DNA of 32,000 nucleotides from the NCBI GenBank assembly GCA_003144275.1, contig NJBF01000028.1, positions 31,234 through 63,233 of the forward strand, given 5' to 3'. Positions 1 to 32,000 of the stretch are shown piece by piece. Every line of letters starts with the position of its first letter. Positions within the stretch are counted from its first letter, which is position 1. Made by a program: the position numbers and the translations under genes. The notes under the pieces are model-generated. The model was not told the DNA's origin. It did not search any database and was given only the letters and a program-made list of their open reading frames with translations. The stretch is from Candidatus Heimdallarchaeota archaeon B3_Heim. GTDB lineage: Archaea; Asgardarchaeota; Heimdallarchaeia; Hodarchaeales; Hodarchaeaceae.

Positions 1-1239
1 TAATTCAACACCATCAGCAGACGACCAACTACCAACCGCTTTTACTGTACCATCTTGGAATTGCCAAACGTCATATGTTGACTGGGTAACATCTCCAAGG
101 CTAGAGAATGTTTTATTCCCTGTAGCTCCTATGTAACCTTTTCCTACTGCAGCGATTTCAGCATTAACTAATTCACCATCATAGGCTCCAGCTTCTTCAA
201 TAGCAAGACATCCAACCATCATCGCGTCATATGCGAAATCTGAAAATAAACTGATCTTGCCACCAAAATAAGCTAAGCCTGCAGCTTCTAAAGCTTGTAA
301 GCTTGCGTTGAAATCATCAAACTTTCCTTCACCTGTTCCAAAGGAATGAGGTCGTGTCCCTAGAGTATATTGAGCATCTTCCACTATGGTAGCTGTTGTT
401 TCACTGGCATTAAGAATTGATGCATCGGCAATACCATCTGTTCCGAAAATGGGTAAATCTATACCTGCATTACGAACTTCAGTGATGAATGAACCTCCGT
501 CTATAACGTAAGAAATCATTGCTATTGCTTCAGCATTAACTGCTGCTTTAATACTTGATACTGTGACTGAAAAATCAGTAGTACCAGGGAAATAGCTAAT
601 TTGAGACGAAACATTACTTCCTAATCCACGGAATTCGGTTTTGAGACTATCTCCAAATCCAGTTCCATAATCATCACCACGATGTACGATGACAATGTCT
701 GTATAGCCTACTTCGTCTATTAATTCGGCCAATCCTTCAGCTTGTAACGAATCTTTTGGAACTGTTCTCCAGAAATAATCGTAAAGCGGATTAGACAACA
801 TTTCTGCTGTAGATGCATATGAGATCTGTGGAATGTGATCAACTCTGGCTAACTCAGCCACAGCTTTCGAAGCAGATGATCCTGCTGCACCAATGATCAG
901 CTCGCAACCAGCAGCTTTCAAAACATTGTATGCTGTTACCGCTGCAGTTTCTTCTGCTTTAGAATCTTGGATATTTAATGTGACATTAAAGCCAAAATCA
1001 GCGGAACGATTGATTTCCCACGCTGCAGCTCGCACACCATCCAATAACCCTTGTCCTAAAGGTGCAAGTTCCCCTGAAATAGGAGCTAAAACTCCAATTT
1101 CATAGACAACAGTAGGAGAGCCAGTTGGTGTATTTACGACAGTTGGTTGTGCTTGTACGGTAGACAATCCTATAAATCCGAGGAGAAGGAATGTCAAACC
1201 AAAAGTTTTTAATTTTTTAGATGTATTCACATTTTTCAC
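1..1239 (-). CDS. Type I periplasmic-binding / Venus-flytrap protein (LivK/ANF-receptor fold), probably amino-acid binding; 3' end runs off the window
   Basis: Absent from the ORF track because it is truncated, so translated by hand. The frame is open from GTG 1239 (or 1230) to base 1. N-terminus (M)NTSKKLKTFGLTFLLLGFIGLSTVQAQ is signal-like. Motifs: EIGVLAPISGELAPLG, IIGAAGSSAS, IPQISYAST, YFWRTVPKDSLQA, DDYGTG, GATGNKTFSSLGD...YDVWQF...VGSW. Confidence 0.85.
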   Translation of the reverse strand, partial: MKNVNTSKKLKTFGLTFLLLGFIGLSTVQAQPTVVNTPTGSPTVVYEIGVLAPISGELAPLGQGLLDGVRAAAWEINRSADFGFNVTLNIQDSKAEETAAVTAYNVLKAAGCELIIGAAGSSASKAVAELARVDHIPQISYASTAEMLSNPLYDYFWRTVPKDSLQAEGLAELIDEVGYTDIVIVHRGDDYGTGFGDSLKTEFRGLGSNVSSQISYFPGTTDFSVTVSSIKAAVNAEAIAMISYVIDGGSFITEVRNAGIDLPIFGTDGIADASILNASETTATIVEDAQYTLGTRPHSFGTGEGKFDDFNASLQALEAAGLAYFGGKISLFSDFAYDAMMVGCLAIEEAGAYDGELVNAEIAAVGKGYIGATGNKTFSSLGDVTQSTYDVWQFQDGTVKAVGSWSSADGVEL

Positions 1240-1458
1240 ATCATTTTCTTTTACTAAGAGTTCTTATACCAAATGCTTAGAGCGATTCTTGATTGATTCA
1301 AAATATTCCAAAAACATGACCTTTAATAATCACGATCAGCATTTGGAAAATTTTAAAGCACTGGAATTACCAAGAACATATCGTAGATAACCCTCCTTAA
1401 TCCAAACACCCAGATTGTATCACAAAACACAAGCAGTCGGTTCGGATTTAAGGAAGCT

Positions 1459-1484
1459 CACTGGCATTAATATTAATACCAGTG
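1459..1484. promoter_or_regulatory. 26-bp near-perfect palindrome, possible operator
   Basis: CACTGG-C-ATTAATATTAAT-A-CCAGTG, one mismatched pair, in the intergenic region upstream of the Venus-flytrap gene. Confidence 0.35.
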
Positions 1485-1695
1485 CCAGATAATCTCAATA
1501 ATTCTGCAGTCAAACAATCCGAATCGAATCATTAACATTCATGAAAAATCCTACAATATATTCTTTTTAAGACTTGTTTATATTGCAATTACATTTTCAA
1601 GCTAAGTTTTTTCCTTTAATTGGTAACTAAGTCAATTTAAGTGATACAACTGAGAATTATTAACTAGTTTTTAGTCATTTTGGTTATTTTTATCT

Positions 1696-2517
1696 TTAAC
1701 CCTCATATTTTTCTCGATACTGGTTTGCAGCAGTCACAGCTTTTGACGTATCAACTGCTATGCGCTTCTGCCACCAGAATGTATCGATAGCATAGAAGAA
1801 AATTGCGGTAAGAAAGAAAATAATCGGTAGAGGATCAATTGGATTCTGTACTAGTAAGTCATAAGTCATCTTCGCACCCATAAGAATTAATGAGTAGCCA
1901 AATGAAAGAAAGATAAAACTCAAGCTGTCAATATAGAGCCAATTCTTAATCCAGTTCACACCCGCAAATTCGATGTATGATCCGACAAAAATTGCTATAA
2001 ATAGCAAACCTAGTTCATCTGCAGAATAAAAAGCTAAGAATGCACACAAGGCGCGTAGATATAGGAAGTATTGATCTCTCCGTGTTTCACCAAATCGAGC
2101 TTCAAATATAATCATTGGTATAAGAAGAAGAATTCCAGGTAAGAAAAACCTATCTAAAGGGGCCTCTACAATACGACTAATAGATAAAGTAAACATGCTA
2201 ACCATGCCCCAAGCAAATCCTACATAGTAACTATATCCAAAAGTCGAATCCCACGGATGATATTTCCATTTTTTAGAATTTACACCCCAGTAATCCGTTA
2301 TATAACCAACTACTAGCCCAAACCAGAAAAATGCCCATAAATTAGGCCCTGGTCCAAAAACTATCTCATAAAGAACCATATATAGAATACCTAAGCCTAA
2401 ACAAATCCAATCATTTCGTGTTTTGTTATTTAACCAAAGGACGAATGGTACACCAAATAGAAAAAAAGCTAAATCCCACAAAGGAATAAGGGATACAAAT
2501 TCTTCCGGTAATAGCAT
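1696..2517 (-). CDS. Uncharacterised polytopic membrane protein with an internally duplicated motif
   Basis: 273 aa with many hydrophobic segments; VGYITDYWGVNSKKWKY and VGSYIEFAGVNWIKNWLY. Confidence 0.8.
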   Translation of the reverse strand: MLLPEEFVSLIPLWDLAFFLFGVPFVLWLNNKTRNDWICLGLGILYMVLYEIVFGPGPNLWAFFWFGLVVGYITDYWGVNSKKWKYHPWDSTFGYSYYVGFAWGMVSMFTLSISRIVEAPLDRFFLPGILLLIPMIIFEARFGETRRDQYFLYLRALCAFLAFYSADELGLLFIAIFVGSYIEFAGVNWIKNWLYIDSLSFIFLSFGYSLILMGAKMTYDLLVQNPIDPLPIIFFLTAIFFYAIDTFWWQKRIAVDTSKAVTAANQYREKYEG

Positions 2518-2767
2518 GTACAGATCTCTCTTGACTATTAATCTTTAAACAAATCTGATATATCTTCTCTAGGAGGCAACCCTTATTAAAGGTCTCTCAT
2601 TTCTATATTTGAAAGAGATATTTTAATATTATTGTGGATCAGCGGAGCATGACACTACGTAATAAAACTACTGCGAATGGTTACATCTTCGTAGGAGAAT
2701 TTTTATTGATAGGAGGAGTTTTCCGTCCATTAACTAAAAGATAACCAATAAAATCAAGGTGTTGCTA

Positions 2768-3103
2768 ATGGTATCCGTTATAACCGAGGAAGAGTTTGCC
2801 GAACGAATAAGGTCTAATGTTGCATCCAATAATCCCCGTCCCTTAGTTGTTGACTGTTTTACGGATTGGTGCCCGCCCTGTAAGGTATCGGCACCTGTTT
2901 ATGAATCATTGAGCAAGGAATATACGGCAGCCGATTTTGTCAAAATAAATGTTGATAAAAATCCGGGTGTAGCTCACAAGTTAAATGTACGAGGAGTTCC
3001 AACTTTTGCAATACTTCGGGGTAATAAGATTATCGCTAAAATAGTGGGCGCAGATATGCGAAAAGTTGAGAGCAAGATAAAAGAAGCAATTAAAGAGTCT
3101 TAG
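2768..3103 (+). CDS. trxA: Thioredoxin (WCPPC)
   Basis: VVDCFTDWCPPCK, FVKINVD and VRGVPTF (cis-Pro loop). ATG 2768 is preferred over GTG 2759 because GGTG at 2758-2761 fits an RBS. Confidence 0.93.
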   Translation: MVSVITEEEFAERIRSNVASNNPRPLVVDCFTDWCPPCKVSAPVYESLSKEYTAADFVKINVDKNPGVAHKLNVRGVPTFAILRGNKIIAKIVGADMRKVESKIKEAIKES

Positions 3104-3286
3104 AAGGGGTCTTGCTAGTGTGCTGTGGGGTGTAGATCCTAATCTCTTCTATTTCTTGACTTCTCTGAATATTTTTCTTCAGGTGAAAATAACCCCACTC
3201 CAATTAAATCATGAGTAATTCTGGTTTATTCGCTAGATTTATAATTTATATTACATTTAAACTTCTAATGATAGCGAGTTCTTATT

Positions 3287-4162
3287 ATGTCATCTACTGA
3301 TTACTACAAATCTTTAGGCGTCTCGAAAAGTGCTTCTAAGAGTGAAATAAAAAAGGCTTATCGTAAATTAGCCTTAAAATACCATCCCGACAGAGCAGTG
3401 AAAAGTGGTATGGATCCTAAAGAGGCTGAAGAAAAATTTAAGGAAATTTCTGAAGCTTATTCTGTTTTATCAGATGAAACTAAACGACAGCAATATGATC
3501 AATTCGGTTCTGATTACTTTTCTCAATTCAGAGGTCAGAGTGGCTTTCGTACATCGGTCGATCCTTTTGAGATATTTTCTCAGTTTTTTGGGGGGTCTTC
3601 AGGAGGTTTTTCCTTTCAAAATATGGGGGGGTCTCCATTTTCAAGTTTCCAACAACAGACACGAGCCCAAAAAGGATCAGATATCCAAATTTCCTTTAAA
3701 GTGACATCTTCTGACTTGTCAATTAATGATTCAATCCTAAAGAAAGTCATAAGTCTGAAAAGACGATTTGCTGATGGAAGTGAAAAAACAGAAAAAATTA
3801 GAATTCCTATCCCAAAGAATGTAGAAGATGGGAAAATTCTGAGAATCCCAAAGAAGGGAAACCAAGGGAAACAAGGTGGTCCACCTGGAGATTTATTGGT
3901 TAAAATCTCACTTGTTGATGATATTTTAGCCATTCCAATCTCAATCTTTCTTGCGATTCGAGGATCAGAAAGTCTTTCAATAAAATCTCCTTCAGGAGAT
4001 AGTTTAAGGGGAAAAATCCCGCCCAATACCCGTGATGGAGATTTATTAAATTTTATATCCGATATTGGAGCTAAAAGAAAGATTCGGGTTGTATATCGAT
4101 ATCCTTCTCAATTATCAGAAGAGAAAATTGCGTTATTAAACGAGTTGATTGAATTAAACTAA
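3287..4162 (+). CDS. dnaJ: Class II J-domain co-chaperone (DnaJ/CbpA-like, no Zn finger)
   Basis: DYYKSLGV...[12 protein letters not shown]...RQQYDQFG J-domain, G/F-rich linker, GGPPGDL C-terminal domain; no CxxCxGxG repeats. Confidence 0.9.
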
Positions 4163-4184
4163 AATAACTTTGGTATCAGTCCTT

Positions 4185-4514
4185 TTAAACCTTTAAATTT
4201 GATGAACGATTTGTTAATTGTATTTTAATCATTATTTTTCTTCCAAGCTTATCTAAAATGGTATCGAGTCCTTGTTCAAGAATTTCTTCTACAGTATAGC
4301 GATAAGTCGGCTTCAGGTTGTGTTGAACGCTTTTTCCAAGAAATAATAATACGAATTTTACAGGAAAGGTTCCAAAATCAGTTTTGATGGACTTTGAGAT
4401 GATTCCTACCGAAATACCAGTTGAATCGCTAAAGCTTTTCTCACAGTACTTATGAAAATAAGGCCATTCACTGAATTGTCCAACTACTGAAAATGTAATG
4501 ACTACTTGAGTCAT
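4185..4514 (-). CDS. Hypothetical protein (109 aa)
   Basis: Fills an intergenic gap with no competing ORF; AAGGTG upstream of the ATG on the minus strand. Confidence 0.6.
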   Translation of the reverse strand: MTQVVITFSVVGQFSEWPYFHKYCEKSFSDSTGISVGIISKSIKTDFGTFPVKFVLLFLGKSVQHNLKPTYRYTVEEILEQGLDTILDKLGRKIMIKIQLTNRSSNLKV

Positions 4515-4729
4515 ATTTCTTCACACACCTTGTCATATAACGTTAAAACAGCTCAATTTTTTAAATATTGTTTGATTAGGTTATATTACGGTGGTAAGTT
4601 ACGATTCCTTGATAATAAATTTTTGCAACTAATGCCTAGGAGTTTTTAACCTTAGGTGAATTTTAACTCTTAAATCCCTAGAAATTCAAATTTCTCAGAT
4701 TACAGCAAGCAAGAAGAAAGGTAACAGCG

Positions 4730-6271
4730 ATGACCTATCGTCGAGAGACTTGGAATCGATTTTTACAAACAATTCTACAGCGGATACCCCCTTTAATCTC
4801 GAGTTATTCATCCTCTGACCAGATGATACTTAGGACTGTGTTTGAAATTCTTTCTATAGGTGGGGTGAGTACTAAAGAGGAACGGGATAGATTTCTTACT
4901 AACATGGATCAATTCGTAAGAGAAACAATAGATGAAATGGACTATTTTCAAACACCCTTTTTATGGTTTTCAATTACTTTTTTTCTCAATTCACAACGTC
5001 TATTAGTTGAAGCAAGTTTCCATGCAGATGATTTCATACAATATCTTGTCAGAGTATTGCGAGGAGACACAAACACACAAGGTTTTTTCCAACTTTTACA
5101 AAACAAAACTCCTCTAAAGGATCTTAAATGGGAAGCACTACAATATTACTGTAATGAGATACATGACCCCTTAACAGAGATCCAAATGGACATCCTACGA
5201 GTTATCTATTCTATGGTTAATTCAGATCCCCTCCGTGCGATGGATCAGCATTATATAACACGTGAAATTGTCAAAAAAGTCCGAGTACCAAAACAATTCC
5301 GGGGTTTACATCATTTATTTTCCCGTCTTGACTCAAGATGGGGAGTATGGATGTTTCCTGAGGCATTTGGACTAAGTATTTTATTGTTCAGATTAACTTT
5401 GGCCAAAACGCGTGAACTAGAATCTTTAATCGACTTTCTCGCCCCAGAGAATGTTGTTCTTGCAATGAGTAATGTTTATTGTAATCCTAATGACCCCAAA
5501 TCCTTTTTTGGGTTTATTTATACACCTAGTGAGACAGTTACTCAATTAATAGCTTACTTTGAACAAATACTTGGTAATGATGATCTATCAGATTTTCTGA
5601 TAGAGCCAGTTATTTCAGCGCAAGCTGGGTCTTCATTAGCATTATATTCTTCAGGTAACGGGTGGGAGGATGTGTACATACCTCAACAATTTAAGAATGC
5701 AATTGAAAGTCGAAGAAGTATTAATCCAAACGATGTATCGTTAAAAATGGGATGTGTAACACCCCAATTATCTAACAGACTGAATTACAAGCTACTGGAG
5801 TCTCCACAACAGGCCATTAGCGTATATATTAAAGCATACAAGGCTTTTTCATTTGGAAATCTACCTATAAAACTTGGTGTAGATTATCATAACTCAGTGT
5901 TTTCTCAGGCCGATCTGGCATTACTAGCTAAGTTCTTCTCTAAGAAAATTGCTGGACCCACTTTCACGGTTCGGAATATCCTCAGCGAGTTTTCACTTGA
6001 TATGTTTTGGGTCGAAATTCCTCCTAAATGGGAATGCATAGCACCCAGATTTCTCCATTGGTTACCTTGGGCTTCGATTCTTTCAACTGCTGATAAGACC
6101 ATCCTCATTGCTCCTCTCACCTTAAATTTATTCAATTGGATTGAGAATCAATTATCTTGGCATATCGAACACATACACACAGTTTTTCGTTCCAAAGGTC
6201 TACAGGAGGCGTGGTACGATTATCAAAAGGTATCTTGGAAAATCCCTCACATTTTAGATCTCAACAAATGA
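4730..6271 (+). CDS. Hypothetical protein (513 aa), possible internal winged-helix/AsnC-like module
   Basis: Long ORF; segment LTEIQMDILRVIY...FSRLDSRWGVWMFPEAFGLSILLFRL loosely resembles an Lrp/AsnC HTH plus linker. Confidence 0.7.
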   Translation: MTYRRETWNRFLQTILQRIPPLISSYSSSDQMILRTVFEILSIGGVSTKEERDRFLTNMDQFVRETIDEMDYFQTPFLWFSITFFLNSQRLLVEASFHADDFIQYLVRVLRGDTNTQGFFQLLQNKTPLKDLKWEALQYYCNEIHDPLTEIQMDILRVIYSMVNSDPLRAMDQHYITREIVKKVRVPKQFRGLHHLFSRLDSRWGVWMFPEAFGLSILLFRLTLAKTRELESLIDFLAPENVVLAMSNVYCNPNDPKSFFGFIYTPSETVTQLIAYFEQILGNDDLSDFLIEPVISAQAGSSLALYSSGNGWEDVYIPQQFKNAIESRRSINPNDVSLKMGCVTPQLSNRLNYKLLESPQQAISVYIKAYKAFSFGNLPIKLGVDYHNSVFSQADLALLAKFFSKKIAGPTFTVRNILSEFSLDMFWVEIPPKWECIAPRFLHWLPWASILSTADKTILIAPLTLNLFNWIENQLSWHIEHIHTVFRSKGLQEAWYDYQKVSWKIPHILDLNK

Positions 6272-6391
6272 GCCTCAACCCTAATCACTCTAAGAAAGGA
6301 TAAATTCTTTTGAGAATATTTTTATATGAAAAGGGAAACATCAATTTGTTAGGAAACTTTATCTTATGATTGAACAGGAGCTTGATGAGAC

Positions 6392-6673
6392 TTGGTTAGA
6401 TTAATTTTCAAAAATCGAACGTTTTCAGAAGGTAGAGAAGAATCTGGGGATGCCGTTCTTATTCTTGATGAAGCTACCCAAACTGGAAAGTTAGAATACT
6501 CTCCTGACGCTGGACTAGTCATGCGTAGAACAGCCCGAAGACAAGCTGAGAGTATTTGTAAATCAGGATTCTTATTGGGGAGTGGTAAACGACTTGGAAT
6601 TGGTTTCAAGCTTGAATCCGAAGAAGATTCGATTGGCGATCGATTGACTCAAATAGGTCACGAAAATCGGTAA
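6392..6673 (+). CDS. Small protein (93 aa), candidate divergent single gelsolin-like domain
   Basis: TTG start with GGAG upstream; first gene of a tightly packed run; SGDAVLILD...LEY...RRTARRQAESI pattern. The CDS is likely; the fold call is tentative. Confidence 0.55.
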   Translation: MVRLIFKNRTFSEGREESGDAVLILDEATQTGKLEYSPDAGLVMRRTARRQAESICKSGFLLGSGKRLGIGFKLESEEDSIGDRLTQIGHENR

Positions 6674-6686
6674 ATTGGCATGTCCA

Positions 6687-7229
6687 ATGTCTGCTGGTGA
6701 GACGTTTAAAGTTTTAATATGCGGAGATTATGCAGTAGGTAAAACTACGTTTGTGAAAACATTTCTAGATGAGGATAAAGCATTTCTAGAAGGGTATAAA
6801 CCAACTATAGGCGTAGATATTGCTCGAAAGACTTTCACTCTTGACTCCACAGAAATTTGTTTTCAAATCTGGGATTTATCAGGCCAACAATCGTTCAAAA
6901 CAATACGTCCTCAATTCTACAATAGAAGTGATGGAGTAATACTAGTTTTTGATATTACACGAAGAGATTCCTTTACTAATCTCTCTTCGTGGCTTGAAGA
7001 AATTCTTGATCAAACAGGAAGAATCCCTATTGTAGTGGTAGGAAATAAAATAGATCTAGTGAATAAGATTGAGGATATTGTTCCCCAACAAGAAGCTAAG
7101 GAATATGTTGATCATGTATCCTCGTTAACGGGAATAAACGCTCCGTATATACAAGCTTCTGCAATTAATAGACAATATAATTTCGATCCGTTCATTACTT
7201 TAGGGAAACTTCTTATCGAAAAACAATGA
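6687..7229 (+). CDS. Rab-like small GTPase, no C-terminal prenylation motif
   Basis: G1 GDYAVGKT, G2 YKPTIGVD, G3 WDLSGQ, FKTIRPQFYNRSDG, G4 NKID, G5-like QASA; ends LLIEKQ. ATG 6687 or TTG 6675. Confidence 0.92.
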   Translation: MSAGETFKVLICGDYAVGKTTFVKTFLDEDKAFLEGYKPTIGVDIARKTFTLDSTEICFQIWDLSGQQSFKTIRPQFYNRSDGVILVFDITRRDSFTNLSSWLEEILDQTGRIPIVVVGNKIDLVNKIEDIVPQQEAKEYVDHVSSLTGINAPYIQASAINRQYNFDPFITLGKLLIEKQ

Positions 7230-7233
7230 ACAC

Positions 7234-8163
7234 TTGCATCAGAAGGTGAAAGGATTTCAGATATTAGCCCTAACGGACATTCACGGGAATGTAAAGGCTA
7301 CCAGAAGCCTAGTTAAGCATTTAAATAAACATTCCTATAACATTGACTTAATAACAATAGCTGGTGATTTACCTGCGACAACGTCATTGCCTGTTATGGT
7401 CCACTATATGATAAAGCATCCACTTAATGCATTGTCCAAAAAAAACTATACTCGCTGGGTATACAAAGGTAAAGGGAGAAAATCTTTTGTCAGTAAGCAA
7501 ATTTCCTCTATTAAAGAGATACTAAACCTCTTATCTTCTCTTAAGATTCCCATAATTTACATACCTGGTAATGTGGATAGTTATGAAGCTATAAAATTCA
7601 TTCGAGATTGGAAGAAGACAAAAATCAATGTTCTCGACTCAAATTCTTACGAAGGGCATGGAATGAAAATTATCGGGACAGGTGGTGCAATTATTCCTCC
7701 CTATTACTCAGAACCAATATGTGATCATGAATATCTTGAAGTGGACTATGCAGAGAAGTGGGATCGCGTGATTGAGGGTACTTCTTTCTCTAGCAAGGAA
7801 AAAATGAAGAATGTTGATATTCTACTTACTCATGAACCTCCACAGTTTGAAGCCGAATTTGATGATAAGAATGTTGTAAAAGGAGGATCTCAAAGAGTTT
7901 CGGAAATCGTGAAACAGACTAACCCAAGATTAGTTATTTTTGGTCATTATCATGAATTCTCTCTGACTAAAAACGTAAATGAAGTCACTTATGTCAACCC
8001 TGGCCCATTAGCATGCTATTATTTTGCATTAATTAATATTACACCTGAAAAAGTCGAGGTTTCACTTAATGAGTTACCGCCAGCGAAGTTAGATAGCATA
8101 AATAAGATATATTCAAAAAGAACAGCCAAAAACGTCTTTTATCGCTCTGTACGGTTTGTCTAG
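7234..8163 (+). CDS. Calcineurin-like metallophosphoesterase
   Basis: LTDIHG, AGDL, PGNVD, THEPP and GHYHE metal-binding motifs. Confidence 0.9.
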   Translation: MHQKVKGFQILALTDIHGNVKATRSLVKHLNKHSYNIDLITIAGDLPATTSLPVMVHYMIKHPLNALSKKNYTRWVYKGKGRKSFVSKQISSIKEILNLLSSLKIPIIYIPGNVDSYEAIKFIRDWKKTKINVLDSNSYEGHGMKIIGTGGAIIPPYYSEPICDHEYLEVDYAEKWDRVIEGTSFSSKEKMKNVDILLTHEPPQFEAEFDDKNVVKGGSQRVSEIVKQTNPRLVIFGHYHEFSLTKNVNEVTYVNPGPLACYYFALINITPEKVEVSLNELPPAKLDSINKIYSKRTAKNVFYRSVRFV

Positions 8164-8165
8164 TC

Positions 8166-9140
8166 ATGGCTACACTCCAAAATTCCATTCAAGACTTTTT
8201 CACAATGCTCATGGATGACTTAGGACTACTATTTTCAGATCCTATCTCATTTTTCGATACTTATTTCTTTTCAGCTCCTGGGTATAACCTCTATAATACC
8301 ATTACGTACACCACAATTGGTATTTTAGCTATTCTAATTGTGGGAAAGATTATTATCAATCTCAATAAGTGGGGGGTTCGACGCTGGGGTGAAGATTCAT
8401 TTACTCCAGTACAAATGGATAATGAATTTTTCATTGCCATACTCCCTTACATTTTCATTGGTTCTTCATTACGAGCATTACAGGATGTAGCGACTGACGG
8501 GAAGATTCTATCACCCTATGAATTTTTTGCGGATAGAGTCTTTGTCACTCCTGGAGTATATATTGTGACCATACTCCTAACCATAATACTAGGAATTGCG
8601 TCCATAATTATTTCCCAGGAATATTTACAAGATCGTAAGCATGTTTCAAATTGGAGATTTACTTTTGCAGCAATCGGAATTGTGTTAGAACTCGTTCTAA
8701 TTTTACCGTTCATCCCTCTATTGGTCGAAGATCAATCAAACATGTTCGGGGGCTTTGCAATTGTTTTGACAACTGGACTTTTCGCTGTTCTCTTTCATTA
8801 TTCTGCTGATTGGTTCTCGCAAAAATTTTTCTCTGATGTTCCTATTAGAAGAGAGGAGAAATTTGCTATGATTACTCAAATGTTTGACGCTACGAATACA
8901 GTGATTGCGATTGAGTTCTTTATGTACGAAGAAAAACACTACCTTCCTGCGCTTCTATTCCAATCACCAGTTGGATCTTGGTCCTTTTTATTCATAAAAT
9001 TTGGGGTAGTTTTGTTCTTTCTTTGGGCATTACGTGGATTTGAAAACAGGAATTTAGAACGCTGGTTATTATGGGTAGTATTCCTTCTCGGGTTGGCAAC
9101 AGGTACCAGAGATTTTCTTAGACTGATAACAAATACATAA
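8166..9140 (+). CDS. DUF63-family archaeal membrane protein
   Basis: GYNLYNTITY, GSSLRALQD, FVTPGVY, DATNT...YEEKHYLP and GLATGTRDFLR motifs; many TM segments. Confidence 0.8.
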   Translation: MATLQNSIQDFFTMLMDDLGLLFSDPISFFDTYFFSAPGYNLYNTITYTTIGILAILIVGKIIINLNKWGVRRWGEDSFTPVQMDNEFFIAILPYIFIGSSLRALQDVATDGKILSPYEFFADRVFVTPGVYIVTILLTIILGIASIIISQEYLQDRKHVSNWRFTFAAIGIVLELVLILPFIPLLVEDQSNMFGGFAIVLTTGLFAVLFHYSADWFSQKFFSDVPIRREEKFAMITQMFDATNTVIAIEFFMYEEKHYLPALLFQSPVGSWSFLFIKFGVVLFFLWALRGFENRNLERWLLWVVFLLGLATGTRDFLRLITNT

Positions 9141-9157
9141 TCGAATTTCAAATTATC

Positions 9158-9937
9158 CTAGATACGCACTGTTGTCTCTAATCGGATTCCCTTTCGATCG
9201 ACTGTCATTGGGACGGATATTGGAAGAAGAACTGATTTCCAAGCTTTTTGTACGGAAAAATTAATAGAAATCTTTCCAGCCCCGACGCGCCCAAAAGAAA
9301 TATCAAAGACAAAATCAGCAATATGAGAGGCTAGTACCTCAATGTTTGGATCATGTAAATTCTTTACCATTAGTATAAAATGCAGTCCTGATCCTAAATC
9401 TCGAACGACGTATTTTAGTGTTTCGATTGCAATTGAGACACTTTCAATAGAATTTGTACGAAGTAATGAGGAGATAGAATGAATACAGGTACATACATCA
9501 TTGTATTGCATTATTTCAGGTATAAACCTTCTAGTGAAGAAACGAAGGGAATCTTGGGCATATCTATCCTCTAGATCAACCCCTGCGTCAGATTGGTATC
9601 CAATTACTGCGCCTTCTGCAGCTATTCTGGCCGAAAATGCGTCCATGAATTGCCATTTTTCCCCAGCAACAACGTACGGTTCAAGTTGAAAATTATAAAT
9701 GCCTAACTCCTCCACAATCTCGTTTGGCCTTCCATCATAATTTAGATAAACAACCTTTTCAGTAGCTCCTGTTTTTAGCATACTAAACAGAATTTGTTGA
9801 GTAAAAACTTCAAATTTTGTGCCAGGTTCTCCCAGAACGAGAATAACACTCTTGTTTGGTATACCAGGGTCATCTTCACCACCGAGAAACAGATCTATCG
9901 ATTGAACCCCAGTTCGAATAGTATTTTCTGATTTCAT
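9158..9937 (-). CDS. KaiC/RAD55-like RecA-superfamily protein with degenerate ATPase motifs
   Basis: IRTGVQSIDLFLGG...GIPNKSVILVLGEPG N-terminus; Walker A lacks GKT; Walker B reads IHS; GGTGA RBS at 9942-9946. Confidence 0.8.
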   Translation of the reverse strand: MKSENTIRTGVQSIDLFLGGEDDPGIPNKSVILVLGEPGTKFEVFTQQILFSMLKTGATEKVVYLNYDGRPNEIVEELGIYNFQLEPYVVAGEKWQFMDAFSARIAAEGAVIGYQSDAGVDLEDRYAQDSLRFFTRRFIPEIMQYNDVCTCIHSISSLLRTNSIESVSIAIETLKYVVRDLGSGLHFILMVKNLHDPNIEVLASHIADFVFDISFGRVGAGKISINFSVQKAWKSVLLPISVPMTVDRKGIRLETTVRI

Positions 9938-9962
9938 TTCTTCACCGAGAAACCCATAAACT

Positions 9963-9982
9963 AAAAAGATATATATCTTTTT
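9963..9982. promoter_or_regulatory. Perfect 20-bp palindrome with an AT core in a divergent promoter region
   Basis: AAAAAGATATATATCTTTTT between the divergent starts at 9937(-) and 10094(+). Confidence 0.45.
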
Positions 9983-10093
9983 GGAAATGATTAAAGGTCG
10001 TTATTTCTCTAACTTTACTGAATTTCCAATGTGCTACCTCTCGCGTTCCAATATCGTATAAACTGACAGAGATCTTGTGAAAAAGCTGAAAGA

Positions 10094-10876
10094 GTGATTA
10101 AAATGCATGATGTAGACCCCCTTGCCTTACCTTTCGAATTTCAAGGTACTGATGAAAATAAAAACATTAGTTGTCTATTATTACACTCTTTTACTGCCTC
10201 ACCAAGTGAAGTTCGTCCATTAGGCCTGTATCTTCGAAATAAAGGTTTTTCTGGGATTGCTCCCTTGCTTCCTGGTCATGGAAGTGTACCAGAAGATCTT
10301 GGAAACACCACATGGTTAGATTGGTATGCTGTCGCCCGTGATTCCTTATACTACTTGAAGGATTTATATTCACATGTTTTTGTTATTGGAGTTGCCCTTG
10401 GATCTGTACTCGCTACAATTTTGGCTGCTTCTCATCTTAGTGTAAGGATTAATGGTCTAATTTTAATTTCCCCAAGTCAGCATTCTCCCTCAACACTAGT
10501 GAAAAATATTCTTCCCTTTGTAAAATTCTTTAAGAAGGATTTTGCCATGGTTGAAGAGAATGTGAGTGACGATCTTCGTGACCAGGGGCAATTTTTCTAT
10601 TCCAAACGTCCTACTACAGCTCTAATTGAATTATACAGAGTAATTGGTTTTACTAATCATCGATTAGAAAATATTTTTCAACCTACTCTTGTTGTTAATA
10701 CCCAAACTGCTGAAGGATCAGTTGATTTCATTTTTGATAAACTTACCAACGCGAAAGAAAAGAGAAAGTACACGATGAACACTTCCTCTTTACGCTGGTA
10801 CTTAAATTCCTCAGAAGGAAAACCTGCTTTTAATGAAATTGCAGATTTTATGAAAAATACCATTAAAATAGGTTGA
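10094..10876 (+). CDS. Alpha/beta-hydrolase of the carboxylesterase (Est30/YvaK-like) type, nucleophile Ser replaced by Ala
   Basis: LLLHSFTASPSEVRPLG, APLLPGHGSVPEDL, TWLDW; elbow reads GVALG instead of GxSxG. Confidence 0.85.
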   Translation: MIKMHDVDPLALPFEFQGTDENKNISCLLLHSFTASPSEVRPLGLYLRNKGFSGIAPLLPGHGSVPEDLGNTTWLDWYAVARDSLYYLKDLYSHVFVIGVALGSVLATILAASHLSVRINGLILISPSQHSPSTLVKNILPFVKFFKKDFAMVEENVSDDLRDQGQFFYSKRPTTALIELYRVIGFTNHRLENIFQPTLVVNTQTAEGSVDFIFDKLTNAKEKRKYTMNTSSLRWYLNSSEGKPAFNEIADFMKNTIKIG

Positions 10877-10908
10877 AAAACTACAAATCGAAGAAAGATC
10901 TGTCCAAA

Positions 10909-12543
10909 TTAGCGATATCGCTTCGGTAAAACACGATAGAATATGCTGGCAATAGGTAAGCTAATCTTTAGGAACAGGTTCCAAGATAGGATTGGAAAGA
11001 AGCGTGGAATCCGCGTACTTTCAAGTTTTCCGGGATTAAAAATCTTATACGGATCCATTTTCTTTTTTAGTCTTTTGATTTTCCGTACATTTTCACCATC
11101 TTCTTTTTTTGGATAGGGACTGAGCCATAACCCACCGTTATTGTATGTTGAACCATTAACAGTCCAAGCAATACGAATTACTTGAAAAGTTCTGAACCAA
11201 TGGAACAAATAGGGTATAGAACCTAGAATTGGTAAAGAGCGTTTGCGTTGATCGGTGGGAAACCAAACCATAACCATGGAATTACGATTATTTAGCGCTA
11301 CTATTTCCACACTGTATTTTTCTTCCTGAAACCACTTACTTAAGTAGGCTAAAAAGCTTCTCAGAACGTCAGATGGAACAATGACTTCGCTAACAATTAA
11401 TGAAGGACCCCCTCTCTTTAATCGCAGAGTGTAGAATCGATCATCCCATAATTCTTGTGCAATATTAGTTGGCAAAATATCGTCTAATAATTCCGACCCT
11501 CTTTGAGAATCACTCCAATCTGTCTCTAAGAAGGTTGCTGAAATCATACCAGAATCAGCATTCTTTATGATCGATCCTAATTCCTCATCATTTGTGATCC
11601 ACTTGAGGCTAACTTGATCAATATATCGTAAATAGAAAGGATTCATGGTTTGGAGTAGGTTAAACTTTTCCAAACCAATTTCACGTGATTTTGGTTGGAT
11701 AGCAATATGATGTACGGGTATTTTTGGACGAACCTTCAAAGTTGCTTTCCAAATTACTCCTATAGTTCCAAAATTTCCTATAAAATCTGAAGGGTTATCT
11801 AAAACGAAAACTTCCCCATTAGTCCCTATTATTGATACAGAATGAACACTTTGAGTAATATCCCCAAATTTACTACTGCCAATCCCATATCCACCAGAGG
11901 CTATCCAGCCCCCAATAGATGATGAAGGAGCCGAGGAAGGATAAGTGTAGAGGTCATACCCGTTTTTCTCTAAGAATTCTCTTAATCGTCTCCAAGTTAT
12001 ACCTGTTTCAACTTCTACAGTGTTTGTTTCTGTATTCACAGATAAAATTTCCTTAATCTGAGTGAAAATAAGTATAATTCCATTTTGGGTAGGTAAAGCT
12101 CCCCCATATCCACCTGTTCCTGCTCCTCGAGGTATTAAAGGAATAGCAAATTCTTCACACAACCTAATGATTGCTTTTACTTCCTGATGATCTTTAGGTT
12201 GCACTACGGCCAAAACATCGAAATCGTATAATATCTTACCAAGTTTTGGAAGATCTGCTACATCTCGGGAATATAATAATCTTTCAAACTTCTTACGATA
12301 AACTCGTAATCCTTCAGATTGCAGGTGATCTAATCGTCTATGAATCAAAGTTCTTTCTGTTCTTAACCGAGAGAAATAGATTATTATACCTGAACCACCT
12401 AGAACTGTTACCATAATTGTGATTACCCATAAAATATTTACAAAGGATGGATCTAGGTTAATTAGTCTAGTTATAAGAAACATACCAGCACAGATAAGCA
12501 AAACGGTAATTATCTGTGTAATAATCTTATCGTATGTGTGCAT
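10909..12543 (-). CDS. FAD-binding oxidoreductase (GlcD/VAO-PCMH type) with an N-terminal two-helix membrane anchor
   Basis: IPRGAGTGGYGG, SSIGGWIASGGYG, GTIGVI and DPYKIFNPGK motifs; two hydrophobic helices in the first ~57 aa. Confidence 0.88.
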   Translation of the reverse strand: MHTYDKIITQIITVLLICAGMFLITRLINLDPSFVNILWVITIMVTVLGGSGIIIYFSRLRTERTLIHRRLDHLQSEGLRVYRKKFERLLYSRDVADLPKLGKILYDFDVLAVVQPKDHQEVKAIIRLCEEFAIPLIPRGAGTGGYGGALPTQNGIILIFTQIKEILSVNTETNTVEVETGITWRRLREFLEKNGYDLYTYPSSAPSSSIGGWIASGGYGIGSSKFGDITQSVHSVSIIGTNGEVFVLDNPSDFIGNFGTIGVIWKATLKVRPKIPVHHIAIQPKSREIGLEKFNLLQTMNPFYLRYIDQVSLKWITNDEELGSIIKNADSGMISATFLETDWSDSQRGSELLDDILPTNIAQELWDDRFYTLRLKRGGPSLIVSEVIVPSDVLRSFLAYLSKWFQEEKYSVEIVALNNRNSMVMVWFPTDQRKRSLPILGSIPYLFHWFRTFQVIRIAWTVNGSTYNNGGLWLSPYPKKEDGENVRKIKRLKKKMDPYKIFNPGKLESTRIPRFFPILSWNLFLKISLPIASIFYRVLPKRYR

Positions 12544-12714
12544 ACAACTCCAGCAGTTTTTTTTTATGTTAGAAGTTTATTAAAAAGTTATTGTACAAAG
12601 AATTTTTGAGTAGATGAAGACAAAGTCTCTTCAATCGAATGGATGAAGGCACACCTCCTAATAGTTCCCTTATGTTTGAATTACTTGATTAATTGACTGG
12701 AGCGCTTATTAAAA

Positions 12715-13356
12715 GTGGCAAACAAAGAGATAAAATATATCTTATTTGATTTTGACGGAACTCTAATTGATAGTATGCCTTTCTTGGAAAAAAATGCTGT
12801 AACATTGTTAATGCGACATTTCTCTTACTCAGAACAGGAAGCACAGACTAAATATCGAGAAACAACTGGTTTACCTTTTATTCAACAGATGGAGATCATT
12901 GCCCCAAACCATACTCAAAATTCTACAATTGTTGATGAATTTGAAAAAATGAAACTGGAGCTTATATATGAACAGCATCCATTCAACGATGCATTGGCAG
13001 TATTACAAAGGTTGAAGGAACAAGGTTACTTATTAGGTATATCTAGTGGCACGATTGAATCAATTATCACTACTTACCTAAAAAAAATAGATTTTGATTT
13101 GGTAAATGATATTCTAGGGTTTAGACAAGGATTCGAGAAGGGTGCTGACCATTTCAATTATGTCATGAAGAATCATTCACTTTCCCAATCACAAATCTTA
13201 TTTGTCGGTGATTCCTTACATGACGCGAAACGCGCAAAAGACAATCAAATTACATTTATTGGACGAATTGGAATGTTTACAAAATCGCATTTTGAAAATG
13301 TAATTCCCAATTGTCCTATCATCCACAAATTAAATGAGATCTTCAATCGATTATAA
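12715..13356 (+). CDS. HAD-superfamily phosphatase
   Basis: Motif I FDFDGT, II ISSG, III EKG, IV VGDSLHD. Confidence 0.9.
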   Translation: MANKEIKYILFDFDGTLIDSMPFLEKNAVTLLMRHFSYSEQEAQTKYRETTGLPFIQQMEIIAPNHTQNSTIVDEFEKMKLELIYEQHPFNDALAVLQRLKEQGYLLGISSGTIESIITTYLKKIDFDLVNDILGFRQGFEKGADHFNYVMKNHSLSQSQILFVGDSLHDAKRAKDNQITFIGRIGMFTKSHFENVIPNCPIIHKLNEIFNRL

Positions 13357-13362
13357 GAAAAT

Positions 13363-13821
13363 GTGATAATTATGGACCTAAGTGCGAAATATCTCTATGG
13401 ATCGGGTTTTCTAATAGGAGTATGGTTTATTGTATCCATATTTTCGATTAATTCTTCGTTGTTATTTAGTGACATCACTTCATCATACTATTATTTATTT
13501 TTCACCGCAGGGCCTCTTCCCTTCATTCTGATTGGATTATCCATTTCCACCATGGGAATATATTTCTATGTTCTTTTATTCACAAAAGAACGAATTAGAG
13601 GATTAAACTTAGAGTTTGAAGCATCTCCTGATCTGAAAACATTCCGTGTAGTTAAAGATCATTCGCCCAATCGACTTACGAAGAAAGAAATCCCAGACAC
13701 CGCCTATTGTGGCGCATGTGGTCGTGAGGTTCACAAACCCTTTCGATGTGCAGCTTGTGGACAATTGTTGTGTGCTACACACATATTAGCAGGTGATCAT
13801 CGTTGTAAGGAGGGAATTTAA
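13363..13821 (+). CDS. Membrane protein with a C-terminal AN1-type zinc finger
   Basis: Hydrophobic N-terminal helices, then C-x2-C-x9-C-x2-C-x4-C-x2-H-x5-H-x-C at 13708-13806, an exact AN1 consensus. Confidence 0.85.
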   Translation: MIIMDLSAKYLYGSGFLIGVWFIVSIFSINSSLLFSDITSSYYYLFFTAGPLPFILIGLSISTMGIYFYVLLFTKERIRGLNLEFEASPDLKTFRVVKDHSPNRLTKKEIPDTAYCGACGREVHKPFRCAACGQLLCATHILAGDHRCKEGI

Positions 13822-14493
13822 TTGGCAGAAGAACCCGAGTGGAAAAAAGGACTAGAAAAACGAAATTTATTAGATAAGTTGAACCTATCCGTGCAGGAAC
13901 TCTCGGAGTTAGGTATAGGGTGGTTAATAATGGCGGCCATACTTATATATCTCAGAAGAGATAGGCTCTCAGGAAGTCTGTTTGAATTTGAAATTTTCTT
14001 ACTAGTCTTACTGGTCAGCTTTTTCACGCACGAATTAATGCATAAATTTACTGCTATTCGATTTGGAGCTCGTGCATACTTCCGGATATCAAAAGAAGGA
14101 TTAATAATAACACTTCTATCTGTTATTATTGGATTTCCTATGCTTGCGGTAGGTGCAGTATTTTGGTGGGGAGAAGCGGCATCCTCTGTTGGTATAAGAG
14201 GTCGTGTTTCGGCAGCGGGCCCAATATCGAATTTGATACTGATCGGATTTTCATATATGCTTGTCGGTATAGGTTTCGCCATTCTACCTTCTAACCTAGA
14301 ATTAGCATCTATTGTTCTACAAGTGGGGATAACGGGTGTATCATTAAATATTTTCATCGGACTCTTCAATCTTTTACCACTTGGTGTATTTGATGGTGCT
14401 AAAGTACTAGATTGGGATGGAAGAATTTGGATTGCTCTTATTGGATTATTCTTATTCTTTGGTTTCATTGGTGGTGGTTTTGGATTATTCTAA
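13822..14493 (+). CDS. M50-family (site-2-protease-like) intramembrane zinc metalloprotease
   Basis: HELMH at 14029-14043, SAAGPISN, NLLPLGVFDG; TTG start directly after the previous stop. Confidence 0.9.
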   Translation: MAEEPEWKKGLEKRNLLDKLNLSVQELSELGIGWLIMAAILIYLRRDRLSGSLFEFEIFLLVLLVSFFTHELMHKFTAIRFGARAYFRISKEGLIITLLSVIIGFPMLAVGAVFWWGEAASSVGIRGRVSAAGPISNLILIGFSYMLVGIGFAILPSNLELASIVLQVGITGVSLNIFIGLFNLLPLGVFDGAKVLDWDGRIWIALIGLFLFFGFIGGGFGLF

Positions 14494-14538
14494 CTTTTCA
14501 CTGCCTTCAATTTGGTCCTCAACTAGAATCTGACAAAA

Positions 14539-15990
14539 TCATTCGATAATAGAAGACCAGGGATAACGTTTGGCTATTTCTGAAAGCAATCGATCTACTT
14601 TTTTCTCCTCAAATGTATCTCGATAACACAATGTAAGAACTGTTCCACCACGAGTTCGTTTCATTCGCTGATACATAGTTTTAACGGTATTCACAACATC
14701 ATACACGATTAGTAAGTCTGCTTGCGGAATATCTATATCTCGTTCTCCCACACCTGTCATAATTAGAATAGTATTTCCCCTTTTCGTTGAATGACTTTTG
14801 AAGGCATTTAAAACTTCAGCTTTCTCCCGTACCTCGCCTGTAACTAAGAATGGGGTGAATCCTTTAGCTCTGACTTTCTCCACAAGTAAATGAGCGGTAT
14901 CAAGATAGGAACAAAGGACGACAGTCTTTGAAGATACTGATCGTTCCGCAAGAAGTTGTAATATACGTTTAACTTTCGCATTCGTTTTAGGAATTGCATG
15001 AATCATCTGTTTCTCAATTCCAAATTTCTTAAGTCGATAGAGAAATTTCTTATATTTATCCACTTGCATTGAAACTGCGTATTTACGCGTTAAAAGTAAA
15101 CCATTATACTTCTGAGTGTCATTTGCTTCCAGCATTCCAGATACTAGCGCAAGCTGGGAAATAGGAATCATTTCGAGGAGAGTAGGATTTTCAGCTTTTT
15201 GCTCTTCTAAAATAGCCTCTCTAAGCCCTTTAATCGCTTCATCAATATACTCTAGAATTGTACGTAATGCTTCGCTTGGTTGGACTAAATCCTTTTTAAT
15301 CTGAGTATACTGGATGTATGAATCAACATCTGTTTCTGCCATTAATTCGTCCATGGAAATGATTTCCAGATCAGGGATTCGTCTATCTAGAGTAATTTTC
15401 TCATCACGGATTTTAATTTGATCTTGTTGACGATCATAGAAAATGTGAGAATCACGAAGGGTTCCAGTCATGCCAACAATCCATGCATCTTGGACAAAAT
15501 ATGGAATTAATGTGTTGTATGGGAATACTAATAATCTTGAATCTCCTTGACGTCTAACAATTTTATCCACTTCATTTATAATAACCGCATCAAATTTAGG
15601 TCTATTTAAAGGGATTTTCTCGAACACATTAGCAAAAGTTTGAGGGGTTGAAGCAACAATTCTAGCCTCAGTGATTATTCGCTTTCGTAGCCAAGTAGGA
15701 GTTCGGGAAGAGAATGATTGGAACTCACTGCCCTTGAAACCTCCGTATTCTTTTTCAAAATAGTGGATAGTTTCTAAATAGCTTGTAGTGGAGTGTAAAA
15801 GTAACAAGACTCTATGAGTGGGTAAGATCTCTTTGATAAGAAGATAAGTTAATACTCTCTTACCCAAGCCTGTGTCTACTTCAGCTATACAATGAATTTT
15901 TCTGTCAAAATTCTTTTTCAACCGTTTGAGAATGACAGATTGATATTCTCGCAGTTGAATCACGGTTTGGGGGGAGTTATTATCGTCCAA
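14539..15990 (-). CDS. Hef/FANCM-like SF2 helicase homologue, degenerate, no nuclease domain
   Basis: Motif I DTGLGKR, IVASTPQT, motif II INEVD, III GMTGT, V TGVGERDIDIPQADLLIVYD, VI YQRMKRT. Confidence 0.75.
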   Translation of the reverse strand: MDDNNSPQTVIQLREYQSVILKRLKKNFDRKIHCIAEVDTGLGKRVLTYLLIKEILPTHRVLLLLHSTTSYLETIHYFEKEYGGFKGSEFQSFSSRTPTWLRKRIITEARIVASTPQTFANVFEKIPLNRPKFDAVIINEVDKIVRRQGDSRLLVFPYNTLIPYFVQDAWIVGMTGTLRDSHIFYDRQQDQIKIRDEKITLDRRIPDLEIISMDELMAETDVDSYIQYTQIKKDLVQPSEALRTILEYIDEAIKGLREAILEEQKAENPTLLEMIPISQLALVSGMLEANDTQKYNGLLLTRKYAVSMQVDKYKKFLYRLKKFGIEKQMIHAIPKTNAKVKRILQLLAERSVSSKTVVLCSYLDTAHLLVEKVRAKGFTPFLVTGEVREKAEVLNAFKSHSTKRGNTILIMTGVGERDIDIPQADLLIVYDVVNTVKTMYQRMKRTRGGTVLTLCYRDTFEEKKVDRLLSEIAKRYPWSSIIE

Positions 15991-16109
15991 CTTGTATAAG
16001 AGATTTCTTATCCACTTTTTTGTATTCTTTGATGTTTCTGGTATTTTATCGAACTACTAAAAAAATTAACTCGTTTGAACAAATTATGTCTTAAATAGGT
16101 GTTATAGTT

Positions 16110-17051
16110 ATGGAAAGAAGAGTATTCTGGGGTTATTTAGTAACAATTGCTGCAGGACTCTCGTTTGGATTCATCCCAATCATAGTTGCGCTCCTTCGAG
16201 ACTTAGACGTTTCTATCCTTGAACAGACATTTCTTAGATTATTTTTCGGGGGTATTACTGGATTTCTCGGTTTAATGGGATATATAAAATGGAAAAGAGA
16301 GGAATTCGACCTCGGGATCAGAAAAGAGGTCCAAAAAACGTATATCTGGCAAGGACTAATTTTTACAATTGCAATCATGGTGTACATTGGATCTATTATC
16401 CTCGATACACCTGTTGGAGAAGCAGCTCTTCTTATTCAGGTTCATCCTCTCGTAACACTAATTTTAGGTGCTCTCCTCTTAAACGAAATAGTAGATAGAA
16501 GAAAAATATACTCTCTGGTACTTGGATTTACGGGTTTAATTCTCCTTACCCGTCCATGGGAATGGGAGGAATTTTTCTCTTCATTTCTCGGAGACTTTTT
16601 AGCAACTCTAAATGGGGTATTATACGCCATTTATCTTGTAATCGGTGCATCAAGTGTGAAAGTTCGTGCAAAAATACCCCCTTCTTTGTCTATATTCTGG
16701 GTATTAGTCTGGGGGTTTGTTTGGGGAATAATGATTATCGTGATTCTATATTTACTTCCTCTTAATTCCGAATTCTTATCTTTCAATCTACAAAGCCTAA
16801 CTCTAACATCCGTATTAGTCTTAGGAGTGTTTTTAGCTATCCTAGGGAGTATCTTACCATATGGTTTAATCATGCTTTCGAATAAATATGAGGTTGAATC
16901 ATCAATCCAATCAATACTTCTCTTGGGAGAACCAATTGCAGCCATAATTCTTGGTTATTTAATTTTAACCGAACCTATTACATCGTGGTATTTAATCGGA
17001 GGATTTTTTCTACTCCTTGCGATCATTAATATTCTTTCCACAGCAAACTAG
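16110..17051 (+). CDS. EamA/DMT-family transporter
   Basis: About 10 TM segments in two repeats; LRLFFG, VGEAALL...P, EPIAAIILGYLIL.EPIT. Confidence 0.9.
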   Translation: MERRVFWGYLVTIAAGLSFGFIPIIVALLRDLDVSILEQTFLRLFFGGITGFLGLMGYIKWKREEFDLGIRKEVQKTYIWQGLIFTIAIMVYIGSIILDTPVGEAALLIQVHPLVTLILGALLLNEIVDRRKIYSLVLGFTGLILLTRPWEWEEFFSSFLGDFLATLNGVLYAIYLVIGASSVKVRAKIPPSLSIFWVLVWGFVWGIMIIVILYLLPLNSEFLSFNLQSLTLTSVLVLGVFLAILGSILPYGLIMLSNKYEVESSIQSILLLGEPIAAIILGYLILTEPITSWYLIGGFFLLLAIINILSTAN

Positions 17052-17074
17052 CAAATGAATAACAATAGCGCTAT

Positions 17075-17863
17075 TTAAGACGGTTTACGGGCATATGCAT
17101 AAAAAACAGGCATAAAAGACATCATTTCTGATGGTTTAGTTAGTGATATGCTTTGTTGGAGATCTTTCAACTTTGATCTTAATTTTCCTGGAAGAAACAA
17201 TTTTAAGGAGTTAATTTCGTCATTGTACATCTCTTTTACAATATCAGAGATTTGAACGACTGATTGAAGTCCGACTGTTGCCTGAAGTCCAGCTAGAGAA
17301 AACAATTGAGGTAATTTTCTACCTACATTTGGATCCGATGCAGAGAGAGAAGAACATAGCAGTTCCTTCCATTCTTCACCATATGGATGATCTATTCGTC
17401 CACCATAATCGGGTTCAGCCAAACAAGCGATCCATCCACCTGGTTTGGTTACGCGATAGAATTCTTTAATCAGCTGAACTGGATTGTCGAGCCATAAAAG
17501 AAGGTAATTACACAATGTTACATCAAAAACATCATTTTGGATTGGTAGTTTGTTCCCGTCGCCTTGAACGAGTGATGAATGATTATTTTTCCTACAATAT
17601 CCTAAAGCTATGGGATTAAAATCAATTCCAAGAATATCTGCCTTACTTAGAAGATCATTTAGCTCTTGGAGTAGTGCCCCTGTTCCTGAGCCAACTTCTA
17701 GGATTTTTTCAGCCTTGAGTAAATTTATTCTCCTATAAAGATAGTTTCTTGTAGATTTAGTCCAGCTGAGTTGTCTCCTGTACAAATTATCAAAAAAAGA
17801 CGCCTTTTCGGTAGAGAGAAGGATATCATTTGGTGTTAATCGTTCGCTTTGCTTTCGGGACAT
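17075..17863 (-). CDS. Class I SAM-dependent methyltransferase, last gene of the rSAM operon
   Basis: ILEVGSGTG, GDGNKLP...FDVTLC, KPGG.IACLAEPDYGG. ATG 17863 has GGAGG at 17871-17875, so the track start at 17908 is probably over-extended. Confidence 0.88.
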   Translation of the reverse strand: MSRKQSERLTPNDILLSTEKASFFDNLYRRQLSWTKSTRNYLYRRINLLKAEKILEVGSGTGALLQELNDLLSKADILGIDFNPIALGYCRKNNHSSLVQGDGNKLPIQNDVFDVTLCNYLLLWLDNPVQLIKEFYRVTKPGGWIACLAEPDYGGRIDHPYGEEWKELLCSSLSASDPNVGRKLPQLFSLAGLQATVGLQSVVQISDIVKEMYNDEINSLKLFLPGKLRSKLKDLQQSISLTKPSEMMSFMPVFYAYARKPS

Positions 17864-19158
17864 ATATATTCCTCCCGAGTATAACTCAAGGGACATCCAG
17901 CTCCACATAGGTTAAGTTGGCCACAGGTCTGACATTCGTCAGGAACATTGCTTTGGGTACGTATTTCAATAGAAAGGGGATGATTCCATATTTTTTCCCA
18001 AGGATCCTTTAGAATGTTACCTAGTCCTTCGTAATAGCTCTGACATGGGATAACAGTTCCATTAGGTTCGATGGCCATAGCTAGGTGAGAAGCTGAACAT
18101 CTTTTAACTCCAAGCCCCAAATTTACAGGGTCAATATCACAATAACGGGTTGGAGTATACCAAATGAACTCCATTCCATAATCATCTGCTGAATCTTGAA
18201 TTCGTTCCAGTACTGGTAATAGTTCTCTTTCGTTCAACGCAAGTTTAGAAACATTTTTCCCTTTACCCGCATAAATTATAGAATTACAGGCAAATTGTTC
18301 TACTTCTAGTTCATTTAATAGTCCTATGGTATCAATTATGGTTTCTACATTTAACTTAGTAAGGGTTGTATTGGTTAATGTATAAATCGGAGTTTCCACA
18401 GCATTTTTTATACCTGCAATGGTTTCATTCCAAGCTAAATCACTACCCACCATTTGATTATGAATGGATTCATTTGCACTTTCAAGAGTAATTTGAAAAT
18501 GATCAAGACCGGCTTCAACAAGGTTGTTAACATAATCTTGCTCTTTTAATTTCCGACCGTTGGTAATAAGTCCAGTTACGATACCAATAAGTTCAGCACG
18601 TTCTATTAGCTGTGATAAATCTTGTCTTAGTGTCGGTTCCCCACCTGTAAATGTCACATGAGGTATTGAAATCTCCCAAAGTCTTTCCAGTATATCTTTC
18701 CATGTATTGGTTTCTAGTTCGGACGCATTTGGAGATTCTGTTTGATTGTAACAGTGTGAACAAGTATTATTACAACGATAAGTTAATGCAAGATCCATTC
18801 TGAGAGGAGCTGTAAGATTTAATTCTGCAATATTAGATTCTTCTACATTTAATGAATGTATAGGGCATATATCTTCCGTAGTTGAAAGGGAGGTGATCAT
18901 GTCCTTTAGTGCATTAAGATCAGTTTTTGCTTGATGATCTGTCACGCGATAGAGAGATTTCAGCTCATTGAGGATTTTCTGCTCTGGAGTTCCATCTAGA
19001 ATTCTTTCAACGAAGAACGTTGCTGTTTGGTTTAGTTGTAAAATCCTAGATGCATTAATAACAAGGAGCCCATTTTCACCCTGTTTTCGTAAATGGAGAC
19101 GAATCTCACCGAATTGTCCTTCTCGCTGATGAATTAATGAAGACTTCTCTTGGTTCAT
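17836..19158 (-). CDS. Radical SAM/SPASM enzyme with an N-terminal PqqD-like RiPP recognition element
   Basis: CNNTCSHC at 18751-18774, FTGGEPTLR, ITNG; SPASM C-x12-G-x4-C...C-x2-C-x5-C-x3-C...C; N-terminal LVINASRILQLNQTATFFVERI...YRVTDHQAKTDL. ATG 19158 lies 2 nt after the upstream stop. Confidence 0.92.
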   Translation of the reverse strand: MNQEKSSLIHQREGQFGEIRLHLRKQGENGLLVINASRILQLNQTATFFVERILDGTPEQKILNELKSLYRVTDHQAKTDLNALKDMITSLSTTEDICPIHSLNVEESNIAELNLTAPLRMDLALTYRCNNTCSHCYNQTESPNASELETNTWKDILERLWEISIPHVTFTGGEPTLRQDLSQLIERAELIGIVTGLITNGRKLKEQDYVNNLVEAGLDHFQITLESANESIHNQMVGSDLAWNETIAGIKNAVETPIYTLTNTTLTKLNVETIIDTIGLLNELEVEQFACNSIIYAGKGKNVSKLALNERELLPVLERIQDSADDYGMEFIWYTPTRYCDIDPVNLGLGVKRCSASHLAMAIEPNGTVIPCQSYYEGLGNILKDPWEKIWNHPLSIEIRTQSNVPDECQTCGQLNLCGAGCPLSYTREEYICPESKAND

Positions 19159-19160
19159 CG

Positions 19161-19214
19161 TTATCGACCACCACCTGCGCACGCGCACGCACAGCCTGCG
19201 CAAGCGCAAGCACA
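19161..19214 (-). repeat. Tandem peptide repeat (CACACAG)x2 plus GGR-stop
   Basis: Codons tgt gct tgc gct tgc gca ggc / tgt gcg tgc gcg tgc gca ggt. Synonymous differences between the copies suggest the repeat is kept at protein level. Confidence 0.9.
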
Positions 19215-20690
19215 TCCTCCACCGCCTGATCTACCCCGTCCTCTCCCAATTGGTTGAACTGGAGGAGGATAGCTTCTTCTTGTTACTTTTTCTTGAAATG
19301 ATCGACCTCTTGGAACCCAATACCATGAATGATAGTGATAGGTATAATACCAAGGAATATATTCTAGATTCTGTGTTACCTCGATATCAAATTCTGGTTG
19401 ATAATTTTCATCTAATACAGCCCAATACCAGGCTTCAGTTGTTACCGTTTCAAGATCCTCACTTTGCTTTGAAGTTATTTGCAATACTGATTTGTCTATT
19501 AATGATTCATAGAATTGAACTGTTTTATCGTAAGAGTACCCTTTCATCCTACCTCGAGTTAATTTTACAAGAGCCGCGATAGAGCTAATCAAATCCTCCT
19601 CCTTAATACTAAACTCATCACGTAACGATTGCAAGAGAATTTTCTGATATTTCTTTAGATAACGAAGTGATGATCCTTCCATCAACTGAGGATCGGGATA
19701 TTCTTCCGATAATGGTTTAATTAGATCTTTTTCGATTAAGGAAAGAATGATCATAGAAGTTGTGATTTCAACGGGCTTTTCCAATATCACAGCAACCATT
19801 TCTCGCGGGAGATCTGTTCTTGGTCCCGCTGTTGGAACAGATACAAAGGGAGGTACATAATCGAGAAGACGCTTTTCCAGTTTTATTTTTCTGGAACGAC
19901 GAACTATGAAAGAACCAATTACTGCAATAATTATGAATACAACAACTCCACCAATTACTAACCCAAGAATAATTTCCTCTGCAGTAAGTGGAATTCCTTT
20001 AAACCATTTAACCCCCTCTTTTGGAAAAGATATACCATATTTATACTGTTGAGATGGGGAAGCGGTTGGTTCATGCCATTCGTGTACTTTACGGCCATTT
20101 TGAAGAAAAAAGGTGCGAGTGGGGGCTTTTTGATGATATTTTGTATAAGTTGTATCGTCAACAGTACCTGGAAATACCATTCGTGTTGTCAGATTAACAG
20201 TTCCAGTTGTATAAGCTGCACCCCACCATGTATTCCCAAACTGACTAGAAGCCATATCTGATTCTTCTGTATCCCCAAATACCATGTATGGTTGATTACC
20301 TTTGACATGGAGCGTCCCTCTATCAGAAATTGCATACGAATGAAGGTGAATTTCCACACCTACATCGATAACTTCGCTTTCCCGAATATCATAGAGTGGT
20401 TGTCCGTCAAGATCAGCTGATATACTACTCAGCTCATAATGCTTGTTTGGAAATCCTATATCAATTATATCAATATCCTGTCCAGATCCTTCTACTTTAA
20501 AAGTGATCCAGTATTCAATATCAGCCGAACCATCTAAGTTAATTGTGACCTCTACTAATTCATCTGGGACTGAAAAATAATAATTCTGAATATTACTTTC
20601 ACTAGATTCTCCTACAGTAATTATATTGAAGGGTATTAATAGGAGAATAAGGAGTAAATAGATCCGTGCGAGGGTATTGACTTTTCTCAT
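19161..20690 (-). CDS. DUF2207-like membrane protein with a Gly/Cys-Ala repeat C-terminal tail; candidate rSAM substrate
   Basis: N-terminal signal/TM, beta-rich ectodomain (VTINLDGSADIEYWITF), TM IILGLVIGGVVVFIIIAVIGSFIV followed by RRSRK, tail GGGGCACACAGCACACAGGGR*. Confidence 0.85.
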   Translation of the reverse strand: MRKVNTLARIYLLLILLLIPFNIITVGESSESNIQNYYFSVPDELVEVTINLDGSADIEYWITFKVEGSGQDIDIIDIGFPNKHYELSSISADLDGQPLYDIRESEVIDVGVEIHLHSYAISDRGTLHVKGNQPYMVFGDTEESDMASSQFGNTWWGAAYTTGTVNLTTRMVFPGTVDDTTYTKYHQKAPTRTFFLQNGRKVHEWHEPTASPSQQYKYGISFPKEGVKWFKGIPLTAEEIILGLVIGGVVVFIIIAVIGSFIVRRSRKIKLEKRLLDYVPPFVSVPTAGPRTDLPREMVAVILEKPVEITTSMIILSLIEKDLIKPLSEEYPDPQLMEGSSLRYLKKYQKILLQSLRDEFSIKEEDLISSIAALVKLTRGRMKGYSYDKTVQFYESLIDKSVLQITSKQSEDLETVTTEAWYWAVLDENYQPEFDIEVTQNLEYIPWYYTYHYHSWYWVPRGRSFQEKVTRRSYPPPVQPIGRGRGRSGGGGCACACAGCACACAGGGR

Positions 20691-20853
20691 TTCAAATCCT
20701 TTCTTAAATGGAATATTTATCCCTTTTACCTTTCGTACTGATTAAATATATTTTCATAACCGAACTTCAGTATTTCTTACAACCACTTTCCTTTCTTGAG
20801 ATATTCATTTATGTTTAATTTTCAAGACATCTAAGTTTTCGAAAATTAGCAAC

Positions 20854-22839
20854 TCAGCGTAGATCTTTGATTATTTCTTTGGTAGTAGTCGTGATTTGTT
20901 TGACGGAGCTTGTAATATTGTCTGAGTTTGTGGTTACATTATTTTTGAAATTATCAACCGAGGAATCAATACTACTCTGAACCTCTTCAAACTGAACATC
21001 GATTTTTCTCCTTTGATCATCTATATATTCACGTTGATCATGAGTTTTTCCTATGAAATTATCAGAAGTATTTTGCACTTCAGTGAAGAATTCAGCAAAT
21101 CGCTCTTGTAGCGAGGAGCTATATTTATCTAATGTATCCTGATGATCAGTAATTTTCTGTGATGTATCAGACCGAAATTGAATAAGGGAATTTTTATGCT
21201 CATCTTCCAAGCTTCCTACTAATACTGTTGTTGATTCCTCACTATCCTTCACCGCTTGATCGAGTTTATCATTGGTAATCGATACTATGTTTTGAATAGC
21301 AACCAGTCCATCTTGTTCTATAGTTCGAATTTGTTTTCTTAGATCATCGAATGCGGCCGTACTGGACCGTTTTATTTCGGAATTCTTGGTCTTGATGACT
21401 TCACGATTAGTTTCTACCACTGTATCAGCAGTAGGGGCTATTGATGAAACTGTTGTAAGTAATTCGCTCTGTTTTGACTGTAAAGTGCGTCTCACGTCTG
21501 TTAATGTTATTTCAATATTTTTTTCTTGACTTGTTTGAATTTCCTTGAACTGCTGACTTATTCCTTCTTGTAGGTCTCCAAGAGTAGTTTCATGTTTAAT
21601 CAAGACATCTTTCATTCCATCTTGGGATTTTTTAAAGAAGCCCATTAAGGATCCATTAAGGTCTGATGTTGTATCTTCTAACTTGGATTTGGTTTTTACA
21701 CCAAATTGTTCAAATGAGCTATTGATATTTGCGTACCAGTTTTCAAATGCTTTTGTCAATGTCTCAGAGGTTCTAAGACGCTTTTTACTAAAATCTGAAG
21801 AAACACGTGAGAGTGAAGAAAGTATTTGTTCCTCTAATTGACGAAAACCTGATTTGAGCGAATTTTCAAATTCCGTGGTGACTTTAGATTGCAGCTCTTC
21901 ATTTGTTTTTAGTGCAGATATAAAAGATTCGAAAACATTTTCCTTGATATTACTAATGGTCTGTTTTTGTTCCTCCTGGTATTTCTGCCACTCACTATAA
22001 TATCCATCAACTCCCTTCTCAATTTTTGTTTTTACTCCTTCCCTCTCTTCTTTAATAATTTCGATAACTCTTTGCTGAGACTCATTTAGTAATTCTTTTT
22101 GACGAATAAGATTATCATCCAGACGTGCTTTAAGACCATCAATTCCTGCGAGTAAATCTTCTTTAGCAATTTCTAGTCTGGAAACAGATTGTCTCAAAGT
22201 ATTCGCAAAAACATTGTCCAGTTCATTCTCTTTAGCATCACTAATTTGTGTCACACGATTATTAAATTCATCCAACGCTTGAAGAAAGGATGAGGCTACG
22301 CTATCTGACATCTCCCCAATATTTGCATTTTCTCTCTCGACGGTACTAACGAATTCCTTTTGTACGTCCGCTAACTTGTTGGAAATTTGATCTTGAAATT
22401 CCTTGATCTGTTTATACTGATGAGAATAGATATCATCCAATCCAGTATTCACTTTACCAGCCATTTCCCCATAGATTTGGGAAATGTCCTCTTCTTGCTT
22501 TTTTGTAAGTGAATTTAATTGTTTTTGCAGAGTAACTGTCCCTTTCTGCAATTGGTCAAGTAATTTTTCTAAACGAGAGCCGAAATCTCCTTTCTCTGAT
22601 TCAATATCGGTTTTGAGACCTTTCAAGTTATCTGTTAAATCACTAACAGTTGTTGCCAAATTGGCTATTTGCGATAAAATATCCGTTTTACCTTGGTCAA
22701 TATTTCGTGAAACAGAACTAGTTTGTTTCTTAATGTCTTGTTGAAAATCCTTCACTCGATTCTCATATTGACCACCCTCACTTTCAAGCTTCGCAAGATG
22801 ATCTTTTATTACATTTACTTTGTTATCTTGTTCAGACAT
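20854..22839 (-). CDS. All-helical protein with 11-residue (hendecad) amphipathic repeats
   Basis: 661 aa, no TM, no Cys, one Pro; hydrophobic residues recur every 11 aa; AGGTGA RBS at 22846-22851. Confidence 0.8.
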   Translation of the reverse strand: MSEQDNKVNVIKDHLAKLESEGGQYENRVKDFQQDIKKQTSSVSRNIDQGKTDILSQIANLATTVSDLTDNLKGLKTDIESEKGDFGSRLEKLLDQLQKGTVTLQKQLNSLTKKQEEDISQIYGEMAGKVNTGLDDIYSHQYKQIKEFQDQISNKLADVQKEFVSTVERENANIGEMSDSVASSFLQALDEFNNRVTQISDAKENELDNVFANTLRQSVSRLEIAKEDLLAGIDGLKARLDDNLIRQKELLNESQQRVIEIIKEEREGVKTKIEKGVDGYYSEWQKYQEEQKQTISNIKENVFESFISALKTNEELQSKVTTEFENSLKSGFRQLEEQILSSLSRVSSDFSKKRLRTSETLTKAFENWYANINSSFEQFGVKTKSKLEDTTSDLNGSLMGFFKKSQDGMKDVLIKHETTLGDLQEGISQQFKEIQTSQEKNIEITLTDVRRTLQSKQSELLTTVSSIAPTADTVVETNREVIKTKNSEIKRSSTAAFDDLRKQIRTIEQDGLVAIQNIVSITNDKLDQAVKDSEESTTVLVGSLEDEHKNSLIQFRSDTSQKITDHQDTLDKYSSSLQERFAEFFTEVQNTSDNFIGKTHDQREYIDDQRRKIDVQFEEVQSSIDSSVDNFKNNVTTNSDNITSSVKQITTTTKEIIKDLR

Positions 22840-22993
22840 CTTTATTCACCTGATTAACTCTAAGACTACTATTATAATCAGTTATTTTTTCTTATGAAAT
22901 TATAGTTATTGCCAGTAAGATTCTTTATTTAAGTTCAGGTCAATTTCCGTCCATCAATTTGTAATACTTATACATTCTTCTTGAGATGTTGTT

Positions 22994-25900
22994 ATGGACT
23001 ATAAAAAACTACAGACATTGGATCAATTTGAAGGTAAAATCCAACCCATTAATCTTGATGCTGATGCTAAAAAACTAGCTACTTTTTTTAACGAGATTGA
23101 TGATCTGTGGCCAGGGACTTTTACACAAGGCATTAAATTTGACGAAAAACGTACTAGAGATTTTATAGGAAAAAGAAAAGCTTTAGAAGCGTATGTAGCG
23201 TTCGACCCCTCAGACAGGATAGTTGGACTCTGTTCTGTGCATAAACGGATGGAGGAACCAAATGTTTCATATATTGGAATTCTAGGTGCACATCCAGATG
23301 TTTTATCAAAAAAATATGGAAAACATCTTCTTCTAACCGCTATAGAATTTAGTGTAGCCAATGGAGATTTACGTCAGGACTTACACACTTGGGCATCCAA
23401 TATGAAAGCGGTTCCTTTATATAAAAAGATTGGTCTCCAATGGGTTCCAGATACTTCAGTTTACATGCAGAATTATATCCCAGCAATCTTACAAGATAGT
23501 TTCTGTAAACCGTATTTTGATAAACATCCTGATTGGTATTTAAATCAAAAACGGGAGTTAACTCAAGCTCCTGATGATGATTCCTTCGGAAAAATGAAAG
23601 TATTCAACTATTATTTTGAAAATAAAGGTGATTATCTAAAAGTAATGATTGATAGGTATAGTCGATCAATCATGGGAATAACACGAAGTCTGGATGGAGA
23701 AGAGCTAAGTCTTGTTCTTCAGTATGATGAGCATGATGTTTTTACAGGTATTGAGAAACCATTTTTCCTTAAGGTTGAAAACAAAACGAATAAGGAATTC
23801 TCTTTGAATGTAGCGTTCGAACCCTCTCTAGAAATAACGCCCCAAAAATCCCAAATGAGTCGACACATCCCGATTGGTAATGTGAGCATTGAAAATTATT
23901 ATTCGGTCATCGATACAACCATAGATTCTAGTATTTATCGAAAAACACCAAGTATCAAAGCAAGGGTCACTTTAAACGGGAATGACCTAATTTTAGAATC
24001 AGGAGTGAGGGCAAAACAACCCGTTGATATTAATTCTTCAGATTTAACTAGGTGGATACCTTCAGGGAAACAAGAAGTTGGAATAAATATTAATAATCGG
24101 ACTACTGAATCCATTCAGGGTGAGCTGATTTTCTGGACGGATTCCGATGTTACAATACTTAATCCTGTAAATCAGATCAAAATTGATCCAGAGAGCTTTA
24201 TTGGTCTTCGAATAACTCTTAAAGTTCCTGAATATAAAGAAGATAACGCAGTTACTCTTTTTTGCCAGTTGAGGATGGAAAAGTCAAAAAGCAGAGTATT
24301 TGAAATTCCTGTATTCATTTCCGAGTATCCGTCTGTTGCTGCGCGTATCCAAAAGGATAAAAAACGAGTGATATTACAAAACCAAAATGTTCGATCTATC
24401 ATACATCTGGAAGGGGCACGTGCTACCTTAAAATCTACCGAAGATTCAGCAATGGCAATTAGTGCTAATATCCTAGATTTTGGCCCTCCTTTTGGATTTA
24501 GTGAATTTAATCAAGTGAAATTTGAACCAGAAATAATCTATGAAAACAACTCAATTAGAGTAAAACTCACTAAACAGAGTAGATCAAAAGAAAGTTTAAT
24601 TTTTTCCCGGAATTTTGAATTAAGGCCAGGTGATAATCATATTTCTGTATGGGAAGAGATTCAGAATTTAGGAACGATCAAAGATCAAGTTACGATTCTA
24701 ATGCAACCATCCTATAGTGATGGAATAAATATGCCAATGGGTAATAGATATCTTGTTTTTGAAGATGAATTGATAGTAGGACCTAATTATCTTTGGCCTA
24801 TAAGAGAAGGAGATCTTCCAGAAGGAACAGAACAGTATGAACCTTGGGTTTGTGTTGAAGCTGGTGATGTTACCTATTACCACATTTATCAAACAGAAAA
24901 TACTTTAGCCAACCCGAGTCGAGGAGCCTTAACAACATTAGAAAAATCTGTTTTCATCCCTGCATTATCTTTAGCCTCGTCCCCAAAAAGCTGGATAGGG
25001 TGCAGTTTAAGAGGGAAATGGAAAGATGTGAGGGAATTATCCTATTACCTAAGTAAAAAAACTATTCTTCCACATTCAGAGAAGTCCGTTCATCCGAAGT
25101 CTTATCTAAATATCGCAATCCCTAATGAAGAACTGCTACTGGGAAAAAAAGTCAATGACATACAGGTCAACGTCACTTCAACTAGGTTTATGCCTGTGAC
25201 AGGAAAGATTTCATTAGATCTCCCTGATGACTGGATATGTACTCCTAAGAGTCAAGAGATTTCTGAACTGAATTTAAAGAACCCCCAAAACTTCACTTTT
25301 CAGATTCAACTTCCTGAAATTACCGTATCACGAACTAGTAAATTAAAAGTCAAGATTACTTCTCCATCAGGAGAATTATCTGAAGAAATATCTGTACTCG
25401 TATTTAACAATTCATTAAAACCAAAAATAGAAAATCTACCCCCTATTGGAGAGAAAAATGTTACTAAAGTACAGAATGAGTCACTCGCGATTACAAGTTC
25501 CAAAGATTTTGTCGGTACTCTGACATCTATCAAATATAAAGATACGGAATATCTACATTCAAATTTTCCTACCATGGTGCCATCTCTATTCTTTAATCAG
25601 GACCCTGGAGGCCTACTGACAATCTTACTTGGAGGAAATGATGATTTAAGTGACCTCAAGTTCTTTAATGAAAAATTCCAACAATCAGAGGTTCAAAATG
25701 ATCCATGGTATGGTGTGGAATATACCGTTACAGTAGCTGAACGAAAGTCATTGAAAGGATTAGTCTTCAAAACCTCTTATTCATTATTGAGTGGAGATTC
25801 GCAACTCGTTAAAATCAGATTGCATATTTCCAATCCTACTTCTGCCACATTTCAATTTTTATCACTAAGCCTCCTATCACCTGCTATTAATGGATCTATT

Positions 25901-26227
25901 GAAGATATGATTGCTCAACTTGAGACCACAGATACATCGATTATTCATACTTTCACTAGAGATAATCCTCTACCAATCTTTGCACTAGGTACGGAACATC
26001 TTAAAAGATTAAACTACGTTAAGGAGGGAAAAAGTCTTTCCATAGTTTCTCCTCACTCAGACGCAAATTTATTCCCTCTTGACGCCGGTAAAATGATTCT
26101 TGGGGGAGGAGTTGCCAAATCCTGGTTTTTAGAACCTGGTGAATCAAGCGAATGTATCTTCTTCTTAATTCTAGGCTCTTCGGATAGATTGAAATTTGAA
26201 GAATTGTCTTCGATATTCCAGAAATAA
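22994..26227 (+). CDS. Large multidomain GNAT acetyltransferase (N-terminal GNAT plus beta-sandwich domains)
   Basis: YIGILGAHPDVLSKKYGKHLL and HTWASNMKAVPLYKKIGL (GNAT motifs A and B); later beta-rich Ig-like segments such as VTGKISLDLPDDW. Confidence 0.8.
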   Translation: MDYKKLQTLDQFEGKIQPINLDADAKKLATFFNEIDDLWPGTFTQGIKFDEKRTRDFIGKRKALEAYVAFDPSDRIVGLCSVHKRMEEPNVSYIGILGAHPDVLSKKYGKHLLLTAIEFSVANGDLRQDLHTWASNMKAVPLYKKIGLQWVPDTSVYMQNYIPAILQDSFCKPYFDKHPDWYLNQKRELTQAPDDDSFGKMKVFNYYFENKGDYLKVMIDRYSRSIMGITRSLDGEELSLVLQYDEHDVFTGIEKPFFLKVENKTNKEFSLNVAFEPSLEITPQKSQMSRHIPIGNVSIENYYSVIDTTIDSSIYRKTPSIKARVTLNGNDLILESGVRAKQPVDINSSDLTRWIPSGKQEVGININNRTTESIQGELIFWTDSDVTILNPVNQIKIDPESFIGLRITLKVPEYKEDNAVTLFCQLRMEKSKSRVFEIPVFISEYPSVAARIQKDKKRVILQNQNVRSIIHLEGARATLKSTEDSAMAISANILDFGPPFGFSEFNQVKFEPEIIYENNSIRVKLTKQSRSKESLIFSRNFELRPGDNHISVWEEIQNLGTIKDQVTILMQPSYSDGINMPMGNRYLVFEDELIVGPNYLWPIREGDLPEGTEQYEPWVCVEAGDVTYYHIYQTENTLANPSRGALTTLEKSVFIPALSLASSPKSWIGCSLRGKWKDVRELSYYLSKKTILPHSEKSVHPKSYLNIAIPNEELLLGKKVNDIQVNVTSTRFMPVTGKISLDLPDDWICTPKSQEISELNLKNPQNFTFQIQLPEITVSRTSKLKVKITSPSGELSEEISVLVFNNSLKPKIENLPPIGEKNVTKVQNESLAITSSKDFVGTLTSIKYKDTEYLHSNFPTMVPSLFFNQDPGGLLTILLGGNDDLSDLKFFNEKFQQSEVQNDPWYGVEYTVTVAERKSLKGLVFKTSYSLLSGDSQLVKIRLHISNPTSATFQFLSLSLLSPAINGSIEDMIAQLETTDTSIIHTFTRDNPLPIFALGTEHLKRLNYVKEGKSLSIVSPHSDANLFPLDAGKMILGGGVAKSWFLEPGESSECIFFLILGSSDRLKFEELSSIFQK

Positions 26228-26322
26228 GTTCTGGAGCATTATTGTGATGTATTTCAAGTCACAATAATTATTACTTTTTCCCTCTATTTAATTTTCTGTC
26301 CTCTACTCCGTTCTAACCATGA

Positions 26323-26330
26323 TTTTTTTT
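26323..26330 (+). terminator. Possible oligo-T terminator after the GNAT gene
   Basis: T8 run; also close to the next start codon, so ambiguous. Confidence 0.25.
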
Positions 26331-26338
26331 GATTAAAA

Positions 26339-27064
26339 ATGACTCAAAAACTCGATAAATCTGCTAAAGTAATTTCAAAAATGTTCACTTCCTTAGCTCC
26401 ACGTTATGATTTAATGAATGACGTGATGACAGGTTTCACTCATCGCCACACACGAAAATTTGCTCTAGAGCTAATAGGGATTGTAAAAGGGGGACTAGTC
26501 TTAGATCTCGCCTCTGGAACAGGAGATTTTGCATTTCTTCTTCAAAATTTAATGAAATCAAATACTCTGATCATTGGATGTGATTTTTCGATAGGAATGT
26601 TGGAAATGGCACGTCATCGTCTGAAAACAATTCAAGATGTATCTGAGGTGAACAATCTGGCATTCGCCAGTTCGGATATCAATCACCTTCCATTTTCAGA
26701 TGAAATTTTTGATGTTTGTTCAATTATTTATGGATTAAGAAATGTCCAAGATCCATTAAGTGTCCTGCAAGAAATAAATCGTGTAACTAAACCGAGTGGT
26801 CGTTTCTTCATTGTGGAATCCATTATCCCAGACAACCCTTTCATTCGGTTTTCACTGTCATTTTATTTTAAGAATGTCGTCCCTATGATTGCCTCTTTAT
26901 TCGCATCGAATGTTCAAGCCTATGATTATTATTTTAATTCTGTAGAACAATTTGGAACTCCAATTGAGACATTAAAATTACTGAAAAAAACACATTGGAA
27001 ACGGGTCACCATTTACCGATTATTATTTGGATCAGTTATTGTTTACCAGATTTTCAAAAGATGA
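26339..27064 (+). CDS. ubiE: UbiE/MenG-family quinone C-methyltransferase
   Basis: MFTSLAPRYDLMNDVMT, VLDLASGTGD, LPFSDEIFD, YGLRNV, RVTKPSGR, AYDYYFNSVEQF. Confidence 0.85.
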   Translation: MTQKLDKSAKVISKMFTSLAPRYDLMNDVMTGFTHRHTRKFALELIGIVKGGLVLDLASGTGDFAFLLQNLMKSNTLIIGCDFSIGMLEMARHRLKTIQDVSEVNNLAFASSDINHLPFSDEIFDVCSIIYGLRNVQDPLSVLQEINRVTKPSGRFFIVESIIPDNPFIRFSLSFYFKNVVPMIASLFASNVQAYDYYFNSVEQFGTPIETLKLLKKTHWKRVTIYRLLFGSVIVYQIFKR

Positions 27065-27193
27065 AATAGTTATAAAACTCACTCCTCAATAAAAAACTGA
27101 AAAAGAATTTATTACTACGTCATGTTTCGCTGTATATTCACTGCAGTCTTCGAAAAATCAAGATGAAATAATTCACAGAAGGAAGATCCAATC

Positions 27194-28543
27194 ATGGTGT
27201 CAGAATCTACGCATATTGACGAGGTCAACCAATTATTGATTACTTTGGTTCAGAATAAGTGTATTAATCCTCCAGGTACGGAACTTAGATCAATTCGTAC
27301 AATTGAAAATCATCTAAAACAGCGAAATATTCCTTGCAAAGTAATTGAAACAGCTCCAGATCGAGGTAACTTAATTGCGGAAATAAAAGGTGAAAATGCT
27401 GGATCCTCTCTTATGTTTGGGCCTTCTCATGTTGATGTTGTTCCAATTGGCAACAAATCTGCTTGGGAGGTGGATCCATTTAGTGGAATCATTAAGGATG
27501 AACATATCTGGGGTCGAGGAACTCTTGACATGTTGTTCATCGTTGCCACACAGGTTCAAGCATTCGCACGCCTTTTCGAGGAAGGATTCAAACCAAAAAG
27601 TGATCTTAAGCTCTGTATAGTTGCAGATGAAGAAGCTGGGGGAATATTTGGGACAGAATGGTTAATGAAACATCAACCCGATTTCATGAGTGTTGATTAT
27701 GCATTAAGTGAGGCGGGGGGAATACCAATTGCACCTGGTAGACTATTGTTGGGTATTGGAGAAAAGGGCGCTGCTTGGAAACGTGTGTCATTCAAAGGAA
27801 CCCCTACTCATGGTTCAATGCCATACAAAAGCGATAATGCCGTCATAAAAGCAGCTATAGCTGCAGAGCGGCTCAATAAATATACACCACCAATTAATCT
27901 GGATTATATCAAACTAATGGCCAATGGTCTTGGTTTGAGTAAAATTACACAACTAATGCTGAGTCATCGGATATTCCTTCCTTTAGTCCTTAAAATGGCT
28001 CATAAACGAAACCCAGTCATGGCACGTTTATTGCACGCCCTCTCACGAATGACTATTTCCCCTAACATCGTTCATGGTGGAACGAAAACCAACATTGTTG
28101 CAGGAGAAGCCTATCTTGATGTGGATATTCGTATTTTACCAAACCAGGATGATGATTTCGTTGTTAAACACTTACGAAAGGCAATGGGTGAGATGGGAAA
28201 AGAGGCCATAATTGAGCGCCCTCCTGATCAACCAGGTTTTTTCACTTCTGAGGGGACAGCAAGCGACCCAAATTCAGAAATTGTACCCTTTATGTGTAAA
28301 GCGGTTGCAGAAGTGTATCCAAACGCTCAATTTGTTCCATTGATAGTTGCTGGAGCTACTGATCTTAGGTATCTCCGAGAGCGAGGAACTCAAGCATATG
28401 GGTTCTCTCTTTTTGATCCTGAAACTCCTCTCAACACAATGGCTACATTGCCCCATGGTCCGAATGAACGAATTAGTTTAAAGACTGTAGAATACTCTTT
28501 GATGGCATACTATAACCTAGCCAAAGAATTTCTCAACCAGTAA
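27194..28543 (+). CDS. M20/M25/M40 (ArgE/DapE-like) metallopeptidase or amidohydrolase
   Basis: SHVDVVP, GRGTLDM, DEEAGG, SEAGG, HGSMP, GATDLR, HGPNERI. Confidence 0.92.
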   Translation: MVSESTHIDEVNQLLITLVQNKCINPPGTELRSIRTIENHLKQRNIPCKVIETAPDRGNLIAEIKGENAGSSLMFGPSHVDVVPIGNKSAWEVDPFSGIIKDEHIWGRGTLDMLFIVATQVQAFARLFEEGFKPKSDLKLCIVADEEAGGIFGTEWLMKHQPDFMSVDYALSEAGGIPIAPGRLLLGIGEKGAAWKRVSFKGTPTHGSMPYKSDNAVIKAAIAAERLNKYTPPINLDYIKLMANGLGLSKITQLMLSHRIFLPLVLKMAHKRNPVMARLLHALSRMTISPNIVHGGTKTNIVAGEAYLDVDIRILPNQDDDFVVKHLRKAMGEMGKEAIIERPPDQPGFFTSEGTASDPNSEIVPFMCKAVAEVYPNAQFVPLIVAGATDLRYLRERGTQAYGFSLFDPETPLNTMATLPHGPNERISLKTVEYSLMAYYNLAKEFLNQ

Positions 28544-28561
28544 GCATAAAAGGTATGTATC

Positions 28562-29494
28562 ATGGCTGGAGAAATTTTAGCAGTAGCCACCGCAATCACA
28601 TTCCCCCTAGCGAACGCAATGTTCAAAAAAGTTGATAATCTGTTTACTCCCTCTCAAATAAATGCAATAAGAACTTCGGTCGGAGCAATTTTCTTTGTTT
28701 TGTTTATTCTAATCCTTGATCAATGGAAATTTCTCCCTTTGGTTACTACAGGTCTATTGGTTCTTCTCCTTGTTAGTATCTTTTTTGGCCAAGTTATTGG
28801 GGATACAGCTTATTTTATTGGTCAAGAATCTCTTGGTACAACAATCGCTTTAGCGATATCAGGTACTATGCCCTTTTTCACATTTCTGATATCCCTCCTT
28901 ATCGGTGAAGACATTTCGGTAACTTTCTACCTTTCTGGAATTATCATTGGAGCAGGAATTTTCCTAATATCTAAAAGTCAGATCTCACGAGAAGAATCAT
29001 CATTTAATCGAAATGGTTCAAAATATATCTTCATGGTTATTACTTTGTTAATCGCTTCATTTTCATGGGCTATTGCTATTGTGCTTACAGATATTGGATT
29101 TAATGCACTGGGTAACCTCCTTCCTCAAGGAGAACAAACTTCATTTTTGGGGAATGCCATTCGGCTTCCATTTGCTGCGGTGATCCTATGTGTAATGGGA
29201 TGGAAATCAAGATCCAAAAATAAACAAAATTCAGATTCACTATACAAAAACCCCTTTGATGGGAAGGTTATTACTATTTTACTCGCAGCTTCGATAATTG
29301 GAACAGCTTTAGGCATTCTTTTATATTCAGAAGCCGCTCGATTGGCTGGAGCTCCTTTTACTTCATTAATACTAACCGCAAGTCCGTTATTTTCCATACC
29401 CATCTCATGGGCAATTAATAAAGAGAAAATATCATTTCTAGAATTAATCGGCTTATTGTTAATTCTTACAGGAGTAATACTGATTTTATTGTAA
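28562..29494 (+). CDS. EamA/DMT-family transporter
   Basis: Two-repeat, ~10 TM; IRTSVG, GDTAYF, PFFT, ASPLFS...KEKIS. Confidence 0.88.
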   Translation: MAGEILAVATAITFPLANAMFKKVDNLFTPSQINAIRTSVGAIFFVLFILILDQWKFLPLVTTGLLVLLLVSIFFGQVIGDTAYFIGQESLGTTIALAISGTMPFFTFLISLLIGEDISVTFYLSGIIIGAGIFLISKSQISREESSFNRNGSKYIFMVITLLIASFSWAIAIVLTDIGFNALGNLLPQGEQTSFLGNAIRLPFAAVILCVMGWKSRSKNKQNSDSLYKNPFDGKVITILLAASIIGTALGILLYSEAARLAGAPFTSLILTASPLFSIPISWAINKEKISFLELIGLLLILTGVILILL

Positions 29495-29521
29495 TTCAAT
29501 GAAAAGAAGACTCAACTTAAC

Positions 29522-29530
29522 AAAAAAAAA
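29522..29530 (-). terminator. Oligo-T terminator candidate for the ABC operon
   Basis: A9 on plus (T9 on minus), about 20 nt past the permease stop, between convergent genes. Confidence 0.45.
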
Positions 29531-29550
29531 GGAAAGGGCAGAGAAAGCAT

Positions 29551-30873
29551 TCAGGTAAGAATACTTTCACGCTCGAAGACGCGAGAGGCAATATACAGAG
29601 AAATAAAGATAACTACGACTAAGAATCCAAGATGGAAAAGTAGATCAGTCGCAATACTACCTGTTATCGCACTCGAAGCATATGTTTGTGGATATAACCC
29701 TTTACTTAATATCGCAATTGCATGTGACCAAGGAATGAGATAAAGGAGGATTCCAGCACCACCAAATGATTGTTCAGGTAATGCACCAAACAGCGAAGTC
29801 ATTCCTACAATCAAAGAGGGGACCATCATCACCATGCTGTACAAGGATTCTGCAGATCTAACATCCTTTGTCAAACTTGCAATGGAAATACCTATTCCTA
29901 TGGCTACAAATGCTGATAGAAACATGGTTATTCCAACGAGTAACAAAAGATTAAGCGTAGGATTAATTGAATACATTGCAGAGACGTTATAAGCCTCAGA
30001 ACCACCAGAATCAGCTAAACCAAGAATGAATGAAAATCCCATAAGTCCTACCATGTTCATTACTGCAAAAATCGAAACTAACACCATACCTGCTAATACC
30101 TTCCCAAAAAGAATGCTGAAACGAGAAATAGGCAACGCTAGTAAGGATTCCATGGTTTTCTTCTCTCTTTCACCAGCAAAACTTGTGCTAACGAATGGAG
30201 CAGGTGCCATGACTGCAATGAGGATTGAAATAAATCCAATAAATCCCGCTCCAAACCCACTCGCAGCTGCTTCTTCCCCTGGAAAGGTGATTGTTGTCTG
30301 TGATAGGTATGCTGCCTTTTCAATAACTACCTGTGTGAAAGGTGGCTGTGATAAAACCATTCCCACACCTGCTTCAAGAAATTCTGATCCAATAATACCT
30401 CCAGGAAGTGTATACATTTCCACGACGGGAATGATATTTAAACTGAGGTTAAATGCATTAAACACTGATGTGAAGTTCTCAGGGATGATAATCAGTGGCA
30501 TTACATCGCTAGCAATATCTGGGTCATTTATCATCTGCATTAGTGACGAGTAGCTCTCATCTGCGTACAACGTGTCATTAATAACTGCCCCTTCGAGAAA
30601 AGAACCGTTAATTTCAGTACTAGCTTTAAGTTTGTTGACAAACTTATCACCATAATTATCAGTAATATTGCCCAAATCAAAATTTACTACGTAAACCGTT
30701 TCTCCTTCTTGTGTAGATGTTAAAGACACACCTACAAGCAACTGTATTCCTCCCTGCATACCCCACATCAGTATCGGCATTAATATAAAACTAATAACGA
30801 TATAACGAGTTCTACTTGCAGATCTTAATTCCTGTTTAACAAGAGATAATGTTTGTTTGATTCTGTTACTCAT
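29551..30873 (-). CDS. ABC-2 type exporter permease (NatB-like)
   Basis: KQELR N-terminus, large extracellular loop, AGEREKKTMESLLALPISR..ILFGK, LIPWSHA; its GGTGA RBS overlaps the ATPase stop at 30878-30882. Confidence 0.9.
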   Translation of the reverse strand: MSNRIKQTLSLVKQELRSASRTRYIVISFILMPILMWGMQGGIQLLVGVSLTSTQEGETVYVVNFDLGNITDNYGDKFVNKLKASTEINGSFLEGAVINDTLYADESYSSLMQMINDPDIASDVMPLIIIPENFTSVFNAFNLSLNIIPVVEMYTLPGGIIGSEFLEAGVGMVLSQPPFTQVVIEKAAYLSQTTITFPGEEAAASGFGAGFIGFISILIAVMAPAPFVSTSFAGEREKKTMESLLALPISRFSILFGKVLAGMVLVSIFAVMNMVGLMGFSFILGLADSGGSEAYNVSAMYSINPTLNLLLLVGITMFLSAFVAIGIGISIASLTKDVRSAESLYSMVMMVPSLIVGMTSLFGALPEQSFGGAGILLYLIPWSHAIAILSKGLYPQTYASSAITGSIATDLLFHLGFLVVVIFISLYIASRVFERESILT

Positions 30874-30877
30874 GATG

Positions 30878-31696
30878 TCACCGTCTTTTTAAAATGCGTG
30901 AGAAGAGAGACCGTTTTTTCTTCTGCTTTAGAAAATCCTCTTCAATTACACCTTCACCAGTAGTTAAACCAATGAATACATCCTCCAAGCCTGCTTTCTG
31001 GAACTTTTCTTCTAATTCCGCTGGAGTTCCAACTGCTGCGAGTTTTCCTTTCACTAAAATACCAACTCGGTCACACAATTCTCCTACTTCACTTAGATCA
31101 TGTGTAGTAAGGATAATTGTCTTATGCATGTCTTTAGCTAATTTTTTAATAATATTACGAACAGTACGGGCACCTAGGATATCTATTCCCGTGGTAGGCT
31201 CATCGAGAAAAACTAGATCAGGATCCATAACCAAAGCGCGAGCAACTAGTACTTTTCGTTTCATCCCACCAGAAAATTCCTTGGTAAGATCATTTTCACG
31301 ACCGCGCAAACCGATTAGATCAATCAGCTCCTCTGTTCGATTTCTCACTTCCTCATCCGTCATATTACCGTAGATCTGACCGTAATAGAGGATGTTTTCT
31401 CTAGCTGTTAATTGTTCGTAAACTTGAGCTTCTTGGGGAAGCATACTCGCTCGTTCACGGATTTTCATGATATCTTCATGTATATCATAATACTCACCAT
31501 TATACCTGATTTGTGCGGTTCCAGAGGTTGGTTTAATCAGGCCGATCAAGAGACGAATTAACGTAGTTTTTCCTGCCCCGTTAGGTCCTAATAATCCAAA
31601 AACCTCTCCTTTCTGTATAGTGAGGCTAAGGTTATCTAAAGCAATGTTTTTTCTTCCAAATTTTTTGGTCAGATTATTAATCTGTAACATTTCCAA
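30878..31696 (-). CDS. ABC transporter ATP-binding subunit
   Basis: GPNGAGKTT, FSGGM, LDEPTTGID, TTHD. TTG 31696 (AAGGTGA at 31704-31710) or ATG 31690 is more likely than 31720. Confidence 0.95.
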   Translation of the reverse strand: MEMLQINNLTKKFGRKNIALDNLSLTIQKGEVFGLLGPNGAGKTTLIRLLIGLIKPTSGTAQIRYNGEYYDIHEDIMKIRERASMLPQEAQVYEQLTARENILYYGQIYGNMTDEEVRNRTEELIDLIGLRGRENDLTKEFSGGMKRKVLVARALVMDPDLVFLDEPTTGIDILGARTVRNIIKKLAKDMHKTIILTTHDLSEVGELCDRVGILVKGKLAAVGTPAELEEKFQKAGLEDVFIGLTTGEGVIEEDFLKQKKKRSLFSRILKRR

Positions 31697-31856
31697 TATG
31701 TAATCACCTTTACAATCCATTGGTGCTGATGATTTGTTGAGTAATGAGTATTTATTTGCGTATTATAAGGAATTATTTCACGGAAAATTATTTTAAAAAA
31801 AAAGTAGAGATTTCGTCTAAATTGTTGAACACCACCATTAACCTTTAAAAAGAAAA

Positions 31857-32000
31857 CTAAGAAATCTTAACCTTAGAAATCATCAATGGCCATAGCTGAA
31901 ATAACAAACGATAAGGAATATGCCATGATTGACGATGAAGAAGAGCACGAGATCCTTCAGGGAAGAAGGTAACAGCAGTCCAAGCTTTAAGATCTCGGTT
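31857..32000 (-). CDS. Possible 3' end of a gene entering from the window edge; frame uncertain
   Basis: Two minus frames are open from the edge (stops at 31857 and 31883); T9 on the minus strand at 31795-31803. Confidence 0.25.
   Translation of the reverse strand, partial: NRDLKAWTAVTFFPEGSRALLHRQSWHIPYRLLFQLWPLMISKVKIS

Follow-up and report, generated by a model that had tools for sequence, protein, structure and literature searches.

SuiB (5v1q), SkfB (6efn), CteB (5why) and PqqE (6c8v) combine an N-terminal PqqD-like RRE with a CxxxCxxC radical SAM core and a SPASM region, and their substrates are short precursors of tens of residues encoded next to the enzyme. SkfB and CteB form Cys thioethers. 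For CteB, PMC10288494 names six positions as catalytic-site proximity residues of the thioether-forming type. The SCIFF and ACGX-repeat (TIGR04340) systems also pair short Cys-rich or repeat cores, carried by stand-alone peptides, one-to-one with radical SAM/SPASM enzymes, and they are widely conserved. anSME (4k37-4k39) is a radical SAM/SPASM enzyme without RRE, which recognises the C/S-x-P/A-x-R sulfatase motif and modifies Cys or Ser in a full-length protein. The crosslinks of QhpC, a small and soluble subunit, join Cys to Asp or Glu. The abstract of PMC7876137 describes the radical SAM enzyme QhpD as forming intra-peptidyl crosslinks in QhpC, the gamma subunit of quinohemoprotein amine dehydrogenase, which stays in the functional protein. 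Bona fide membrane proteins of TIGR04222 bear unstructured, low-complexity C-terminal tails rich in Ser, Gly and Cys, are genetically linked to MNIO (DUF692) enzymes and are proposed to be modified whole (PMC12452194). Their tails vary in sequence and are predicted to lie in the periplasm, and MNIO is missing from a third of the genomes that encode them (PMC12452194).

The window, a stretch of 32,000 nucleotides from Candidatus Heimdallarchaeota archaeon B3_Heim, holds a unit of three genes, all on the minus strand, for a membrane protein, a PqqD(RRE)–radical SAM–SPASM enzyme and a class I methyltransferase (Table 1). We suggest that they probably form a protein-maturation module, in which the radical SAM enzyme, and then the methyltransferase, would modify the tail of the membrane protein. 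The unit is common to many anaerobic bacteria besides the Asgard archaeon. The organism's nearest relatives are named Hodarchaeales / Promethearchaeota, that is Asgard archaea, in line with the archaeal host assumed in the original prediction. The three co-oriented, coupled genes described there are confirmed from the ORFs and their junctions. The radical SAM gene begins with an ATG 2 nt past the tail-gene TAA (CGA TAA cg ATG), and the methyltransferase ATG lies 28 nt inside the radical SAM gene, with orthologues that align from residue 1 and show a like overlap. A longer radical SAM ORF from 19215 was rejected: its extension is just the +1 frame of the Cys-Ala repeat, and alignments with orthologues start at residue 4-8 of the shorter reading.

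Table 1. Features of the three-gene unit, in positions of the window.
Feature	Position	Strand	Basis and remarks
Gene for the 509-aa single-pass membrane protein, DUF2207-like architecture	19161..20690	-	ORF and translation; proposed substrate
Signal peptide or anchor helix, aa 1-27	20610..20690	-	Model helix at residues 2-25
Extracytoplasmic beta-sandwich domain, aa about 36-225	20016..20585	-	pLDDT 96-99
Transmembrane helix, aa 237-262, then RRSRKIKLEKR	19905..19982	-	Translation and model
Cytoplasmic helical domain (predicted), aa about 290-455	19326..19823	-	Model helices at 296-424
Leader-like motif F-x4-T-x4-P-x-P, aa 463-477, SFQEKVTRRSYPPP	19260..19304	-	Candidate RRE recognition sequence
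Tail CACACAGCACACAGGGR, aa 493-509	19164..19214	-	Translation and family conservation; proposed modified core
Gene for the 440-aa RRE-radical SAM-SPASM enzyme	17836..19158	-	Pfam domains, AlphaFold model
RRE (PqqD-like) domain, aa 8-93	18880..19137	-	Pfam PqqD and model
CxxxCxxC radical SAM cluster motif, C129/C133/C136	18751..18774	-	Invariant in 50 orthologues
SPASM region, Cys 340, 354, 372, 409, 412, 418, 422	17893..18141	-	Seven Cys invariant in 50 orthologues
Gene for the 262-aa class I SAM methyltransferase	17075..17863	-	Methyltransf_11, E 4e-20; proposed accessory tailoring enzyme

The six-Cys low-complexity end described for the upstream membrane protein is borne out: the protein finishes in CACACAGCACACAGGGR, its last residues reading ...GGGG-CACACAG-CACACAG-GGR-stop, a pattern with one occurrence in the B3_Heim genome. 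No other part of the membrane protein is as conserved as this tail. An ending of the CACACAGGGR type, (CA)n[G](CA)3-4GGGR, is present in 234 of the 237 distinct family proteins, which come from Asgard archaea, Anaerolineae and over 10 further phyla, and the 17-residue tail is identical between proteins that are otherwise 28-35% identical. The identical 17-mer is encoded by 71 distinct DNA strings, in which each synonymous codon is used at every position, including the full sets of six Arg codons and three stops. Hence, the conservation is on the peptide and not on the DNA. Ala, Gly and Arg vary as little as Cys; a plain CxC metal site would tolerate changes at x, so this invariance indicates selection on the peptide.

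The tail could instead be an unmodified metal or iron-sulfur site with six thiolates (CxCxCxxCxCxC), the radical SAM enzyme acting elsewhere or exchanging a cluster or electrons with it. Alternating Cys-X-Cys repeats are a classic metal-thiolate motif, typical of metallothionein-like sites, the tail is predicted to be cytoplasmic and flexible, and the named carriers all live in anaerobic habitats, a setting in which Fe-S chemistry is frequent. However, metal ligation alone needs none of the Ala, Gly and terminal Arg residues that are kept over the 71 DNA versions. Moreover, the RRE, a peptide-binding domain, is found both in the partner enzyme and in its dead paralogue, the tail and the enzyme are coupled almost one-to-one, and no second gene that could encode the substrate is conserved. 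We consider a purely metal-binding tail unlikely.

The coupling of the tail to the radical SAM enzyme is seen across lineages. An orthologue of the enzyme is present on the same strand at 70 of the 79 tail loci, in more than 10 phyla, and mostly starts less than 100 nt from the stop of the tail gene; identities are 39-52%, and 72-74% in close relatives. Linked loci occur in Asgard archaea, Anaerolineae, Acidobacteriota, Zixibacteria, Aminicenantes, Cloacimonadota, Fermentibacteria, Methanomassiliicoccaceae and others. Bellilinea caldifistulae and Leptolinea sp. HRD-7 are carriers in culture. Where the tail gene stands without an adjacent radical SAM gene, an orthologue is encoded elsewhere (5/5 such genomes), once beside a second tail gene. 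Among 41 Asgard relatives, the enzyme and the tail protein are found in exactly the same 17 genomes and neither is found in the other 24. Among 151 Anaerolineae genomes, the tail pattern occurs in 22 of the 24 with the orthologue versus 0 of the 127 without it, the latter including 25 with solely a 32-36%-identical paralogue; the two genes lie within 4 kb in 17 of the 22. The linkage is not absolute: in one Anaerolineae genome (G102) the radical SAM gene stands behind a different upstream gene, and the tail protein was not detected in this incomplete assembly. Within one Asgard genus, the presence and absence of both genes are patchy.

The original prediction allowed for tail-bearing homologues that usually lack the radical SAM neighbour. 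The opposite is found, both at the tail loci and in the matched presence and absence in two independent lineages, and Anaerolineae are the main carriers, in agreement with its suggestion that similar tails may occur in Chloroflexi. Its proposed co-occurrence in the neighbourhood holds for the radical SAM enzyme but only in part for the methyltransferase, which is accessory: an orthologue is present in 51 of the 79 loci, all Hodarchaeales loci included, and is missing from about a third.

We note that bacterial cassettes are larger than the three genes of the Asgard unit, the additions being a membrane protein with a zinc ribbon and a radical SAM paralogue that is catalytically dead. The paralogue, encoded in many of these cassettes, has kept the RRE and lost the CxxxCxxC motif (present in 0/29), which fits a putative non-catalytic substrate-binding partner.

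The radical SAM enzyme has the predicted domain composition. Pfam places PqqD (PF05402) at residues 34-84 (E 1.6e-5, 25.6 bits versus a cutoff of 23.4), Radical_SAM (PF04055) at residues 125-280 (E 4.9e-24) and SPASM (PF13186) at residues 354-412 (E 9.7e-10), and the cysteines of the CxxxCxxC motif and of the SPASM region are those expected. At position 362, 80% of orthologues have an eighth SPASM-region Cys, whereas the enzyme described here has Ala. In the AlphaFold model, strands 8-13, 19-26, 29-34 and 38-42 are followed by helices 44-54, 59-69 and 74-93. The doubt raised earlier, that the N-terminal domain might not be an RRE, is answered by this strands-then-helices model, the PqqD match above threshold and the alignment to SuiB, SkfB and CteB. 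The full-length model aligns best with SuiB (454 columns, RRE included), SkfB, PqqE and CteB, and the closest solved chains by sequence are SkfB, PqqE and SuiB; anSME is matched with TM about 0.52-0.54.

In NCBIfam, every match of the enzyme is far below cutoff, the best being PqqE (TIGR02109; 130.8 bits versus 381). The values for named maturases of the sactipeptide / ranthipeptide synthase group are 92 bits versus 300 for SkfB, 79.7 versus 625 for StsB and 97.8 versus 650 for WgkB, and TIGR04340 gives a weak match (E 3.5e-17, 62.7 bits versus 400). The enzyme thus falls in no named NCBIfam maturase family, and its reaction type is not readable from homology. Identity with PqqE was rejected on this score, and no pqq genes are found among the neighbours. 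An anSME-type maturase was rejected as well: the window enzyme has an RRE, no sulfatase is encoded nearby, and C/S-x-P/A-x-R is absent from the tail.

Matches of the radical SAM core extend to heme/PQQ/MoaA-type and lipid-modifying enzymes, for example NirJ2, AhbD and GDGT-MAS 7tol (E 2e-11). The substrate might accordingly be something other than a peptide, for instance a membrane lipid or a cofactor precursor, and the enzyme might share an envelope function with the membrane protein to which the tail is irrelevant. However, these matches cover the common core alone and lie far below family cutoffs. A peptide substrate is indicated by the RRE and by the resemblance of the full-length model to SuiB, SkfB and CteB, and the tail is the best-conserved stretch of the partner protein. 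We regard a non-peptide substrate as the least probable of the readings weighed here. The evidence points to a peptide-modifying kind of enzyme.

The membrane protein has more than 500 homologues (510 clusters at 50% identity). Its AlphaFold model has a pLDDT of 85, and the tail is disordered in it (pLDDT below 50). In bacterial homologues the N-terminal segment finishes in AxA-Q-like sites. With Foldseek, the beta-sandwich matches its N-terminal counterpart in M1 aminopeptidases and ribophorin (E about 1e-8 to 1e-7). The top fold matches among AFDB clusters are named DUF2207 (E down to 1.7e-16), and in fold the overall plan is that of DUF2207 membrane proteins, with a signal peptide, a beta-sandwich ectodomain, a transmembrane helix, a cytoplasmic domain and a Gly-rich tail. 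Pfam DUF2207 gives no sequence match for the window protein, and DUF2207_C matches weakly in 1 of 86 relatives (E 0.0045). Unlike in DUF2207 proteins, the family of the window protein has the invariant Cys-Ala tail and the radical SAM partner. Weak TIGR04222 matches are found in the cytoplasmic domain of 9 of the 86 relatives, below the 43-bit cutoff (best E 4.8e-8). Membership of TIGR04222 was rejected for the window protein itself, which has no match, and the cassette has no MNIO gene.

The topology is derived from the model of the membrane protein and from the K+R counts around the transmembrane region in 86 family members. The mean K+R is 3.1 in the 15 aa after this region versus 1.1 before it, which by the positive-inside rule makes the C-terminal half cytoplasmic. 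The tail is thus predicted to lie in the cytoplasm, where an Fe-S/SAM enzyme works.

No short precursor is encoded at the window locus, where the gene junctions leave no room for it, and no small ORF near the tail loci is conserved outside one bacterial family. The short tail-bearing database entries are all fragments of the 509-aa membrane protein family. The earlier statement that no short precursor ORF is evident therefore holds across lineages. In place of such a precursor, a leader-like motif, a linker and the core are found at the end of the 509-aa protein. Across 86 sequences, F465, T470, P475 and P477 show little or no variation, and a variable Ser/Gly/Arg linker of 10-23 aa separates the motif from the first Cys. 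We suggest that the motif may be the RRE recognition site. It is modelled as a helix (pLDDT about 80-85) and so may belong to a folded domain rather than to a free leader.

Recognition motif, linker and core follow each other as in a precursor peptide, and the GG/GGGG before the core resembles the double-glycine junctions at which class II leaders are cleaved. The membrane protein might then be a giant precursor, with its 490-residue body as mere leader and scaffold, and cleavage at the Gly-rich junction would free the modified Cys-Ala core as a small RiPP. However, the cassette has no conserved protease or exporter, and it encodes no route for exporting a tail predicted to be cytoplasmic. The ectodomain and the cytoplasmic domain also both carry many invariant residues of their own, which argues for a function beyond that of a leader. 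We hold such a release to be very unlikely.

Modification of the tail within the intact protein is the reading that we prefer. The tail is quite likely the substrate of the radical SAM enzyme, as the original prediction proposed. Tail conservation, gene linkage, shared presence, the RRE and the lack of a short precursor support this, and the following binding and chemical steps are suggested. The membrane protein would insert with the beta-sandwich outside the cell and with the helical domain and the disordered C-terminal tail in the cytoplasm. Its end would be built like a RiPP precursor, with F-x4-T-x4-P-x-P, the Ser/Gly/Arg linker of 10-23 residues and the core (Cys-Ala)n-Gly-(Cys-Ala)3-Gly3-Arg. 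The N-terminal RRE of the radical SAM enzyme may bind this end, with the Cys-Ala core threaded into the active site. There the enzyme would cleave SAM, take a hydrogen atom from the core and rewire it.

The most likely products would be thioether crosslinks from Cys sulfur to carbon of neighbouring Ala or Gly, formed with the assistance of the SPASM clusters; if the tail is the substrate, we give thioether formation an even chance. The methyltransferase might then methylate the product, for which a remaining thiol or the C-terminal carboxylate are candidate sites. The complete picture, with several sactionine- or ranthionine-type thioether crosslinks and a methyl group in the tail of the full-length membrane protein, is proposed tentatively.

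Unlike the adjacent-encoded precursors of SuiB, SkfB, CteB and PqqE and the stand-alone peptides of the SCIFF and ACGX systems, the candidate substrate here is the end of a 509-aa integral membrane protein. Its Cys-Ala repeat presumably resembles the SCIFF and ACGX repeats. The likeness to QhpD and QhpC (PMC7876137) is that a radical SAM enzyme crosslinks within a substrate retained in the functional protein. However, QhpC lacks a Cys-Ala repeat and does not sit in a membrane, and no Qhp genes were found among the neighbours of the radical SAM gene. By analogy, we take TIGR04222 with MNIO as the closest printed parallel to the pair of tail and enzyme. That system uses MNIO, whereas the window system has a radical SAM/SPASM enzyme with an RRE, an invariant tail predicted to be cytoplasmic and near one-to-one coupling. 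In the literature, we found no publication describing the tail protein together with its radical SAM partner.

Thus, the barely varying tail and its radical SAM and methyltransferase partners point to an undescribed modification made on a whole membrane protein and not on a small peptide. As to the biological role, the product would be a covalently knotted cytoplasmic appendage, possibly metal- or redox-active. If so, a RiPP-type radical modification would be seen for the first time on a membrane protein, in a system conserved from Asgard archaea to many bacterial phyla.

The unit consists of three genes lying head to tail on the minus strand, and the re-read coordinates, two-base junction and 28-nt overlap bear out the three-gene operon of the original prediction. 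An EamA transporter follows downstream on the opposite strand, 23 nt away, and upstream a 163-nt spacer separates the unit from a 661-aa coiled-coil protein. Both neighbours, as well as the helicase, the GNAT protein and the M50 peptidase of the window, were rejected as parts of the unit, being unrelated and not kept beside the cassette elsewhere. Almost the whole of the 661-aa protein consists of amphipathic or coiled-coil repeats of apolipoprotein type, and its Pfam Apolipoprotein match (E 1.6e-17) lies below the cutoff. The N-terminal GNAT acetyltransferase is the only recognised domain of a 1077-aa protein. At its C-terminus a 152-aa protein bears an AN1-type zinc finger, a domain more familiar in eukaryotes; its score of 27.7 bits is just under the cutoff of 27.9. 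The source genome is an Asgard MAG, ~94% complete, whose nearest relatives carry the labels Hodarchaeales and Promethearchaeota.

Features of the unit, of its surroundings and of related loci. Plain positions are those of the window; L handles are loci from other genomes.
Feature	Position	Strand	Remarks
Membrane protein gene	19161-20690	-	509 aa, C-terminus GGGG-CACACAG-CACACAG-GGR
rSAM enzyme gene	17836-19158	-	440 aa; ATG two bases past upstream TAA
Class I methyltransferase gene	17075-17863	-	262 aa; ATG 28 nt within enzyme gene
Signal or anchor helix	N-terminus of membrane protein		model
Beta-sandwich	39-223 of membrane protein		model, confident
One long TM helix	237-275 of membrane protein		model
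Helical domain	after TM helix of membrane protein		model
Disordered end	from residue 483 of membrane protein		model
Start of cytoplasmic domain	19700-19823		aa ~290-330 of membrane protein
661-aa repeat protein	20854-22839	-	directly upstream of unit
1077-aa protein	22994-26227	+	
152-aa protein	13363-13821	+	
Zinc-ribbon partner, example	L077:9499-9891	+	
Zinc-ribbon partner, example	L018:9506-9916		
Zinc-ribbon partner, example	L057:1240-1608		
Second rSAM-like gene, example	L077:13029-14189	+	
Tandem-tail loci	L027:9905-13686; L029; L051; L062		

The Cys-Ala tail is the most constant part of its family. The ending (CA)n[G](CA)3-4GGGR is found in 234 of the 237 distinct family sequences, and the remaining three are truncated. 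The first block counts 2 to 5 repeat units and occasionally a member lacks the inner Gly, while the terminal CACACAGGGR does not change in proteins whose bodies are 28-35% identical to the window membrane protein. The identical 17-mer is encoded by 71 different DNA strings, which use every synonymous codon, including each of the six for Arg, and each of the three stops. A DNA- or RNA-level cause of the repeat is thus ruled out, and the codon usage shows selection on the tail peptide itself, with Ala, Gly and Arg held as strictly as Cys. The source genome has a single copy of the pattern, as does each of five further genomes that were looked at. Upstream of the tail a motif F-x4-T-x4-P-x-P is conserved, followed by a Ser/Gly/Arg linker of 10-23 residues. 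By analogy, the end of the membrane protein is ordered as motif, linker and core like a RiPP precursor, which makes the motif a candidate recognition site.

The membrane protein bearing this tail belongs to a family of >500 homologues (510 clusters at 50% identity), and its AlphaFold model (pLDDT 85) has five elements. Structure comparison shows the beta-sandwich to be akin to the N-terminal domain of M1 aminopeptidases and ribophorin. The AFDB cluster matches carry the name DUF2207; Pfam and NCBIfam searches with the window protein gave no match. Family-wide, the mean K+R count is 3.1 past the TM region and 1.1 ahead of it, and this basic cluster behind the TM helix places the C-terminal half and the tail, by prediction, in the cytoplasm. 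At its start the cytoplasmic domain shows a family consensus, GIKRGLTAVEAAILLExPLNKVLTMILFGLxKKG, and this part looks like a winged-helix unit; some AFDB fold matches are named HTH iclR-type or DUF7343.

In the rSAM, Pfam recognises PqqD (34-84, above threshold), Radical_SAM (125-280) and SPASM (354-412), and C129, C133 and C136 are invariant in 50 orthologues together with seven cysteines of the SPASM region. In the AlphaFold model (pLDDT 84, pTM 0.85) the N-terminal domain is formed by four strands followed by three helices, which is the layout of an RRE. Foldseek with this model puts SuiB at the top, over 454 columns including the RRE, and SkfB, PqqE and CteB next; a sequence comparison with solved chains puts SkfB, PqqE and SuiB nearest. 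Hence, the predicted PqqD-like domain, CxxxCxxC motif and seven SPASM cysteines hold. Against NCBIfam the enzyme stays below every family cutoff, the best match being PqqE with 131 bits vs 381.

The linkage of enzyme and tail was followed in 80 loci fetched with the membrane protein as the sole query, so that the choice of loci was blind to the neighbours; a script found the tail gene in 79 of them. An rSAM orthologue is present in 70/79, on the same strand and mostly starting <100 nt from the stop of the tail gene. Several of the nine loci without it stop at a contig edge. In five genomes whose tail gene stands unlinked, the orthologue lies elsewhere (43-51% identity), in one case adjoining a second tail gene.

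The two genes also occur together at the level of genomes, as counted in related genomes rather than independent samples. Of the genomes of 41 Asgard relatives, 17 have both the rSAM orthologue (E < 1e-130) and the tail protein and the other 24 have neither, with a distribution that is patchy inside a single genus. Among 151 Anaerolineae genomes, sampled evenly across the class, the orthologue (E < 1e-100) occurs in 24; the tail pattern is present in 22 of these, within 4 kb in 17, and in none of the 127 genomes without the orthologue, 25 of which carry only a 32-36%-identical paralogue. As for the two mismatches, in the Anaerolineae genome G104 the rSAM lies at a contig start. In the other, G102, a clear rSAM orthologue follows an unrelated 246-aa protein (locus L100, G102:C65:9000-12600) and the tail protein was not found anywhere in the assembly; G102 is either a true exception or reflects a gap in the assembly. 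Since near-perfect coupling recurs in two domains of life, it is hard to explain otherwise than by a direct functional link. On the side of comparative genomics, linkage, phyletic coupling and peptide-level conservation together support the original proposal that the tail is the substrate of the rSAM.

A search for another substrate returned no candidate. The last 70 residues, used as a query against proteins of 38-123 aa, gave 35 short matches, each of them a fragment at a contig end or a chimeric call from this family, and a stand-alone short precursor was therefore rejected. Clustering of every ORF of 20-89 aa that is not a core gene gave no group shared beyond Anaerolineaceae and none rich in Cys; the largest cluster, of 14 loci, is confined to Anaerolineaceae and was discarded as a conserved small ORF. 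The lack of a short precursor ORF noticed at the outset is thus confirmed. A non-peptide substrate of the rSAM appears very improbable to us. The predicted complex of the enzyme with residues 445-509 of the membrane protein scored 0.02 (50-row alignment, three 4Fe-4S clusters, SAM), a value that weighs neither for nor against binding. Among sequencing runs, the search returned no RNA run and only partial DNA matches, from cold-seep and marine-sediment metagenomes.

We suggest that the RRE of the rSAM would bind the C-terminal end of the membrane protein and that the enzyme would then modify the Cys-Ala core; we consider this likely. Cys-to-carbon thioether formation on Ala or Gly of the tail is the favoured, still tentative chemistry and takes about half of the weight given to this modification. 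It is favoured because the closest characterised relatives include the thioether synthases SkfB and CteB, because small residues are the usual sactionine acceptors, and because Ala and Gly are invariant, which suggests that they take part in the reaction or have to be accommodated in a tight active site. Alternatively, the enzyme may epimerise residues, oxidise Cys or form C-C links. That the tail works unmodified, as a metal or cluster site, seems to us rather unlikely. A variant of the modification reading, in which the protein is a giant precursor and its core is cleaved and set free, is improbable, as no protease or exporter is conserved.

Beyond the three genes, the cassettes are extended in several lineages. 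Directly upstream of the tail gene, 68 loci from bacteria and Methanomassiliicoccaceae encode a protein of ~125 aa that has two TM helices and, at its C-terminus, a zinc ribbon (KCxxCG...CPYC, invariant end EEPKW). It was not found in the source genome with a 13-sequence profile, which gave a single marginal match to a zinc ribbon elsewhere (E 0.005). In 29 Anaerolineae loci a second rSAM-like gene stands between the enzyme and the methyltransferase. Its product keeps the PqqD domain, has CxxxCxxC in 0/29 and has lost the SPASM cysteines; by sequence it is a catalytically dead paralogue, possibly a substrate-holding partner, which fits the retained peptide-binding domain. In one subclade two tail genes with the ending (CA)3G(CA)4GGGR stand in tandem, and here the rSAM lies ~2-5 kb upstream, not downstream. 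The methyltransferase is present in 51/79 loci, including all of Hodarchaeales. Because it and the bacterial additions vary between loci, the core of the system is, on this comparison, the tail protein and the rSAM. Against solved structures the methyltransferase weakly matches LahSB and BpumL, a generic class I similarity that was rejected as an identity and kept as a lead. The fixed C-terminal Arg and the match to LahSB, a C-terminal carboxyl methyltransferase, hint at its target, as leads only.

In a FastTree phylogeny of the enzymes (59 rows), the sequences from Hodarchaeales and Heimdallarchaeum form one group (support 92). It nests in a clade that also holds Zixibacteria, Methanomassiliicoccaceae, Acidobacteriota and part of the Anaerolineae and is separate from the main clade of Anaerolineaceae. 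The placement gives a hint of transfer between the domains, in either direction. Two carriers of the system are cultured, Bellilinea caldifistulae GOMI-1 and Leptolinea sp. HRD-7.

RiPP enzymology assumes short, disposable precursor peptides. The window enzyme has the same architecture as the RRE-dependent rSAM/SPASM maturases, but their defining short precursor is missing here. anSME is a precedent for radical SAM maturation of a whole protein. Another is QhpD/QhpC (PMC7876137). The closest printed analogy found is in a 2025 MNIO survey, where TIGR04222 membrane proteins with Ser/Gly/Cys-rich C-terminal tails are proposed to be MNIO-modified bona fide proteins (PMC12452194). Weak TIGR04222 matches occur in the cytoplasmic domain of 9/86 relatives of the window protein. 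The window system differs in its enzyme class, its frozen tail and its much tighter coupling, and looks like a parallel solution. Literature searches (tail string; radical SAM with DUF2207; rSAM/SPASM membrane-protein tails; RiPP with Asgard; ACGX) found no description of the tail or of the pairing.

Taken together, the comparisons support RiPP-type radical SAM maturation, here applied to a membrane-protein tail, with a predicted chemistry. The recognition logic of RiPPs (RRE, leader-like motif, linker and core) seems to have been transplanted to the cytoplasmic end of a membrane protein of 500 residues that is conserved in Asgard archaea, Chloroflexota and a dozen other anaerobic phyla, with a 17-residue core frozen in amino acids while every synonymous site drifted. 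If the tail is modified, radical SAM peptide chemistry would extend to membrane proteins, and a large orphan rSAM clade, precursor-less to genome-mining tools, would gain a function. It would also raise the question of the role of a crosslinked poly-Cys/Ala appendage at the inner face of the membrane.

Follow-up and report, generated by a model that had tools for sequence, protein, structure and literature searches.

The carrier gene and its neighbours

The window analysed here is a stretch of 32,000 nucleotides from Candidatus Heimdallarchaeota archaeon B3_Heim (contig NJBF01000028.1). Its minus strand carries the gene for a membrane protein with a Cys-Ala tail (P0001, the carrier), followed by the genes encoding a radical SAM enzyme (P0002, rSAM) and a methyltransferase (P0003). 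The rSAM start codon lies 2 nt after the carrier stop codon, and the methyltransferase gene comes next. The features, with the evidence for each, are as follows.

19161..20690, minus strand: carrier gene P0001, 509 aa, divergent DUF2207-like single-pass membrane protein with a Cys-Ala tail (ORF, homologues, model and fold matches)
20613..20669, minus strand: N-terminal hydrophobic segment (residues 8-26), signal peptide or signal anchor (Kyte-Doolittle 2.24; 2 K/R before it; helix 2-26 in the AF2 model)
20022..20576, minus strand: predicted beta-rich extracytoplasmic domain (residues 39-223; AF2 pLDDT 95-98)
19917..19973, minus strand: transmembrane helix core (residues 240-258), then RRSRKIK (Kyte-Doolittle 3.34; helix 237-276 in the model)
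19272..19805, minus strand: predicted helical cytoplasmic domain (residues 296-473; AF2 helices, pLDDT mostly 77-95; sub-threshold DUF2207_C matches in bacterial homologues)
19260..19298, minus strand: leader-like motif F465-P477, consensus FTxxVTxxTNPxP, candidate RRE recognition sequence (alignments A1 and A3)
19215..19259, minus strand: variable Gly/Ser/Arg linker (residues 478-492, Gly4 included; length and composition vary among homologues)
19164..19214, minus strand: tail CACACAG-CACACAG-GGR (C493-R509), putative modified core (end conservation, codon diversity, disorder in the model)
17836..19158, minus strand: RRE-radical SAM-SPASM enzyme P0002, 440 aa (Pfam PqqD 34-84, Radical_SAM 125-280, SPASM 354-412)
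18907..19059, minus strand: PqqD-like RiPP recognition element of rSAM (residues 34-84; PF05402, 25.6 bits against a cut-off of 23.4)
18319..18786, minus strand: radical SAM core, C129-x3-C133-x2-C136 (PF04055, E 4.9e-24)
17851..18141, minus strand: SPASM region with C340, C354, C372, C409, C412, C418 and C422, plus C436 (PF13186, 39 bits against a cut-off of 21.5)
17075..17908, minus strand: class I SAM-dependent methyltransferase P0003 (Methyltransf_11, E 4.6e-20), its likely start being an internal Met at 17863, which overlaps the end of the rSAM gene

The C-terminus of P0001, encoded by the last 21 codons and the stop of the ORF at 19161..20690 (minus strand), reads GGGG-CACACAG-CACACAG-GGR. 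Read directly from the window DNA, the codons are GGC GGT GGA GGA for G489-G492, TGT GCT TGC GCT TGC GCA GGC for the first heptad, TGT GCG TGC GCG TGC GCA GGT for the second, and GGT GGT CGA TAA at the end. A first reading of this DNA, made from the sequence only, had described an exact 7-aa duplication written with different synonymous codons in a GC-rich patch of an AT-rich region, and both descriptions hold: the heptads are identical as peptides, agree at 18 of 21 nt and differ by three synonymous changes, and the GC content is 68 % in the last 66 nt against 38.6 % in the gene and 36.6 % in the window. The body of P0001 has no Cys besides those of the tail, and the tail occurs once in the source genome. 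An independent cold-seep contig covers positions 19133-19310 at 97 % identity and has just two differences within the tail (19206 and 19209), both synonymous; because of this, the tail is not an assembly artefact, a concern that had accompanied its first description. A sequencing run labelled as metatranscriptome gave no alignment to the window, which has no bearing on expression.

The sequence-only reading had also placed the tail in the cytoplasm by the positive-inside rule, and the topology analysis agrees. One strong transmembrane segment (240-258) follows the N-terminal hydrophobic segment (8-26); the next 15 residues hold 6 K/R, against 2 before the transmembrane segment. The AF2 model, with an overall pLDDT of 84, has a beta ectodomain (39-223), a transmembrane helix (237-276) and a helical domain (296-473), with residues 482-509, the tail included, disordered. 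The tail is therefore predicted, from the positive-inside rule and the modelled fold, to be cytoplasmic and, being disordered, accessible.

No Pfam or NCBIfam family matched P0001 above its cut-off. P0001 gave no match to DUF2207 (PF09972 and PF20990), and bacterial members of the carrier family reached 12.8-17.2 bits, the cut-offs being 24.4 and 33. At the level of fold the likeness is clear, with DUF2207 proteins heading the AFDB matches of the carrier; the ectodomain is similar both to the N-domain of DUF2207 and to the beta domain at the N-terminus of M1 aminopeptidases. TIGR04222 was matched by one bacterial member alone (P0056, 14 bits against a cut-off of 43) and not by P0001.

Conservation of the tail

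An exhaustive search with the carrier body only yielded 482 representative homologues. The tail was present on 108 of the 150 best representatives, with four further near variants, and the remainder were mostly fragments. The end CACACAGGGR is shared by 341 of 345 distinct tailed proteins, although the bodies are only 25-35 % identical, so the alignment of homologue C-termini proposed earlier shows an invariant tail on a diverging body. This conservation in hundreds of homologues is far beyond chance. The ten-residue end CACACAGGGR has 83 distinct DNA encodings in 84 genes, with every synonymous codon in use, indicating that selection acts on the tail at the peptide level. Since the codons vary freely in these 84 genes, the GC-rich patch was ruled out as a DNA or RNA element.

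In natural variants among the 345 tailed proteins, the first block holds 2-5 Cys-Ala units or the central Gly is missing. The duplication first noted is thus present in P0001, but the strict picture of two registers built on it is weakened by these variants. The tail-bearing hosts are bacteria and archaea from more than ten phyla. Most of these taxa belong to lineages known as anaerobes, which fits oxygen-sensitive chemistry.

In the segment upstream of the tail, P475 of the leader-like motif is invariant in alignments A1 and A3, and P477 is invariant in A1 and nearly so in A3, with the consensus upheld in both. The FTxxVTxxTNPxP segment is a putative ligand of the RRE.

Radical SAM enzyme

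P0002 has the three-part build of a RiPP maturase. Its N-terminal PqqD-like RRE scores above the PF05402 cut-off (25.6 against 23.4 bits), the CX3CX2C cysteines C129, C133 and C136 are invariant in 35 rSAM orthologues, and the seven SPASM cysteines are conserved, six of them invariant (C340, C354, C372, C409, C412 and C418) and C422 in 34 of the 35. An eighth Cys, C436, is found in all Asgard orthologues and in 17 of the 35 overall. Asgard and bacterial rSAM orthologues are 42-51 % identical.

The nearest solved relatives of P0002 are the peptide maturases SkfB, PqqE, SuiB and CteB. P0002 stays under every curated NCBIfam maturase cut-off (PqqE, SkfB, StsB, GeoRSP, ScmE, MftC, ACGX and WgkB), the best score being that for PqqE (130.8 bits against 381), with 92 against 300 for SkfB, 80 against 625 for StsB and 62.7 against 400 for ACGX; the rSAM orthologue of cultured Bellilinea likewise falls below the NCBIfam maturase cut-offs. 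A complex predicted from the rSAM alignment and a 75-residue C-terminal alignment, together with SAM and three 4Fe-4S clusters, scored 0.27 against a mark of 0.32 and so carries no weight either way on binding.

Linkage of the carrier and rSAM genes

The rSAM gene adjoins the carrier gene in at least 62 of 71 evaluable loci, the distance from carrier stop to rSAM start ranges from -11 to +84 nt in 56 other loci, and the cassette recurs in more than ten phyla. In the four true exceptions to adjacency, an rSAM orthologue was found elsewhere in the same genome (600-686 bits). In the genus of the source archaeon, the carrier and rSAM are both present in six genomes and both absent from four, and in the Asgard family f2 the same 20 of 22 genomes hold the two genes. 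The carrier and rSAM genes are thus gained and lost together in Asgard genomes. By adjacency, by the four exceptions and by presence and absence in the genus and in f2, the carrier gene behaves as expected of an adjacent, co-inherited substrate gene. The earlier suggestion that an Fe-S enzyme could reach the tail is borne out in that the next gene encodes an RRE-radical SAM-SPASM enzyme, conserved in both synteny and co-occurrence. Another Asgard family, f16, has its carrier and rSAM genes unlinked, and of the 19 genomes there that hold rSAM only 10 gave a detected carrier, which counts against the tail being the rSAM substrate. A divergent rSAM in a sister Asgard family is paired with a relative of the carrier that ends in another Cys repeat, (ACHS)n.

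Neighbour clustering over 83 loci gave four conserved partners, namely a Zn-ribbon protein, rSAM, a cluster-less rSAM paralogue and a methyltransferase. The orthologous methyltransferase is present in 48 of the 83 loci, usually as the last gene of the cassette. A search by motif for the bacterial Zn-ribbon partner in the genome of the window found none.

Two candidates met in this survey were rejected. A 463-aa ORF that ends in GGGSCCG, upstream of the unlinked rSAM gene of L088 and L089, has no relation to the carrier (hhalign probability 0.4 %) and is probably a shadow ORF in high-GC DNA. An apparent carrier-rSAM fusion of 1011 aa in a further locus (L076) is due to a frame shift in a long-read MAG, with the tail intact in the +1 frame.

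The same neighbourhoods bear on lipidation, where the cysteines would be sites of S-acylation or a similar modification that anchors the C-terminus at the membrane, and the enzymes encoded next to the carrier would have nothing to do with the tail. Cytoplasmic cysteines on the flexible tail of a membrane protein would suit such a role. No acyltransferase is conserved nearby in the 83 loci, the strict linkage to an RRE-radical SAM-SPASM enzyme would go unexplained, and so would the invariance of the Ala, the Gly and the terminal Arg. Nothing points to lipidation, which the sequence-only reading had listed, and it is regarded as extremely improbable.

Release of the tail as a peptide was considered in the same way. 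The carrier would then be an unusually long precursor, its tail being modified, cut in the Gly-rich linker and freed as a peptide of about 17 residues, as in a classical RiPP. A leader-like motif, a flexible linker and a core at the extreme C-terminus would accord with this, as would a maturase that bears an RRE. A classical short precursor of leader and core is not what was found, the carrier being a 509-aa membrane protein, and a conserved two-domain membrane protein of about 500 aa would be a costly leader. A database search for short stand-alone precursors with the tail found none: the 119 short proteins that bear the tail all proved to be fragments from the large carrier family. The 83 loci share no conserved protease, and no C39-type transporter or other exporter either. 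The linker has no conserved cleavage motif and varies in length and composition, with GGGG preceding the first Cys in only 132 of the 345 tailed proteins (38 %), so the Gly4 proposed earlier as a cleavage point has lost its footing. RiPP cores also normally vary, whereas this tail does not. Release of the tail is therefore judged very unlikely.

Proposed role of the tail

An invariant tail and an adjoining peptide-modifying rSAM suggest that an enzyme modifies a whole protein in a way not described before. The tail is likely to be the substrate of rSAM. In the proposed mechanism, a DUF2207-like membrane protein would carry the tail at its cytoplasmic C-terminus as a built-in RiPP-like core peptide. 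The rSAM, presumed to be co-transcribed, probably docks through its PqqD-like domain on FTxxVTxxTNPxP, about 15-25 residues upstream of the tail, and would modify the disordered tail by radical chemistry on or beside the cysteines. The likeliest products would be thioether cross-links of sactionine or ranthionine type, from Cys sulfur to Ala or Gly carbons, and the methyltransferase may add a second modification. Because no protease or exporter is conserved, an attached tail is favoured; if the tail is modified, the product would probably stay unreleased, forming a fixed chemical structure at the inner membrane face.

The earlier reading had listed nested thioethers, a metal or Fe-S site, lipidation and cleavage at Gly4 without choosing among them. 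Thioether formation is the best guess by analogy, held tentatively and at less than even chances. Only Ala and Gly are available in the tail as acceptors. Characterised sactipeptides and ranthipeptides keep the donor Cys in one half and the acceptors, usually larger residues, in the other. First blocks of 2-5 Cys-Ala units and a central Gly that is sometimes missing do not fit one fixed ring topology. Against the tail as rSAM substrate also stand the rSAM scores far below all curated sactisynthase and ranthisynthase cut-offs and the degree of invariance, unusual for RiPP cores, which a cofactor or metal site suits at least as well.

The tail may instead be mainly a metal or Fe-S site, a metallothionein-like CxC run at the inner membrane face, for which rSAM would load or build a cluster, or use the tail as scaffold or sulfur donor, without cross-linking. 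Six to eight Cys in strict CxC spacing on a body that has no other, an extreme invariance across two domains of life that would suit a defined coordination geometry or cofactor, and mostly anaerobic hosts argue for this, and published analogues (bufferins and methanobactins), Cys-rich and made by RiPP-type enzymes, act in metal handling. A plain metal site needs no RRE-bearing maturase, yet rSAM co-occurs with and adjoins the carrier almost without exception, and characterised RRE-rSAM-SPASM enzymes covalently modify peptides. As the main role of the tail, metal binding of this kind is considered unlikely.

The metal and modification readings are compatible if the modification creates the metal site. 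In a bolder version of the modification reading, rSAM and the methyltransferase would turn the tail into a defined cofactor or metal centre that is borne by the protein and held at the cytoplasmic membrane face; this is a doubtful possibility. If true, such a centre would be a new peptide-derived prosthetic group, like PQQ and mycofactocin in origin but never released, common to anaerobic bacteria and archaea including Asgard, and would give DUF2207-like proteins a function.

So invariant a tail implies that its chemical product is precise and that the role of this product in anaerobic cells is conserved. RRE-radical SAM-SPASM enzymes have been known for making small secreted peptides; in this case their machinery seems to be tied to the end of a full-size membrane protein, and that tail is unchanged between Asgard archaea and Chloroflexota. 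Confirmation would establish a new class of post-translational modification of proteins and provide the first functional handle on DUF2207-like proteins. The carrier and rSAM would form a clean enzyme-substrate pair for study, and the system is directly testable, with cultured hosts (Bellilinea caldifistulae and Leptolinea sp. HRD-7) and a minimal Asgard form of three genes.

Comparison with known systems

No Pfam or NCBIfam family covers the tail/rSAM system, and the tail region searched against NCBIfam at E up to 10 gave a single match, a meaningless 6-bit FibroRumin. The literature search found no description of the system, the sole match to the tail string being a human DNA primer.

The carrier shares with DUF2207 (PF09972/PF20990) the fold and topology, that is, a signal or anchor, a beta ectodomain, a transmembrane segment, a helical cytoplasmic domain and a low-complexity C-terminal tail, although the sequence matches are sub-threshold only. 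To our knowledge, ordinary DUF2207 tails are Gly-rich, without a Cys-Ala repeat or radical SAM linkage.

Systems making sactipeptides and ranthipeptides (SkfB/SkfA, CteB/SCIFF, AlbA/SboA and PapB/freyrasin) have the same enzyme build, an N-terminal RRE with a radical SAM core and SPASM or twitch, and likewise a Cys-rich substrate encoded directly upstream; two of their enzymes, SkfB and CteB, count among the closest solved relatives of P0002. Their substrates are peptides of roughly 40-60 aa with variable cores, whereas here the C-terminus of a membrane protein of about 500 aa carries a core that is invariant across two domains of life and offers only Ala and Gly as acceptors. The protease and exporter are absent here, and P0002 scores far below the curated family cut-offs.

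The ACGX-repeat system (TIGR04340) pairs a radical SAM/SPASM enzyme with a substrate of short Ala-Cys-containing repeats. That substrate is a small peptide and not a protein tail, and P0002 reaches only 62.7 bits against the cut-off of 400.

Retention of the modification on a functional protein has parallels in two SPASM enzymes, anSME, which converts Cys or Ser of sulfatases to formylglycine, and QhpD, which forms thioethers in QhpC. Both work on Cys residues of a protein that keeps the modification for its function. The eight-Cys set that ligates two full auxiliary clusters in anSME is also present in the Asgard rSAM. In contrast, anSME has no RRE and recognises C/S-x-P/A-x-R, a motif absent from the tail, and the cassette here lacks sulfatase and amine dehydrogenase genes.

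A parallel in concept is offered by the TIGR04222 membrane proteins, whose Cys-bearing, Ser/Gly-rich C-terminal tails lie beside MNIO enzymes and are proposed as their substrates, the modification not having been demonstrated (PMC12452194). This bears out the earlier remark that Gly/Cys-rich tails occur on other membrane protein families without demonstrated modification. In both cases the proposed substrate of a RiPP-type enzyme is the disordered Cys-bearing C-terminal tail of a full-size membrane protein. The enzymes are MNIO/DUF692 proteins there and radical SAM here, and the TIGR04222 tails are predicted to be periplasmic, diverse and loosely linked to the enzyme (PMC12452194), whereas the tail described here is predicted to be cytoplasmic, and is invariant and tightly linked to its radical SAM enzyme.

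Identity and integrity of the carrier tail

The stretch 19161-19226, singled out in a sequence-only reading, corresponds to the 21 C-terminal codons plus stop codon of the carrier gene, and the genes concerned are as follows:
19161-20690, minus strand: carrier P0001, 509 aa, a membrane protein
17836-19158, minus strand: RRE-radical SAM-SPASM gene P0002, starting 2 nt past the carrier stop
After P0002, overlapping the end of the radical SAM gene: class I SAM methyltransferase P0003

Translated from the minus strand, the carrier C-terminus reads GGGG-CACACAG-CACACAG-GGR. The first heptad is encoded by TGT GCT TGC GCT TGC GCA GGC and the second by TGT GCG TGC GCG TGC GCA GGT, with 18 of 21 nt identical and all three mismatches synonymous, and the GC content was 68 % in the final 66 nt versus 38.6 % across the carrier gene. 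The duplication, its synonymous codons, the GC-rich patch and the Gly4 noted earlier were thus borne out in every detail by direct reading. An assembly artefact, which that reading had raised, is excluded because a second, independent cold-seep contig (97 % identical) covers 19133-19310 and differs inside the tail only at 19206 and 19209, both synonymous third codon positions. The carrier body contains no Cys outside the tail, and a genome scan found one tail copy in the window's genome. A six-frame scan of this genome also displayed one further short Cys-alternating run, GGGGCGCGCG (contig C21, minus strand, near 54184, outside the window), which is internal to an open frame, away from any C-terminus, and does not adjoin the carrier system.

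Topology and fold of the carrier

A hydropathy scan and an AF2 model (40-sequence alignment, pLDDT 84) gave the following carrier segments:
Residues 8-26: N-terminal hydrophobic segment (hydropathy scan)
Residues 39-223: beta-rich ectodomain (model)
Residues 240-258: single strong TM segment (hydropathy scan)
Residues 237-276: long TM helix (model)
Residues 296-473: helical domain (model)
Residues 482-509: disordered tail (model)

Six K/R residues were found in the 15 residues following the TM segment and two before it. From the single TM, this K/R bias and the disordered tail in the model, the tail is predicted to be cytoplasmic and exposed, in agreement with its earlier placement by the positive-inside rule. 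Around residue 300, homologues carry a weaker hydrophobic stretch, which was not taken as a second TM because it falls inside the confidently folded helical domain. The closest AFDB fold matches of the model were DUF2207 proteins, and fold comparison showed the ectodomain to be similar to the N-terminal beta domain of M1 aminopeptidases; DUF2207 sequence matches to the carrier family were sub-threshold only.

Conservation of the tail

The initial homology search returned about 120 proteins, nearly all with the same C-terminal tail, and this search preselects by shared 5-residue words and is biased toward tail-bearing proteins. An exhaustive repeat with carrier residues 1-480 as query, the tail left out, gave 482 representatives at E ≤ 1e-3; among the best 150 of these, 108 end in (CA)nG(CA)mGGGR and 4 in near variants, and the remainder are almost all short fragments. 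The ending CACACAGGGR was present in 341 of 345 distinct tailed proteins, while the homologue bodies are just 25-35 % identical to the window's carrier, so that the expected contrast between invariant tail and divergent body was observed. In 84 genes from genomic loci, the last ten residues are encoded by 83 different DNA strings, using both Cys, all four Ala, all four Gly and all six Arg codons and all three stops, indicating that selection acts on the peptide, not on DNA or RNA. All 119 short tail-bearing database proteins were fragments of the carrier family, and therefore no class of stand-alone short tail precursors was found.

The commonest tail has seven Cys, CACACACAG-CACACAGGGR (199 of the 345 proteins), followed by the six-Cys tail of the window (57). 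In minor tails the first block can hold 2-5 Cys-Ala units or the second block four, and the central Gly may be replaced by Ser or Val-Ser or be absent. This variable unit number and the forms lacking the central Gly disfavour a fixed nested-ring picture with two registers, which had been suggested earlier as one possibility. Tail invariance this extreme is unusual for a RiPP core and resembles that of cofactor-precursor residues or of a defined metal site, so a metal or Fe-S site is a live rival; this reading is considered unlikely, and such a site would be compatible with covalent modification.

In an alignment (A3) of the C-terminal 75 residues of carrier homologues, three parts were seen: a conserved motif with consensus FTxxVTxxTNPxP, in which two Pro are near-invariant and which reads SFQEKVTRRSYPPP in the window's carrier; a Gly/Ser/Arg linker (about 10-25 residues) that differs between homologues in both length and sequence; and the invariant tail. 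Judged from sequence, this is the arrangement of a RiPP precursor, with a putative recognition sequence, spacer and core, here attached to a full protein. The Gly4, proposed earlier as a distinct spacer or cleavage point, belongs to the variable linker, and GGGG directly precedes the first Cys in just 132 of the 345 tailed proteins.

The adjacent radical SAM enzyme

P0002 combines a PqqD-like RRE (residues 34-84) with a radical SAM core, in which C129/C133/C136 make up the CX3CX2C motif, and with a SPASM domain. No NCBIfam model matched at its cut-off, the top being PqqE (131 bits versus 381), and the nearest solved relatives by sequence, SkfB, PqqE, SuiB and CteB, are all distant and all four peptide maturases. 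In 35 orthologues, Asgard and bacterial sequences share 42-51 % identity, far above carrier conservation. The radical SAM triad and six SPASM Cys (C340, C354, C372, C409, C412, C418) are invariant, C422 is kept in 34/35, and an eighth Cys (C436 in P0002) occurs in all Asgard orthologues and in 17/35 overall. As judged from motifs by analogy with anSME, a set of eight Cys would be enough to ligate two auxiliary clusters fully.

Cassette, neighbours and co-occurrence

For synteny, 80 named genomic loci were sampled. Archaeal loci came from Asgard (Hod-, Heimdall- and Promethearchaeota) and Methanomassiliicoccaceae, and bacterial loci from many Anaerolineae, including cultured Bellilinea caldifistulae GOMI-1 and Leptolinea sp. 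HRD-7, and from Acidobacteriota, Aminicenantes, Zixibacteria, Cloacimonadota, Fermentibacteraceae, Edwardsbacteria, Planctomycetota, Armatimonadota and one deltaproteobacterium. Neighbour clustering gave one recurrent cassette, in the order zinc-ribbon protein, carrier, RRE-radical SAM-SPASM enzyme, RRE-bearing paralogue and methyltransferase. Forty-eight loci carry the zinc-ribbon protein (about 124 aa, membrane-anchored, C4, C-terminus EEPKW); most of these are bacterial, and the others belong to Methanomassiliicoccaceae and Asgard family f16. The paralogue is found chiefly in Anaerolineae, and 31/32 copies are without the CX3CX2C and SPASM cysteines. The window's Asgard cassette is the minimal form (carrier, radical SAM enzyme and methyltransferase), and a signature search did not find the zinc ribbon in its genome.

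The radical SAM gene adjoins the carrier in at least 62 of 71 evaluable loci, with a gap from carrier stop to radical SAM start of -11 to +84 nt, often -1 or -4; most seeming non-adjacent loci are gene-calling artefacts. Four genomes with a truly unlinked carrier each hold a strong radical SAM orthologue elsewhere (600-686 bits), one of which adjoins a second carrier copy. In a sample of 201 genomes from the window's phylum, both genes occur in 6 genomes of the window's own genus and neither in the other 4, and in sister family f2 the same 20 of 22 genomes are positive for both, indicating that carrier and enzyme are gained and lost as a unit.

Taken together, these results best support the tail as the probable substrate of the adjacent radical SAM enzyme and as a RiPP-like core that would stay attached to its carrier protein. 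Characterised RRE-SPASM enzymes acting on Cys-rich cores form Cys-to-carbon thioethers, and for this reason the same chemistry is tentatively favoured here. In that case the acceptors would be Ala or Gly, and methylation would come after thioether formation. Neighbour clustering across 83 loci gave no conserved protease, transporter or acyltransferase. Release of the tail as a free 17-mer is very unlikely and its lipidation highly improbable, both having no positive support.

Variant and sister arrangements

In f16, the zinc-ribbon protein and carrier (tail CACACACVS-CACACAGGGR) lie on one contig (L094:920-3527) and the radical SAM and methyltransferase-like genes on another (L095:3046-5158); the enzyme was found in 19/19 sampled genomes and the carrier in only 10. 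In Asgard family f10, a 752-aa protein (L092:9576-11834, plus strand) matches the carrier cytoplasmic domain (E 7e-27), and its C-terminus consists of another kind of Cys repeat, (ACHS)n, then VSGGYR. A divergent radical SAM/SPASM gene (L092:1837-3270, minus strand; about 360 bits to the profile) lies about 6 kb off on the opposite strand, and the two genes could represent a sister system whose core differs.

Four bacterial loci (L020, L022, L043 and L056; e.g., L020:5905-9686) have a pair of carriers in tandem, each with the ending CACACAG-CACACACAGGGR or a similar one. Upstream lie a radical SAM/SPASM gene, a gene for a protein of about 300 aa with a weak Met_synt_B12 activation-domain match (23 bits, cut-off 25), and a second radical SAM/SPASM gene. 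In Candidatus Heimdallarchaeum aukensis, a TM and C4 zinc-ribbon gene without the EEPKW ending (L066:5423-5935, plus strand) lies immediately upstream of the carrier and could fill the role of the small bacterial partner. Immediately upstream of the window's carrier, on the same strand (20854-22839, minus), a 661-aa Cys-free, repeat-rich, apparently coiled-coil protein is encoded, which is no conserved cassette member in the other 82 loci. An apparent 1011-aa carrier-radical SAM fusion in a long-read Methanomassiliicoccaceae MAG (L076:7200-8000) was rejected, with body and tail in different frames, most likely through a homopolymer indel error.

Comparison with known systems

Neither the carrier, the tail nor the radical SAM clade is covered by a Pfam or NCBIfam model, and varied literature searches turned up no account of the system. 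The closest published concept is that of TIGR04222 membrane proteins, whose Cys-containing, Ser/Gly-rich C-terminal tails are putative MNIO protein substrates (PMC12452194). The enzyme class there is different, and those tails are predicted to be periplasmic and are diverse, with a loose enzyme linkage, unlike the window system. Features of classical RiPP precursors and of release were looked for in the window system and were absent. Mechanistically, the sacti- and ranthipeptide maturases are the nearest known systems, and the window system would represent RRE-radical SAM-SPASM maturation on a protein-borne, invariant core.
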